Positions 1 to 64,000 of a stretch of 64,000 bases of DNA are shown piece after piece. The first letter of the stretch is position 1. The number at the start of each line of letters is the position of its first letter. A program made the translations under genes and the position numbers. This DNA is from Ferruginibacter sp. (GTDB taxonomy: Bacteria; Bacteroidota; Bacteroidia; Chitinophagales; Chitinophagaceae): NCBI GenBank assembly GCA_040002495.1, contig JBDUEK010000004.1, positions 29,342 through 93,341 on the forward strand, written 5' to 3'. The notes under the pieces were generated by a model. It ran no database searches. It had not been told where the DNA came from and saw only the letters and a list, made by a program, of their open reading frames with translations.

Positions 1-1290
1 AGTCAAGAGTGATGAGCCGCCATAACTCATTAAAGGTAAAGTTATTCCTATAACGGGTGCTAAGCCTACCGTTACGCATATATTAACCACCACATGAAAG
101 AATATAATACTGGCTACCGAGTATGCATATACCCGGCTAAAAGTACTTCGTTGCCGTTCGGCTAAATTTACAATTCGTAAAATGAGTGTGAGGTAAATCA
201 ACATAAGTAATGTACTTCCCCAAAAGCCAAAATTTTCTCCTACGGATGTAAAAATGAAATCTGTATGTTGTTCCGGCACAAAGTCGCCTTGTGTTTGTGT
301 GCCTTTTAAGAAACCTTTACCTAATACACCGCCGGAACCAATGGCAATTTTTGATTGCTTTACATTGTAGTTCTGCTGTTCACTTTTGCGCTGTTTTGCC
401 TTTAGTTCTTCAGGACTGATCAAATCCGCGGAATTTTTATCAGCAAATGGATTGTCAACACCAACCATGCTAAAAATTCTATCTGCCTGATATTGTTTAA
501 AAACATGTTTAAAAGTTAATGGTACAAGTACGCCGACAAAAAGGGAGCAAAAAGCCCAAATGCCAATTACCAGCAACAACAAGCTATTGTTTCTTTTAAC
601 CTGTCGAAGATTAAGTATGATAAATAATATGGCTATAACTGCAAAAGCAATTAATAGCGTAGTTGTAGAAAACAACAAAGATATTACCAGTAAAACTGCC
701 ATGGCAGCTCCTGTAATCAGATAACCGGGTGGCAAACCTTCCCGGTACATTGGAATAAGGAAAGTGAAATATACGAGTGCTAAACCGGTTTCTCCTTGCA
801 GAATGGATAAGGCTGCAGGCGTAAATGAAATTGCAGCGGCTATTAACTGCGATTTTGATTTTTTAAAATCAAGATTGGTCATTGATAAAAATTTAGCCAA
901 CGCAAGGGAGGTAAATATTTTACACAATTCAACCGGCTGCAGGTTCATGAAACCTAATGGAATCCAGCTTTTGGATCCTTTAATTTCCTTACCAACAACA
1001 AATGTGGCGAGCACCAGTACGATTCCAATCAGGTAACTGATATTTGCCGTAGCTGTAAATAATTTACTATCAGTTAAAAGTATAAATGTTGCCAATACAA
1101 TACTCGCCAGGAAAAAGAAAAACTGTTTGCTGTAGTTTTTTTTGAAGCCCAGGAAGCTCTGTACAACGCCATCTCCGGCCCTATACTCTACTGAAAAAAT
1201 ACAAATGAGTCCAATCACTACAAGTGTTACATATAATAATACCACCAGCCAATCAATACCTTTTCCTAATGTTGGGTTCCTTTGATACAT
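1..1290 (-). CDS. rodA: Rod shape-determining protein RodA (SEDS family), 3' end runs off the window
   Basis: Not in the ORF track; translated by hand from ATG at 1290: MYQRNPTLGKGIDW...QSKIAIGSGG...KGTQTQGDFVPEQHTDFIF...GITLPLMSYGGSSLL, which are SEDS motifs; lies directly downstream of mrdA. Confidence 0.95.
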   Translation of the reverse strand, partial: MYQRNPTLGKGIDWLVVLLYVTLVVIGLICIFSVEYRAGDGVVQSFLGFKKNYSKQFFFFLASIVLATFILLTDSKLFTATANISYLIGIVLVLATFVVGKEIKGSKSWIPLGFMNLQPVELCKIFTSLALAKFLSMTNLDFKKSKSQLIAAAISFTPAALSILQGETGLALVYFTFLIPMYREGLPPGYLITGAAMAVLLVISLLFSTTTLLIAFAVIAILFIILNLRQVKRNNSLLLLVIGIWAFCSLFVGVLVPLTFKHVFKQYQADRIFSMVGVDNPFADKNSADLISPEELKAKQRKSEQQNYNVKQSKIAIGSGGVLGKGFLKGTQTQGDFVPEQHTDFIFTSVGENFGFWGSTLLMLIYLTLILRIVNLAERQRSTFSRVYAYSVASIIFFHVVVNICVTVGLAPVIGITLPLMSYGGSSLLT

Positions 1291-1306
1291 TTTTTATTTT
1301 CAGCTT

Positions 1307-3454
1307 TTAATTTTTTACAGTGTCTTTTACTTCGGCCTGTTTTCTTTCATTGGGAATGATTGCTTCAATTTTATTTTTTGCAGGAATTTCACTGCTGTCT
1401 TTTTTGGGCATTTCATTTTTTACCGAATCCTTTCTTAACTTATCGAGCTTTATTTTATCCAATGCCTCTGCCTCATCTTCTTCATCAAGTCCCATAGTAT
1501 CTTTTATAGCTTTTAAATAACCTTTGGCCACAAGGTATGCAGAGTCCCTGATGTGACGCATAGAATCCTGCTTGCGGATTTCTGCATAAATTCTTGGAGG
1601 AATCAGGTTAAGATTCGAAAGTTGTTCTACTCTTGCCAAACGGGCTTTGTCTGTTATAGAATCTTTTAGATATTTTTCAATTAATAAACCACATATTGGT
1701 GCTGCGTAAGTACCACCAAAACGACCACTGTTTTCAACTACGCACATGATCGCAATTTTTGGATTATCACGGGGAGCAAATCCACAAAAGAAAGCATGGT
1801 TAGGTTGCTTTACCGATCCGATGTAGTTTTCCACGGTGCCGGTTTTTCCACAAATGTCGATACCATCTACTTTTGCGCCCATGCCGGTTCCTCTTTCAAC
1901 CACACCCTGCATACCATCATGTACTGCTTCAAAAACACTATCAGGTATATCTGTTGTATTGTGTCGTTCCTTAAATTTATTTAATAACTCAAACCGGTCA
2001 CCGCCTTCAATAGAATCAACCAGGTGGGGGATTTTATACCAGCCCTTATTAGCAATAAAAGCCATTTCATTAGCTACTTGTATGGGTGTAACATTCACCT
2101 CACCCTGTCCAATACTTACCGAACGAAAGGTGCAATAATTCCAATGACCTTTGCCATAAATTTTATCGAAATGAGCAGGAGTAGGAATGTTACCACTCTT
2201 TTCATACGGCACATCAACGCCTAATTTGTGGCCCAACCCAAATGCATACATGTAATTATCCCAAACTTTTAAACTGCTGTCTACATTAGGATATTTAGGA
2301 TTGTCTATTACCCGTTGCATTACGTTGGCAAAGTAAGTGTTATCAGAAACAGTAATAGCACTACGCAAATCAAAAGTTCCAAAATCGAGGCACCTCATTG
2401 GATGGGAACTTCCACAACCATAAAATGCACCAGAGCAGGAAAACCTGGTACTGGTTTGAATGACACCTTCATGCAATCCAATTAACGCCTGTAGCGTTTT
2501 AAATGTAGATCCGGGAGAATAAATACCACTTACAGTTCGATTGTATAATGGAAGCGCAGGGTCCAATAGTAACTCTCCAATATGTTTACGCCTTGTAGCT
2601 CCCGTTAATAATTTTGGTTTGAAAGTGGGGCTACTCACCATCGCTAAAATTCCCCCGGTTTGGGGATCTACCGCAACAATAGCACCCAGTTTGTTCTCCA
2701 TTAATTTCTCGCCCAATGCCTGTAATTCGATATCCAGCGCCAGGTGCATATTATCTCCGGCAATTGCTGCAGTATCAAACTTTCCTTGTTCAAGTCGTTC
2801 GGTTAACCGGTTTTTGTTATCCCGTTTCCAATACTGAATACCTCGTTGCCCCATTAAGGCTCTTTCGTAAGTTCTTTCGAGGCCGGTCTTTCCTGCATAG
2901 TCACCAATTTGGTAACCTTCATCCAAATGCCGTTTTAAAAAACTGCTATCAACTTCCGATAAATAACCTAGTATATTACCCGCTGCATCTACGGGATAAC
3001 TTCTTACAGGTCGTTCTTGTAAATAAAACCCCGGGGCAAATTTATACATGGCCTCATTTAGCATGGCCATTTTTTCATCCGATAACAAGGCATCAAAAGT
3101 AGATGGCCTTGCCCGGCCATTTCTAATCCTTACTTCCAACAATTTCTTTTCAAAAGTTGCAGTATCAATCTGCAATATGCGGCACAATGCCGCAGTATCA
3201 ATTCCTTTAATTTTATTAGGAATAACCATCAAATCGTAAATGGTCATATTTTGAAGAATCGGGCGGCTTTTACGATCATACACAATACCACGATCAGGAT
3301 AAATTACTTTTCTAAATTTCCCCTGATCATCGGCCATGATTGCATACTTGGAGGAAAACAATTGCAGGTTAGCCAACTGCAGAATGATAACCAGAAAGAT
3401 GCCGACAAAAACAAGCCGGACTACATTTTTTCGTGATTGATTGAAGACAGACAA
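1307..3454 (-). CDS. mrdA: Penicillin-binding protein 2 (class B transpeptidase)
   Basis: N-terminal TM anchor, RG-I-YDR motif, SxxK (PGSTFK), SxN (SDN), KTGT; mre operon context; TTG start. Confidence 0.95.
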   Translation of the reverse strand: MSVFNQSRKNVVRLVFVGIFLVIILQLANLQLFSSKYAIMADDQGKFRKVIYPDRGIVYDRKSRPILQNMTIYDLMVIPNKIKGIDTAALCRILQIDTATFEKKLLEVRIRNGRARPSTFDALLSDEKMAMLNEAMYKFAPGFYLQERPVRSYPVDAAGNILGYLSEVDSSFLKRHLDEGYQIGDYAGKTGLERTYERALMGQRGIQYWKRDNKNRLTERLEQGKFDTAAIAGDNMHLALDIELQALGEKLMENKLGAIVAVDPQTGGILAMVSSPTFKPKLLTGATRRKHIGELLLDPALPLYNRTVSGIYSPGSTFKTLQALIGLHEGVIQTSTRFSCSGAFYGCGSSHPMRCLDFGTFDLRSAITVSDNTYFANVMQRVIDNPKYPNVDSSLKVWDNYMYAFGLGHKLGVDVPYEKSGNIPTPAHFDKIYGKGHWNYCTFRSVSIGQGEVNVTPIQVANEMAFIANKGWYKIPHLVDSIEGGDRFELLNKFKERHNTTDIPDSVFEAVHDGMQGVVERGTGMGAKVDGIDICGKTGTVENYIGSVKQPNHAFFCGFAPRDNPKIAIMCVVENSGRFGGTYAAPICGLLIEKYLKDSITDKARLARVEQLSNLNLIPPRIYAEIRKQDSMRHIRDSAYLVAKGYLKAIKDTMGLDEEDEAEALDKIKLDKLRKDSVKNEMPKKDSSEIPAKNKIEAIIPNERKQAEVKDTVKN

Positions 3455-3595
3455 GGTGCTTTTAATTTATTTGTTTACTGGTTATAGAGCTTTCCTATTT
3501 ATTAAAAATGAAAATAAAATCAGTTCTAAACCAACTGTCTATTTTAATGTTTTTGCATTTATAATTAACCCGCGAAGGTCATAATTATTTTGAAC

Positions 3596-3710
3596 GGGTG
3601 CATTTCAAATTGTCGCTTTACTTGTAACACTGTGGGCGGTGAGGACACCGCCCACGGCTGACTGCCCTGGCTGGTGTCTCCACCAGCCAGCGACAATTTG
3701 AAATGCACCC
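3596..3710. mobile_element. MITE-like non-autonomous element (22-bp TIRs, 8-bp TSD)
   Basis: GGGTGCATTTCAAATTGTCGCT (3596-3617) is the exact reverse complement of 3689-3710; TTTTGAAC directly abuts both ends (3588-3595, 3711-3718). Confidence 0.85.
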
Positions 3711-3818
3711 TTTTGAACGCCATTCCCTTAAATTTATTGAATTTTGTGTACAATTATATAACCTATTAACTTCTACCAATTACAAATACATATTACAGAT
3801 TGTATTTTAACAATACTA

Positions 3819-4352
3819 TTAAACAGTATTTGTTCTGAATTGCTGTTTTCGGGAAAACAATAACTCTGCAATGATAATGAGTAATAAGCTTACAGCAGTT
3901 GACAACAATGTTTTGACAAGAAAATACCAGAAGTTTCCAAATTGCCAGGCTTCTAAAAAGAATAGCCAACCATGATGGATAAAAGTAAGTACCCCGGCGT
4001 AAACCATGTACGGTAGAAACCCGCCCATACTTTTGGCGGAGGGTTCGTCATAATTACTATCAGCACCTTCCTGGGGTATCATTATATTAATAAGAAAAGG
4101 ACGGAAATAGGCAATCAATACACAGGCCGCGGCATGAAATCCGGGATTGTGCCTGAAACTATCGAGTGTAAACCCAAGTGCAAATGCAATCAGCATTTGA
4201 GCGCTGCGGCTGAGTTTAAAGGGCATCCATAAAATGAACAGAAAATAAATATAGGGCGTAACCATATAGTTAACATGGATCCTGTCAAGTATAAATACCT
4301 GAACCAGTATCAATATAGCAAAACGGACAATATTTTTAATTAAGGTGTTCAT
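3819..4352 (-). CDS. mreD: Rod shape-determining protein MreD
   Basis: 177-aa hydrophobic multi-TM protein directly downstream of mreC. Confidence 0.9.
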   Translation of the reverse strand: MNTLIKNIVRFAILILVQVFILDRIHVNYMVTPYIYFLFILWMPFKLSRSAQMLIAFALGFTLDSFRHNPGFHAAACVLIAYFRPFLINIMIPQEGADSNYDEPSAKSMGGFLPYMVYAGVLTFIHHGWLFFLEAWQFGNFWYFLVKTLLSTAVSLLLIIIAELLFSRKQQFRTNTV

Positions 4353-4369
4353 TGAATCCGCTGACGGAA

Positions 4370-5230
4370 TTAATTATTGATTTTATTATTTGCATTCTTC
4401 AACAACGTGTTTATTTCATCCTTCTGATAATTTTCGATGGCGTAAACATATTGCAGGTTATTAAAACTGGCGCTGGTTTTTATACGAATGATAAAGTTAT
4501 TGGTTCCCTTGTCCGGCACTACACTATCGATTGTTCCAAGAAAAAGGCCATAGGGAAAAGTTGCCGTGAAACCGCTTGTTAAAACCGTATCACCTTTTAT
4601 AAGTTTTACACTTTTCCTGATATCGGTCAACGATAAAAAATGCGGATCTTTTCCATCCCAGACTACCTGGCCGGCTTCGCCACTCTTTTTTAGTTTGGCA
4701 CTTATTTTACTGTCTTTGTGCAAAAGGCTCATCACTACTGCGTAATTGCTACTTACATCTGTAATAATGCCCACCACTGCATTATTTGGATCAACCACTC
4801 CCATATCTTTTCTTAAATGTTGATCAGCACCTCTGCCCAAAACAATAAAATTATTCTGAGCTGATATTGAGTTGGAAACAACTTTGGCTGCACTGTACTG
4901 CCACTTACGAATATGCCCTAAAGTATCGTATGGAATTGAATCGGTAATTACTTTGGCGGTGGTGTCCGGAGTTTCAAAATTTTCTTTGAGCAGGTTTCGT
5001 AACCGTTCGTTATCTTTTGCCAGTTGCTCGTTGGTTTTTTTGAGCTGAAGATAATAGTCGATTTTATTGTATTGGGTATTTACCTTGCCGGTTATTTCAT
5101 TCATAACGCCGGAAGCAACCGCATTGTGATAGGTATTATAATGCACAATCAGGTATATGCAAAATATCTGTAGTAACAGTAAAAAAATAAAATTGAAATA
5201 CCTGCGGACGAATAAAAAAATATTATGCAT
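4370..5230 (-). CDS. mreC: Rod shape-determining protein MreC
   Basis: N-terminal TM, coiled coil (LKKTNEQLAKDNERLR), beta-domain motifs (GDTVLTSG, FPYG); follows mreB. Confidence 0.95.
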   Translation of the reverse strand: MHNIFLFVRRYFNFIFLLLLQIFCIYLIVHYNTYHNAVASGVMNEITGKVNTQYNKIDYYLQLKKTNEQLAKDNERLRNLLKENFETPDTTAKVITDSIPYDTLGHIRKWQYSAAKVVSNSISAQNNFIVLGRGADQHLRKDMGVVDPNNAVVGIITDVSSNYAVVMSLLHKDSKISAKLKKSGEAGQVVWDGKDPHFLSLTDIRKSVKLIKGDTVLTSGFTATFPYGLFLGTIDSVVPDKGTNNFIIRIKTSASFNNLQYVYAIENYQKDEINTLLKNANNKINN

Positions 5231-5322
5231 ACAATGCTCCTCCTACAATCCCGATCAGTGGGTAAAAATCTGGCCTGATAAAATGTAGCATATTATTCAT
5301 ACCAGAAAAGTCGTTATCTTTT

Positions 5323-5337
5323 TCCGCCAATGGCGGA
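5323..5337. repeat. GC-rich 15-bp palindrome TCCGCCA-A-TGGCGGA between mreB and mreC
   Basis: Perfect 7-bp inverted repeat seen in the sequence. Confidence 0.6.
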
Positions 5338-5350
5338 TATTTAATAATAC

Positions 5351-6376
5351 TTAACGCATTACAAAAGGATACTTATCATAATTTTTCAATGCGATACCTG
5401 TTCCTCTCACCACGCTTTTCAGTGGATCATCGGCAACATGTACAGGTAATTTAATTTTAGCTGCTATTCTTTTATCCAGTCCTCTTAACAGTGATCCGCC
5501 ACCAGTAAGATATAAACCTCTGCGGTAAATATCACCTGCCAGTTCAGGCGGAGTAGTTTCCAATGCTTTTAAAATAGCTTCCTCAATTTTGAAAATACTC
5601 TTGTCCAACGCTTCTGCAACTTCCTGGTAACTAACAAAAACCTGTTTTGGGATACCTGTTACAAGGTCACGTCCGTTTACAGGAATATCATCCGGTGGAT
5701 TTTCAAGATCTTTCATTGCAGATCCAACCTGAATTTTTATTTGTTCAGCAGTACGTTCACCTATTAGTAAGCTATGATAACGGCGAAGTGCCTCCATAAT
5801 ATCTGCAGTAAATTCATCACCCGCAATACGAATACTTTGATCACACACAATACCTGCCAATGCTATCACGGTAATACCCGTAGTACCACCACCAATATCA
5901 ATGATCATATTTCCAACTGGTTCCTCCACATCAATACCAATACCCAACGCTGCAGCCATGGGCTCATGAATCAGGTAAACTTCTTTAGCGCCGGCTTGTT
6001 CGGCACTATCTCTAACCGCACGTTTTTCAACCTCAGTAATGCTGCTTGGAATACAAATCATCATTCTCCAGCTTGGAGCAAACAATGGCTTTTTAGGATA
6101 GATCATTTTGATCATTTCCCTTATCATTAATTCAGCGGCGTTAAAATCTGCTATTACGCCATCTTTCAGGGGACGAACGGTACGGATGCTTTCATGCGTT
6201 TTTTCATGCATCATCAAAGCTTTCTTTCCAACGGCTAAAATATTTTTGGGATTATTTCTGTCTAAGGCAACAATAGAAGGCTCGTTCACTACTACTTCAT
6301 CGTTAAATATTATCAGGGTGTTTGCGGTACCCAAATCCATCGCAATTTCCTGTGTGAAAAAATTAAAAAGACCCAT
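5351..6376 (-). CDS. mreB: Actin-like ATPase MreB
   Basis: DLGTANT, RPLKDGVIADF, EPMAAALG, DIGGGTT and LTGGGSLL motifs. Confidence 0.98.
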   Translation of the reverse strand: MGLFNFFTQEIAMDLGTANTLIIFNDEVVVNEPSIVALDRNNPKNILAVGKKALMMHEKTHESIRTVRPLKDGVIADFNAAELMIREMIKMIYPKKPLFAPSWRMMICIPSSITEVEKRAVRDSAEQAGAKEVYLIHEPMAAALGIGIDVEEPVGNMIIDIGGGTTGITVIALAGIVCDQSIRIAGDEFTADIMEALRRYHSLLIGERTAEQIKIQVGSAMKDLENPPDDIPVNGRDLVTGIPKQVFVSYQEVAEALDKSIFKIEEAILKALETTPPELAGDIYRRGLYLTGGGSLLRGLDKRIAAKIKLPVHVADDPLKSVVRGTGIALKNYDKYPFVMR

Positions 6377-6598
6377 AGTTTATGTAGAGAAAAAAGGTAT
6401 ATAAATAATTGGGGCAAAGTTGACGTAAATTTTTTGAATTAACAACCGCAAACCCTTTATTTTTCAACATTTTGCGGGAAGATTCCAAGTTAATTTCCGG
6501 GCTTTTGGCCATTTCGAAGTTGAAAAGCTAATTCGTTGCAAAAAGGATAAAACCTCGCTATCAACCAACAATCTTCAAATTCACAAAAACAACTTTGT

Positions 6599-7879
6599 TT
6601 ACCTGAATTCGAACCCGATATCGTTTCTAAAATAAATACCATCAAAGTACAACTGCTCCAGAATATAATTCGATTGTTCTGCTGCGCCATCAATATCATC
6701 ACCTATTGAAGTAATGGCCAACACTCTTCCACCATTGGATACCACTTTATCATTTACCTGTTTAGTACCTGAATGAAAAATAATGGAGCCATCAATCGCT
6801 GCATCTTCCAACCCTTGTATTTCTTTGCCTGATTCGTAGTCGTTTGGATAACCGCCACTAACTGCTACCACAGTAACTGCGGCAAGTGGACTGGTTTTAA
6901 TGGTAATTTCATTTAATCGCTGTTTTGCAACTGCTGATAAAATTTCAACCAGGTCATTTTCAATTCTTGGAATAATTACTTCTGTCTCCGGATCACCAAA
7001 CCTGCAATTGTACTCAATCACATAGGGCTTATCATCAACATTGATCAATCCAATAAAAATGACTCCTTTGTAATCGAGCTTTTCTGAAATCAATCCGTTC
7101 ACAGTTGGTTCAATGATGGTTTCTTTTACAAGCTGAACATAAGCCTCATTTACAAATGGCACAGGACTTACTGCTCCCATTCCGCCTGTGTTGGGGCCTG
7201 TATTACCATTGCCGATTTGTTTATAATCTTTTGCCTCCGGCAGAATCACATAATTTTTGCCATCAGTTAGTACAAACATGCTTAATTCAATGCCCTTCAA
7301 AAACTCTTCAATTACCACCCGTTTTCCGGCATCGCCATATTTTGATTGCTGAATCATTAGTTCAAACTCGGCCAGTGCTTCTATTTTGCTGTTGCATATC
7401 ACAACGCCTTTACCTGCTGCAAGTCCATCGGCTTTCAAAACTATTGGTAAAGCATGATTTTGGATATAGTTAATGCCATCTTCATATGTGGATGCATCAA
7501 ATTCGCGATAAGCAGCTGTTGGAATATTGTGCCGATCCATAAATGCCTTTGCATACGCTTTACTTCCTTCAAGCTGTGCTGCTTCTTTTGAAGGGCCAAA
7601 TACCTGTATGTGAGCGGTAACCGGGTTACTGGTCAAATAATCGTAAATTCCTTTTACCAGGGGTTCTTCCGGGCCTACAATCAGCATGTCTATTTGCTGT
7701 TCTATCGCAAAGTCTGCTATTCCTTTAAAGTCAGTAACCGCAAGTGGTATATTCACTCCAACTAAAGATGTTCCAGCATTGCCGGGGGCAATAAATAACT
7801 GGGCGCATAAAGGGCTTTGCTTTATTTTCCAGGCCAACGTATGTTCACGGCCGCCACCACCTACAATAAGGATATTCAT
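6599..7879 (-). CDS. purD: Phosphoribosylamine--glycine ligase
   Basis: GGGGREH, LEGSKAYAK, KADGLAAGKGV, GPNTGGMG, EYNCRFGDPE. Confidence 0.98.
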   Translation of the reverse strand: MNILIVGGGGREHTLAWKIKQSPLCAQLFIAPGNAGTSLVGVNIPLAVTDFKGIADFAIEQQIDMLIVGPEEPLVKGIYDYLTSNPVTAHIQVFGPSKEAAQLEGSKAYAKAFMDRHNIPTAAYREFDASTYEDGINYIQNHALPIVLKADGLAAGKGVVICNSKIEALAEFELMIQQSKYGDAGKRVVIEEFLKGIELSMFVLTDGKNYVILPEAKDYKQIGNGNTGPNTGGMGAVSPVPFVNEAYVQLVKETIIEPTVNGLISEKLDYKGVIFIGLINVDDKPYVIEYNCRFGDPETEVIIPRIENDLVEILSAVAKQRLNEITIKTSPLAAVTVVAVSGGYPNDYESGKEIQGLEDAAIDGSIIFHSGTKQVNDKVVSNGGRVLAITSIGDDIDGAAEQSNYILEQLYFDGIYFRNDIGFEFR

Positions 7880-8090
7880 AAAAAAACTTGGATTATTGCA
7901 TTTTAATTAAATGAGGTTTCATTTGCGAAATTAAAGTTACTACAAGAGCTAGCCATATAATTTTTATAAATATTGTAATATTTATTTTAACCATATTTAA
8001 AAATAGAAAAAAGTAGTGCTTTGAATTTACTAAAAAGAAAATTGCTACTTTGAGTGATTAAAATCAATATTTACCAGCAAAAAAAATTTT

Positions 8091-9659
8091 ATGAGTAAAC
8101 AGGTAAAAAACGCAGGCCATCCAAAAGGATTGTATGTACTATTTGCAACGGAAATGTGGGAGCGATTCAATTTCTATGGCATGAGGGCAATGCTTATACT
8201 CTTTATGACCAAGGCCTTACTTTTTGATGATCATTTTTCGTCTAATCTTTATGGCAGTTATATCGGCTTTATTTATCTATCTCCTTTATTGGGCGGATAT
8301 ATTGCCGATCGTTTCTGGGGTAATAAAAGATCCATTTTGGTTGGTGGTTTGGTAATGGCAATTGGTGAATTGATTTTATTTTGTTGCGGCTCTGTTTATG
8401 ATTCTTCACCAGGCTTGTCGCAGGTGCTTTTTTATTCTGGCCTTGGTTTTATGATAGCTGGTAATGGTTTTTTTAAACCAAATATTTCTTCGTTAGTTGG
8501 ACAACTTTACCCGGATGGTGATAATCGTAAAGATGCCGCTTATACTATCTTTTATATGGGTATTAACGTTGGAGGAATGGTAGGACCGCTTATTTGCGGG
8601 CTCGTAGGGCAAACGGGTAATCCGGCAGATTTCAGATGGGCTTTTTTGGTTGGATGTATAGCAATGTTGTTGAGCCTGTTGATCCAAAAACTTTTTCATG
8701 ATAAATATGTAAAATCTCCAGATGGAAATATTCTTGGTTTAACGCCCGGAACCAACACTGTGGTTGTTGATCCGTTAACAGATATAGAACATAAGCCGGT
8801 TAAAAAGCCATCAGCCCTCTGGCTCAACCCCGCTTCTATTTCGATAGGTACTTTGCTATTTGCCGCAGTTATGATTGGTGCCATGTATCTTGATACAAAA
8901 TGGAGCTATCTTTTCTATCTCCTTTCGGCAAGTTTTCTATTTATTATTATTCTTATTTTTTCTGATAAAAACCTTACTGCTCATGAAAAGCAGCGAATAT
9001 GGGTGATGGTAATTATAGCAGTGTTTGTTATTTTCTTTTGGGGCGCTTACGAGCAAACAGGCGCTTCACTTGTGTTCTTTGCCGACCGTCAAACCAATCT
9101 TAATTTATGGCCTGGCTATACAATGCCATCCAGTTATTTTCAATCTTTTAACTCTGCTTTCATCATTATACTGGCTCCCATCTTAGCATGGATTTGGCTG
9201 AAATTGGGAAAGAAACAACCTTCCACTCCGGCCAAAATGGGCCTGGGTCTTATTTTACTGGCTTTGGGATATTTCTGGATCGCTTATGGCGTAAAAGATG
9301 TGCAATCCGAAGTAAAAGTGAGCATGATCTGGCTTACGGGAATGTACCTGTTACACACTTTGGGCGAGTTATGTCTTTCCCCGATTGGTCTTTCGTTGTT
9401 CAATAAATTATCGCCACTTCGATTTGCTTCCCTGTTGATGGCTGTATGGTTTTTGGGGAATGCAGGTGGTAATAAATTGGCTGGCGTTTTAAGTTCGCTT
9501 TACCCCTCGGAAGGGAAAACTACTTCATTTCTGGGATACCAGATTTCAAATCTTCATGAGTTTTTCATGTTGTTTGTTGTAATGGCCGGGTTGGCGGGAA
9601 TAATTCTTCTTGTGTTATCTAAACAATTAAAGAAAATGATGCACTTAAGTGAAAACTAA
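8091..9659 (+). CDS. POT/PTR family proton-dependent oligopeptide transporter
   Basis: ExxERFxFYG motif (EMWERFNFYG), GNGFFKPNIS, FYMGINVG, GELCLSPIGLS. Confidence 0.95.
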   Translation: MSKQVKNAGHPKGLYVLFATEMWERFNFYGMRAMLILFMTKALLFDDHFSSNLYGSYIGFIYLSPLLGGYIADRFWGNKRSILVGGLVMAIGELILFCCGSVYDSSPGLSQVLFYSGLGFMIAGNGFFKPNISSLVGQLYPDGDNRKDAAYTIFYMGINVGGMVGPLICGLVGQTGNPADFRWAFLVGCIAMLLSLLIQKLFHDKYVKSPDGNILGLTPGTNTVVVDPLTDIEHKPVKKPSALWLNPASISIGTLLFAAVMIGAMYLDTKWSYLFYLLSASFLFIIILIFSDKNLTAHEKQRIWVMVIIAVFVIFFWGAYEQTGASLVFFADRQTNLNLWPGYTMPSSYFQSFNSAFIIILAPILAWIWLKLGKKQPSTPAKMGLGLILLALGYFWIAYGVKDVQSEVKVSMIWLTGMYLLHTLGELCLSPIGLSLFNKLSPLRFASLLMAVWFLGNAGGNKLAGVLSSLYPSEGKTTSFLGYQISNLHEFFMLFVVMAGLAGIILLVLSKQLKKMMHLSEN

Positions 9660-9727
9660 AAAGAATTTTATAAAACCAGGAAGTGGAGCCTGACTTCGCT
9701 TCTTAGTTTTAACTGCTATGTTTTTTT

Positions 9728-10921
9728 CTAAATAAAATTCAGGTAATTGGATGTTTTTCCCAAAATCATTTTATCATCTGCACCTAACCATTTGTTTAAA
9801 ACCGTTGCATACACTTCTTTAAAATCCACACTATGTTTCAGATCGCCATCATTCAGATTTTGTAAATCAGGCATAGCGTTTAATACACCTTTTTCTTTTA
9901 ATCCACCTCCAATAAAAAACATATTGTTGGCTGTGCCATGATCGGTACCGCCGCTGGCATTTTGTGTTACCCTTCTGCCAAATTCACTAAAGGTCATCAT
10001 TAATACATCTTCAAAACGATTGTTCTTTTTAAGGTCGGTAGTGAATGCTTTTACCGCATCACTCAATTCTGTAAACAAGCGTTTCTGTTGATTTTCCTGG
10101 TTTACGTGGGTATCAAAACTTCCCAACGAAACATAGTAAACACGGGTATTGATGTCGGATAAAATCAATGAGGCGACTGTTTTTAAATCTTTGCCAAGGT
10201 TTGTGGCTGGATAAATTTCTGAGGTTGGATGCAACTTACTCTTTTGAAAAATATAATCGGCACTACTCAAGGTTCCGCTCATTGTTTTGTAGAGATAGTC
10301 GGCCGTTTCTTCTCCCGGCTCATGCGCCTTTTGAAGGTCGCGGAAATACTGTTCGTTGCTGGTTCGGTATAATTTTGCTGCATCCTTAAAAGCAAGGCCA
10401 TTATTATTTTCACCCTTTAGGGCAAGACTTAAAATATCATCAATTTCCAATGCCTGTGTAGGTTTATCACATCCTGAACATTGAGCATCCAGGTATCTCC
10501 CAATCCATCCTGAATTTACATATTCATTACTATTACTGGCCGTTTGCCAAATGTCCATACTTCTAAAATGAGAGCGATCAGGATTAGGATATCCCACCCC
10601 ATTTAGTATGGCTAAATTTCCATCATCAAACAATTCACGAAACGAAGTAAGTGCCGGGTTTAAACCGACATCCCCGGTAATTGCCAACGCTTTTTCTTTT
10701 GTAATTGCCAACCTTGGCCTCGATTTATAGTAGATATCATTGGTAACCGGAATTACCGTATTAAGCCCATCATTGCCGCCGCTAAATTGTATTACCACCA
10801 CTACTTTATTACCTGGTGGTACCATGGCCGGTTTTTCAAATGCCTTTAAAAATTTTGGCAAAAAAACTGAAGCCGTTGCCAGCGAACCTATTTGTAGAAA
10901 TTCTTTTCTTTTTATCAGCAT
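9728..10921 (-). CDS. DUF1501-family protein with Tat-like signal
   Basis: GGNDGLN, PDRSHF, FDTH, SEFGR and GTDHG motifs; adjacent to a DUF1800 gene. Confidence 0.85.
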   Translation of the reverse strand: MLIKRKEFLQIGSLATASVFLPKFLKAFEKPAMVPPGNKVVVVIQFSGGNDGLNTVIPVTNDIYYKSRPRLAITKEKALAITGDVGLNPALTSFRELFDDGNLAILNGVGYPNPDRSHFRSMDIWQTASNSNEYVNSGWIGRYLDAQCSGCDKPTQALEIDDILSLALKGENNNGLAFKDAAKLYRTSNEQYFRDLQKAHEPGEETADYLYKTMSGTLSSADYIFQKSKLHPTSEIYPATNLGKDLKTVASLILSDINTRVYYVSLGSFDTHVNQENQQKRLFTELSDAVKAFTTDLKKNNRFEDVLMMTFSEFGRRVTQNASGGTDHGTANNMFFIGGGLKEKGVLNAMPDLQNLNDGDLKHSVDFKEVYATVLNKWLGADDKMILGKTSNYLNFI

Positions 10922-10971
10922 CTTGAAAAATTTAAACTTATTTCCTTACCTATGATAACTTATAAAATACA

Positions 10972-12426
10972 TTAACACAATTGATATTCAGGTGTGCTCA
11001 TCAAATGAACGATGGCACTTTTTATATAGTTTTCCCTGGAATCGTTGTTGAGATATTTATCAAGCATAGCATTATTTGACCTACTGCTTGCCTGCAAAAC
11101 AGTTTCGGATATTAACGGCAATAATTTTTCCCGGGGCTGTTTGGCGAACACTTTTGAAACTGCATCCCAATCCACACTGGCACCCGTCATCTTGCCAAAA
11201 CCCTTTTTAAGTTGTGCAGCTTTTTTCTCTTCGGTCATTTGGCCCATCATCACATCATCATCGCTTTTAGGATTAATATTTATTGCTTCGTTTGCTGTTA
11301 ATATCTGGGGAATGCGTAACCGCAACATCAGTGTACTACTATCTATCCAGGATTTTCCACCGGGCCAGCCAGCCACATTGGGTGGGTAAAAAAGTATTTG
11401 CCCCAATGCCCGCTGAAACAATAATTGCATGTTATCATCTTCCAGTTCCATTGGCAACAGCCTCCTGATTCCAGCCAACAAATCAATCGGGGATTTTATT
11501 TTGGTACCGATATTTTTGTCATCATAAAACCAATCGCTGATGAAAATATCTTCCATCAAAGTGGCTAAGTTGTAATCACTTTTAAAAAACCGGTCGGCAA
11601 GCAAGGCTACTTTTTCTTCGTTGGGATTATCATTTACAAAATACCGGTACATCTTTTTGGTAATAAATACGGCGGTGTTTTTTTGTTTCAAGATGATATC
11701 AATAATATCATCTCCTTCAAAATTGCCGGTTTCGCCCAGGAATGTTTTGCTGCCATCATCATGTTGATTTTTACGGAAAACAAATTCGCCCTGTAAATTA
11801 AAGCCCCAACCGGTAAAAGCCCTGGCGGCTTCTTTTACATCTTTTTCAGAATAATTTCCACGGCCCATTGTAAACAGTTCCATCACTTCACGGGCAAAAT
11901 TTTCATTGGGCTTTTGCTTGCGGTTTTGCTGATTGTTTAAAAACTGCAACATGGCCGAACTCTTGCTTACGGCCCGTAGTAATTCGCCAAAATTTCCTGT
12001 GGCATTGTTACGAATGATGTCCAGCAATTCCTGCTGAAAATAAATATTGATAACCCGGCAGGCAAAATGCCCATGCCAGAACAAACTCATCCTTTCCCTT
12101 AACTGGGCTTCACTATTGATCATTTCCTGCAACCAACGCTGGTTAAGGCTTTTAAGCCCATCTCTTGATTGTTGGCGGATGGCTTTTTTTTGTTCTGCAG
12201 TTAATTTTTGGAGTTGTACAACATCCTGTACACCTTTCATCATACCGTCAAACAGTCCACTGGCAATAACCATTTTCTCAGGCTTTTTCGATGAAGTTTT
12301 AATCAACAATTTCCAAAGCTGTTTTTGAGAAATGTTTTCAAGGTCCGCAGCATTTTCTGCCATGGGTCCAAATGCAGCTCTCCATAAAAGGTGCTGATTT
12401 TTTATACGGTTAGAAACGGGCATCAA
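10972..12426 (-). CDS. DUF1800-family protein
   Basis: HLLWRAAFG, RERMSLFWHGHF, NENFAREVMELFTMG, PPNVAGW, STPEYQLC motifs. Confidence 0.88.
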   Translation of the reverse strand: MMPVSNRIKNQHLLWRAAFGPMAENAADLENISQKQLWKLLIKTSSKKPEKMVIASGLFDGMMKGVQDVVQLQKLTAEQKKAIRQQSRDGLKSLNQRWLQEMINSEAQLRERMSLFWHGHFACRVINIYFQQELLDIIRNNATGNFGELLRAVSKSSAMLQFLNNQQNRKQKPNENFAREVMELFTMGRGNYSEKDVKEAARAFTGWGFNLQGEFVFRKNQHDDGSKTFLGETGNFEGDDIIDIILKQKNTAVFITKKMYRYFVNDNPNEEKVALLADRFFKSDYNLATLMEDIFISDWFYDDKNIGTKIKSPIDLLAGIRRLLPMELEDDNMQLLFQRALGQILFYPPNVAGWPGGKSWIDSSTLMLRLRIPQILTANEAININPKSDDDVMMGQMTEEKKAAQLKKGFGKMTGASVDWDAVSKVFAKQPREKLLPLISETVLQASSRSNNAMLDKYLNNDSRENYIKSAIVHLMSTPEYQLC

Positions 12427-12683
12427 TAGTTAAATTAAAATAGTTAACAGGTATAACAGTTCGTAAGACAAAACTTTTATGGATAGGTTTAAAGGTTCCC
12501 GTCTAAAGATTCAGTTTGAACAGTAAAATAAATCATTTAAGGAAATGAAAATATAAAAGGGTATGCTAAAGTTATATTACACACGAATTTAAAGTGACAA
12601 CAAATCTACCCGGGAATGTTGCCAATAGAATTACTAATAATGAAGTCAACAGTAAAAGGCAAATAGAAAAGGTCAAGTTCGAA

Positions 12684-13145
12684 TTACTTAACGAACAAAA
12701 AGATAGCAATAAACAAAATAATAAAAAGTAAGAGTATTCTCGTCCTACGTGTCCTAATTTGATAAGCTACAAAGAATGATAAAATTGCGCCAAAGAATGT
12801 TATACTGATTACTCCAGCGCCAGATTCAATAACCCGGTCCTTTAATGCGTCATAATTATTTGTCGCAAGTTTAATAAGCTGAAAAATAAATTCGGCAATT
12901 AAGCAAACAATACTCCCTAAAAGTGTCATTCGAAAAACTGATAAAGAACTATTTTGTCTATGCAATTTTTTAATGAAAATTATAAGAGTTGTCAACATTG
13001 ATATAAGAATCAAAAGCCCACCGATATTGATAGGTGTGTATGGAATATGTTCAGGAATAATAAGTCCAGAGAAATAAAGTAACCAATATTCAAATACAAA
13101 TCCAATTAATAGAATTCCGCTAAAAATTATTGTCAGTCTTTTCAA
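12684..13145 (-). CDS. Hypothetical multi-pass membrane protein
   Basis: 153-aa TTG-start ORF with about 4-5 hydrophobic segments; AT-rich; co-oriented just downstream of serS. Confidence 0.65.
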   Translation of the reverse strand: MKRLTIIFSGILLIGFVFEYWLLYFSGLIIPEHIPYTPINIGGLLILISMLTTLIIFIKKLHRQNSSLSVFRMTLLGSIVCLIAEFIFQLIKLATNNYDALKDRVIESGAGVISITFFGAILSFFVAYQIRTRRTRILLLFIILFIAIFLFVK

Positions 13146-13199
13146 AGTTGCTGGAAGTTTTTTCTAATAGTGCACAATATAACCGTAGAAGTATAATGA

Positions 13200-14468
13200 T
13201 TAAATAGATTCAGCTCCGAAAAAACTATGCAATACCTCCGGCAAATTGATGCCTTCCGCTGTTTGATTATTTTCCAGCAGTGAAGCCATAATTCTTGGTA
13301 AAGCCAATGATGAACCATTTAAAGAATGTAATAACTGGGTTTTGCCACCAGCATCTTTGTAGCGGATTTTCATGCGGTTGGTTTGAAAAGTTTCGAAGTT
13401 TGAAACTGAACTTACTTCCAGCCATTTTTCCTGTGCTGCACTATACACTTCAAAGTCGTAAGTGAGGGCGCTTGTAAAACCCATATCACCGCCACATAAG
13501 CGTAAGATACGGTAAGGCAGTTCGAGGGATTGCAATAATTTTTCAATATGTGCCACCATTTCTTCCAGCACTTCATAACTTTTTTCCGGATGCACCAATT
13601 GAATAATTTCTACCTTATCAAACTGGTGTACGCGGTTTAGGCCACGTACATCACTTCCAAAACTTCCCGCTTCTCTTCTGAAACAAGGTGTGTATGCAGT
13701 CATTTTTACAGGCAGTTCAGTATCCTTTACAATTTCATCCCTGTAAATATTTGTAACCGGCACTTCTGCAGTCGGTATCATATAAAATCCATCTTCTTTA
13801 ATATGATACATCTGGCCTTCTTTATCCGGCAACTGGCCGGTACCGCGAGCAGACTTTTCATTTACCATCAGGGGGGGCATATATTCCGTGTAACCTGCAG
13901 CAATATTATATTCCAAAAAATATTGAACCAATGCCCTTTGTAATTTGGCACCTTTACCTTTAAATAGGGGAAAACCACTTCCGGTTATTTTAGCCCCTGT
14001 TTCAAAGTTAATCAGGTCATATTTTTTTATAAGATCCCAATGAGGAACCGCACCAACATACAATGTCGGCTTTACCCCAACTTCCTTTATGTTCAAATTT
14101 TCTTCGGGTGTGTTGCCTGGCGGTACGGAACTATGAGGAAGGTTTGGCAACTGAATCAATTCGTTTTGCAATGTATTTTCTAAAGTAGCCAATTGCTTTT
14201 TCAACTGTTCAATTCCCACTTTACCCTGGGATACTTCATACCGTTTTTGCTCCGCCAATTCCTTTTCGCCTTTGCCCACGAGCATACCAATTTCGTTACT
14301 GGTTGCATTCAATTTTGCCCGCAAAGTTTCTGATTCAACTTTTAATTTACGCACCTGGTCATCTAAGTCCACAATTGTATCTACCAACGAAATATTAGCA
14401 AAATGCCTGTGGGCCAATCTTTCTTTTACTAAATCAATGTGCTGGCGGATATAATTTATCTGTAACAT
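13200..14468 (-). CDS. serS: Serine--tRNA ligase
   Basis: N-terminal coiled-coil arm, PTAEVP, FRREAGS, RVHQFDKVE, EVSSVSN, LNGSSLALPR. Confidence 0.98.
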   Translation of the reverse strand: MLQINYIRQHIDLVKERLAHRHFANISLVDTIVDLDDQVRKLKVESETLRAKLNATSNEIGMLVGKGEKELAEQKRYEVSQGKVGIEQLKKQLATLENTLQNELIQLPNLPHSSVPPGNTPEENLNIKEVGVKPTLYVGAVPHWDLIKKYDLINFETGAKITGSGFPLFKGKGAKLQRALVQYFLEYNIAAGYTEYMPPLMVNEKSARGTGQLPDKEGQMYHIKEDGFYMIPTAEVPVTNIYRDEIVKDTELPVKMTAYTPCFRREAGSFGSDVRGLNRVHQFDKVEIIQLVHPEKSYEVLEEMVAHIEKLLQSLELPYRILRLCGGDMGFTSALTYDFEVYSAAQEKWLEVSSVSNFETFQTNRMKIRYKDAGGKTQLLHSLNGSSLALPRIMASLLENNQTAEGINLPEVLHSFFGAESI

Positions 14469-14488
14469 TTGTGTTTATAAAATTTTTG

Positions 14489-14496
14489 CAAAGGTA
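14489..14496 (-). promoter_or_regulatory. Bacteroidota sigma-A -7 element (TACCTTTG) for serS
   Basis: Exact TAnnTTTG match 20 nt upstream of the serS start. Confidence 0.7.
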
Positions 14497-14592
14497 ATGG
14501 TTTGGCTTCTTCAGAAAAAGGGATCACACTACCTCAAACCCGGGGAATGATATATTATACTTTATACTGTATAGGATTGTGTAATAGGCAAA

Positions 14593-14891
14593 AATATTCA
14601 TACCACATTTTGATACAGCGGGAAATATAATATATCTGCCCATTAGTTTTGAAGAACTCTTAATTGCATTGCCCTTTGAATTGCACTGCCCTTCAGGGCG
14701 GTGATCAATGAAACCATCCTTCATGGCTTTAGCCAAAGTAGATTTGGCTAAAGCCATAAATAAAATTAGAATTTACCCCCCGACCTAAAGGACGGGGCAA
14801 TGCAAAAAGATGAACCATTAGATTGAATGCTGCATTAATCAACAATATTCATAACACATTTTGATACAACGGAGAGTATAACGTGCCCATT
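14593..14891. repeat. Degenerate ~50-bp direct repeat pair (14593-14644 and 14844-14891)
   Basis: AATATTCATA[C/A]CACATTTTGATACA[G/A]CGG...TATAA...TGCCCATT occurs twice, 251 bp apart. Confidence 0.8.
14664..14805. repeat. REP-doublet (REPIN/BIME-like) cassette
   Basis: Inverted pair of TTG + 9-bp-stem hairpins (14681-14703 and 14778-14800), a central perfect 15-bp-stem hairpin (14723-14757) and an outer 11-bp inverted repeat (14664-14674 / 14795-14805). Confidence 0.75.
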
Positions 14892-14966
14892 GATATATGC
14901 TAAAATTCCGTTCTCATTAGATTTATTGAGAAACTGTATTGAAGGTTTTCAGATTATATTTGCACG

Positions 14967-15320
14967 ATGCAGCATGCAAAAGATGATTTACAGGTAAGGT
15001 GGCTGAAGCTCCGGATAAAACTGAAAGAAAAATATGGCATTAAGCCAGATATGGACGGCGTTTTGTTCCTGATTGGTGTACAGGAACTAGGTACTGCAAA
15101 GCAGGTTTATACAAAGGAACAAAAACAAGACCTGATGCATATTGCCATTTGCACCATATTATCTCAAAGCGGATACTATGCACTGGCTGGCCACGATGAA
15201 GAAGGTTGGCCCCATTTTAACCAGCTAAAAGCATTACCGGAATTTGAACTCTTTCAACAGGAAAATTTTTTAAAAGATCATGTTTTGCTTTACTTTGAAC
15301 AGTTTTTTAAAAACGACTAA
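14967..15320 (+). CDS. Conserved hypothetical protein (Bacteroidota-type)
   Basis: 117-aa ORF; TATATTTG promoter element at 14955-14962; globular composition. Confidence 0.8.
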   Translation: MQHAKDDLQVRWLKLRIKLKEKYGIKPDMDGVLFLIGVQELGTAKQVYTKEQKQDLMHIAICTILSQSGYYALAGHDEEGWPHFNQLKALPEFELFQQENFLKDHVLLYFEQFFKND

Positions 15321-15329
15321 CCTCCTACT

Positions 15330-16115
15330 ATGAAATTTTCAGGAAAAATTATCCTTTCACTTATTATTGCCTTAAGTGTGCTTTCAACACAAGCACAGGT
15401 AACAAAGAAAACACCCGTCAAACCAAAAAGCAGTTCAACTGTAAAAAAAACAAAATCTGCAACTACAGTTAAAGCAACAAAAAAAGTTGATGTTCCAATG
15501 CCGGATTCAACCAGGCCGGAAACAAGGGTTAAGATTACAACTGATATGGGTGAAATTATTGTAAAGCTTTATAATAAAACCCCATTACACCGCGATAATT
15601 TTATAAAACTGGTTGAAGCACATTTTTATGATAGCTTGCTTTTTCACCGGATAATCAATGGCTTTATGATTCAGGGTGGTGATCCCGAAAGTAAAAATGC
15701 AAAACCTGGTATTCAATTAGGAAAAGGAGATGTTGGATATAAAATACCAGCCGAGTTTGATTCTACCCTTTATCACAAAAAAGGAGCTTTGGCAGCAGCA
15801 CGTAACAATAATCCCGAAAAGGCAAGCAGCGGGTGCCAGTTTTATATCGTTCAGGGGAAAAAATATTCTGATGAAGAATTGGATATGATTTCAATAAACA
15901 ACGGCCTTCAGTTTTCTTCAGCCAGGCGAATGACATATAAAATGCTCGGCGGCACGCCAAAATTGGATATGGAATATACCGTTTTTGGCGAAGTGGAAAG
16001 CGGCCTTGAAGTAGTTGATATGATTGCCATGGCACCCAAGGGAAATTACGACAGACCCACTACAGATATCCATATGCGAATGGAAGTATTACCAGAAATA
16101 AAAAATGTGAAATGA
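15330..16115 (+). CDS. Cyclophilin-type peptidyl-prolyl cis-trans isomerase, exported
   Basis: Signal peptide, Lys/Thr-rich linker, FHRIINGFMIQGGD, QFYIV, YTVFGEV. Confidence 0.95.
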   Translation: MKFSGKIILSLIIALSVLSTQAQVTKKTPVKPKSSSTVKKTKSATTVKATKKVDVPMPDSTRPETRVKITTDMGEIIVKLYNKTPLHRDNFIKLVEAHFYDSLLFHRIINGFMIQGGDPESKNAKPGIQLGKGDVGYKIPAEFDSTLYHKKGALAAARNNNPEKASSGCQFYIVQGKKYSDEELDMISINNGLQFSSARRMTYKMLGGTPKLDMEYTVFGEVESGLEVVDMIAMAPKGNYDRPTTDIHMRMEVLPEIKNVK

Positions 16116-16218
16116 GGAAGATTAAAATGATTTATTTTGCAGCCTGATAAAATTTCGAAATCGTAGACGATCCCTGCTATAAAACAATATTCAAAAATCA
16201 AACCATCAACTTACAATT

Positions 16219-16599
16219 ATGAATGTTCCCGCAAATCTTCGTTATACAAAAGATCATGAATGGGTTTCTTTAGAAGGCAATATCGCAACGATTGGCATTA
16301 CTGATTTTGCCCAGGGAGAATTGGGTGATATTGTGTATATAGATATTCCTGCAAAAGGCAAACCGATGACCGCAGAAGAAGTATTTGGTACAGTTGAAGC
16401 TGTAAAAACTGTAAGTGATCTTTTTTTACCGGTGGCCGGAACCATCAATGAAGTAAATCCCGGGTTAGAAGCACAACCAGAATTAGTTAACAGCGATCCT
16501 TATGGCGAAGGCTGGATGATAAAAATGACGGTAGATAATGTTGAAGATGTGGCTGCTTTAATGAGTTCAGAAGCATACGGGTCATTGGTAGGATACTAA
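16219..16599 (+). CDS. gcvH: Glycine cleavage system H protein
   Basis: YTKDHEW, GITDFAQ, lipoyl-Lys motif VEAVKTVSD, DPYGEGW. Confidence 0.97.
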   Translation: MNVPANLRYTKDHEWVSLEGNIATIGITDFAQGELGDIVYIDIPAKGKPMTAEEVFGTVEAVKTVSDLFLPVAGTINEVNPGLEAQPELVNSDPYGEGWMIKMTVDNVEDVAALMSSEAYGSLVGY

Positions 16600-16662
16600 A
16601 TTTTGATATGCTCGTTGGTTAAAAGTAAGCCAGCCTTAAAAGTAATTTAAAAAATAAAATAG

Positions 16663-17043
16663 ATGAAGTCTATTGGAATTATAAGATTTATACCAGGCAT
16701 TGCCTGGTTTTTTGTTGTATTGGTATTGTTATGTTTACCGGGCAATGATATTCCTTCCGCTAACTGGCTCGACAAAATTTACTTTGACAAATGGGTACAT
16801 ACGGGTATTTTCTGCCTGTTGGCGTTTCTATTTATGTTGCCCTTTGCTTTATCATCGATGGATAAAAAGGAGAAGTTTCAATATTTTATCCGCATTGCAA
16901 TTGCTGTTTCAGTTTGGGGGCTTACAACTGAGTTTATGCAAAAATACCTGGTTACCAGCCGTAGCTTTGATTTGCTGGACTGGGCGGCAGACAGCATTGG
17001 TGCCCTGGTTGCCTTCATATTTTGTCGCAAGAAATACATTTAA
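16663..17043 (+). CDS. VanZ-family membrane protein
   Basis: DKWVH, TEFMQ...R.FDLLDWAAD motifs. Confidence 0.85.
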   Translation: MKSIGIIRFIPGIAWFFVVLVLLCLPGNDIPSANWLDKIYFDKWVHTGIFCLLAFLFMLPFALSSMDKKEKFQYFIRIAIAVSVWGLTTEFMQKYLVTSRSFDLLDWAADSIGALVAFIFCRKKYI

Positions 17044-17167
17044 CAGTTTTTGCAGTTTCGCCATCAATAATAATTCACAGAATATCACTCGTAACAACCC
17101 AGATTAAACTCTACAGAAAATTTTCCAAAATTGCTGTGGTGTAAAGCTTTTTAGTACATTTGCCTAT

Positions 17168-17953
17168 ATGATGAACGTAGAGAATATGGAGTACAATACA
17201 ACAAGAAATCATTTAACTATGAGAGAATATGGCAGACATATTCAAAAAATGGTTGAGTATTTACTTAGTATTGAAGACAAAGAAAAACGGCAGCGCAATG
17301 CTATGTCGCTAATTGAATTGATGGGCTTTTTAAATCCGCATTTAAAAAATGTGGAGGATTTCCGTCACAAGTTGTGGGATCATCTTTTTTTAATCAGCGA
17401 TTTTAAGCTGGATGTTGAAAGCCCTTACCCAATACCAACCAGGGAAACCTTAAAAGCAAAACCAGAAGTTTTGCCTTACCCTAAAAAGTATCCAAAATTC
17501 AACCACCTTGGTAAAAATATAGAAGTGGTTATTAACAAGGCATTAAAGGAAGAAAATCCGGAGAAACGCCAGGGATTTGCAAATGCAATTGCCTATTACA
17601 TGAAACTTACCTATAGCAACTGGCACAAAGAGTTGGTACATGATGATAATATTCAGACCGAATTGCAGACTATTACCGAAGGCCAGTTGGAATTTAATAA
17701 CAAACCTTTTGTAAAACACAGAACTGATAACCGTACAGACAGGGACGATTATCGCAGTGGTAACACAGGTGGCTATCGCAAAAATTTTGGAGGAAGGAGC
17801 AATACCGGCAGCGGTGGTGGAAGAGATAACAGAAGCAATAGTAGTGGTGGGCAAAGAGATAACCGTGGTAATAGCGGGGGCGGAAGAGATAACAGATCCG
17901 GAGGCAGTGACAACAGGAATAACAATAACCGCAATTTTAAAAAACGATATTAA
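17168..17953 (+). CDS. DUF4290-family protein with G/N/R-rich disordered tail
   Basis: MEYNT.R..L.MREYGR.IQKMV, KLWDHLF motifs; TACATTTG promoter element at 17155-17162. Confidence 0.85.
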   Translation: MMNVENMEYNTTRNHLTMREYGRHIQKMVEYLLSIEDKEKRQRNAMSLIELMGFLNPHLKNVEDFRHKLWDHLFLISDFKLDVESPYPIPTRETLKAKPEVLPYPKKYPKFNHLGKNIEVVINKALKEENPEKRQGFANAIAYYMKLTYSNWHKELVHDDNIQTELQTITEGQLEFNNKPFVKHRTDNRTDRDDYRSGNTGGYRKNFGGRSNTGSGGGRDNRSNSSGGQRDNRGNSGGGRDNRSGGSDNRNNNNRNFKKRY

Positions 17954-18014
17954 TCTGCCGGTTGATCAATCAATAGGTTTTAATTACCCGATGATTCATA
18001 ATTAAAAAGGCATT

Positions 18015-18047
18015 AGCCCTGACTGGTAGCACATGTTGGGGCTTTTT
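18015..18047 (+). terminator. Probable intrinsic terminator after the DUF4290 gene
   Basis: AGCCCTGAC...GTTGGGGCT stem followed by a T run. Confidence 0.5.
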
Positions 18048-18081
18048 AATTAATTACAATATATAAATTTTCTATACAACG

Positions 18082-19386
18082 ATGAGCTCATTTGAAGTAA
18101 TAGGCGGTAAAAGACTATCAGGCGATATAATCCCACAGGGCGCCAAAAACGAAACATTGCAGATCATTTCTGCGGTGTTACTTACTCCCGAAAAAGTAAC
18201 TATTAACAATATACCCGACATTATTGATGTAAACCTGTTGATAGAATTACTGGAAGAAATGAAGGTGAAAATTGATAGAATCAGCAGGCAAAGTTGCACT
18301 TTTCAGGCAGATGATATTGATGTTGATTATCTGAGTAGCGCAGACTTTCATAAAAAAAGCGGCAAACTACGGGGTTCTGTAATGCTTGCCGGGCCAATGT
18401 TATCCCGTTTTAAAAAGGCATACATCCCTAAACCGGGTGGCGATAAAATAGGCCGCAGAAGATTGGATACGCATATTATAGGTTTTGAAAAATTGGGTGC
18501 TTCATTTGAATACAACCAGGATGGCTTTTTTTACCTGGCAGCAAAAGAACTAACCGGCGCCAATATTTTATTGGACGAGCCAAGCGTAACCGGAACTGCA
18601 AATATTTTGATGGCGGCAGTAATGGCTACGGGTACTACTACCATTTATAATGCAGCGTGTGAACCATACCTGCAGCAACTCTGCAAGATGCTTAACAGAA
18701 TGGGAGCAAAAATCAGCGGTATCGGTAGTAATATGCTCACCATTGCAGGTGTAGATTACCTGGCTGGAACAGAGCATCGCATCTTACCTGATATGATTGA
18801 GGTAGGCAGTTTTATTGGTATGGCTGCAATGACTCAAAGCGATATTACCATCAAAGGAGCGGGAATAGAACACCTTGGTGTAATACCTGAAAGATTTCAG
18901 CAATTGGGCATTCAAATGAATTTTGTTGGCGATGACATTCATATTCCAACGCAGGAATTATATGAAATACAAAAGTATATGGATGGCGGCGTGCTCACTA
19001 TTTATGATCATCCCTGGCCGGGTTTTACGCCGGATTTGCTAAGCATCGTATTGGTAACAGCCATCCAAGCCAAGGGAAGTGTATTAATACATCAGAAAAT
19101 GTTTGAAAGCAGGTTGTTCTTTGTGGATAAGCTGATTGATATGGGAGCGCAGGTAATTTTATGTGATCCGCATCGTGCTGTGGTAATTGGCCTGGAAAGA
19201 GAACAAAAATTACGTGGAATTACTATGTCAAGCCCGGATATAAGAGCGGGTGTTGCTTTGTTAATTGCCGCTTTAAGTGCAGAAGGAGTAAGTAATATTC
19301 AAAATATAGAACAAATTGACCGTGGTTATCAGAACATTGATACCCGTTTGCAAAATTTGGGTGCACAAATAAAAAGAATTCAGTAA
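18082..19386 (+). CDS. murA: UDP-N-acetylglucosamine 1-carboxyvinyltransferase (Asp-type)
   Basis: GAKN, LRGSVML.GP, PGGDKIGRR, SVTGTAN, PWPGFTPD, DIRAG, IDRGY. Confidence 0.97.
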   Translation: MSSFEVIGGKRLSGDIIPQGAKNETLQIISAVLLTPEKVTINNIPDIIDVNLLIELLEEMKVKIDRISRQSCTFQADDIDVDYLSSADFHKKSGKLRGSVMLAGPMLSRFKKAYIPKPGGDKIGRRRLDTHIIGFEKLGASFEYNQDGFFYLAAKELTGANILLDEPSVTGTANILMAAVMATGTTTIYNAACEPYLQQLCKMLNRMGAKISGIGSNMLTIAGVDYLAGTEHRILPDMIEVGSFIGMAAMTQSDITIKGAGIEHLGVIPERFQQLGIQMNFVGDDIHIPTQELYEIQKYMDGGVLTIYDHPWPGFTPDLLSIVLVTAIQAKGSVLIHQKMFESRLFFVDKLIDMGAQVILCDPHRAVVIGLEREQKLRGITMSSPDIRAGVALLIAALSAEGVSNIQNIEQIDRGYQNIDTRLQNLGAQIKRIQ

Positions 19387-19678
19387 GCCTTTAAACAGGT
19401 AAATACAAGATTATGTTTAAATCCTGATTTTTATATTTCAGAGGGATAAAATAGTGAGTTGCCATTTTGCTCCTTATTGATAAAATGTACAAGGGTGCGA
19501 CGCCTTTGAAGCTAAATTGAAAAACTTCCGTCTGGTTCATAAAAAAAATTGTTCACTAATTTACCCGTTTGTTCACTGTAGTAGTCAACTCATTAAGACT
19601 TTTGCGTAATTTTTTGCCAGATACAAGGAAAAAGTGAATAGCAATATGCTGATTGCTTTTTCTTTCCTTTCTTTGCAA

Positions 19679-20251
19679 ATGCCTACTCCCAATAAAATTA
19701 TCATCATTACTGCCCCATCCGGTTCAGGTAAAACTTCCATCACCCGGTACCTGATGCAAGAATATCCTCAATTAGCCTTTTCCATATCTGCCGCTACACG
19801 CCAGGCACGTGGCATCGAAAAAAATGGAGTTGATTATTACTTTATGCCCCAGGAAGAATTCAAACAAAAAATTCAACATAATGAGTTTGTAGAGTGGGAA
19901 ATGGTGTACGAAGGCAAATATTATGGCACGTTAAAAAGTGAATTACAACGTATTTGGGACGAAAATAAAATTCCTGTACTGGATATAGATGTTAAAGGTG
20001 CTATACATGTAAAACAACAATACCCAGATTCCTGCATTACATTATTTATCGAGCCCCCATCAGTAAACGAATTAAAAAAGCGACTCGAAGGCCGGGGAAC
20101 CGAATCACCGGAATCATTGGCAGCAAGGATTAATAAAGCTGCTTACGAAATCTCCTTTAAAGATCATTTTGATAAGCTGATTGTAAATGACGATCTCGAC
20201 AAAGCATGCAAAGAAGCACGGTCTATCATTGCTGACTTTATTAAACAATAA
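19679..20251 (+). CDS. gmk: Guanylate kinase
   Basis: APSGSGKTS P-loop, SISAATR, FVEWE, YYGT; ATG at 19679 preferred over the upstream GTG at 19634. Confidence 0.96.
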   Translation: MPTPNKIIIITAPSGSGKTSITRYLMQEYPQLAFSISAATRQARGIEKNGVDYYFMPQEEFKQKIQHNEFVEWEMVYEGKYYGTLKSELQRIWDENKIPVLDIDVKGAIHVKQQYPDSCITLFIEPPSVNELKKRLEGRGTESPESLAARINKAAYEISFKDHFDKLIVNDDLDKACKEARSIIADFIKQ

Positions 20252-20294
20252 TTAGGTTACCCGATAAATCAATCATCTTTCCTATTTTTACTTC

Positions 20295-21575
20295 ATGGAT
20301 TGGACTTCACTTTTTGCAATTTTGATCTCATTGATCCTGATAGGTTTTTTTTCGGGAGTAGAGATAGCTTTTGTTTCAGCCAATAAATTATCTATTGAAC
20401 TGAGAAAAAAGCAAGGGCATTTTAGCGGTAGAGTATGGGGCGATTATGCGGATAAACCAGCCCGGTTTATTGGAACCACGTTAATCAGTTTCAATGTGAT
20501 TCTTGTAGTGTACGGATTACTTTGGAGCAATTTTATGACAGATGTCTGGCACAATCAAATTGGCGAATTTAGCTGGAACATTACAAACCAATACATACAT
20601 CTTATTATTGAAACAATTGTTTCAACGATTTTTTTGCTGTTTTTCGAGTTTGTATTCAAAGCCTATTTCAGGGCAAAAAACGACTCTATCTTAAGCAGTG
20701 GAGTAATCACTTATATCATACAGATTTTCTTCCTCATTTTTTCGGGCATTGCTTCATTTTTTGTGAATATATCAGAGTGGATACTTAAGTATATTTTCAA
20801 TGTTAAACTCAATGAAAAAAAGGAAGTCTTTACTAAAATTGATTTGGAGCATTTCATTCAGCAAAGCAAAAATCATGATGAGGAAGACACGTCTGAAATC
20901 AACAAGGAGTTGTTTGAAAATGCGTTATCGTTAAGTGAAAAAAAAATAAGAGAATGCCTGATACCAAGAAAAGAAATTGATGCTGTTGATATCAGAACAA
21001 ATATAGAATCGGTAAAAGAAAGATTTATACAAACAAAGCTAAGTAAGCTGGTTGTGTACGAAGATAATATTGATTCCATCCTGGGATATGTTCACCAGCT
21101 CGACTTGTTTAAAAACCCTGCAGATATACACGCAATTTTATTGCCAATACCAACTATTCCCGAAAGCATGAGCGCTACCGATTTGATGACCAAATTTACC
21201 AAAGAAAGAAAAAGTATTGCATGGGTAGTGGATGAATTTGGAGGTACAGCAGGTATAGTAACGATGGAAGATTTGCTCGAAGAAATATTTGGTGACATTA
21301 AAGATGAATACGACACCGAAGAATTTGTTGACAAACAAATTTCTGCTAACGAATTTATATTTAGCGGCAGATTGGAATTGGATTATATAACCGAAAAATA
21401 CAAAATGCAGTTCGCTGACAGCCAGGAAACTGAAACCCTTAGTGGCTTTATAATTCAGAACCGTGACGAAATTCCCAAACAAAAAGAAACCTTTACAGTT
21501 GGTAATTACCAATTCGATATTTTGAATGTAAGTGAAACAAGAATTGAAACTGTAAAAATGAAAGTGCTTAAATAG
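20295..21575 (+). CDS. HlyC/CorC (CNNM-CBS-CorC) family protein
   Basis: FFSGVEIAF, CBS pair, VVDEFGGTAGIVTMEDLLEEIFGDI.DE.D, CorC C-terminal domain. Confidence 0.92.
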   Translation: MDWTSLFAILISLILIGFFSGVEIAFVSANKLSIELRKKQGHFSGRVWGDYADKPARFIGTTLISFNVILVVYGLLWSNFMTDVWHNQIGEFSWNITNQYIHLIIETIVSTIFLLFFEFVFKAYFRAKNDSILSSGVITYIIQIFFLIFSGIASFFVNISEWILKYIFNVKLNEKKEVFTKIDLEHFIQQSKNHDEEDTSEINKELFENALSLSEKKIRECLIPRKEIDAVDIRTNIESVKERFIQTKLSKLVVYEDNIDSILGYVHQLDLFKNPADIHAILLPIPTIPESMSATDLMTKFTKERKSIAWVVDEFGGTAGIVTMEDLLEEIFGDIKDEYDTEEFVDKQISANEFIFSGRLELDYITEKYKMQFADSQETETLSGFIIQNRDEIPKQKETFTVGNYQFDILNVSETRIETVKMKVLK

Positions 21576-21626
21576 TGCGCTCATTCATTTTGAAGCGCAC
21601 GTTTATTTTCAAAAGAAATCCAATTC

Positions 21627-22736
21627 ATGACCATTGCTGTAAATCTCACCTATCTTTTCAATGCAGCGAATAAGGATTTGATAAATGCTCAATTTATACA
21701 ACTGGCCGCAGCTCATTCGGACCATCAATTTATTTTTATTGTACGTGATAAAAATCAGCATCAAACAATCATTACAAAAAACATCACCGAAGTAATTTCA
21801 CATCCCCGTGGAAATACAGTGTTGCTTTGGAAACTTTGGTACAATTATACCTTACCAGCTTTGATAAGGAAACATAAAGCGGATGTACTCATAAACGCAG
21901 ATGGTGCCTGTTCATTACGTTCCAAAATAAAACAATACTTGTTTATCAATGATTGTTACTTTCTAAAAGCATCTACATTTTCAACTAAAAAACAATTTGG
22001 CTTTTTACAAAAAAATGCAACATCATTTTTAAATAAATCAACGCTAATTTTTACACATACATCTTTTCAGAAAAAGAATTTAATTGCTAAATATACTATC
22101 AACGAAAATAAAATTGAACTGATACCATTGGAAATAAGTTCAGTTTTTCAACCGATGGATTTTGTTGAAAAGGAAACTGTAAAAGACAGTTATGCAGATG
22201 GCAGAGAATACTTTCTTTTTAATGGAGATATTCATCCAAACAATCATTTAATTAATCTTTTAAAAGCATTTTCATTTTTCAAAAAAAGACAAAAAAGTAA
22301 CATGCAGTTATTAATTACTGCCAAAGCTGTTGCAGAGCACAATCCATTTGTTGAAAGCCTTAAAACTTATAAATTCCGCAATGAAGTAAAGGTGCTTTTT
22401 GATCTGCCTGGAACCGAAATCGCAAAAATAACAGCGGCATCCTATGCAGTGATATATCCTGCTGAAACAGAGAATTTTCTACCCATTATTTTACAGGCGC
22501 ACCAGTGCGAAGTGCCACTTCTTTTATCAAATTCAGCTTCGCTTAAAGATGCAGGTGGAGCGGCAGCACTTTATTTTGATGATCAAAATTTTAATGATAT
22601 TGCTGATAAAATGATGCTGATATTTAAGGATGAAAACGGCCGCAGTAATCTTATAAAAGAAGCAAGATCAATTTCAAATAAATATAAGGAAACTGATTCG
22701 TCCGGATTATTATGGGAGTTGACTACAACAGGTTAA
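21627..22736 (+). CDS. GT-B fold glycosyltransferase (GT4-like), degenerate motifs
   Basis: Overall GT4 layout (LLKAF, VIYPA..ENF, DIADKM); canonical nucleotide-sugar motifs altered. Confidence 0.75.
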   Translation: MTIAVNLTYLFNAANKDLINAQFIQLAAAHSDHQFIFIVRDKNQHQTIITKNITEVISHPRGNTVLLWKLWYNYTLPALIRKHKADVLINADGACSLRSKIKQYLFINDCYFLKASTFSTKKQFGFLQKNATSFLNKSTLIFTHTSFQKKNLIAKYTINENKIELIPLEISSVFQPMDFVEKETVKDSYADGREYFLFNGDIHPNNHLINLLKAFSFFKKRQKSNMQLLITAKAVAEHNPFVESLKTYKFRNEVKVLFDLPGTEIAKITAASYAVIYPAETENFLPIILQAHQCEVPLLLSNSASLKDAGGAAALYFDDQNFNDIADKMMLIFKDENGRSNLIKEARSISNKYKETDSSGLLWELTTTG

Positions 22737-22795
22737 TATCCTGCAATGCTTTATTAGCTGGCTTTACCCACATTTAGTTTCTATAATAAACCAAT

Positions 22796-22803
22796 TATCT
22801 TTG
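22796..22803 (+). promoter_or_regulatory. Sigma-A -7 element (TATCTTTG) upstream of gldC
   Basis: Exact TAnnTTTG match 30 nt before the ATG. Confidence 0.65.
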
Positions 22804-22833
22804 CATTCTTTTATCTGCAAATTTTAATATATA

Positions 22834-23178
22834 ATGAATAAATCAACCATACAGATTGACGTATTATTAGACCCTAAAAAAGTGCCTGAACAAATTAGTT
22901 GGAAGGCTTCGGACAGCAGTGCTGACATGGCTCAAAAGGCAAAAGCAATGTGCCTTGCATTTTGGGATGGTGAAGATAAAACTGCCCTAAGAATTGATTT
23001 ATGGACAAAGGATATGATGATGGACGAAATGGCCGACTTTTATTACCAGATGTTTATGACGATGGCCGATACATTTAAAAGAGCAACCCAACAGGAGGAA
23101 TTAGGTGACGACATGAAAAAATTTGCAAAAGTGTTTTTCGAAAAATTCAGAGCCATTCAACTGAAAGAGCAGAAATAA
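22834..23178 (+). CDS. gldC: Gliding motility protein GldC
   Basis: VPEQISW.A, FWD....ALRIDLWTKDM..DEM..F motifs characteristic of GldC. Confidence 0.9.
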   Translation: MNKSTIQIDVLLDPKKVPEQISWKASDSSADMAQKAKAMCLAFWDGEDKTALRIDLWTKDMMMDEMADFYYQMFMTMADTFKRATQQEELGDDMKKFAKVFFEKFRAIQLKEQK

Positions 23179-23278
23179 AAAGCAGTCATTAAATAAGGGA
23201 CCGCTCTCCTGGAGTAGTTTCTAAATTTATCGTATTTCAAAATATAGATTCATTTATACATTATAAAAAATATCAACA

Positions 23279-23731
23279 ATGAGCCTTGAACAACAAATAA
23301 TGACGGAAATGAAAGAGGCAATGAAGGCCAAAAATGAAGGCGTTTTACGCAGTCTCCGTGCCATAAAAGCCGAAATCATCAAAGCAAAAACAGAACCTGG
23401 TGCAGGCGGTGAAATAGATGAGGCAACAGAGCAAAAATTTTTACAAAAAATGATGAAGCAAAGAAGAGATTCGCTGGAGATTTTTGAAAAGCAGGGACGT
23501 GAAGACCTTGCCATCAAAGAAAAAGAAGAGATGGCCGTGATTGAAAAATTTCTTCCTAAGCAGATGAGTGAGGCAGAAATAAAAGAAGCTGTTTCGAAAA
23601 TTATTGAATCGACTGGTGCAAGTACTGCCGCAGACATGGGTAAAGTAATGGGTGTAGCAAGTAAGCAACTTGCAGGCCTTGCAGATGGCAAAATAATTAG
23701 TGTAATTGTAAAAGAGTTACTAAATAAATAA
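23279..23731 (+). CDS. GatB/YqeY domain protein
   Basis: MKEAMKAK, KQRRDS..IF..QGREDLA.KE..E, ADMGKVMG. Confidence 0.93.
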   Translation: MSLEQQIMTEMKEAMKAKNEGVLRSLRAIKAEIIKAKTEPGAGGEIDEATEQKFLQKMMKQRRDSLEIFEKQGREDLAIKEKEEMAVIEKFLPKQMSEAEIKEAVSKIIESTGASTAADMGKVMGVASKQLAGLADGKIISVIVKELLNK

Positions 23732-23795
23732 TTTAAAAATGCAAAGGATAATTTGCAGACACGAGTTGATATGGATTTGCATACAATAATTAAAA

Positions 23796-24341
23796 TTGCG
23801 AATTATGATAGATATTCTATATGCCATATTAATCATATTCGCAATAATAAAAGGCTATCGTAAAGGCTTTATAATTGCCTTATTTTCAATAGTTGCATTT
23901 ATTCTGGGCCTTGCAGCCGCATTAAAATTATCTGCTGTAGTAGCAAATTATTTAGGCAGCTCCACAACAGTTTCAGCAAAATGGTTACCTGCAATTTCCT
24001 TTGCACTTGTTTTTATAGGGGTGGTTATTTTAGTGCAACTGGGAGGTAAGTTGATTGAAAAAACATTTGATCTTGTTTTGCTGGGATGGTTAAACCGTAT
24101 GGCAGGTGTGTTATTGTATGCAATACTGTACACGCTAATATTTAGTGTGTTTTTATTTTATGCCGATAAGATGCAGCTGTTTGAAGAATCTACCACTACA
24201 GCATCGAAAACTTATTCGCTGATAAAGCCACTGGGACCCGAAGTTATTAATGGATTTGCAAGGCTACTGCCTATATTTAAAAATATGTTTACCCAACTTG
24301 AACAATTTTTTGACAGTGTATCCAACAAAATGCAGCATTAA
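23796..24341 (+). CDS. CvpA (colicin V production) family membrane protein
   Basis: GYRKGFI, LGWLNRMAG motifs; four TM helices; start may be ATG at 23805. Confidence 0.85.
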   Translation: MRIMIDILYAILIIFAIIKGYRKGFIIALFSIVAFILGLAAALKLSAVVANYLGSSTTVSAKWLPAISFALVFIGVVILVQLGGKLIEKTFDLVLLGWLNRMAGVLLYAILYTLIFSVFLFYADKMQLFEESTTTASKTYSLIKPLGPEVINGFARLLPIFKNMFTQLEQFFDSVSNKMQH

Positions 24342-24434
24342 TTTGAGGCATTATTTTATTTAGTGTAATTTTAAACTGATTGCTTACTTTAGCAAACAGT
24401 TATAGCACCTGAAAACATCATTAGTTCCAGCAGA

Positions 24435-25214
24435 ATGAGTTACGAAATCAAACAAGACGGAAAATTCAAATACATAGAAGAAGGCGAGGGCGAACCACTT
24501 ATGTTACTTCATGGTTTATTTGGCGCATTGAGCAATTTTATGCCGCTCATTGAGCATTTTAAAACATACAACAAAGTAATAGTGCCGATACTGCCATTAC
24601 TCGACCTTGACTTGTTGCATACATCAGTTGGAGGGCTGCAAAAATTTGTTCAAAAATTTATTGAACATCGCGGCTATTCCAATATAAATTTATTAGGCAA
24701 TTCATTAGGTGGCCATGTGGCATTAGTTCATATTCTTAAAAATCCGGAGCGAATTAGATCGTTGATTTTAACAGGCAGTTCCGGGCTTTTTGAAAATGGC
24801 ATGGGTGACACTTACCCCAAAAGAGGCGACCGGGAATATATCCGCAAAAAAACAGAACTTACATTTTACGATCCGGCAATGGCTACGGAAGAATTAGTAA
24901 ATGAAGTTTTTGAAATCACCAACAATCGCCTAAAAGTTATCAAAATTATTGCATTGGCAAAAAGCGCAATCCGTAATAATCTTGGTGAAGAATTAAATGA
25001 AATTAAACAACCTACCTGCCTCATCTGGGGAAATAATGATACCATAACTCCACCATTTGTTGGCAAGGAATTTCATCGGCTGATACCTAACAGCGAATTA
25101 CATTTTGTTGATAAATGTGGGCATGCTCCAATGATGGAGGTACCAGAAGAGTTTAATAGAATATTGGCAACATTTTTAGCCAAACTAAAAACTCCTGCTG
25201 CAACTATTTTATAA
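24435..25214 (+). CDS. Alpha/beta hydrolase
   Basis: LHGLFG, nucleophile elbow GNSLGG, WGNND, CGHAP. Confidence 0.93.
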   Translation: MSYEIKQDGKFKYIEEGEGEPLMLLHGLFGALSNFMPLIEHFKTYNKVIVPILPLLDLDLLHTSVGGLQKFVQKFIEHRGYSNINLLGNSLGGHVALVHILKNPERIRSLILTGSSGLFENGMGDTYPKRGDREYIRKKTELTFYDPAMATEELVNEVFEITNNRLKVIKIIALAKSAIRNNLGEELNEIKQPTCLIWGNNDTITPPFVGKEFHRLIPNSELHFVDKCGHAPMMEVPEEFNRILATFLAKLKTPAATIL

Positions 25215-25289
25215 TAACGTTTGTCTTTATTCGTTATATAACCGTGGGTAAGGCTATTAAATATTGAACAACAATTTCAACACTTTTAA

Positions 25290-25952
25290 ATGCTTACAGC
25301 TGAACTTATTAATAACAACATTCCCCGGCTTCAACTACAGGATAGCGTTACTAAGGCCTTGCAGTTGATTAATGATTTCCGCGTTACCCACTTACCGGTA
25401 GTGTCGGAAGATAAATACCTGGGATTGATAAGTGAAGATGATCTGCTGGACGTAGAAGATGAAAAAGGTACTGTTGAATTTTTACAATCACATTTTATTG
25501 CAGGAAGCGTAAAAGAAAACGAACATTTTCTGAATGCAGTTAAATGCAGTAATGAATTTGAGACTACCGTTGTTCCGGTTATTAATGAAGAAAGAGAACT
25601 GGTGGGCGTTATTACTGTTACAGACTTATTAAAGGCATTGGGCGATTTTTCGGGTGCCAACGAAATTGGTGGTATAATAGTAATGGAAATGGAACGCACA
25701 CAGTTTGCGATATCCGAAATCAGCCGTATTGTAGAAAGCAATGATGCAACCATCCTTCACCTCAACACAACCATACAACCCGCCACAGGTCTGCTTACTG
25801 TATCGCTTCACCTGAATAAAAAAGAAATTGCAGCGATCGTTTCGGCTTTTGAACGCTACGAATATGATATCATTTATTATTTCGGCGACGAAAAATTTGA
25901 AAATGAAATTCATAGCAATTACCGTCACCTGATGAGCTACCTTGATATTTAG
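25290..25952 (+). CDS. CBS-domain protein with C-terminal ACT-like region
   Basis: Tandem CBS repeats (HLPVV..YLGLISE; VVPVI..LVGVIT). Confidence 0.85.
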   Translation: MLTAELINNNIPRLQLQDSVTKALQLINDFRVTHLPVVSEDKYLGLISEDDLLDVEDEKGTVEFLQSHFIAGSVKENEHFLNAVKCSNEFETTVVPVINEERELVGVITVTDLLKALGDFSGANEIGGIIVMEMERTQFAISEISRIVESNDATILHLNTTIQPATGLLTVSLHLNKKEIAAIVSAFERYEYDIIYYFGDEKFENEIHSNYRHLMSYLDI

Positions 25953-26009
25953 CCTTTATTATCTCCACTGCACATTTGTAAATTTTGTCATTACTTCGCA
26001 GATCAGGAA

Positions 26010-27479
26010 GTGAAGGAAAGCGTATTAATGAGCATTTTTAAAAAGATATATTCAGTAGTCATTTATTTATTACTCACAATAAATGCAACAGCCCAACATG
26101 TTGAACAACCGGTTCAAAACAGGGATACTTTTCAAATAGCTGTAAGAGATTCTACCACAAAACTAGTCATTCGCAAAATAAATGTAACAGGCAACCGGCA
26201 TACCAAAACATATATGATACTTCGGGAAATTCAATTTGGTCCCGGAGATTCCATTAGCATTCCCTCCATCACAAAAGCGTTTGAACTTGCCCGTCAACAA
26301 ATTTACAATACCAGTTTATTCAATGAAATTAAGCTGGAACTGGTAATGCTATCTGCATATGAAATTGATGTGAATGTAACCGTGCAAGAACGCTGGTATC
26401 TTTATCCTGCACCACAATTTCAATTGGTTGACCGCAATTTTAATGAATGGTGGGTGCGGTTTCATCGTAACCTTAACCGGGTAAACTACGGCGTAAAGTT
26501 TGTGCATTATAATTTTAGTGGCCGACGTGACCCTTTGCGTATTTACCTGATAAATGGCTATACCCGTAACATTTCATTTTCGTATTCGCAACCATATAGT
26601 AACCCTGGTTTAACAAAAGGATTTGGTATTGGCGGTGGACTATCTCAAAACCGGGAAATGAATTTTAAAACATCTTACAACAATCAAACATTATTTTTTA
26701 AACAAAATGATTTTGTAAAGAAGAACTGGTATTTCAATTTAAGCCTGCGTTTACAAAAAGGATATTTGTCAAGGCATACGGTTACATTTAATTATTCTTT
26801 CTTACAAGTGAATGATTCCATTATTACAACTAAATACAACCCCTCTTATTTCAATTTAAATACTACATCAAAAAATATTTTTGATCTTAGTTACAATTGG
26901 CGATATACCAATGTAAACAATATAGCCTATCCATTAAAAGGAACTACTGCTTATGCAACGCTTACAAAACGAGGCCTTGCACTTACCGGTGGCATTAACC
27001 TGTTGAATACCGAATTTGGATACAACAGGTATTGGACCCATAAAAAAAATTGGTACACAAGCCTGCAGTTTTCAGGAAATGTAAAACTACCTTTTGATCA
27101 ACCATATATTAATCAACGAGCACTTGGTTATAGTGAAACTAACCTTCGGGGCCTGGAATATTATGTGGTGGATGGCGTAGCTTTTGGACTATTAAAATCT
27201 ACTTTAAAAAAGAAATTATTTTCCTTTTCCATACCTTTTCCATTTAAATCAAAAACATTTACAGCTATTCCTTTTTCATTTTATGCCAAAACCTATGCAG
27301 ATGCAGGATTTGTATACAATAAAAGGAAGTATCTTACAAATCTTAATAACAGGTTTTTGTACTCCGGGGGATTTGGAATAGATGTGCTCACCCTTTACGA
27401 TGTTAGTATCCGGTTTGAATACAGTTTTAACCAACTTGGTGAAAACGGGTTATTTTTGAGAAGCATCGGTGGATTATAA
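26010..27479 (+). CDS. Omp85 (BamA/TamA-like) outer-membrane protein with about one POTRA
   Basis: POTRA signature (I.VTGNRHTK.YMILRE), LRGLEYYVVDG, terminal beta-strands. Confidence 0.8.
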   Translation: MKESVLMSIFKKIYSVVIYLLLTINATAQHVEQPVQNRDTFQIAVRDSTTKLVIRKINVTGNRHTKTYMILREIQFGPGDSISIPSITKAFELARQQIYNTSLFNEIKLELVMLSAYEIDVNVTVQERWYLYPAPQFQLVDRNFNEWWVRFHRNLNRVNYGVKFVHYNFSGRRDPLRIYLINGYTRNISFSYSQPYSNPGLTKGFGIGGGLSQNREMNFKTSYNNQTLFFKQNDFVKKNWYFNLSLRLQKGYLSRHTVTFNYSFLQVNDSIITTKYNPSYFNLNTTSKNIFDLSYNWRYTNVNNIAYPLKGTTAYATLTKRGLALTGGINLLNTEFGYNRYWTHKKNWYTSLQFSGNVKLPFDQPYINQRALGYSETNLRGLEYYVVDGVAFGLLKSTLKKKLFSFSIPFPFKSKTFTAIPFSFYAKTYADAGFVYNKRKYLTNLNNRFLYSGGFGIDVLTLYDVSIRFEYSFNQLGENGLFLRSIGGL

Positions 27480-27611
27480 TACCTTCAATAAAAGTAACCG
27501 GCAATTTGATTGATATTAAAATTTCATCTTCAACCTTGTTACCGTGGGCCTTGTAACAAAACAACAATGGCAGCGTTCTTACAATTGCACTAATAAATAA
27601 TAAACCAACTA

Positions 27612-28493
27612 ATGAAAATAGCTATTTATAGCAGGGGCATTGAAAATGATCAACATAAGGACATGGAGTCACTTTTGGAAGAATTAAATCTTTATAAAGT
27701 GGAGCCAGTTTTTTACCAGGATTTTTTCAACAAGTTTTATTCTTCTGTAACTATGAATGGTAAGTATTCCACTTTTAATTCGGCAGATGACCTCGATGAT
27801 ACCATCGATTGTATGATAAGCCTGGGTGGTGATGGCACTTTGCTTGATACGGTTACTTTGGTACAGGATAAAGGCATTCCGGTTTTGGGAATCAATTATG
27901 GCCGCTTAGGATTTTTAGCAACTATTGGTAAAGAAGATTTGCACTTTGCTATTAAAGCCCTTGCTCAAAGAACGTACGTTACAGATAATCGCACCTTAAT
28001 TCATCTTGACGCCAATATTCCGTTATTTAATAACACGCCTTATGGCCTAAATGAATTTACGCTCCAGAAAAAAGATTCGTCTTCCATGATAAAAATTCAT
28101 ACTTATTTAAATGGTGAATTTTTAAATACTTATTGGGCTGATGGATTAATTGTGGCCACACCCACAGGTTCTACCGGCTATTCATTAAGTTGTAATGGGC
28201 CAATTGTTTTTCCGGATAGCGGTAGTTTTGTAATAACACCGGTTGCTCCACACAATTTGAATATCCGCCCGATTGTAGTGCCGGATAATAATATTATTTC
28301 TTTTGAAGTTGAAGGAAGAACAGATTCTTTTATCTGCACATTAGACAGCAGGCGCATGGTAGTTCCTAAAGAAGCTCAACTTGCATTAAGAAAAGAAAAA
28401 TTTGGCCTTAATCTCATCCGTTTAAATGAAAGTAATTTTCTTCAAACACTTAGAAATAAACTTTCGTGGGGACTTGATAAACGTAATAATTAG
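27612..28493 (+). CDS. nadK: NAD kinase
   Basis: GGDGT, GINYGRLGFL, NE motif, DG..ATPTGSTGYSLS.NGP. Confidence 0.96.
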   Translation: MKIAIYSRGIENDQHKDMESLLEELNLYKVEPVFYQDFFNKFYSSVTMNGKYSTFNSADDLDDTIDCMISLGGDGTLLDTVTLVQDKGIPVLGINYGRLGFLATIGKEDLHFAIKALAQRTYVTDNRTLIHLDANIPLFNNTPYGLNEFTLQKKDSSSMIKIHTYLNGEFLNTYWADGLIVATPTGSTGYSLSCNGPIVFPDSGSFVITPVAPHNLNIRPIVVPDNNIISFEVEGRTDSFICTLDSRRMVVPKEAQLALRKEKFGLNLIRLNESNFLQTLRNKLSWGLDKRNN

Positions 28494-28592
28494 CTTTGAG
28501 TAAATTGTATAGTTTACAAGCGCTCATCACAATAAAAAATTAAGAAAACCGTACCACGCAAATATTTTAAAAACAATTCTTATTTTGCAGTT

Positions 28593-29453
28593 ATGAAAAA
28601 ATGCATCCTTACCGCTTTTGTTATATTTTCTCTGTTCACCTCTTCGGTTTTTGCACAAGATGTTTATGAACAACAAGGTGAATTTGGATTCACCGTTGGG
28701 GCCGCACACTATTTTGGCGACCTTAATACCAGGGCAGGTCTTAACCGTCCCAAACCCGCAGTGGGCATTTTTTATACAAAGCAGTTTAATAACTACCTAG
28801 GTGTACGCATAAGCGCTCATTTTGCCCAGTTAGGCTACAGTGATATTTACAGCAAAAACGCTTACCAAAAAAGCAGGAACCTAAGTTTCAATACAGATAT
28901 TTTTGAAGTAGCTGCACAAGGTGAATTTAACTTTTTTAAGTTTGTTGCAGGCGATCCTTATTACAATTTTACGCCATTTGTAACGCTGGGTGTTGGCTTG
29001 TTTAGTTTTAACCCATATGCTTATCTTAATAATAAAAAAGTTTACTTAAGGCCGCTTGGTACAGAGGGGCAAAACATACCATACAACGATCCGGCAACTG
29101 GTAAAACCCGCAAGCCTTATGGTAGCATGGCCGTTTGTTTTCCTATTGGAGCCGGTATTAAATACAATTTTTCAAATAATGTGAATCTTTCTTTTCAGAT
29201 TACACATCGCCTTACAATGACAGATTACCTGGATGATGTAAGTACTACCTATGTGGGAATTGGTAATTTTCCACCGTTGAATGGCCAGGCTTCTACTGCC
29301 GGCATATTACAGGATCGTAGTTTTGAATTGGGTACACCAATAGGTGTGGAAGGACGCCAACGTGGGTTTAGCAAACAGAAAGATCAATATATAATTGCGG
29401 AAGTTGGTATTTCATTCAGTATCAGCACTTACAAATGTCCATCAGCTAATTAA
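28593..29453 (+). CDS. porG: DUF6089 / PorG-like outer-membrane beta-barrel (T9SS-associated)
   Basis: Signal peptide, YFGDLN, RNLSF, TDYLDDVS motifs; position directly upstream of uppS-bamA-skp as in other Bacteroidota. Confidence 0.65.
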   Translation: MKKCILTAFVIFSLFTSSVFAQDVYEQQGEFGFTVGAAHYFGDLNTRAGLNRPKPAVGIFYTKQFNNYLGVRISAHFAQLGYSDIYSKNAYQKSRNLSFNTDIFEVAAQGEFNFFKFVAGDPYYNFTPFVTLGVGLFSFNPYAYLNNKKVYLRPLGTEGQNIPYNDPATGKTRKPYGSMAVCFPIGAGIKYNFSNNVNLSFQITHRLTMTDYLDDVSTTYVGIGNFPPLNGQASTAGILQDRSFELGTPIGVEGRQRGFSKQKDQYIIAEVGISFSISTYKCPSAN

Positions 29454-29737
29454 TGATTTCGTTTAATTAAATATTCGTTGGTCGCTTTTCGGAAATAAGT
29501 TCAATTTTCAGCAACCCATAAGACATCTACAAACCAGCATCCAAAACCTCTCAAAAATTAAGTTTCGGTTACTGATGAGGCATTTGTTCATCAACCCTTT
29601 TTTCAAGGTTGAAGCAAAGCCATGATTATAGTCATTTGTTGAGCAGTAACATTTTGGCAAAATGCTTATTCCAACTAATTTTTATTACTTTTGCCCCCCA
29701 AAGTTAGGTCCACCCTGACTAATAATTTTCACTTAGT

Positions 29738-30493
29738 ATGAGTTTAAAGGATAGTATCAACAAGGAAAGGCTTCCCCGCCATATCGCCATTATTATGGAT
29801 GGTAACGGAAGGTGGGCCCAGGAAAGAGGAGAAGATCGCCTTTTTGGACATTTACACGGAGTGGAAAGTGTAAGAAATATAGTTGAAGGAGCAGCAGAAC
29901 TAGGTATTGAATACCTTACGTTATATGCCTTTAGTACCGAAAACTGGGATCGGCCGGCGGATGAAGTAACCGGTTTGATGGAATTATTAGTTGATACAAT
30001 TCGTAACGAGGTTCCCACACTGAATAAAAACAACATTAGGTTACATGTAATTGGCGATATGGAAATGTTGCCAGAATCGGCACGTCATGAACTGAATGAA
30101 GCACTGAAGGAAACATCTGTAAATACCGGTCTTAACCTTGTTATGGCACTAAGTTATAGCAGTCGCTGGGAAATATTGAATGCAGTAAAGAAAATAGCTG
30201 TTGATGTAAAAGCAGGTAAACTGGAAGGTGAAAATATTAACCAGGAAACAATTCAAAGTTATTTATGTACAGCCGGTTTTCCTGACCCTGAATTGATGGT
30301 ACGCACCAGCGGGGAATACAGGATTAGTAATTTTTTACTTTACCAGTTGGCCTATTCTGAATTGTATTTCACAAACACAAGGTGGCCGGATTTTAGGAAA
30401 GAAAACCTTTATGAAGCAATCATAGATTTCCAAAACAGGGAGAGAAGATTTGGAAAGACGGGTCAACAAATTAATGAAGAGATAAAAGGCTAG
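29738..30493 (+). CDS. uppS: Undecaprenyl diphosphate synthase (isoprenyl transferase)
   Basis: IIMDGNGRWA, YAFSTENW.RP, RTSGEYRISNFLLYQ. Confidence 0.97.
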   Translation: MSLKDSINKERLPRHIAIIMDGNGRWAQERGEDRLFGHLHGVESVRNIVEGAAELGIEYLTLYAFSTENWDRPADEVTGLMELLVDTIRNEVPTLNKNNIRLHVIGDMEMLPESARHELNEALKETSVNTGLNLVMALSYSSRWEILNAVKKIAVDVKAGKLEGENINQETIQSYLCTAGFPDPELMVRTSGEYRISNFLLYQLAYSELYFTNTRWPDFRKENLYEAIIDFQNRERRFGKTGQQINEEIKG

Positions 30494-30708
30494 CTTATTA
30501 CCAGGGAATTAAAATCCTGGAACTTTGTATGCAGTATATATAAAAAAGTAAGAAAAAAAACGTTAAGCACGGAGCTTAAAATAAACCGCAATTTATCTGC
30601 TCTATCATGCATGACTACTGAAAAGTAAGCTTGTTTAAGGGAATGGATTGTTTAACAAATAGTTTTAATTATAGCAAGTAAATTGCCATTCGTAAAAAAA
30701 ACCAATTA

Positions 30709-33435
30709 ATGCAGAGGATTTACCCGAATTTGTTATTGATAATTATCGCAGTTTTCATTTCACAATTCGCATTTAGCCAAAACGACACCCTTCCAGTTTC
30801 TGTAAACCCTGAGTTAATGGGAATCTTCGAAGCCAAAACTCCCAAACAATATACTATAGCTGGTATAACCGTAACAGGGACAAAAGCTTTTGATCAAAAT
30901 TTAATCATCTCTATTTCCGGATTGGCCGTTGGTGATAAAGTTACCATTCCAGGCACGGATGTTTTTAGTAAGGCCATCAGCAAACTTTGGAAACAAAATC
31001 TGGTAGTAAATATTGAGATCTATCTAACCAAACTGGTAGGGAAAGATCTTTATGTTGAACTTGCCATTACAGAACGGCCCCGGTTAGCAGATTTTAAATT
31101 TACAGGAATTAAAAAAGGTGAGAAGGATGATCTTGAAACAAAAATGGGATTATCGAAAGACAGGGTGATTACCGATAACATGAAGATTAGTGCCATTGAA
31201 GCCATTCATAAATTTTATGCAGATAAAGGGTTTGGTAATGTAAAAGTGGACGTAAAAGAACAACCTGCTCCTAATTTATTAAATGCTGAAATACTAATTT
31301 TCAATATCACAAAGGGTAACAAAGTAAAAGTAAACTCTATCAATTTTGCCAATAATGAAAATATTGGTGATCTGAAATTGAAAAAGCAAATGAAGGGAAC
31401 AAAGGAAACTTCAAGGTTTACATTGTATCCCCCTCCTATGACAAGCCCTTATGGAGATTCAGCTCAAAAAATAGATTTTAGTCAATACCTGCGTGAAATG
31501 GATTACCTCTCTATCACCAAAACCAAGGAATTTATCGACCCCTACTTTCGTTTTAAATTATTTAGCTCGTCAAAATTCAATGCTCAAAAATATAGTGAAG
31601 ACAAAGAAAGCCTGTTGGATTATTACAATTCACAAGGATTTAGAGATGCTGTAATTGTAGCTGATACAGCTATTACCAATTCAAAGGGAAATCTGGATCT
31701 TCATATTAAAATGAATGAGGGTAGAAAATATTATTTTGGTAATATAGTTTGGCGTGGACCTACCAAATACACGGATTCTATTTTAAATGTTATTCTCGGC
31801 ATTAAGAAAGGCGATATATATAACATGGAAATTTTGAACAAACGATTGGGTAAAATACCTTCTGCAGAAGGTGGCGATATCCAAAGTTTGTATATGGATG
31901 ATGGTTACCTTTTCTTTAGAGTAGATCCTGTAGAAACAGCCGTATATAATGACACCATCGATTTTGAAATCCGCATGCAGGAAGGGCCTCAGGCAACCAT
32001 CGGCAAAATTGAAATCAGTGGTAACGATAAAACAAAAGATTATGTTATCCGTCGTGAATTGAGAACTATTCCAGGCGAAAAATTCAGCCGTGCTGACTTA
32101 ATACGTACACAAAGGGAACTTGGTCAATTGGGCTTCTTTAACCCGGAAAAGACCAATCCTAACGTAGTACCAAATTCAGAAGATGGAACAGTGGATATTA
32201 CCTGGCAGGTGGAAGAAAAATCAAATGACCAGTTGGAATTGTCTGCTGGTTTTGGAGGCGGTATTGGTTTAACAGGTACGTTGGGTATTACCTTTAATAA
32301 TTTTAGTATTAATAATATTTTCAATAAAAAAACCTGGGATCCTTTACCATCAGGTAGTGGTCAAAAATTGAGTGCCAGGATACAATCCAATGGTCGTGCG
32401 TTCCGTACTTATAATTTCTCCTTTACTGAACCATGGTTAGGCGGTAAGAAAAGAAATTCCTTTACTGTTAGTTTTTACAATACCAAACAGGCCAATGCTT
32501 ACAACCAGTATGGCCAGTATTGCAGAACATGTGGTGATACATCCAACATACGCACATTAGGCCTTGGAATATCATTAGGAAAACAATTGAAATGGCCGGA
32601 TGATTATTTCTCAATGATTTATTCTTTCAACATACAACAGTATCGTTTAAAGAACTACCCGAATATATTTAAAGGTATCAGCGATGGTACTTCTACCAAT
32701 ATCAGTTTAAGATTGGCAATTGCCCGTAATTCTACCCAGGGTAATCCTGTTTTCCCAACAGGTGGTTCCAATTTCTTATTGAGCGGCCAGTTTACATTGC
32801 CTTATACTGCATTGGGAATCACCAAACCTGGTGATAACCCTTATAAATTACCCGAGTTTCACAAATGGCGCTTTAATGGAGAATATTATGTTCCTATCGG
32901 AAAGGCCCGTGGAGAAGACAATAACAAACAGTTCATCTTAAAAGCTGCTGCTAAATTTGGCTTTATTGGTAAATACGATAAAAACAAACAGATTTCTCCG
33001 TTTGAGCGTTTTCAATTGGGTGATGCTGGTTTAAATAATAGCTATGCTATTCTTGGTTACGATATCATTGCGCACAGAGGATATCCTGTATATTCAAACA
33101 GCGACCCTAAGGTGAATCCCGAAGACGTAACACCAACTGAGTTTTTTACCATCTTTAATAAATATACCTTAGAATTACGCTATCCATTTAGTACTAATCC
33201 TTCCAGCACCATTTATGGACTGGCATTTTTCGAAGCGGCCAATGGATGGTATAAATTCAAGGATTACAATCCCTTTAAATTGCGTCGTTCTGCAGGTGTG
33301 GGAATGCGCTTCTTTTTACCAATGTTTGGATTACTTGGATTTGATTATGGTATTGGATTTGACAGGATAAAAGCCGGGGAGCCTATTAAAAGTGCATACA
33401 AGTTTACCTTTATGCTAGGTCAGGAACCTGAATAG
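30709..33435 (+). CDS. bamA: Outer membrane protein assembly factor BamA
   Basis: Multiple POTRA domains, GN.KTKDYVIRREL, C-terminal barrel ending F.LGQ; uppS-bamA-skp context. Confidence 0.93.
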   Translation: MQRIYPNLLLIIIAVFISQFAFSQNDTLPVSVNPELMGIFEAKTPKQYTIAGITVTGTKAFDQNLIISISGLAVGDKVTIPGTDVFSKAISKLWKQNLVVNIEIYLTKLVGKDLYVELAITERPRLADFKFTGIKKGEKDDLETKMGLSKDRVITDNMKISAIEAIHKFYADKGFGNVKVDVKEQPAPNLLNAEILIFNITKGNKVKVNSINFANNENIGDLKLKKQMKGTKETSRFTLYPPPMTSPYGDSAQKIDFSQYLREMDYLSITKTKEFIDPYFRFKLFSSSKFNAQKYSEDKESLLDYYNSQGFRDAVIVADTAITNSKGNLDLHIKMNEGRKYYFGNIVWRGPTKYTDSILNVILGIKKGDIYNMEILNKRLGKIPSAEGGDIQSLYMDDGYLFFRVDPVETAVYNDTIDFEIRMQEGPQATIGKIEISGNDKTKDYVIRRELRTIPGEKFSRADLIRTQRELGQLGFFNPEKTNPNVVPNSEDGTVDITWQVEEKSNDQLELSAGFGGGIGLTGTLGITFNNFSINNIFNKKTWDPLPSGSGQKLSARIQSNGRAFRTYNFSFTEPWLGGKKRNSFTVSFYNTKQANAYNQYGQYCRTCGDTSNIRTLGLGISLGKQLKWPDDYFSMIYSFNIQQYRLKNYPNIFKGISDGTSTNISLRLAIARNSTQGNPVFPTGGSNFLLSGQFTLPYTALGITKPGDNPYKLPEFHKWRFNGEYYVPIGKARGEDNNKQFILKAAAKFGFIGKYDKNKQISPFERFQLGDAGLNNSYAILGYDIIAHRGYPVYSNSDPKVNPEDVTPTEFFTIFNKYTLELRYPFSTNPSSTIYGLAFFEAANGWYKFKDYNPFKLRRSAGVGMRFFLPMFGLLGFDYGIGFDRIKAGEPIKSAYKFTFMLGQEPE

Positions 33436-33480
33436 TTTAACTACCATCATTTTTAATTGTGAAATCTTAAAAATTGCCAG

Positions 33481-33993
33481 ATGAAAAAAACATTATTTAT
33501 TCTTTGTCTATTTATTTCAGTTGCATTTACTTCCAATGCACAGCGGTATGCAATAATTGATTCAAGGTATATTTTAGAAAAATTGCCAGAATACAAGGAA
33601 TCTCAAACCAAGTTGGATCAGTTTAGTACCCAGTGGCAGCAGGAAATAGAAAAAAAGCAGGCCGATTTGGACAGAATGTATAAAGATTATGATGCTGAGC
33701 AGGTTATGCTTACAGATGTTTTAAAAAAGAAAAGGCAGGATGAATTATACAATCGTGAAAAAGAAGTAAGAGACCTGCAAAAAAGACGTTTTGGATTTGA
33801 AGGCGACCTGTTTAGAAAAAGGCAGGAATTGATAAAACCTATACAGGACAGGGTTTATATTGCCATACAAAAACTAGCAGTTGAAAGATCTTATGATTTT
33901 ATTTTGGATAAAAGTGAAGGAATTACTGTTATATTTGCCGACCCAAAACTTGACAGAAGCGATGATGTCCTGAAGTATTTGGGTGTTAAATAA
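33481..33993 (+). CDS. skp: Skp/OmpH periplasmic chaperone (copy 1)
   Basis: Signal peptide, long coiled coil, LIKPIQD, YDFILDK. Confidence 0.9.
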   Translation: MKKTLFILCLFISVAFTSNAQRYAIIDSRYILEKLPEYKESQTKLDQFSTQWQQEIEKKQADLDRMYKDYDAEQVMLTDVLKKKRQDELYNREKEVRDLQKRRFGFEGDLFRKRQELIKPIQDRVYIAIQKLAVERSYDFILDKSEGITVIFADPKLDRSDDVLKYLGVK

Positions 33994-34068
33994 ATCACAA
34001 ACGAAAATTATTACGCAGCTATTTCTTAAAAAAAACAAACTATAACAAGTAAACATTTAAAAGCAACA

Positions 34069-34611
34069 ATGAAAAATTTAATCGTAGCATTAGTGTTGGG
34101 AATTTCAATTTTTGGATTATCCGGTACAACTTTAGCGCAAAACAAAATCGGATATATTAGCACAGAAGAATTGATAGGCGCTATGCCTGAAGCTGAGAAA
34201 GCAAATTCAGAATTACAGGAATACCAAACAGCCTTACAACAACAATATTCGTCATATTTAGGCGAGTTAAATGAACTGGATAGCTTATTTGCAAGAGACT
34301 CTGCAAAAATGAACAAAGCGACTAAAGAATTAAAAAGAACTGATATGATTGCTTTGTATCAAAAAATTCAGGGATGGCAGCAAACCAGCCAGCAAAAAAT
34401 TGGAGAAAAACAACAGGAATTATTAGCTCCAATTCAAAAAAAGGCATTGGATAATATTAAATTGGTTGCAAAAGAAAATGGTTACGCTTATATTCTTGAA
34501 GCCGGTACTTTATTGGTTGCTCCACCTGCTGATGATGTGTTAGCATTGGTTAAAAAGAAATTGGGTATTAAAGATCCCGTACCGGCTGCTAAGCCTGCTG
34601 CAGGAAAATAA
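34069..34611 (+). CDS. skp: Skp/OmpH periplasmic chaperone (copy 2)
   Basis: KIGYI, coiled coil, LLAPI, VAKENGYAYIL. Confidence 0.9.
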   Translation: MKNLIVALVLGISIFGLSGTTLAQNKIGYISTEELIGAMPEAEKANSELQEYQTALQQQYSSYLGELNELDSLFARDSAKMNKATKELKRTDMIALYQKIQGWQQTSQQKIGEKQQELLAPIQKKALDNIKLVAKENGYAYILEAGTLLVAPPADDVLALVKKKLGIKDPVPAAKPAAGK

Positions 34612-34636
34612 TTACTCCGTCAGATAATATTATCAG

Positions 34637-34664
34637 AAGCCATCTCATAAACGGGATGGCTTTT
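34637..34664 (+). terminator. Intrinsic terminator after the skp pair
   Basis: AAGCCATC / GATGGCTT stem with T tail. Confidence 0.65.
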
Positions 34665-34678
34665 GTAATTTTGATATT

Positions 34679-35500
34679 ATGGGTAAAGGACCAATTGGTG
34701 TTTTTGATAGCGGCTATGGCGGACTAACAGTTTTAAAAGAAATCACCGCAAAGCTTCCGCAATACGACTATATTTATTTGGGCGACAATGCCCGTGCCCC
34801 CTACGGTCCCAGAAGTTTTGATACTGTATACCATTACACACTCCAATGTGTAAAATGGTTTTTTAGCCAGGGTTGCCCATTAGTTATACTGGCCTGTAAT
34901 ACAGCATCCGCAAAAGCATTACGTACTATTCAACAAAATGACCTTGCGGGTATTGACCCGGAAAAAAGGGTGCTAGGGGTTATAAGGCCAACCACAGAAA
35001 TCATTGGAAATTTTACCAGGAAAAATAAAGTGGGTATACTGGGAACATCAGGTACGGTCCAGTCTAATTCCTATCCAATAGAAATAGCAAAATTTTTTCC
35101 ATCTGTTACAGTTTACCAGGAAGCATGCCCTATGTGGGTTCCACTGGTAGAGAATAATGAATATAATTCGGAGGGTGCGGATTATTTTATAGAAAAGCAT
35201 ATCAATAACCTGTTAACTAACTCAACCGACATTGATACCGTTTTATTAGCCTGTACACATTATCCATTACTCATAAACAAGATAAAAAAATATCTACCCG
35301 CAAACACAACGGTGTTGTCACAGGGTGTTATTGTAGCTGACAGTTTGCAGGATTACCTGAATCGACATCCTAAAATTGCCAACAAATGCAGTCAAAACGG
35401 AAATCTTAGCTTTTTTACAACTGATGCTACCGACGATTTTGATGCCAAAGCAGCTATTTTTTATGGGAAGCCCGTAAAATCCACCCATCTGGCTCTTTAA
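34679..35500 (+). CDS. murI: Glutamate racemase
   Basis: IGVFDSGYGGLTV, GDNARAPYG, ACNTAS, ACTHYP. Confidence 0.97.
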   Translation: MGKGPIGVFDSGYGGLTVLKEITAKLPQYDYIYLGDNARAPYGPRSFDTVYHYTLQCVKWFFSQGCPLVILACNTASAKALRTIQQNDLAGIDPEKRVLGVIRPTTEIIGNFTRKNKVGILGTSGTVQSNSYPIEIAKFFPSVTVYQEACPMWVPLVENNEYNSEGADYFIEKHINNLLTNSTDIDTVLLACTHYPLLINKIKKYLPANTTVLSQGVIVADSLQDYLNRHPKIANKCSQNGNLSFFTTDATDDFDAKAAIFYGKPVKSTHLAL

Positions 35501-35647
35501 TTTTGAATTTTTTAGGTTTTCTCTATGCGTGATTCGTAATAATTTATTACCTTCGCCGTCCTTTCACAAACAGCAGGGATGGTGCCCTGATGGATGTAGA
35601 TTAAAATGTTTCATAAATAATTTTTGTAAAAGGAAAAACTTAATACA

Positions 35648-35815
35648 ATGCCAGGTAAAAAAAGAACTTATCAACCGCATGTCCGTAGAAGAAAACACGT
35701 ACATGGATTTCGTCAACGCATGCAAACAGCTAATGGCCGTAAGGTTTTAGCTAGTCGTCGTAAAAAAGGACGTGCAAAACTGACTGTATCTGACGAGCGT
35801 TTTGGTAAAAAATAG
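35648..35815 (+). CDS. rpmH: 50S ribosomal protein L34
   Basis: Missed by the ORF track (55 aa); hand translation [55 protein letters not shown]; TACCTTCG promoter element at 35548-35555. Confidence 0.97.
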
Positions 35816-35856
35816 AAATAATTAATATCTCCCTCAATTGGGGTATAAATAATAGC

Positions 35857-35880
35857 AGCTCTCCTTTGGGAGGGCTTTTT
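35857..35880 (+). terminator. Terminator-like hairpin between rpmH and rnpA
   Basis: AGCTCTCCT-TT-GGGAGGGCT followed by a T run. Confidence 0.6.
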
Positions 35881-35892
35881 TAATTTTGTATA

Positions 35893-36306
35893 GTGGAGAA
35901 AAATGAACGATACACACTTGGAAAAAATGAACGCCTTAAGAGCCGTAAGGCTATTGACCAGTTATTTAAAGAAGGCAAATCCCTTTCTCTTTTTCCAATA
36001 AGAATTATTTACCAAAAAACGATTCAGCCACAGCATACAACCGGTTTCAATTTACAATCGGGCTTTACCGTTAGTACCAAACATTTCAAAAGAGCCACTG
36101 ATCGTAATCGCACCAGGCGATTGATGAGGGAAGCCTACCGTTTACAAAAAAACGAATTGCAACAAACACTTACTGACAAAGAAATTAAACTGGATGTTTT
36201 TTTTATTTATGTAGGAAAAGAGGTGCCGGATTATGCAATCATATTTGAAAAAATAAAAGTCGCCATTGATAAACTTCAACAATTAGTAATTGCTAAAAAC
36301 AGGTAA
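35893..36306 (+). CDS. rnpA: Ribonuclease P protein component
   Basis: [32 protein letters not shown] (RNR motif). Confidence 0.95.
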
Positions 36307-36544
36307 CCCCATATTGCAAAAAATAAAGGAACTGCTAAGCTTCCCTTTTATTGTGCTGATAAGATTATACCAAATAATCATTTCTCCCTGGCTGGGTAAC
36401 CAGTGCCGTTATACACCTACCTGCTCACAATATGGAATTGAGGCACTAAAAAAATACGGACCGATAAAGGGGTTGTGGTTAACTATAAAAAGAATTGCAA
36501 GCTGTAATCCATGGGGGGGGCATGGCCATGATCCGGTTCCATAA
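36290..36544 (+). CDS. yidD: Membrane protein insertion efficiency factor YidD
   Basis: [33 protein letters not shown]. Confidence 0.95.
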
Positions 36545-36617
36545 AAATGCCGGCAACAATCCTTTATATAAGATTGATACCGGCAATAAATATTTCAAAA
36601 TAAATTGCGACCTAAAT

Positions 36618-37220
36618 TTATGCAGCAGCAAAACGCTCTGCAACTTTACTCCAGTTTACTACCTTCCAAAAAGCTGCAAGATAATCCGCACGCTTGTTTT
36701 GATATTTCAGGTAGTATGCATGTTCCCAAACATCACAACCTAAAATTGGCGTTCCTTTTACTTCAGCAACATCCATCAATGGGTTATCCTGGTTTGGTGT
36801 AGATGAAACTTCCAGTTTGCCATCTTTAACTATCAGCCATGCCCAACCGCTTCCAAATCTTGTCATACCTGCTGCAGAAAATTTTTCTTTAAATGCATCA
36901 AAGCTTTCAAACGCTGCTGTAATTGCATCTGCTAATGCACCTGTTGGTTCCCCTCCTGCATCAGGAGCAAGGCTTTCCCAAAAGAATGAATGATTCCAAT
37001 GTCCGCCACCATTATTACGTACAGCCGGGCTTATTGTACCTGCAACTGCTACTAATTCTTCCAATGATTTGCTTTCGTTAGCCGTACCAGCAATTGCTTT
37101 ATTAAGGTTGTCAACATATGCCTGGTGATGCTTACCATGATGAATCTGCATGGTCGTTGTGTCAATATTCGGCTCCAATGCATCATGTGCATATGGGAGC
37201 GCTGGTAATGTAAATGCCAT
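36618..37220 (-). CDS. sodA: Superoxide dismutase, Mn-type signature
   Basis: [28 protein letters not shown]; GGGH plus QD pattern typical of Mn (or cambialistic) SOD. Confidence 0.93.
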
Positions 37221-37379
37221 AGTCTGTTATTTATTGTTTGAAAATTGAATGAAATTATTTTACAAATGTACCTGTGCTAAGTTAAGATGACAAATACAAT
37301 GCCGTTTGGGACTTTGGGAATTAATTATGAAATATTGACATGGTTATTGCTATAGTGTAATCCCTTCCAAAAAAATGAT

Positions 37380-37772
37380 ATGCAAAAACTAATTTTTTCT
37401 TTAACCTTTTCTTTCATACTTGGGCATTGTTTTTCCCAAAATCCTGTCATCAACACAGATACTAGCCTTTCTTTAAAACAGCCCATTTTACCCGAACAAA
37501 ATAAGCAGCAGCAACTTACTTCCAATCCGGAATTATCTATATTTCCTAACCCTGCAAAAAACAAAGTAACATTACAGGTTAAAGGATTTGAGCCCGGAAC
37601 AGCACTTGTAAAAATTTTAGATACAAAAGGAAAAATGATAAGGGAAGACAGTCGCCTGCTTACAAATGGCACTGAGGATATCGTAATGTTTCTGATGATT
37701 CCGCCAGGAATTTATTTTATAATCGTTTCAGAAAAAGGAAAAGTAAGTCGCAAAAAATTAGTGATGTTATAA
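37380..37772 (+). CDS. Very small T9SS type A sorting (CTD) protein
   Basis: Signal peptide, then IFPNPAKNKV...PGIYFI......RKKLV CTD signature. Confidence 0.85.
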   Translation: MQKLIFSLTFSFILGHCFSQNPVINTDTSLSLKQPILPEQNKQQQLTSNPELSIFPNPAKNKVTLQVKGFEPGTALVKILDTKGKMIREDSRLLTNGTEDIVMFLMIPPGIYFIIVSEKGKVSRKKLVML

Positions 37773-37776
37773 AATA

Positions 37777-38214
37777 TCAGCGCTTGCCTTTAAAAAAATC
37801 TTTCATAAGCTGCGCACATTCATCCTGTAGCACTCCCCCGAGTACCATTGTTTTTGGATGAAACGGGGAATTTGCACCTGCTACTTTTTTATATCCGTTC
37901 TTTTCATCTTCAGTACCATAAACAACTGCACCAATTTTACTCCAATACAAAGCGCCACTGCACATAAGACAAGGCTGTACAGTAACAAATAAGGTAGCTT
38001 CCGGCAGGTATTTACTTCCCAGGTAATTGAAGGCGGCTGTTAGCGCAATTATTTCAGCGTGTGCGGTACTATCAGTTAATTTCTCAACCTGGTTATATCC
38101 TCTTGCAATAATACGATCATGCATTACAATGATAGCGCCCACAGGAACTTCATCTTCATCAAAGGCCCGCTTTGCTTCCTGCAATGCCTGTTTCATATAT
38201 TGCTCATGTGACAT
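37777..38214 (-). CDS. tadA: tRNA adenosine deaminase-like nucleoside deaminase
   Basis: EVPVGA, HAE, PCLMC zinc motif. Confidence 0.85.
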   Translation of the reverse strand: MSHEQYMKQALQEAKRAFDEDEVPVGAIIVMHDRIIARGYNQVEKLTDSTAHAEIIALTAAFNYLGSKYLPEATLFVTVQPCLMCSGALYWSKIGAVVYGTEDEKNGYKKVAGANSPFHPKTMVLGGVLQDECAQLMKDFFKGKR

Positions 38215-38520
38215 AATAATTGGTTTAGCTATCTTGCTGCAAATTTAGCTCGATGGCCGATATGATGCATCTTTCCAAATAAGCCAAACTGCTGAAACCG
38301 GTTAATTCAAATTTTTTCATTCAGAAAATAACACTTAATCAAATTCTAAAGAATACCATTATCAAATATCAAATGATTGATGGAAAGTATTTTTGTATAC
38401 CTTAAAAAACTAAACGAAATAGTGACCCCAAGTTAAACAACGTCATAAAAACCCACCGTTTAAACAGGAGCACAAATTAATTAAATGGATAGCTAACAAA
38501 ATCAACTTGTAAAACTTGTT

Positions 38521-39213
38521 ATGCAAATAAAAAAATTAAACCCAAAGGCTTTCTTATTTGTATTATTTACACTGTTGATAATTTTTTCAACGTATGTTAT
38601 TATCATCAACAGAAACAACCAGGAAATGACAATAAAACAAAAAATACTAAAAGCTGTATACCCAGCCCTAATCTGGATATCAAACAAAGCTGGTAAAAAC
38701 AATTTGTCATTATCAAATGATTCAGCCACACCGCCGGTTTCATTTTATTCATTAACCACCGTGTTGAACAATGGCAAGCAATTTAATTTGAGTGAATTAA
38801 AAGGGAAAAAGATTCTGTTGGTTAATACTGCTTCCGACTGTGGGTACACCAATCAATTTGAGGATCTGGAAAAGTTATATAAACAACATCAGAGTAAACT
38901 CATTATACTCGCATTTCCCGCAAACGATTTTAAAGAGCAGGAAAAAGGAACTGACGAAAAAATCGCAACCTTCTGTAAAATAAACTTCGGTGTTACATTT
39001 CCACTAATGCAAAAAAGTGTAGTAATAAAGAAAAGCCAACAAAACGAAGTCTTTAACTGGCTGACTGATAGTAATAAAAATGGCTGGAACAGTCAGGCCC
39101 CTACCTGGAATTTCTGCAAATACCTGGTTGATGAAACCGGAAGACTAACAAATTTCTTTGCCACATCTGTCGAACCAGGAAGTAAAGAGGTTCTCGATGC
39201 TATAATCAAATAA
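38521..39213 (+). CDS. Glutathione peroxidase family protein (Cys-type) with N-terminal membrane segment
   Basis: VNTASDCGYT, FPANDF..QE, WNFCKYL; alternative start ATG at 38626. Confidence 0.93.
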   Translation: MQIKKLNPKAFLFVLFTLLIIFSTYVIIINRNNQEMTIKQKILKAVYPALIWISNKAGKNNLSLSNDSATPPVSFYSLTTVLNNGKQFNLSELKGKKILLVNTASDCGYTNQFEDLEKLYKQHQSKLIILAFPANDFKEQEKGTDEKIATFCKINFGVTFPLMQKSVVIKKSQQNEVFNWLTDSNKNGWNSQAPTWNFCKYLVDETGRLTNFFATSVEPGSKEVLDAIIK

Positions 39214-39411
39214 TTCATATATTTGAACGTTATATATAAGCTTATTTAACTATTGCTCTGTCATTTGCATAATTATACGGTTACAAGACTTTAAATTTAG
39301 TTCCTTTAAACTTGTAAGTTTTTATAACCGGCAATTAAATAGAAATTTAATCTTTAACCCAAAAAAACAAAACCATCAAGCCGTCCTTATCTCGAGGTTT
39401 TATGATTACCA

Positions 39412-39864
39412 ATGCAAAACATATTTAACCAACACGATTATCAATCAATTCTTGATCGGATTCACAAGATTTCGCCTGCATCTGAAAGGATATGGGGTGA
39501 AATGGAAGTGAACCAAATGATCGTTCATCTTAAAGATCAATTAGACATTGCCCTGGGAAATATGAAAGCAGCAGCACAAGGGCCTTTTTTTTTCAGAACA
39601 ACGCTTGTAAGATATTTGGTATTGTATGTAGTTGATTGGAGAAAGGGTAAAGAAATTACTCCTAAGGAAATGGATGCCACACTAAAAGGAGCTGTAGTTA
39701 CTGATTTTGAAAGTGATAAACATTTATTAATTATAAGGTTACAGGAATTTACAAAAGCAACTTCATTTGAAGTCCATCCTTTTTTTGGCAAACTAAATAA
39801 AAAAGATTGGGGTAGGCTTGCCTGGAAACACTTTAATCATCATTTGTTGCAATTCGACGCTTAA
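39412..39864 (+). CDS. DUF1569 / DinB-like protein
   Basis: WGEM.V.QM..H, HPFFGKL...DWG....KH..HHL.QF. Confidence 0.85.
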   Translation: MQNIFNQHDYQSILDRIHKISPASERIWGEMEVNQMIVHLKDQLDIALGNMKAAAQGPFFFRTTLVRYLVLYVVDWRKGKEITPKEMDATLKGAVVTDFESDKHLLIIRLQEFTKATSFEVHPFFGKLNKKDWGRLAWKHFNHHLLQFDA

Positions 39865-39878
39865 AAGCTAACAGATAA

Positions 39879-40391
39879 ATGCTCACTAAAACAGAAATTG
39901 AAAGGTATTTTAATGCCGAAAAAAGTGAGAGTATGCTGTTCATTTTATTAGGAATAACTGCGATTATTCTGGCACTAATATTTTTATTTTATTTCAAAAC
40001 AAATTTCTTTAAAGGGCTGGCCATTCCTTTCCTAGTTGTTGGCATACTTCACTTCTCTACGGGGTTGGTTGTTTACAATCGGTCCGATAACGTTCGCAAA
40101 AGAAATGTTTATGCATTTGATATGAATCCGGATCAGTTGCAAACAAAAGAACTACCAAGGATGCACACCGTAAAAAATAACTTCATCATCTATAGATATG
40201 CAGAAATAGCTTTGCTATTTATTGGAGCAGGAATGTTTTTTTACTACAAAGGGATCCCGGAAAAAAGATTTCTGACTGGTATTGGTTTAGCATTAGCCAT
40301 AGAAGCCACTATAACTTTAAGTGCTGATTTTATAGCTGAAAAAAGAGCTAATAACTACACCAGGCAACTGGAAGAATTTGTAAAAAAATAG
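39879..40391 (+). CDS. Hypothetical membrane protein
   Basis: 170-aa ORF with four hydrophobic helices, co-transcribed with the DUF1569 gene. Confidence 0.75.
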   Translation: MLTKTEIERYFNAEKSESMLFILLGITAIILALIFLFYFKTNFFKGLAIPFLVVGILHFSTGLVVYNRSDNVRKRNVYAFDMNPDQLQTKELPRMHTVKNNFIIYRYAEIALLFIGAGMFFYYKGIPEKRFLTGIGLALAIEATITLSADFIAEKRANNYTRQLEEFVKK

Positions 40392-40446
40392 TTGCCTATC
40401 CTGTCCTGTAACTAAGCTTCTCCCACGCTACTAATAGGGAGTCCTT

Positions 40447-41481
40447 TTAGTAACTCATTTCATCCAATTTTACTTTCCCTTTAAATGTCCAGAAAACAAA
40501 AGTTGTATACATTGCTACCAGTGGTGTTCCTATTCCTGCAATTATTAATAGGGTTTTCATGGTTTGAAGGGAGGATGCACCGTTGTTAACCGTGATACTA
40601 TTATGTACATTATTGGTAGCAAATAATAAGTTGGGAAAAACTTCTAATGCTACGGTGGCCAGCAAAGTGGCAATTGTAACAGCGGAACTAAGAAATGCCA
40701 GTCGGAACTTAGACCGTTTTAGTAACCTGGGAATATTGGCAACTGCTAAAAAAGTACTAAGCGGGAATATAAAATAAATAGGATTGCTACGAATTCTATC
40801 GCTGAGATGAGGTATATAAAGTAAGGTATATAAAGTTGATACCCCCAATGCCACCACAAAAAATATAGTAAAGTTTTTAGCCAGTATATTCAGTTTAATA
40901 TAAAGACGATCCTCCGTTTTCATAGCAAGATAAATGGCCCCATGCATCATAAAAAGCGCCAGGGTAGTTATTGCAATCATAATAGCAAATGGATTAAAAA
41001 AAGATAACCAGTTACCACTGAATTCAAATTGCGCATTTAACGGTATGCCCAACGCCACGTTACCTAACATCAACCCAAGCGATAATGCAATTACGATCGA
41101 CGAAAAAGAATAAATAATATCCCAGGTTAACCGCCATTTTATTCCTGGCTCTTTACTCCTGAATTCTATGGCAACTGCACGCCATATAAGACCAATCAGA
41201 AATATCATAAAGGGCACATAAAACGCTGAAAAGATAGCAGCATAGGCAACGGGAAAACCAGCAAATAAAACGCCACCACCAATTACCAGCCACACTTCGT
41301 TGCCATCCCAAACAGGCCCAATTGCGTTTAAAGCAATCCGGCGACTAGTTTCTTTTTTTAGAAAAAGGTGCAATGCACCAGCGCCAAGATCAAAACCATC
41401 CAGGATAGCATATCCGCTAATAACAGCTCCAAATACAAGAAACCACCAAACATTATATTCTATTCCTAATAACGTATCCAT
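40447..41481 (-). CDS. cydB: Cytochrome bd ubiquinol oxidase subunit II
   Basis: LDGFDLG, GPVWDGNEVWL, FFMMHG motifs. Confidence 0.96.
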   Translation of the reverse strand: MDTLLGIEYNVWWFLVFGAVISGYAILDGFDLGAGALHLFLKKETSRRIALNAIGPVWDGNEVWLVIGGGVLFAGFPVAYAAIFSAFYVPFMIFLIGLIWRAVAIEFRSKEPGIKWRLTWDIIYSFSSIVIALSLGLMLGNVALGIPLNAQFEFSGNWLSFFNPFAIMIAITTLALFMMHGAIYLAMKTEDRLYIKLNILAKNFTIFFVVALGVSTLYTLLYIPHLSDRIRSNPIYFIFPLSTFLAVANIPRLLKRSKFRLAFLSSAVTIATLLATVALEVFPNLLFATNNVHNSITVNNGASSLQTMKTLLIIAGIGTPLVAMYTTFVFWTFKGKVKLDEMSY

Positions 41482-41493
41482 AATCTATATGAT

Positions 41494-42873
41494 TTAACTG
41501 GCTAACAAAGGGCTTTCGTTCCGCATACCTTCTTCAATATGGTCCTTATCATCATAATCTACCGGGCCATGTTTTATCTTCCTGTTTAGCAGGTACAGAA
41601 ATAAGATAAACAACGTAATATACACAAGTGTAAAAAGCACCAGGGAAAAAATGATTTGATTAGCGGATACTGATTTTGATAAGGCATCTGAGGTTTTAAG
41701 TAATCCATAAACTACCCAGGGTTGCCGGCCCATTTCTGCAGCAAACCAACCGCATTCATTGGCAATTTGTGGCAACAAAACAGACCATACGAAAATTGTC
41801 ATCAGCCACTTATTTTCAAAAAGTTTGCCTTTCCACCATTTAAATGAAGCAAATAATGTGAGGACTATCATAAACATACCGATAGCTATCATTAAATGGT
41901 AAAACTGAAAGACAGCGTTCACTTGCTTTGGCTGTTCAGTAACTTTAAAAGCATTTAAACCTTTCACTGACTGTTTAAAATCCTGGTATAATAAAAAACT
42001 TAAACCCCCTGGTATTTTAATACCGGTCACCTTTTGTTCCCGTTGATTTACCCATCCAAAAAGATACATATCAGCTCTTGAGCTACTATCATAATGTCCC
42101 TCCAATGTGGCTAGCTTGGCAGGCTGATTTACTGCAACTCCTTCCGCACTTTTACTTCCGGCTAATAATTGTGCCAAGGCAAAAAAAGTAGCAACCACTA
42201 AAGAAATTTTAAATGCAGGCACAGCTACATCCAGAAACTTCTTTTTAAGTATATAGTATGCGTTTACACTAAGTACAAGAAATGCCCCTGCAAGTATAGC
42301 GCCTATCCAAACATGCATTAACCTTTCTACGCTTGACGGATTAAATACCATCGCCCAAAAATCAGTAACTTCTGCTCTCGCTTTCAATCCTTCACCAACT
42401 ATGTGAAAACCTGCCGGTGTTTGTTGCCAGCTATTTGCAACTACAATCCATACTGCTGAGAAAGCCGATCCTAAGAAAACCATCAGGGTAGAAAAAAAAT
42501 GTACGCCGGAGCTTACTCTGTTCCAACCAAAAAGAAGTATCCCCAAAAAACCAGATTCCAATGCAAATGCAAAAATGCCTTCTGCTGCTAATGCACTGCC
42601 AAAAATGTCACCAACATACTTCGAATAGGTAGCCCAGTTAGTTCCAAACTCAAACTCCATTATAATTCCTGTAGCCACTCCAATTCCAAAAATCAGTGCA
42701 AATATCCTGATCCAGAAACGAGTCATTTTCTCATAAATTTTCTTCCCGGTTTTAAGATAGAGGCCTTCCATAATTACCAATATCAATCCAAGTCCGATAC
42801 TCATGGGAGGATATATATAGTGAAATGCAATTGTAAAACCGAATTGTACCCTGGCTAAAACTTCTGTGTCCAT
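41494..42873 (-). CDS. cydA: Cytochrome bd ubiquinol oxidase subunit I
   Basis: FH.IYP, EFEFGTNW, ANSWQQTP, QPAKLA..EG, GW..AEMGRQPW. Confidence 0.97.
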   Translation of the reverse strand: MDTEVLARVQFGFTIAFHYIYPPMSIGLGLILVIMEGLYLKTGKKIYEKMTRFWIRIFALIFGIGVATGIIMEFEFGTNWATYSKYVGDIFGSALAAEGIFAFALESGFLGILLFGWNRVSSGVHFFSTLMVFLGSAFSAVWIVVANSWQQTPAGFHIVGEGLKARAEVTDFWAMVFNPSSVERLMHVWIGAILAGAFLVLSVNAYYILKKKFLDVAVPAFKISLVVATFFALAQLLAGSKSAEGVAVNQPAKLATLEGHYDSSSRADMYLFGWVNQREQKVTGIKIPGGLSFLLYQDFKQSVKGLNAFKVTEQPKQVNAVFQFYHLMIAIGMFMIVLTLFASFKWWKGKLFENKWLMTIFVWSVLLPQIANECGWFAAEMGRQPWVVYGLLKTSDALSKSVSANQIIFSLVLFTLVYITLFILFLYLLNRKIKHGPVDYDDKDHIEEGMRNESPLLAS

Positions 42874-43205
42874 AAGAAAAATGGTTTAGGTATAAAAAAA
42901 GCGAACAAAATTATTGTTCGCCTTTTTTATAATACGATGATGTATATGTAGAGAATGCATCTTAATATTTTGTACTGCAAAATTATTAAATCTAATGCAT
43001 AGCACCTTTAAAAAATATGATCGAAATGTAAAGTTGTTATTGAAAATGAATAGATACAGTTTTATATCCTGCATTATTACAGGCACTACTGCTGTGTTCA
43101 ATAATATTTATAAAACAACCTATCCGGAAAGTTGCATCAATAAATGAGTATCGAAAAGGGAATGGATAGAGGTTCTAAATAAGATTTATCAACCCTGGTT
43201 CTAAA

Positions 43206-43619
43206 TTAATTTATCAAATTTACGCACTGGTCAAACTGTCCTGATTTTTTTAATCGCTTCACTTTTTTAATAACTACTCTAAGTAAATTGATAAACCACT
43301 TTTGTAAAGAGTCGTAAGCCATATCCTTAATATCACCACCTATATGCCACGATTCCATTTCAAATACACGATAACCATTTTGCGTGTGTATTTCTGCACG
43401 CAAAGTGTAGCTTACTTGCTGCTCCTCAAAACGTAATTCAACTACTTTTATAGCGGATAATTTTTCCACCCCGGGAAGTGTGATTATAAAATCAACCATT
43501 GGCTTTTCCTTTTGCAGTTGTAAAGCCAGCACATTTTTTATATCAACAGTATCCTGAATTATATCTTGAATAATATTTTCGATCTTCATAAAATAATAAT
43601 TATTAGCTTTTGAATTCAA
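43206..43619 (-). CDS. Hypothetical protein
   Basis: 137-aa ORF (start may be ATG at 43589); no recognised motif; fills an otherwise empty gap. Confidence 0.6.
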   Translation of the reverse strand: MNSKANNYYFMKIENIIQDIIQDTVDIKNVLALQLQKEKPMVDFIITLPGVEKLSAIKVVELRFEEQQVSYTLRAEIHTQNGYRVFEMESWHIGGDIKDMAYDSLQKWFINLLRVVIKKVKRLKKSGQFDQCVNLIN

Positions 43620-43945
43620 TCAAAAACCATCTCACAAAAAGATACATGAACCACTGACCAGGTAAAATGCATTAGCGATTACTAAAAAAGTTATTCAGTA
43701 AATCAAGGAAGTAAGTAAGTGTGAGCCGCGATAACTATAGTTAGGTAATAAGACAGGAATATTTTTTGAAGCAGGAAGTTGCAAAAATTTAATAAATAAA
43801 TCGATCAGGAATTTCATAGGTTAGGGATTAGTAATAATAAACTATTGACAAAAGTCATTTATTTAACGCCACTAATCTTAGATAAAGTGCATAAAATCAA
43901 TAGAATATTTTCTACACTGGAGAAAACGCAATAATCAATATCAAA

Positions 43946-44752
43946 TTAATTGTTTGACTTCAACATTTCCTGCAATACGTTAATGACTCCATTATCGTCA
44001 TTACTTTTAGCAATAAATTTTGCGGCCTGTTTTACATCCGGATGTGCGTTTTCCATTGCATAGCTATATTTGGCTGAACGCATCATTTCCACATCATTCA
44101 GGTAATCTCCAAAAACCATCGTTTCGTTAAAACCGATGCCATATTTCTTTTGTAAAACCTCAATGGCCCTGCCTTTGTTCGCAAGTATATGCGATAGGTC
44201 GAGCCAGATACTACCTGATACTTTTACTTGCAAATTCCCTTGTTCTCCTTTAAAATAATTATAGCTATTCCCTTCAGAACCTGCAAGATCGCACAGTGCT
44301 ATTTTTAGAAATTCGTCATCGGTTACATGATTGAGATCATCTACAATCACATACTTATCATAATACATTTCTACATTCTTTATAAACTGCTCATTTGTAT
44401 GCTGCACATATGCTTGCTTTTTGCCACAAAGTATTGGATAAACATCAGGTATTTCTAAAGCCACTTTTAATTGCTGCATGGTAACCTCAGGATGCATTGC
44501 CTGTACCAACAATTCCTCTCCATTATAAGCTACATAACTGCCATTTTCAGCAATAAATATTACCTCATCTTTTATCGCATCAAATTTGTTAACCAGGTTA
44601 TAATATTGTCTTCCACTAGCCGCAGAAAACCACAAGCCCTTTGCTTTCATTGCATGAAACACGGGAAAGAAATCTGCACTCAATTCATGGTTGGAATTTA
44701 ATAAAGTTCCATCCATATCTGCAGCTATCAACTTTACGCTTGAAAAATCCAT
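43946..44752 (-). CDS. Cof-type HAD-IIB hydrolase
   Basis: DMDGTLL, ASGR, KGRA, FGDYLNDVEM motifs. Confidence 0.95.
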   Translation of the reverse strand: MDFSSVKLIAADMDGTLLNSNHELSADFFPVFHAMKAKGLWFSAASGRQYYNLVNKFDAIKDEVIFIAENGSYVAYNGEELLVQAMHPEVTMQQLKVALEIPDVYPILCGKKQAYVQHTNEQFIKNVEMYYDKYVIVDDLNHVTDDEFLKIALCDLAGSEGNSYNYFKGEQGNLQVKVSGSIWLDLSHILANKGRAIEVLQKKYGIGFNETMVFGDYLNDVEMMRSAKYSYAMENAHPDVKQAAKFIAKSNDDNGVINVLQEMLKSNN

Positions 44753-44855
44753 CTGACTACTTTTTAAGTTAATAACTCAATTTGAACAAAATTTGTTGTT
44801 GCTAAATTCACGAAATAAAAAAAGCCTCATTGAAAAATCAACAAGGCTTAATAAG

Positions 44856-44929
44856 TCGGGATGGCAGGATTCGAACCTGCGACCTCCTGGTCCCAAACCA
44901 GGCGCGATACCGGGCTACGCTACATCCCG
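44856..44929 (-). tRNA. tRNA-Pro (TGG)
   Basis: Cloverleaf CGGGATG...CCTGG-TTTGGGA-CCAGG...GGTTCGAATCC...CATCCCG; CCA not encoded. Confidence 0.97.
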
Positions 44930-45018
44930 AACTAAAAGAAAATATTTACCATTTAGCAGTTACTTTATTAAGTAAATGCAATTGGGAAATGGTCAATAAT
45001 AAATTATAAGAACTTTTG

Positions 45019-45107
45019 CGGAGAGAGTGGGATTCGAACCCACGGTACAGTGTTACCCGTACGACGATTTAGCAAACCGTTCCTTTCGGCCACTCAGGCA
45101 TCTCTCC
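45019..45107 (-). tRNA. tRNA-Ser (GCT)
   Basis: GGAGAGA acceptor stem, ACGGT-TTGCTAA-ATCGT anticodon arm, long variable arm, GGTTCGAATCC. Confidence 0.97.
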
Positions 45108-45303
45108 TACCTGCCCTCACTTTATTAAGGGGTTGCAAAAATACAGATCAACAACCGAATACCCAAAACAAAATGAGAAATATGCATAAATAATTTTAAA
45201 ATAAACGGAGGAGCTGAATTCAGGTACGCATTTCGTTTCACTTTAGCCATATTCATATTTGATAATAAACAGGCTGGTATTAAATTGCATCAGTTTCGGG
45301 CAT

Positions 45304-45333
45304 AAAAAAATCCAGCCCTTATAAGAACTGGAT
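45304..45333 (-). terminator. Intrinsic terminator after dnaA
   Basis: Minus strand ATCCAGTTCTTATAAGGGCTGGATTTTTTT: hairpin plus T run. Confidence 0.7.
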
Positions 45334-45358
45334 ACAAAATTATTTTTTGAAATATCTT

Positions 45359-46792
45359 TTACATGGCTGCCAATTGAACCTTTTGCTGTAGTTCAATTAC
45401 ACTCTCTTTAAACAGTGTATCGGTATCCATCAGGTCCTTAACAGTTTGACAGCTATGAATTACCGTTGTGTGATCCCGTCCGCCAAAATGCTCCCCGATT
45501 GTTTTGAGTGAATTTTTTGTAAATGCTTTAGAGAGAAACATTGTTATCTGCCTGGCCTGCACAATTTCTCTTTTCCTTGTTTTTTGTAGTAGCTTATCAT
45601 ATGGCACATCAAAGTACTCACATACCATCTTTTGAATAGCATCTATCGTTATCTCCTTACTTGAAGATTTTACAAAATTTCTAAGTACTTTTTTGGCCAA
45701 TTCAAGGTCTATTTCCCGCTTATTTAGCGAAGATTGTGCCAACAATGAAATTAATGCCCCTTCTAATTCTCTTACATTACTATTAATATTATAGGCAATG
45801 TATTTAACCACTTCTTTCGGCATCTCCAATCCATCCGTCTTCATTTTCTTCTCCAGTATTTCTATCTTAGTATCATAATCCGGCACCTGAAGGTCGGCAC
45901 TTAATCCCCAGCGAAAACGACTTAACAGACGCTCCTGTACACCTTCCAGGTCTTTTGGTGGCTTATCACTGGTAAGTATCAATTGCTTACCACTTTGATG
46001 TAAATGATTGAAGATAGAAAAGAACGCATCCTGCGACTTTTCTGCACGATTGAAAAATTGCACATCATCAATGATTAATACATCTATCAACTGATAAAAA
46101 TGTATAAAGTCATTGATGGCACCATTGCGGCCGTGATCTATAAATTGATTGATGAATTTTTCGGAACTAACATATAACACTACTTTATTACTATGAAGCC
46201 TTTTTACTTCATTGCCAATTGCCTGGGCAAGATGTGTTTTTCCTAAACCAACTCCACCATAAATAACTAATGGGTTAAAAGAAGTAGTACCAGGCTTTTC
46301 AGCTACAGTTTTACCCGCTCTTCTTGCTACCCTGTTACAATCACCTTCAATAAAACTTTCGAAAATATATGCATGGTTCAATTGTGGATCTATCTGCATC
46401 TTTTTAAGACCAGGAATCACAAACGGATTTTTAACCGGATTATTTATGACTAGCGGGAAATCCATTTCATTGTTTGAGTATGATTTAAAACCATGACCGG
46501 GAACATCCATTGTAAGCGGCTTATTTTTACTATTGCCACTGTCTACCATTATCCTGTATTCTAATCTTGCATCTTTACCTAATTCTCTTTTTAATGTTTT
46601 TGCAAGTAAGCTGATGTAATGTTCTTCAAGATACTCAAAAAAAAACTGACTAGGTACCTGTATTGTTAAAATTTTATCTTTTAAGGAAACGGGCTTAATA
46701 GGTTCGAACCATGTTTTGAAGTGCTGCCACTCAACGATGTCTTTGATGATCTCTAAACAATTGGCCCACACTTTATCAAAAACTTTATCCAT
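45359..46792 (-). CDS. dnaA: Chromosomal replication initiator DnaA
   Basis: FNPLVIYGGVGLGKTHL, IDDVQF, SRFRWGL, VRELEGAL, GGRDHTTVIH. Confidence 0.98.
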   Translation of the reverse strand: MDKVFDKVWANCLEIIKDIVEWQHFKTWFEPIKPVSLKDKILTIQVPSQFFFEYLEEHYISLLAKTLKRELGKDARLEYRIMVDSGNSKNKPLTMDVPGHGFKSYSNNEMDFPLVINNPVKNPFVIPGLKKMQIDPQLNHAYIFESFIEGDCNRVARRAGKTVAEKPGTTSFNPLVIYGGVGLGKTHLAQAIGNEVKRLHSNKVVLYVSSEKFINQFIDHGRNGAINDFIHFYQLIDVLIIDDVQFFNRAEKSQDAFFSIFNHLHQSGKQLILTSDKPPKDLEGVQERLLSRFRWGLSADLQVPDYDTKIEILEKKMKTDGLEMPKEVVKYIAYNINSNVRELEGALISLLAQSSLNKREIDLELAKKVLRNFVKSSSKEITIDAIQKMVCEYFDVPYDKLLQKTRKREIVQARQITMFLSKAFTKNSLKTIGEHFGGRDHTTVIHSCQTVKDLMDTDTLFKESVIELQQKVQLAAM

Positions 46793-46925
46793 TATACCTG
46801 AAGCAATTTATATATTGAGTAATATTATTTTATGAAATTTAGCAAAAAAATCTTCCTTAAAGCGCCGACAAACATTTTTGAGAAAGACAGCGAATATCAA
46901 AATAAATTATCGAAAAAAAAATTTT

Positions 46926-47867
46926 TTATTCACTTGTTTTTTTACCTACAACCACAGTATGGGACTTTGTCAAATTATTATTTTTCATTTTAGAAAACTC
47001 AAAATCCAGCCGTCCCAACACAATGCCCGCCCAGCCTACCTGATTCACTAAAACATCGTTCCCCAATTTATTTTTTAATAACGTTGGCTCATCTAAAAAG
47101 GTATGTGTGTGCCCCCCAATAATTAAATCAATATGTTCAGTTTCTTTTGCAAGTACTATGTCACTTACTTTTACCTCATCTTCTTTGTATTTATATCCCA
47201 AATGACTGAGACATATCACCATGTCGCAACCTTTATTTTTTTTGAGATCAGCAGCAACCAAGTTTACATTTATAATTGGGTCAAGATATTTAGTATTACC
47301 TGCTAAATTATCAGGTACCAGTCCTTTCATTTCAATTCCAATACCTGTTATTCCAATTTTTAATTTTCCCTTTTTTATTATTTTATAAGGTTGATATTTT
47401 CCTTCCATTGGTGTACCAGTAAAATCATAGTTGCACAATAGTACAGGAAAATTTGCCAGCTGTAATTGCGTAGCAAAATTTTCGAGCCCTGCATCAAAAT
47501 CATGATTACCCATTGTAACTGCATCATAATTCATTGCAGCCATTGCTTTCATTTCAGGCTCACCTTTATATACATTAAAAAATGGAGTGCCTTGAAAAAT
47601 GTCTCCTGCATCCAATAACAACACATGTTCTTCCTCACTCCTTATCTGCTTAATTAATTCAGCCCTTGCAGCAACACCACCAAGTCCCTGGTTTCTGCTA
47701 CCATCCATCGGAAATGCTTCGAGCCTGCTATGAACATCATTGGTGTGTAGTATCGTTAACTTTTTAATATCCGACTCACCACTATATTCAGCCAGCAATG
47801 TATTAGATGCCAACAACCCACCGGTAGCGAGTAGTGATTGAGCTAAAAATTTTCTTCTAGTCTGCAT
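46926..47867 (-). CDS. 5'-nucleotidase metallophosphoesterase half, Tat-exported
   Basis: TRRKFL signal (ATG at 47867), HTNDVHS, DAGD, GNHDFD, SHLG, GGHTH. Confidence 0.93.
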   Translation of the reverse strand: MQTRRKFLAQSLLATGGLLASNTLLAEYSGESDIKKLTILHTNDVHSRLEAFPMDGSRNQGLGGVAARAELIKQIRSEEEHVLLLDAGDIFQGTPFFNVYKGEPEMKAMAAMNYDAVTMGNHDFDAGLENFATQLQLANFPVLLCNYDFTGTPMEGKYQPYKIIKKGKLKIGITGIGIEMKGLVPDNLAGNTKYLDPIINVNLVAADLKKNKGCDMVICLSHLGYKYKEDEVKVSDIVLAKETEHIDLIIGGHTHTFLDEPTLLKNKLGNDVLVNQVGWAGIVLGRLDFEFSKMKNNNLTKSHTVVVGKKTSE

Positions 47868-48606
47868 TCGTAACTCTATTTTCAATTTGAGACATAATTT
47901 TTTTCCCTTCCTGCTGAAATTTTGAGAAATAGTTAATCACAGCATCTCTTAATAAGTAACCATTGTTTTGTTGTGGAATATCTTTTAACATCACACAATC
48001 ATCTCCCCCATTTGCTACATAATCCAGTAATGCAATTGTGTACTCCTTGTTACTTTCAATTGCCATGCCACCAATTAAAACATTGTTGGCCCTTTTATTT
48101 TTTATCTGAAATGCAACCCCTGCACATGGCCAGCCACCTCTTGTTGCGATATGATCTAAAAACTGTTGCAATAATTCCCCCTTCATTTTTAGTAGTACAA
48201 TTATATTATCAAATGGAGCTACTTCAAAAATTTTGCCCCTGGTAACATTACCTGCTGCTATTGTATTTAATCTTATGCCTCCATAGTTTACAAAAGAAGC
48301 ATCTATGGCAGTATTGTATTTTTCCTTAGCAACAAAAAGCATGGCATCAGCCAACACATTATTTAAAGTGCCTTCCGGTTGTTTTTTTTCAAGATTCATG
48401 CCCGCAATTGCTACCACATCATTCATCGTTTTATTTACACTATCCGCATATGGTTTCAGCAACGAGTCGAGACTTGAATTAGTTGTTTGTTTGGGGGTAA
48501 TACGATAATCCAGATATTGGACAGCTGCAGGTTGATAAGTAGTTTTGCAAGCTGAAAGAAAAAAAAATAATGATAAGTACGTTATTAAAATAGAACTTCT
48601 TTGCAT
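47857..48606 (-). CDS. 5'-nucleotidase C-terminal (substrate-binding) domain lipoprotein
   Basis: Lipobox LSAC, NYGGIR, PFDN, DYVANGGD. Confidence 0.9.
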   Translation of the reverse strand: MQRSSILITYLSLFFFLSACKTTYQPAAVQYLDYRITPKQTTNSSLDSLLKPYADSVNKTMNDVVAIAGMNLEKKQPEGTLNNVLADAMLFVAKEKYNTAIDASFVNYGGIRLNTIAAGNVTRGKIFEVAPFDNIIVLLKMKGELLQQFLDHIATRGGWPCAGVAFQIKNKRANNVLIGGMAIESNKEYTIALLDYVANGGDDCVMLKDIPQQNNGYLLRDAVINYFSKFQQEGKKIMSQIENRVTNAD

Positions 48607-48723
48607 TAGGAGAGGTAAAGTTTATGCGAAGGAAGGTAGCTATTTTTTTTATATGAAACAGAAAACCCAGCTTAAATATTTTTTCGTTAAATAAGTTTAC
48701 TTTCGTTGAATAAAATTTAAAAA

Positions 48724-49116
48724 ATGAGTTATGAATTAACCGGCAAACTAGTTGCCAAATATGATACCGTACAAAAATCAGCAACATTTAAAACAAGAGA
48801 ATTTGCTGTAGAGAAAACCGAAGATATTGGTGGCAGAACTATAACGAATTATGTTAAGTTTCAAACGGTGCAAGACAAAACTAACATCATTGACAAAGTG
48901 GCTGTTGGTGATGAAATAAAAATACATTTCAATATTAAAGGGACCAAGTGGGAGAAGGAGGGTAAAATAAGTTATTTCACCAACCTCGATGCATGGAGAA
49001 TAGAACCAACGGCTCAATCAAGCAAAGCAAACGAAGGTACTGACACAGAATACATGGAGCCACTGGATACTTTTTCTGCAACGTCTCCTGATGCAATAGA
49101 CGACCTTCCGTTTTAA
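48724..49116 (+). CDS. DUF3127-family protein (OB-fold-like, acidic DDLPF tail)
   Basis: F..REF, NYVKFQ..QD, F.IKG..W, YFTNL.AWRI motifs. Confidence 0.88.
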   Translation: MSYELTGKLVAKYDTVQKSATFKTREFAVEKTEDIGGRTITNYVKFQTVQDKTNIIDKVAVGDEIKIHFNIKGTKWEKEGKISYFTNLDAWRIEPTAQSSKANEGTDTEYMEPLDTFSATSPDAIDDLPF

Positions 49117-49250
49117 TTCTCTTGCCCCAAGGGAAAATGCAGCGGCATAATTATCCCTTTTAGTTTTAATTATTCAACGTTAAATAAAATTCTTTGAAGA
49201 GATTGGCTTACACCTTTCTCTTCAAATTTCCCTTTCGGGAACTCCGGGGC

Positions 49251-50840
49251 ATGCAACAAAAAATTTCACTAAAAATACTTCCCCATGAAGCCGCTGATCA
49301 AGCGGTTATCAAATCACTTATTGCAAAAAATACCGGCAGAAAAATTAGTAGCATTACAGGCTACCAGGTTCAAAAAAAATCCATCGATGCCAGGGGCAAA
49401 ACAGTATGGATAAATCTCACTTTGAATGTATTCATTGATGAGCCTTTTCAACATACTATTGTACAGGAATTTTATTTTAAAGATGTAAGTAAAGCATTAA
49501 ATAAAATTATCATTATAGGTGCCGGCCCTGCAGGTTTATTTGCTGCACTTCAGTTAGTTGAATCAGGTATTCAACCTATCATTTTAGAAAGAGGAAAAGA
49601 CGTGCGTGCAAGAAGAAGAGACCTTGCATTGCTTAATAAAGAAGGCATAATTAATCCGGATAGTAATTACTGTTTTGGAGAAGGTGGTGCAGGTACTTAT
49701 AGTGATGGTAAATTATATACCCGCAGTAACAAACGTGGCGACATAGACCGTATATTGAACCTATTTGTATATTTTGGTGCGGAAGAAAAAATTTTGTACG
49801 AAGCCCATCCGCATATCGGTACAAATAAACTACCTCACATTATAACCGCAATGCGTGCAAAGTTGATTGAATGTGGTGCTGTATTTTTATTTGAAAAGAA
49901 AGTTGTTGATCTTATAATTACAGACAATATTATAAGAGGAGTAGTTACTGCTGATGGAGATGATTTTAATGGAGATGCTGTAATACTCGCAACGGGACAT
50001 TCGGCCCGTGATATTTTTGAATTACTGCATCAAAAAAAAATCATCATAGAACCTAAACCATTTGCCCTGGGTGTAAGAGTTGAACATCCACAAACTTTAA
50101 TTGACAGCGTTCAATATCATGCTGCTTCCAGGGGCGAATTTTTGCCACCTGCATCTTACAACCTGGTACAGCAAGTTGATGGAAGAGGCGTGTTTTCTTT
50201 TTGTATGTGTCCCGGTGGTATTATTGCACCCGCAGCAACTGCACCAGGCGAACTGGTTGTAAATGGCTGGAGCCCTTCAAAAAGAAATAATCCTTTTGCA
50301 AACAGTGGAATGGTAGTGCAGGTAGAAATGGCCGATGCAATCAATGCATTTGCCAAATCAACCAAACAAAAAACGGATGCCAGCGATAACACCTTATTAT
50401 TGATGCAGTTTCAAAAAATGGTAGAACAAAATTGTTTTGTAGCAGGCGGTGGCAGCTTTAAAGCACCTGCTCAACGAATGGTTGATTTTTCAAACGGTAA
50501 TCTGTCTGGTAGTATGCCCGTTTGTTCTTATCAGCCAGGTTTACAATCTTCACAGCTTAACGAAGTACTGCCAGATTTTATTTATAAATCGCTTGCAAAA
50601 GGTTTTATAAGTTTTGGTAAAAAAATGAAAGGTTACTTTACAAACGAGGCAATTGTAGTAGCTACTGAAAGCCGCACATCGTCACCAGTGCGCATACCAC
50701 GTGATGCCATAACACTTACGCATCCGCAAATAAAAAATTTATACCCCTGTGGCGAAGGCGCTGGTTATGCCGGTGGAATAGTAAGTGCAGCCATGGATGG
50801 AGAAAGAATTGCATTGCAACTGGCCAGTGTTTATTTATAA
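49251..50840 (+). CDS. NAD(P)/FAD-dependent oxidoreductase (conserved uncharacterised family)
   Basis: GAGPAGLFA, GEGGAGTYSDGKL, ATGHSARD, SFCMCPGG, ESRTSSPVRI, GEGAGYAGGI; ATG at 49251 preferred. Confidence 0.9.
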   Translation: MQQKISLKILPHEAADQAVIKSLIAKNTGRKISSITGYQVQKKSIDARGKTVWINLTLNVFIDEPFQHTIVQEFYFKDVSKALNKIIIIGAGPAGLFAALQLVESGIQPIILERGKDVRARRRDLALLNKEGIINPDSNYCFGEGGAGTYSDGKLYTRSNKRGDIDRILNLFVYFGAEEKILYEAHPHIGTNKLPHIITAMRAKLIECGAVFLFEKKVVDLIITDNIIRGVVTADGDDFNGDAVILATGHSARDIFELLHQKKIIIEPKPFALGVRVEHPQTLIDSVQYHAASRGEFLPPASYNLVQQVDGRGVFSFCMCPGGIIAPAATAPGELVVNGWSPSKRNNPFANSGMVVQVEMADAINAFAKSTKQKTDASDNTLLLMQFQKMVEQNCFVAGGGSFKAPAQRMVDFSNGNLSGSMPVCSYQPGLQSSQLNEVLPDFIYKSLAKGFISFGKKMKGYFTNEAIVVATESRTSSPVRIPRDAITLTHPQIKNLYPCGEGAGYAGGIVSAAMDGERIALQLASVYL

Positions 50841-50936
50841 TTTAACTGGAATTGATAATTCGCCATTCGTAAAACTTATCCCTGCATTACTTGTCATTCC
50901 CATATTTTTACTAATCTTACAGCATAATAAGCAACC

Positions 50937-51866
50937 ATGAATATATTAGAGCTACACAACCTGAAAAAATATTTTGCTACTCAAAAGGCAGTAGATGATA
51001 TTAGTTTCGAAGTTGAACAGGGAAGTATTTTTGGTTTACTCGGACCAAACGGTGCAGGAAAAACTACACTTCTCCGAATGATCACCGGTATATTTTACCC
51101 GGATAGTGGCCATATCATTTTCAATGGAAAAAAATATGATCCTGTTAATGATGTTGCATACATAGGTTACATGCCCGAAGAAAGAGGCTTATATAAAAAG
51201 ATGAAAATAGGCGAACAGGCAATTTATCTTGCAAGGTTGAAAGGACTTAGCAAGACTGATGCAATAGAAAAAATAAAAGCCTGGTTTGTAAAATTTGAAA
51301 TGCAAAGTTGGTGGAACAAAAAAGTTGAGGATCTGAGTAAAGGCATGAGTCAAAAATTACAATTTGTTACCACTGTATTACATGAGCCAAAACTCATCAT
51401 ATTAGATGAACCATTCAGCGGCCTTGATCCTGTAAATGCAAACTTAATAAAGGATGAAATATTTAACCTGGCAAAAAAAGGTAGTACAATAATATTCAGC
51501 ACCCACCGGATGGAGCAGGTTGAAGAAATATGCAGTCATATTGTACTGGTTAATAAAGGAAACAAAATATTAGATGGAACAGTTACAGATATTAAAAACA
51601 GGTTTAAGGAAAATATTTATAAAATAGAAGCAAAAACATCTGCCGAAAATCTGATGACTTATATATTTGAAGTGATCAAACATCAGCCCCAGGAATTATT
51701 AATAAAGCTGCAACACGACAGCACAACAAATGATGTACTGAAACATTTTATAAACCAGGATATTGCCATTCATTCATTCAATGAAGTATTGCCTACATTG
51801 AATGATATTTTTATTAAACTGGTGGAAGGAACTCCGGAAGCACGCCAGTTTCAGGAGATAAAATAA
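50937..51866 (+). CDS. ABC transporter ATP-binding protein (NatA-like)
   Basis: GPNGAGKTT, LSKGM, ILDEPFSGLD, STH. Confidence 0.95.
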   Translation: MNILELHNLKKYFATQKAVDDISFEVEQGSIFGLLGPNGAGKTTLLRMITGIFYPDSGHIIFNGKKYDPVNDVAYIGYMPEERGLYKKMKIGEQAIYLARLKGLSKTDAIEKIKAWFVKFEMQSWWNKKVEDLSKGMSQKLQFVTTVLHEPKLIILDEPFSGLDPVNANLIKDEIFNLAKKGSTIIFSTHRMEQVEEICSHIVLVNKGNKILDGTVTDIKNRFKENIYKIEAKTSAENLMTYIFEVIKHQPQELLIKLQHDSTTNDVLKHFINQDIAIHSFNEVLPTLNDIFIKLVEGTPEARQFQEIK

Positions 51867-51908
51867 ATAACGACATCGTAATTCTTAAACCGAACAACAG
51901 TTATCTGT

Positions 51909-53225
51909 ATGAATAAGATATCACTTATTTTAAAAAGGGAATACATTACAAGGGTTCGCAATAAAACATTTTTGTTGTCCACTTTTTTGTTGCCGATTGT
52001 TATGATGCTATTCATTTTCGGTACTGCCTTTTTTGCCATGTCTGCAAAAGATAAGTTTAAGAAAGTAGCCGTTGTTAATGATCCGGGGTTATTCACTGTT
52101 AACCTAAAAAGTGATTCTACCCGCATGCAGTTTGTTTTTACATCGAATGTTGACAGTACAAATTTTACCGAAAAGGGCTATGATGCGGTGCTTGATTTAC
52201 ACAATGATTCTGCTTCAAGAAGATTTACAGTACATTCAAAAAAGCAGTTGGGGATAGAGGGTACACAACTAATAGAAAACAGACTGGATCGTGCTTTTGA
52301 AAAAGAACGTCTGATGAAAAAAGGAATACAAAAAGAAACATTGGATAGCATCAGCAAAGAAACCTCGGGCATGTTTGCAATCGAAAACAGACTTACAAAT
52401 GAAAAAGGTGTTTCGGAAGGGGTAAATGCAAAAGTGAATTATGGAATTGGTTTTGGAAGCGGCATATTGATTTATATTACCATGTTCATTTTTGGTGCGA
52501 TGGTGATGAGAGGTGTAATGGAAGAAAAAACAAACAGGATTGCAGAAGTAATGGTGAGTAGTGTAAAACCATTTCAATTAATGATGGGTAAGATATTCGG
52601 TATTGCGGCGGTCGGATTAACGCAGCTCCTATTGTGGGTAGTTTTGCTAATAGCATTATCTACTATAGCTGGTTATTTTTTACCCAGCGAAATTATACAG
52701 CAAGCTGGCCAGGCAAGTAATAATATACCGGGCGGAATGAACCAGAACAGTCAAATGGCCATGCAACTGTCACACATGCTAAAAAATTTTAGCAATGTTA
52801 ACTGGTTTATGATCATTGGTTGCTTTATGTTTTACTTTTTGGGCGGATACCTTTTTTATGCATCTTTATTTGCAGCCATTGGTAGCGTGATAAATGAAGA
52901 CCCACAAGAAGCACAATCATTAATGCTGCCAATAACAATGCCCATCATTTTTGGATTCATTATTCTTACGAGCAATTTAAGTACGCCGGACAGTACCGTA
53001 ATGGTGTGGGCAAGCATTATACCGTTTACTTCGCCAATTGTAATGATGGGCAGAGTGCCGAGCGGTGTGCCGTGGCCACAACTGTTATTATCAATGGTAC
53101 TTTTAATTGGCGGCTTTTTATTTACTACCTGGCTTGCCGGAAAAATTTACCGCACAGGCATTTTAATGTATGGCAAAAAAGCATCGTGGAAAGAAATGTT
53201 TAAGTGGGCTTTCCGCAAATCATAA
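51909..53225 (+). CDS. ABC-2 type permease (NatB-like)
   Basis: REY..RVR, EEK.NR..E...SSV.PFQLM.GK, PFTSP. Confidence 0.92.
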   Translation: MNKISLILKREYITRVRNKTFLLSTFLLPIVMMLFIFGTAFFAMSAKDKFKKVAVVNDPGLFTVNLKSDSTRMQFVFTSNVDSTNFTEKGYDAVLDLHNDSASRRFTVHSKKQLGIEGTQLIENRLDRAFEKERLMKKGIQKETLDSISKETSGMFAIENRLTNEKGVSEGVNAKVNYGIGFGSGILIYITMFIFGAMVMRGVMEEKTNRIAEVMVSSVKPFQLMMGKIFGIAAVGLTQLLLWVVLLIALSTIAGYFLPSEIIQQAGQASNNIPGGMNQNSQMAMQLSHMLKNFSNVNWFMIIGCFMFYFLGGYLFYASLFAAIGSVINEDPQEAQSLMLPITMPIIFGFIILTSNLSTPDSTVMVWASIIPFTSPIVMMGRVPSGVPWPQLLLSMVLLIGGFLFTTWLAGKIYRTGILMYGKKASWKEMFKWAFRKS

Positions 53226-54245
53226 GGTTGATGCCAGCGGCTTTTCATCTCCAAAAAGGCTTTTGTGTATTTCACTTTTTGCATAACGAAACAGCAGGTT
53301 AATTATCAACAGTATTGAAGCTAAAATGCATCCGATTATTCCTCCTGCAATACCATAAATCAAAGCTGAAGGTTTTGACATTGCAAAAGGTTCTGTAGGT
53401 TTATCCAATACAGAGATAATAGGAGTTAGTTTTTGCAGTCGCCAGATAGCCTCTTCCTGGTTATTTAAAGAAATATCCCGTTGCCTTACATACCGTTGCT
53501 TATCGTTATTTACTCTTTCCCGAGGTATATCGTACTCTAATTTATCAGGCGCAAAAAAGGTGGTATTCTGAAGCTGAATAGCTCTTTTATCTACCCCTTT
53601 AATAATTGCATCAAGCGAATCAATTTTTTTAACTGTAAAATTATAATCGGCCTTTGCTTTTTTTATTTTGAGGTCAATATAAAACTGAGATATCTTATCT
53701 ATCAGCACAAAAGAAATGGGTGAAACAAGTGATCTATTTTCATTACTAAAATAAAGTTCAAACACGCCGTTCTTACTCATTTTTGCATCAATACAAGGTT
53801 CCAATAATTCTCCGCCAATAACTGCCAGCGAAATACTATCTGTTGTTGGCTCAATTGGCTTGGAAAAATAAGATTTGTTTTTATTGTAATCATCCATCAA
53901 CAAAGACGCAATTGTTGCATTATTAAATTGTGGCAATTTGGTGGTAGCCACAGATTCCCTTACAAACCTGCTTAAACTAAGTTCAATAATATTGATAGCT
54001 GCTTCACTACTAAAACTTTTTGGTGCATCGCCCAATCCAAGTAACCCTGTTAATGCATTGGAGGATAAATTATTTTCCATTGTACTTGTTAATGGGAAAA
54101 TAGTTGCCTTTGCAGTAAATACCGTTTGTTGGCTTCTTGCATAAAAGAAAAGCAACAATGCAACTACTAAACCTACAGCAAGTATAATCAACTTAAACCT
54201 GCTGATTCTTTTGAATATTCCTCTTATGAGTTCTGATGTAGTCAA
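53220..54245 (-). CDS. Wzz/polysaccharide co-polymerase-like protein
   Basis: Two terminal TM helices, periplasmic coiled coil, VLDKP..P before TM2; follows a Wza-like gene. Confidence 0.7.
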   Translation of the reverse strand: MTTSELIRGIFKRISRFKLIILAVGLVVALLLFFYARSQQTVFTAKATIFPLTSTMENNLSSNALTGLLGLGDAPKSFSSEAAINIIELSLSRFVRESVATTKLPQFNNATIASLLMDDYNKNKSYFSKPIEPTTDSISLAVIGGELLEPCIDAKMSKNGVFELYFSNENRSLVSPISFVLIDKISQFYIDLKIKKAKADYNFTVKKIDSLDAIIKGVDKRAIQLQNTTFFAPDKLEYDIPRERVNNDKQRYVRQRDISLNNQEEAIWRLQKLTPIISVLDKPTEPFAMSKPSALIYGIAGGIIGCILASILLIINLLFRYAKSEIHKSLFGDEKPLASTL

Positions 54246-54259
54246 CTGCAGGCTTTTTA

Positions 54260-56647
54260 TCAGCGTTTTAAAATAATGTAGGTAATAAGAATTGGGATAG
54301 CTGTAGTTAACCCTTGTGTGAAAGCATTTGCAATCTCCTTATTTTCGGGCCTTTCAGGAATTGTAATAGTACTTCCTTCCTGCACTTTTGGATAAAAATG
54401 AGCAAAAAATAAATTCTTTGTTCTGCGGCTTCTTCCATTGGCATAGGTTACAAAAATCCTTCTTCTCCAGGGCTTGATTCCAAATCCACCGGCCCTGTCA
54501 ATATAATAGGATAAATTGGTATGCTCTTTATCGAAAGTTATTTTTAATGGCGACTGCACTTTTCCTTTTATAGTTACAAAAGGATTTACCTCCGGAATAA
54601 ATATTACATCTTTATCCTGCAAAATGATATCATTTTTGGAGTTTCTGTTTTGCATTGCTTTAGTAAGATCAATGCTAACAGGTTCATCTAAATGATAATT
54701 ACCACTATCTACGATTGGCCTTCCGGTAGAATCTGTTTTGGGCTTTGATGATAATTTATCTCTTAACATGGTTGTTTTATACCGGTATAAAATTGCTCCT
54801 GAAAGATTGGCATTTTCTCTTATACCGCCGGCTCTTTCAATATAGGAAGACAATCGTTCATCTTTATTTAACCTCGGATAAAAACCTTCATACATAACCT
54901 GTCCCAATATCTGTACATTTTGCTGTAATTCAAAAGTGGGATTTTTCCTAACAAATACCTGGTCGTACGGACGCAGTATTACTTTGGCTGATGCAGTATC
55001 CAATTCAAGATCTGCTAAAATGGAATATGACCTTACAATGGTACGGGTAGGTTTTAAACCTTGCTTGGCAGAATCTATATCAACTATACTGGATATTTCG
55101 AGCCTGCCATATTCTGCAGATGGTTTTAATCCACCCGATAAATAAAGTAAATCCTGCAAAGTCATCCCTCCATATTTTTTAACCTCTCCTTCCTTTCTAA
55201 CTTCTCCAAATATGGAAACAGTTTGCTGTTCACCAAACTCACTTGATGAAAATAATTGCACAATGTCATTTGCTTGCAACGGTACATTGTTAATACTGGC
55301 AATATCATCTTTGTCAATATCAGTAAGGCTTACTTCCAGTTTATCTGATTTGATGTTGGTAGAATCGCCGGCACCTCTGAAAATATATGCTCTTGGCAGG
55401 TAGGTATTTTTTGTAATTCCACCAGCTCTGTTGATCACGTCAAATAAGCGGTCGTTTTGCCTTAACTCATAGATACCCGGATACGTCACCGCTCCTTTTA
55501 GTTCAAGTTTATTTACTATACCTGGTTTTATCAGGTTTGCTCTTACAATATCGCCATCTGTCAATAAAAAATCCTGGTTAGGTAATTTAATGATAGCTGT
55601 AGCATTTACATCTCTTATTACCTGGGTTTCATTTTCAGTTCTTATCACTTTAAGGTTTGATGAATATGCATCTGATGTAAGGCCGCCACTAAAATTTAAT
55701 AAAGCCTTTATACCTTCATCTTTTTTTAACTGGTAGAACATTGGGCGTTTAAACTGACCGGTTGCCAAAACTTTCTTTTCAACATTGGTAACTAATACAA
55801 AGTCATTGTTCTGCAGGTATATTTTCTTTCCAAGGTCTCCCGAGGTTAAATATTTGTATACATCCAATACCTCCAATATTCTGCCGTCTCTTTTAACCTG
55901 TATTTCTCTCAGGTTACCGTAGTCAGTAACGCCACCCGCAAGGCCAATTGCATTGAAGGCGTTTGAAAATGCAGAAACAATTACCGGGCCCGGGTTTTCA
56001 ACATTTCCGCCTACGTTTACATTAATTGTTCTGGGTTGCCCAAGTGTAACCTGTATGTTGGTTCCCTGTGGCACTTTGCTTCTGAAACGGGCATAAATAA
56101 GCGAACGGGCGACTTCAAAAGTGAGGCCCTGTACTGTAATTTTCCCCAGGCTGGCAGGGAAAATAGCTCCGTCTCTTGCTACAATGTAATCTTCCTGGTA
56201 TTCGCCGCCGCCCCATAGTGAAACTATTATATGGTCACCAACACCTATCGGGTAATCTAATGGTGGTGTAGAAAGCTCAGAAACATCGTTCATCGCAGAA
56301 TTCTTAAAAATATTTGCACCGTAGGTTTGGTCGGGACTGTACACGCCTCTTCTTATGTTATCAATTTGAGTGCTGTCTTTATCAAGCGATTTATTTTGAA
56401 GGCGGCGTGCTATTTCGGGGTTTTCCTTATTCTTATCGTTACCAATGTTTTTTGGCTGGTTATTATCTTTAAAGTAAGTGTCGAAACCAGATTTTGTCAT
56501 TTGTGTAGGATCAATCCCATTAGGCAGTAATTCATTAATCTGCTGTTCACTTGGTACCGGCGTTTGACCAAAACCTGATAAGGAGATAAATAGTAGTATA
56601 AAAAGCGCTGCATTTCTCTTCACAATGAACTTAAAAATACCTTGCAT
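54260..56647 (-). CDS. Polysaccharide export protein with multiple SLBB domains (Wza/KpsD-like)
   Basis: DYPIGVGD, repeated V.I.G.V..PG / GG SLBB units, C-terminal amphipathic helix. Confidence 0.88.
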   Translation of the reverse strand: MQGIFKFIVKRNAALFILLFISLSGFGQTPVPSEQQINELLPNGIDPTQMTKSGFDTYFKDNNQPKNIGNDKNKENPEIARRLQNKSLDKDSTQIDNIRRGVYSPDQTYGANIFKNSAMNDVSELSTPPLDYPIGVGDHIIVSLWGGGEYQEDYIVARDGAIFPASLGKITVQGLTFEVARSLIYARFRSKVPQGTNIQVTLGQPRTINVNVGGNVENPGPVIVSAFSNAFNAIGLAGGVTDYGNLREIQVKRDGRILEVLDVYKYLTSGDLGKKIYLQNNDFVLVTNVEKKVLATGQFKRPMFYQLKKDEGIKALLNFSGGLTSDAYSSNLKVIRTENETQVIRDVNATAIIKLPNQDFLLTDGDIVRANLIKPGIVNKLELKGAVTYPGIYELRQNDRLFDVINRAGGITKNTYLPRAYIFRGAGDSTNIKSDKLEVSLTDIDKDDIASINNVPLQANDIVQLFSSSEFGEQQTVSIFGEVRKEGEVKKYGGMTLQDLLYLSGGLKPSAEYGRLEISSIVDIDSAKQGLKPTRTIVRSYSILADLELDTASAKVILRPYDQVFVRKNPTFELQQNVQILGQVMYEGFYPRLNKDERLSSYIERAGGIRENANLSGAILYRYKTTMLRDKLSSKPKTDSTGRPIVDSGNYHLDEPVSIDLTKAMQNRNSKNDIILQDKDVIFIPEVNPFVTIKGKVQSPLKITFDKEHTNLSYYIDRAGGFGIKPWRRRIFVTYANGRSRRTKNLFFAHFYPKVQEGSTITIPERPENKEIANAFTQGLTTAIPILITYIILKR

Positions 56648-56693
56648 TTGTCATGGATTGATTTACAATACTGGAAACGAAGTAAATATAATA

Positions 56694-57647
56694 TTATTTT
56701 ATCTGTAGCGGCTGCTGTAGGGCAACTTTAAAATCATTCCAAAGTTCATTTAAAATAGTTGCTGCTGGTAAAATATTATCGATAAGGGCACTTACCTGGC
56801 CAATTTCAAGTTCTCCTTCGTCCAGGTTTCCTTCAAACATTCCTTTTTTGGCTCTTCCTTTACCCAATAATTCCTGTAACTCCCTTTGCCCTGCGCAATT
56901 TTGATGGGCTTCTTCAACTTTTTTGTAAAAATTGTTTTTAATCAATCTAACCGGAGTTAATTGTTTTAATGAAAGCATGGTATCTCCTTCGCCTGCTGCA
57001 AGTACTGCTTCTTTAAATTTTGGATGCGAAGATGCTTCATCGCTTGCAACAAACCTGCTTCCTAACTGTACAGCTTCAGCGCCAAGTATCATCGTTGCCA
57101 GCATCTGTCGTCCGGTAGCAATGCCACCGGCTGCAATTACCGGAATTGAAACAGCTTTACAAACAGCGGGAACTAATACAAGCGTGGTAGTTTCTTCCCT
57201 TCCATTGTGGCCGCCGGCTTCAAAACCTTCCGCAACAACAGCATCACAACCTGCTTCCTGCGCCTTTATGGCAAATTTGCTACTGCTTACGACATGCACC
57301 ACTTTTATTCCATGTTGTTTAAGCAATGGTGTATATAATTTGGGGTTACCTGCAGATGTAAAAACTACGGGAACTTTCTGATCAATGATTGTCTGGATGT
57401 GTTTATCTATATCAGGGTATAACAATGGCACGTTTACTCCAAAAGGCTTGTTGGTTGCAGCTTTGCACTTAACGATGTGCTCTTTTAGTACATCGGGATA
57501 CATGCTGCCGCTGCCAATCAGTCCTAGTCCACCGGCATTGCTAACCGCACTGGCAAGGCGCCATCCGCTGGCCCATACCATGCCCGCCTGAATTATGGGA
57601 AAATCAATATTAAAAAGTTGAGTAATCCGGTTAGAGAAAGATTGCAT
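56694..57647 (-). CDS. Nitronate monooxygenase / FabK-like flavoenzyme
   Basis: PIIQAGM, AVSNAGGLG, EGFEAGGH, AAGGI..GR, GEL EIGQ. Confidence 0.88.
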   Translation of the reverse strand: MQSFSNRITQLFNIDFPIIQAGMVWASGWRLASAVSNAGGLGLIGSGSMYPDVLKEHIVKCKAATNKPFGVNVPLLYPDIDKHIQTIIDQKVPVVFTSAGNPKLYTPLLKQHGIKVVHVVSSSKFAIKAQEAGCDAVVAEGFEAGGHNGREETTTLVLVPAVCKAVSIPVIAAGGIATGRQMLATMILGAEAVQLGSRFVASDEASSHPKFKEAVLAAGEGDTMLSLKQLTPVRLIKNNFYKKVEEAHQNCAGQRELQELLGKGRAKKGMFEGNLDEGELEIGQVSALIDNILPAATILNELWNDFKVALQQPLQIK

Positions 57648-57701
57648 TCGTTAGCAGTTTTACCAATATACCTTAACAGGTAATGAAAATTTATGTGCCA
57701 G

Positions 57702-58694
57702 CTATCCCAGGTCTATGTCTGTATTATCGCCGATATTCAGTGACCGGGTTTCACCTTTTATACCAGTGTCGCTACCAATCAGGGAGTCATCCAGTACTAC
57801 ATCATATAACCTGGAAAATGACCCGATGATAGATTCTTTTACAATGGTATAATTTAAGATAGTATGGTCGCCAATGGTTACGTTGGGGCCAATTACAGAA
57901 TTTTTAATATCGCATCCCTCAGCAATACTTACTGGTGGTATGATGATGGTATTCTCAAATCTTTCCAGGTCTGCTATTTTTCCACCAAATTTTTTCAATA
58001 AAGTAGCATTGGATTTAAGCAATGTTTCTTTTTTACCACAATCAAACCAGGTTTCTACTTTAATGGATTTGAATTTAGCCTTGCTTTGAATCATGCATTC
58101 GATCGCATCTGTAAGGCTACGTTCTTCAACAGTGCGATCAGCTATTTCCATGATCTTTTTTAAACAAACAAAGAGTGAATTGGTTTCTTTGATTTTATAG
58201 ATGCCCACCAGGGCCATATTACTTTTAGGAATAGCGGGTTTTTCTACTACCCTGCTGATGAATCCATCTTCTTCAATTTCAGCCACGCCAAAATTTCTTG
58301 GATCATCTACCTTTTTTACAGCCAGCATTGAATAGGGAGAATCAATCATGGCTTTTATGTCGTATTCTGCAATAGTGTCGCCCAATACAATAAAAACCTC
58401 TTCGTCGCCTACAATTTCTTTTGCAAGGTCAATAGCATGACCTGTTCCATATCGTTCATTCTGAAATACAAAATGACAGGTAAGATCAGGGTAATTAGCC
58501 GTTACATAATCCTTTATTTTTTCGCCCAGGTAGCCAACAATAAAAATGAAATCTTTGATGCCGGCATCACTCAACTGATCTACAATAATGCTGAGAATTG
58601 TTTTTCCTGCTAAAGGAATTAAGGCCTTTGGCTGTGTATATGTATGTGGGCGAAGTTTTGTACCTGCGCCTGCAACGGGAATAATGGCCTTCAT
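57702..58694 (-). CDS. Sugar-phosphate nucleotidyltransferase (long-form RmlA-like, C-terminal left-handed beta-helix)
   Basis: AGAGTKLRPHT..PKAL, VEKP, WFDCG, hexapeptide-like C-terminus. Confidence 0.9.
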   Translation of the reverse strand: MKAIIPVAGAGTKLRPHTYTQPKALIPLAGKTILSIIVDQLSDAGIKDFIFIVGYLGEKIKDYVTANYPDLTCHFVFQNERYGTGHAIDLAKEIVGDEEVFIVLGDTIAEYDIKAMIDSPYSMLAVKKVDDPRNFGVAEIEEDGFISRVVEKPAIPKSNMALVGIYKIKETNSLFVCLKKIMEIADRTVEERSLTDAIECMIQSKAKFKSIKVETWFDCGKKETLLKSNATLLKKFGGKIADLERFENTIIIPPVSIAEGCDIKNSVIGPNVTIGDHTILNYTIVKESIIGSFSRLYDVVLDDSLIGSDTGIKGETRSLNIGDNTDIDLG

Positions 58695-58876
58695 ACTAAA
58701 AAACTTAATCCTAAAATATGCGGAATATGGTTTAAAATTAGTGTTGAACTATTTTCAACGAGGTGTGAAAGTAGTTCATTTTGTGTAAATGATACATGAT
58801 GCAACTCGTTATTTATTTGGATGGATTCTGTTAAGTAACCTGCCGTTTGTATATTTGCACACACAATAAAAGACAC

Positions 58877-60157
58877 ATGCAAAGAGATACATTGGTTTTT
58901 GATATAATTGGTAAAGAATTGGAGCGTCAGCGGAATGGACTTGAGTTAATTGCTTCTGAAAATTTCACTTCTCTGCAAGTCATCCAGGCTTCAGGAAGTG
59001 TAATGACTAATAAATATGCCGAAGGTTATCCCGGTAGAAGATATTATGCTGGTTGCGAGTTTGTTGACCAGACAGAACAATTGGCCATTGACCGTATCAA
59101 ACAAATTTTTGATTGTGATTATGCCAACGTGCAGCCACATAGCGGAGCCCAGGCCAATGCTGCCGTAGCATTGGCGGTATTGCAGCCCGGCGATAAAATA
59201 CTTGGGCTCGACCTTAGCATGGGCGGCCATCTTACACATGGATCTCCGGTGAATTATTCAGGTAAAACTTATGAGGCACATTTTTATGGTGTGGTAAAAG
59301 AAACTGGCTTAATTGACTATGACACACTGGAAGAAAAGGCAAGAACTTTCAGGCCCAAACTTATTTTTTGCGGAGCTTCTGCATACAGCCGTGATTGGGA
59401 TTATGCCCGTATACGGAAAGTGGCTGACGAGGTAGGTGCATTCTTACAATGTGATATGGCACACCCGGCAGGATTAATTGCGAAAGGTTTATTAAGTTCT
59501 CCATTTGAACATTGTCATTTTGTTACCTCCACTACCCACAAAACTTTGCGTGGACCAAGAGGTGGTGTTATTTTAATGAAGAAAGATTTTGAAAATCCTT
59601 TTGGCTTAAAAGATGTAAAAGGTAACGTGCGCATGATGAGTAACCTGATGGACATGGCTGTTTTTCCAGGAATTCAGGGTGGACCTTTACAACATATTAT
59701 TGCAGCAAAAGCTGTTGCGTTTGGTGAAATATTGACAGATGAATTTGGCGATTATGCAAAGCAAGTAGTAACCAATGCCCAGGCAATGGCAAAAGCTTTT
59801 GTAGATAAAGATTATCAACTAATAAGTAATGGTACAGACAACCACTTAATGCTAATTGATTTACGCAACAAAAACATTAGTGGTAAAAAAGCGGAGCAGG
59901 CCCTGGTTAAAGCTGATATCACACTAAATAAAAACATGGTTCCTTTTGATGATAAAAGCGCTTTTGTAACCTCGGGTATCCGTGTAGGTACACCTGCACT
60001 TACTACCAGGGGATTAAAGGAAGATGATATGCAGTTTGTGGTAAACATGATTGACAATGTGTTGATGAATGCTGATGATGAGCATACCATTCAATCGGTT
60101 AAAAAACAGGTAAATGAATTTATGAGCCAGTTTAGTTTATATCCTGAATTGGGATAA
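58877..60157 (+). CDS. glyA: Serine hydroxymethyltransferase
   Basis: [39 protein letters not shown]; ATG at 58877 chosen because the TATATTTG promoter element at 58850-58857 lies inside the longer ORF call. Confidence 0.98.
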
Positions 60158-60177
60158 TCACAATCAAAAATAATGAG

Positions 60178-60588
60178 ATGATACAACGTGTACAGTCTGT
60201 TTGGCTTTTAATTGCATCAATACTAGCTTTCCTGTCTTTGAAGCTTTCATTTTATAGCGGCACCCATTTACCAGACAATGTATATCACCAGGTAACGGCA
60301 ACGGATAGCATATTATTGATGGTTACTTCAATAGCGCTGGGTATGCTTACTTTAATCACTATATTTCTTTATAAAACCAGGATCGTACAATTAAGATTAA
60401 CCATTCTTGCCATTGTACTTGATTTGTTGCTGGTTTATCTTTTTTACCGGCAAACCACCAGTTATACACAAGGCGACTACTCCATAACTGCGGCCATACA
60501 TATTATTATTATAGTAATGTTGTTTATGGCTGCACGGGGAATTAACAAAGATGAAAAATTAATAAAAGATAGTGACAGGCTTCGTTAA
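60178..60588 (+). CDS. DUF4293-family membrane protein
   Basis: MIQRVQSVWLL start, ARGI.KDE.L.K.SDRLR end. Confidence 0.88.
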   Translation: MIQRVQSVWLLIASILAFLSLKLSFYSGTHLPDNVYHQVTATDSILLMVTSIALGMLTLITIFLYKTRIVQLRLTILAIVLDLLLVYLFYRQTTSYTQGDYSITAAIHIIIIVMLFMAARGINKDEKLIKDSDRLR

Positions 60589-60596
60589 GGATTGGT

Positions 60597-63425
60597 TTAG
60601 AGAAACTTTCCTGTGTAACTTTCCTTGCATTTTTTTAAATCAGTTGGCTTGCCAGCAAATACCAGGTTGCCTCCTTCATCTCCGGCTTCGGGACCAAGGT
60701 CTATTACCCAATCTGCACTTTTAATTACATCGGTATTGTGCTCAATAACCAGGATGGTATGACCTTGCTCTATTAATGCATTAAAAGAAGCCAATAATTT
60801 TTTGATGTCGTTAAAATGAAGTCCGGTTGTTGGTTCATCAAAAATAAACAGGATATTCCCTTGCGATTTTCCTTTACCAAGAAAGGATGCCAGCTTTACA
60901 CGCTGTGCTTCGCCGCCAGAAAGTGTATTGCTTGATTGACCCAATTTTACATAGCCCAAACCCACGTCACTTAAGGGTTGTATCTTTTTTGCCACATCTC
61001 CCCCATCGTCCTTTTTTGATTTATCTTCTTTGAAAAATTCAATGGATTCATCCACACTCATTTCCAATACATCATAAATATTTTTTCCTTTAAATGTAAC
61101 TTCCAACACTTCTTCTTTAAATCTTTTTCCGCCGCACACTTCGCAGGTAAGATGAACATCTGCTAAAAACTGCATTTCTACCACTTGTTCTCCTTCACCT
61201 TTACAGGCATCACATCTTCCACCATCTACATTAAAAGAAAAATGTTTAGGTTGAAAACCACGCATTTTACTCAATGGCTGTTTACTGAATAATTCTCTTA
61301 TTTCATCGTAAGCTTTTATATAAGTAACCGGGTTACTACGGGAGGATTTACCAATGGGGTTTTGATCCACCATTTCTATCTGTGCTATCGAAGCCATATT
61401 ACCGGTAATTGCTTTGTGCATACCAGCTTTTTCAACTCCTTCACCCTTTAATTTTTGAAGTGCCGGGTAAAGTATTTGTTTTACCAATGTTGTTTTTCCA
61501 CTGCCACTTACACCACTTACAACACAAAAAACATTGAGCGGAAATTCAACCGTAATATTTTTCAAATTGTTTTGTCTTGCTCCCTCCACCTTGATGCTTT
61601 GGTTCCACTTACGCAGATGCTTTGGTGGTTCAATTTTCAAGACGCCGCTTAAATATTTTCCCGTAAGGCTCTTTTCATCAGCAATCAATTCATCAAAATT
61701 TCCAGCAGCCACCACTTCGCCTCCGAGGTGACTTGCCAACGGCCCCATGTCAATAATATGATCGGCCTCTCTCATCATCATTTCATCATGTTCTACAACT
61801 ACCACTGTGTTACCAAGGTCACGCAACTCCTTTAGCACACTGATCAAACGCACCGTATCCCTGCTGTGTAAACCAATGGAAGGTTCATCTAAAATATACA
61901 GTGAGTTGGTGAGGTTGCTACCAAGGCTACGTGTAAGTTGTATACGCTGGCTTTCTCCACCACTTAAAGAATTGGCAAGCCTGTTTAAGGTTAAATAGCC
62001 AAGACCCACATCCATCAATGTTTTGATGCGATGATGAATTTCAATTAATATTCTTTTTGATACCTGCTGATCATATTGGCTCAATGTCAATTCATCAAAC
62101 CATTTCTTTAAATCTTTTACAGGCAACGCACATAGCTGACCAATATGTTTGTCACCAACTTTTACATATAAAGCTTCTTTTCGCAAACGATAACCTTTAC
62201 AATCGGGGCAATTTGTTCTTCCTCTATACCTGCTTAATAATACGCGGTATTGAACTTTATATAGATTTTGTTCTACTTCCTTAAAAAAATCATTGATGCC
62301 ATTTACATAACTATTGCCTTCCCACAAAACCTGCAATTGTTCATCTGTTAAATCAATGATAGGTTTATGTACCGGAAAATTAAAACTCTTTGCAGCTCTG
62401 ACAAATGACTCTTTCCACTGACTGAGCTTTTCTCCTTTCCATGGGGCCACGGCACCTTCATACACACTTAATTGTTTGTTGGGAATTACCAGGTCATTAT
62501 CAATTCCCAACACCTGGCTAAAACCTTCACAGGTAGGGCATGCACCAAAAGGATTGTTGAATGAAAACAGGTTGGGCACCGGTTCTTCAAATTGAATTCC
62601 ATCTAATTCAAATTTATTGCTAAAGGGCAGCAATTTGTCTCCGTTTACTTCAATAGATAATTCTCCTTCGCCTTCATAAAATGCCGTGTTAACCGAATCG
62701 CTCATTCTATGTTGGTCATCTTCATCAAACTCCTTCGCTACCAGCCGGTCAATCAACAGGTAAACAATTCCATCCTTTTTTGAAAACGTCGGCTTATCTG
62801 ATTCGAGGAGTTCTTCTATTCGTACAATTTCCTTTTTCAGGTATAAACGTGTAAACCCCTTTTGCACCAGTATATTCAGTTCTTCTTTTACATCCCTGTT
62901 GGCGTGTTGCTTAAACGGTACCAATACCAGTATTTTATCCCCGATTGGTAGTGCAGTAATTGCCTTTATCACATCTGATACATCATCCTTTTTTACCTCT
63001 CTTCCACTCACGGGTGAAATAGTTTTACCTGCCCTTGCAAACAACAATCGCAGGTAGTCATAAATTTCGGTCATACTTCCCACCGTACTCCTTGGTGTAC
63101 GGGTAATTACTTTTTGTTCAATAGCAATGGCAGGACACAGGCCTTTTATGAAATCCACGTCTGGCTTATTCATGCGCTGCATAAACTGGCGTGCATAACT
63201 ACTTAAGCTTTCTGCATATCGCCGTTGCCCTTCGGCAAATAAAGTATCTATTGTTAATGAAGATTTACCCGAACCTGATACACCAGTTACTACCACCAGT
63301 TTATTGCGTGGTATGCTAACTGTTACATTCTTTAAATTGTGTACCCTTGCGCCTTTTATGAATATTTCATCCTTTTTTTCTGAAGGTGACGGGCTGTTTT
63401 TTTTACTGACTGTCTTTGTTCCCAT
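60597..63425 (-). CDS. uvrA: Excinuclease ABC subunit A
   Basis: Two ABC ATPase modules (GVSGSGKSS/T, LSGGE), Zn fingers; ATG at 63425 chosen because the TACTTTTG promoter element (63438-63445) lies within the longer call. Confidence 0.97.
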   Translation of the reverse strand: MGTKTVSKKNSPSPSEKKDEIFIKGARVHNLKNVTVSIPRNKLVVVTGVSGSGKSSLTIDTLFAEGQRRYAESLSSYARQFMQRMNKPDVDFIKGLCPAIAIEQKVITRTPRSTVGSMTEIYDYLRLLFARAGKTISPVSGREVKKDDVSDVIKAITALPIGDKILVLVPFKQHANRDVKEELNILVQKGFTRLYLKKEIVRIEELLESDKPTFSKKDGIVYLLIDRLVAKEFDEDDQHRMSDSVNTAFYEGEGELSIEVNGDKLLPFSNKFELDGIQFEEPVPNLFSFNNPFGACPTCEGFSQVLGIDNDLVIPNKQLSVYEGAVAPWKGEKLSQWKESFVRAAKSFNFPVHKPIIDLTDEQLQVLWEGNSYVNGINDFFKEVEQNLYKVQYRVLLSRYRGRTNCPDCKGYRLRKEALYVKVGDKHIGQLCALPVKDLKKWFDELTLSQYDQQVSKRILIEIHHRIKTLMDVGLGYLTLNRLANSLSGGESQRIQLTRSLGSNLTNSLYILDEPSIGLHSRDTVRLISVLKELRDLGNTVVVVEHDEMMMREADHIIDMGPLASHLGGEVVAAGNFDELIADEKSLTGKYLSGVLKIEPPKHLRKWNQSIKVEGARQNNLKNITVEFPLNVFCVVSGVSGSGKTTLVKQILYPALQKLKGEGVEKAGMHKAITGNMASIAQIEMVDQNPIGKSSRSNPVTYIKAYDEIRELFSKQPLSKMRGFQPKHFSFNVDGGRCDACKGEGEQVVEMQFLADVHLTCEVCGGKRFKEEVLEVTFKGKNIYDVLEMSVDESIEFFKEDKSKKDDGGDVAKKIQPLSDVGLGYVKLGQSSNTLSGGEAQRVKLASFLGKGKSQGNILFIFDEPTTGLHFNDIKKLLASFNALIEQGHTILVIEHNTDVIKSADWVIDLGPEAGDEGGNLVFAGKPTDLKKCKESYTGKFL

Positions 63426-63716
63426 TGTATTGTTTTGCAAAAGTACGGGGTTATTTTTCTTCATTAATAAATGTGAAATTCTTCCTAAAATCCATCACAC
63501 AATACATTTCGTAATTAGGATAGTTTATATTTATTTAAATAAGGCCACCAAAAAAAAAGTTAAAAATAATTTGGTGATATCATAATTAATCATATTTTCA
63601 CATTCCAATATCCAATAAAGTGAAAAGCCTGAACGCCTATCTGCACTAGACTTCTACGCTAAATTCTCATTATTGGTTCCAAACAAAGTCCTAACCAACA
63701 AAAACTGTAGAAGTTT

Positions 63717-64000
63717 ATGAAATGCCTTATTAACTTAACCGACCAACAATTGGTGCATCTTTACATAGATGGCAACACCAACGCCCTTGAAACCTTAGTA
63801 AACCGTTACAAGGACAGAATTTACACCTCAATTTATTTACTGGTAAAAGACAAGTACATGGCGGAAGACCTCTTCCAGGATGTATTTATCCGTATAATTG
63901 ACACCCTTAAAGGTGGCCGTTATACCGACGAAGGTAAATTTTTACCGTGGGCACTTCGTATTGCGCACAACATGTGTGTAGATCATTTTAGAAAAGTGAA
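63717..64000 (+). CDS. ECF-type RNA polymerase sigma-70 factor (5' part only)
   Basis: Hand translation MKCLINLTDQQLV...LVNRYKDRIY...AEDLFQDVF...KFLPWALRIAHNMCVDHFRK, i.e. sigma region 2. Confidence 0.93.
   Translation, partial: MKCLINLTDQQLVHLYIDGNTNALETLVNRYKDRIYTSIYLLVKDKYMAEDLFQDVFIRIIDTLKGGRYTDEGKFLPWALRIAHNMCVDHFRKV

Follow-up and report, generated by a model that had tools for sequence, protein, structure and literature searches.

A non-coding element between mreD and mrdA of Ferruginibacter is very probably a MITE moved in trans by an ISKra4-type transposase

Bacterial MITEs, among them the Correia (CREE) elements of Neisseria, MITEAba12 of Acinetobacter and the MITEs of Porphyromonas gingivalis, are short, non-coding elements whose terminal inverted repeats (TIRs) match those of an autonomous insertion sequence (IS). 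They make target-site duplications (TSDs) of fixed length, occur in many intergenic copies, have strongly folding interiors and are missing from the corresponding sites in related genomes. The element described here shares these features and is of this ordinary, well-documented kind. It differs from the described MITEs in that its partner belongs to the ISKra4 family, in that three families with unrelated interiors are built on one TIR, and in that its interior is not the deletion remnant of an IS. A search of the literature returned no report of an ISKra4-derived MITE.

ISfinder gives the ISMich2 group elements of 1250-1400 bp, 8-bp direct repeats and GGG ends. This group of the ISKra4 family, listed as p-MULT 4, consists of simple ISs in which the transposase is divided between two ORFs and restored by a -1 frameshift; ISKra4 and IS256 both belong to the Mutator superfamily, and the ISKra4 group proper has been described as targeting promoter-proximal sites (Guerillot et al. 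2014, PMC3942029). Unlike the members of the ISMich2 group, the element in our DNA itself codes for nothing. Another class of small repeat with which it can be compared comprises the REP, BIME and REPIN sequences, which are likewise intergenic and contain GC-rich inverted hairpin doublets. The present element differs from these in having TIRs and 8-bp TSDs and in showing no association with RAYT genes.

The 64,000-nucleotide stretch of DNA that we analysed (the window) is part of contig C4 in a MAG of 6.23 Mb and 196 contigs, here G000, which its relatives place in Ferruginibacter (Chitinophagaceae). It carries, all on the minus strand, mreB (5351-6376), mreC (4370-5230), mreD (3819-4352; TIGR03426 at 37.9 bits, with a cut-off of 34.85), the PBP2 gene mrdA (1307-3454; PF00905 and PF03717) and rodA (1-1290). 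In the spacer between mreD, the transcriptionally upstream neighbour, and mrdA, the downstream one, a non-coding element of 115 bp spans positions 3596-3710, and the ORFs that overlap it are spurious frames of 53-62 codons only. It is bounded by perfect 22-bp TIRs, GGGTGCATTTCAAATTGTCGCT at 3596-3617 on the plus strand and its exact reverse complement at 3689-3710 on the minus strand, which represent the 'TTC' variant of a core GGGTGCAT-nnn-AAATTGTCGC. Both ends of the element are abutted by a copy of TTTTGAAC, the left TSD copy at 3588-3595 and the right one at 3711-3718; because the first base of the element is G, the flanking direct repeat formally counts 9 nt (TTTTGAACG). These repeats were obtained both by reading the sequence and with a repeat finder, and a search that tolerated as many as three mismatches located the 22-mer at only two places in the 64-kb window and at none in 100 shuffles. 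The spacer measures 364 bp with the element and 241 bp without it. Measured from the outer edge of the adjacent TSD copy, the mreD stop codon is 100 nt away (from 3718) and the annotated TTG start of mrdA 133 nt away (from 3588). The sequence-only reading had described just such an insertion between mreD and mrdA, with perfect 22-bp TIRs inside an 8-bp duplication, and these claims were borne out in full.

That reading had also suggested looking for the TIR elsewhere in the genome, where it proved to be abundant, with about 150 (148) matches. A genome search returned some 40 copies of the window element's own family, which we call family A, at 86-100% identity and in two subfamilies distinguished by 6 sequence positions. 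Searching for the TIR with mismatches brought out two more families of about 117 bp, namely family B, with about 31 complete copies and TTA as its variable triplet, and family C, with about 10 complete copies and CCC. All three end in the common GGGTGCAT-nnn-AAATTGTCGC, and their interiors are unrelated. Copies of each family bear individual 8-bp TSDs, which are perfect in 20 of the 28 complete copies of family A (24 with at most one mismatch), in 15 of 31 copies of family B (23) and in 4 of 10 copies of family C (5). For family A, duplications of 6, 7 or 9 bp gave no perfect case, those of 10 bp gave one, and a shifted control gave none. The TSDs are 70% A+T, compared with 62% for the genome, and all 70 complete copies of the three families are intergenic according to a crude gene model under which random placement would be 83% genic. 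Many contigs of the MAG terminate within elements of families A, B or C.

We then compared the site with that of Ferruginibacter ant_bin.75 (L039), whose PBP2 is 95% identical and in which exactly the element is missing. In BLAST alignments the L039 flanks are 84-89% identical to those of the window, and the two flank alignments overlap by 9 bp. At base level, the arrangement GTTCAAAA-element-GTTCAAAA of the window corresponds to one GTTCAAAA in L039, and when the two flanks of the window allele are joined, the resulting sequence is colinear with L039 across the junction, through a single GTTCAAAA. The empty site with one copy of TTTTGAAC that the earlier reading had proposed to seek in related genomes is thus present, between colinear flanks. 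The element would have entered the mreD-mrdA spacer after the lineage had split from its closest sequenced relative. A single TSD copy would likewise be left behind if the element were ancestral at the site and L039 had lost it through precise excision, but we regard this as highly improbable. In the more distantly related L040-L044 the spacer is much shorter, and BLAST aligned the coding flanks alone and found no trace of the element. Furthermore, the window copy differs from its subfamily consensus by only one nucleotide, and DDE elements rarely excise so precisely that the target is restored.

The distance of one substitution from the subfamily consensus marks the window copy as young. However, chance has a part in the perfection of its TIRs: in the subfamily consensus the ends are TTTC/TTCC, and it is this one substitution that renders those of the window copy perfect. 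The statement that perfect repeats imply a recent event was therefore only roughly right. A recent insertion is supported by the closeness to the consensus and by the absence of the element from L039, whose flanks are 84-89% identical, but the perfection of the repeats itself goes back to the one substitution.

An autonomous partner was found outside the genome of the window. In a public scan, pairs of TIRs 1255-1276 bp apart enclosed a conserved ORF of 330-343 aa at three loci of different lineages (L184, L215 and L211), and a protein search with this ORF led to 64 loci and to 33 full-length IS copies that were scored. These are 1238-1391 bp long, most of them 1255-1276 bp, and carry the MITE TIR at both ends; a perfect 8-bp TSD flanks 14 of them, and 18 of the 33 have no clean TSD, perhaps as a result of recombination between copies. 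The two ends of any one copy agree in the variable triplet (TTA in 14, TTC in 8 and CCC in 2). Each triplet is characteristic of a single IS lineage and of one MITE family: TTA of family B, TTC of family A and CCC of family C. The window TIR is identical to the ends of TTC-type ISs of about 1.26 kb, for example L288, L299, L305 and L286. Thus the cognate autonomous IS that the sequence-only reading had suggested as a further check does exist, in other Bacteroidota, with identical TIRs and 8-bp TSDs.

The transposase of these ISs is encoded by orfA (about 80 aa) and orfB (about 340 aa), which overlap at an A-rich RRKKK tract. Two ORFs occur in all lineages, with orfB in the -1 frame in TTA-type copies (L265, L261 and L276), whereas TTC- and CCC-type copies have it in the +1 frame. 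On its own, orfB matches NCBIfam NF033572 (ISKra4 family transposase) with an E-value of 1e-57 and 196 bits over profile positions 79-422, and matches ISLre2 and Pfam UPF0236 more weakly. In L288 the two are fused into an open frame of 411 codons, and the 391-aa protein counted from its first Met reaches 215.2 bits, past the NF033572 cut-off of 205. L288 and L299 come from the same MAG (MFD05442.bin.2.243) and have identical terminal sequences; they measure 1259 and 1260 bp, with orfA and orfB fused in one and split in the other, a difference that may point to slippage in the A-run or to a fused form that occurs naturally. Among annotated homologues, those on cyanobacterial plasmids are named as ISKra4 family transposases at 26-27% identity, and the nearest ones in Bacteroidota, on Chondrinema plasmids at 35-38% identity, are labelled as two hypothetical proteins.

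Judged by these profile matches, the partner IS encodes a transposase of the ISKra4 family. Its placement in the ISMich2 group is provisional and is made by size, ORF layout and TSD length. Like the members of that group it is a simple IS of about 1.26 kb with a two-ORF transposase, it passes the NF033572 family cut-off, and its size, 8-bp repeats and GGG ends agree with the ISfinder values. It departs from them in the +1 frame of orfB in two of the three Bacteroidota IS lineages. This Bacteroidota clade of ISKra4-family, ISMich2-like ISs is apparently uncatalogued. One Chitinophagaceae MAG, RUP_SRG_29, holds at least 10 full-length TTA-type copies on long contigs (L265-L274), most of them with perfect 8-bp TSDs and with a protein 83% identical to the L184 transposase, and this looks like a currently active population.

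The sequence-only reading had offered ISL3, IS256 and IS1595 as families from which the mobiliser might come. All three have 8-bp TSDs and often GG-start ends. IS256, furthermore, shares the Mutator superfamily with ISKra4 (PMC3942029). Mobilisation by one of these DDE families is nevertheless very unlikely, as every transposase-bearing element that was found to have exactly these TIRs is of ISKra4 type. IS1595 and ISL3 were rejected as mobilisers: their signatures PF12762 and PF01610 have no match in the window's genome or in the MITE-rich genome G014, and the IS1595 and ISL3 copies of the congeners G079 and G142 have ends unrelated to the window TIR. None of the suggested families is thus a likely source, whereas the more general claim, that the site bears the footprint of a DDE-type insertion, is upheld by the individual 8-bp TSDs of the copies, the empty site in a relative and the cognate IS with identical TIRs.

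We conclude that window positions 3596-3710 are very probably a family A MITE moved in trans by the transposase of an ISKra4-type (ISMich2-like) IS. According to the mechanism that we propose, the DDE transposase of a Bacteroidota ISKra4-family IS of about 1.26 kb (Mutator superfamily, ISMich2-like) would act on family A in trans, recognising the 21-22-bp termini GGGTGCAT-nnn-AAATTGTCGC. Integration would take place through an 8-bp staggered cut in AT-rich intergenic DNA, giving rise to the TTTTGAAC duplication, and the interior would ride with the TIRs as a structured cargo of two hairpins that is not derived from the IS.

For this organism, we infer trans-mobilisation from other genomes, its own assembly containing no intact transposase. 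Searched by tblastn with the cognate transposase, the genome gave a match on contig C120 only, in agreement with the earlier claim that neither the element nor the window, which is on C4, encodes one. This sole trace (C120:12003-12566) corresponds at 43% identity to residues 137-330 of the protein encoded by L184, contains 7 in-frame stops and abuts a solo TIR, GGGTGCATTTCAAATTGTAGA, at 12575-12595. Because the assembled genome retains just this stop-riddled relic, the window copy is probably immobile now. No long element bounded by TIRs was found in the genome, where TIR pairs 300-5500 bp apart are neighbouring MITEs around ordinary genes. Solo TIRs on C8, C11, C116 and C30 lead to ordinary genes or to another small repeat, C120 alone holding the relic, and those on large contigs of eight congeners all belong to short elements. 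The partner IS is not among the large repeats of the genome, which are NRPS, glycosidase, RAYT-like genes and similar; an NRPS-like gene on C22 contains a 1.9-kb internal duplication (12584-14494 and 26955-28865) of 99.8% identity. The assembly has no contigs shorter than about 2.5 kb, and a collapsed multi-copy IS of 1.26 kb could have dropped out of it; the TIRs found at contig ends all continue into an interior of MITE type, none into one of IS type.

Across the genus, 48 of the 151 Ferruginibacter genomes that were sampled contain the TIR pattern with at most one mismatch, with between 1 and about 250 matches in each, and a reversed-pattern control gave 0. The transposase has a match in 7 of the 151, and the two go together, six of these seven genomes being TIR-positive compared with 42 of the other 144 (Fisher p = 0.004). 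Since transposase matches are confined to just 7 genomes, most MITE-bearing Ferruginibacter MAGs look orphaned of the transposase, as assembled. Beyond the genus, a scan of one genome per species returned the exact TIR in Chitinophagales, Cytophagales (Runella, Spirosoma and Cyclobacteriaceae), Sphingobacteriales and Lewinellaceae, and also in Bacteroidales (Prevotellaceae and Tannerella). The IS or its TIR was further seen on short contigs of MAGs from outside the Bacteroidota, namely L279 (Anaerovoracaceae), L285 (Patescibacteria) and L185 (Deltaproteobacteria), for which mis-binning is a likelier explanation than real transfer.

Other small repeats are also common in the window's genome. 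An unrelated repeat of about 170 bp at window positions 14662-14830 has 11-bp TIRs (TTGCATTGCCC) and a perfect central hairpin, with 87 BLAST matches genome-wide that, among the matches listed, are mostly at 70-90% identity. A third abundant repeat, at C8:17791-17950 and about 100-160 nt long, has more than 100 BLAST matches elsewhere; two of its copies, on C8 and C11, start with the TIR-like GGGTTCATTTGAAATTGTTGC, and it may be a distant relative within the same TIR superfamily.

We now turn to the interior of the window element. The left TIR is followed by a variable AT-rich spacer (3618-3631), which differs in length and sequence among related elements, and then by hairpin 1, GTGGGCGGTG-AGGA-CACCGCCCAC, with a 10-bp stem and a 4-nt loop (3632-3655). 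An 11-nt linker, GGCTGACTGCC (3656-3666), recognised by folding and alignment, separates this from hairpin 2, CTGGCTGGTG-TCTC-CACCAGCCAG (3667-3690), the final 2 nt of which are shared with the right TIR; both hairpins were given by the repeat finder and by pair counts. Beyond the TIR of about 21 bp the MITE and the IS have no sequence in common, and the MITE is therefore not a simple deletion derivative of the IS. Folded as the operon strand, the whole element forms a 22-bp outer stem that bears both hairpins, with a folding energy of -81.3 kcal/mol (z = -12.3), and the two-hairpin architecture recurs in 14 elements of other genomes, on all three TIR variants. In a gapless alignment of 15 sequences, 97.7% of cells are paired, against 35-62% when the partners are slid, although sequence relatedness inflates such counts. 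Hairpin 2 in this alignment has three pairs changed on both sides, in 15 cells, and hairpin 1 is almost invariant between genomes. These compensatory changes are suggestive of conservation of the hairpins.

An interior consisting of an inverted pair of GC-rich 10-bp hairpins, in a genome that encodes several RAYT/IS200-like proteins, might bring to mind a REP/REPIN-like hairpin pair moved by an HUH tyrosine transposase (RAYT), to which the outer repeat would be incidental. Such an origin is extremely improbable, and we rejected it. The copies have individual 8-bp TSDs, which HUH transposition does not make, and they end in the same termini as a DDE-type IS. Around the seven RAYT-like loci of the genome, no family A hairpin was found up to a distance of 1.5 kb. 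Moreover, stem-loops with a GGTGnnnnCACC apex are almost exclusively found within family A copies in this genome, and hairpin counts follow the copy number of family A (34 in G000 and 31 in G014). Hairpin 1 occurs in 11 of the 151 Ferruginibacter genomes, of which 10 are TIR-positive by the strict pattern (Fisher p = 4e-5) and the eleventh, G023, has degenerate family A copies, so that hairpins apart from the TIRs were not seen. The hairpins travel with the TIRs, and a link to REP/RAYT systems is therefore unsupported.

The genome does contain paralogous ORFs of about 170-220 aa in segments that are repeated two to three times, at C101:4882-5854, C124:9115-9885, C62:28906-29706, C6:1809-2879, C179:491-1364, C10:96155-97036 and C173:3312-3992. 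The three that were inspected (C101, C6 and C10) have the HUH-type motifs NHLHLV, NHVHAT and DHLHFF, as in RAYT/IS200-like transposases.

Another way to view the hairpins of the MITE is as a functional module kept by selection and not as filler. The compensatory substitutions, the occurrence on all three TIR variants and the lack of kinship with the IS are the grounds for considering this, and we put it forward tentatively, as a possibility against which we would still lean. Such a module might boost transposition, for example as a cruciform that brings the ends together, or it might serve the host at the level of RNA or DNA, in transcript processing or insulation.

A related question is whether the insertion is neutral for the genes around it. 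Without detracting from a MITE origin, a structure of 115 nt in the mre-mrd transcript might act on the expression of mrdA and rodA; it could do so as a processing or stability site, as a partial block to transcription or through an outward-reading promoter. The strong fold on the operon strand and the compensatory changes that keep the hairpins across genomes are consistent with such an effect. The Bacteroidota -7 motif is TAnnTTTG, and each TIR, when read, contains an outward-facing ACAATTTG that weakly resembles it. However, a scan of positions 3588-3718 for an intrinsic terminator (a hairpin with a U-tract) found none, the element having no U-tract, and the orientation of family A copies is not biased with respect to co-directional neighbours (11 versus 5). 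Sigma-70-like promoter matches number 2, compared with a shuffle mean of 2.3, under a model unsuited to Bacteroidota. No promoter motif stands at a constant distance from the insertion sites, around which the TTTG/CAAA motif has no positional peak. Finally, because the spacer is already 241 bp long without the element, mrdA may have a promoter of its own downstream of the insertion. An effect on mrdA-rodA expression is thus unlikely, and our default expectation is that the mre-mrd insertion is tolerated and near-neutral.

The distribution of insertions also bears on targeting. Divergent spacers hold 34% of them, against 23% under the null, and convergent spacers 9% against 15% (p about 0.08 by a hand chi-square). 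With this weak shift towards divergent spacers and no TTTG/CAAA peak, promoter-targeted insertion, as in TnGBS and the ISKra4 group proper, is unsupported; in contrast to that group, these MITEs show no sign of promoter-proximal targeting.

These results add nothing to the general understanding of how MITEs work. What is new is the clade of probable ISKra4-type mobilisers, the three MITE families on one TIR, their phylum-wide spread, the transposase relic and the hairpin cargo. The MITE superfamily and its ISKra4-type partner are widespread in Bacteroidota and apparently uncatalogued, with homologues annotated as hypothetical proteins, and repeats of this kind are responsible for many contig breaks, both in this MAG and in related ones. 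A closely related pair of genomes with and without a folding insert of 115 nt could reveal how mreBCD and mrdA-rodA are transcribed in Bacteroidota. If the hairpin module were functional, the families would be structured-cargo MITEs of an uncatalogued ISKra4 clade, and the copy between the mre and mrd genes would provide a natural test case.
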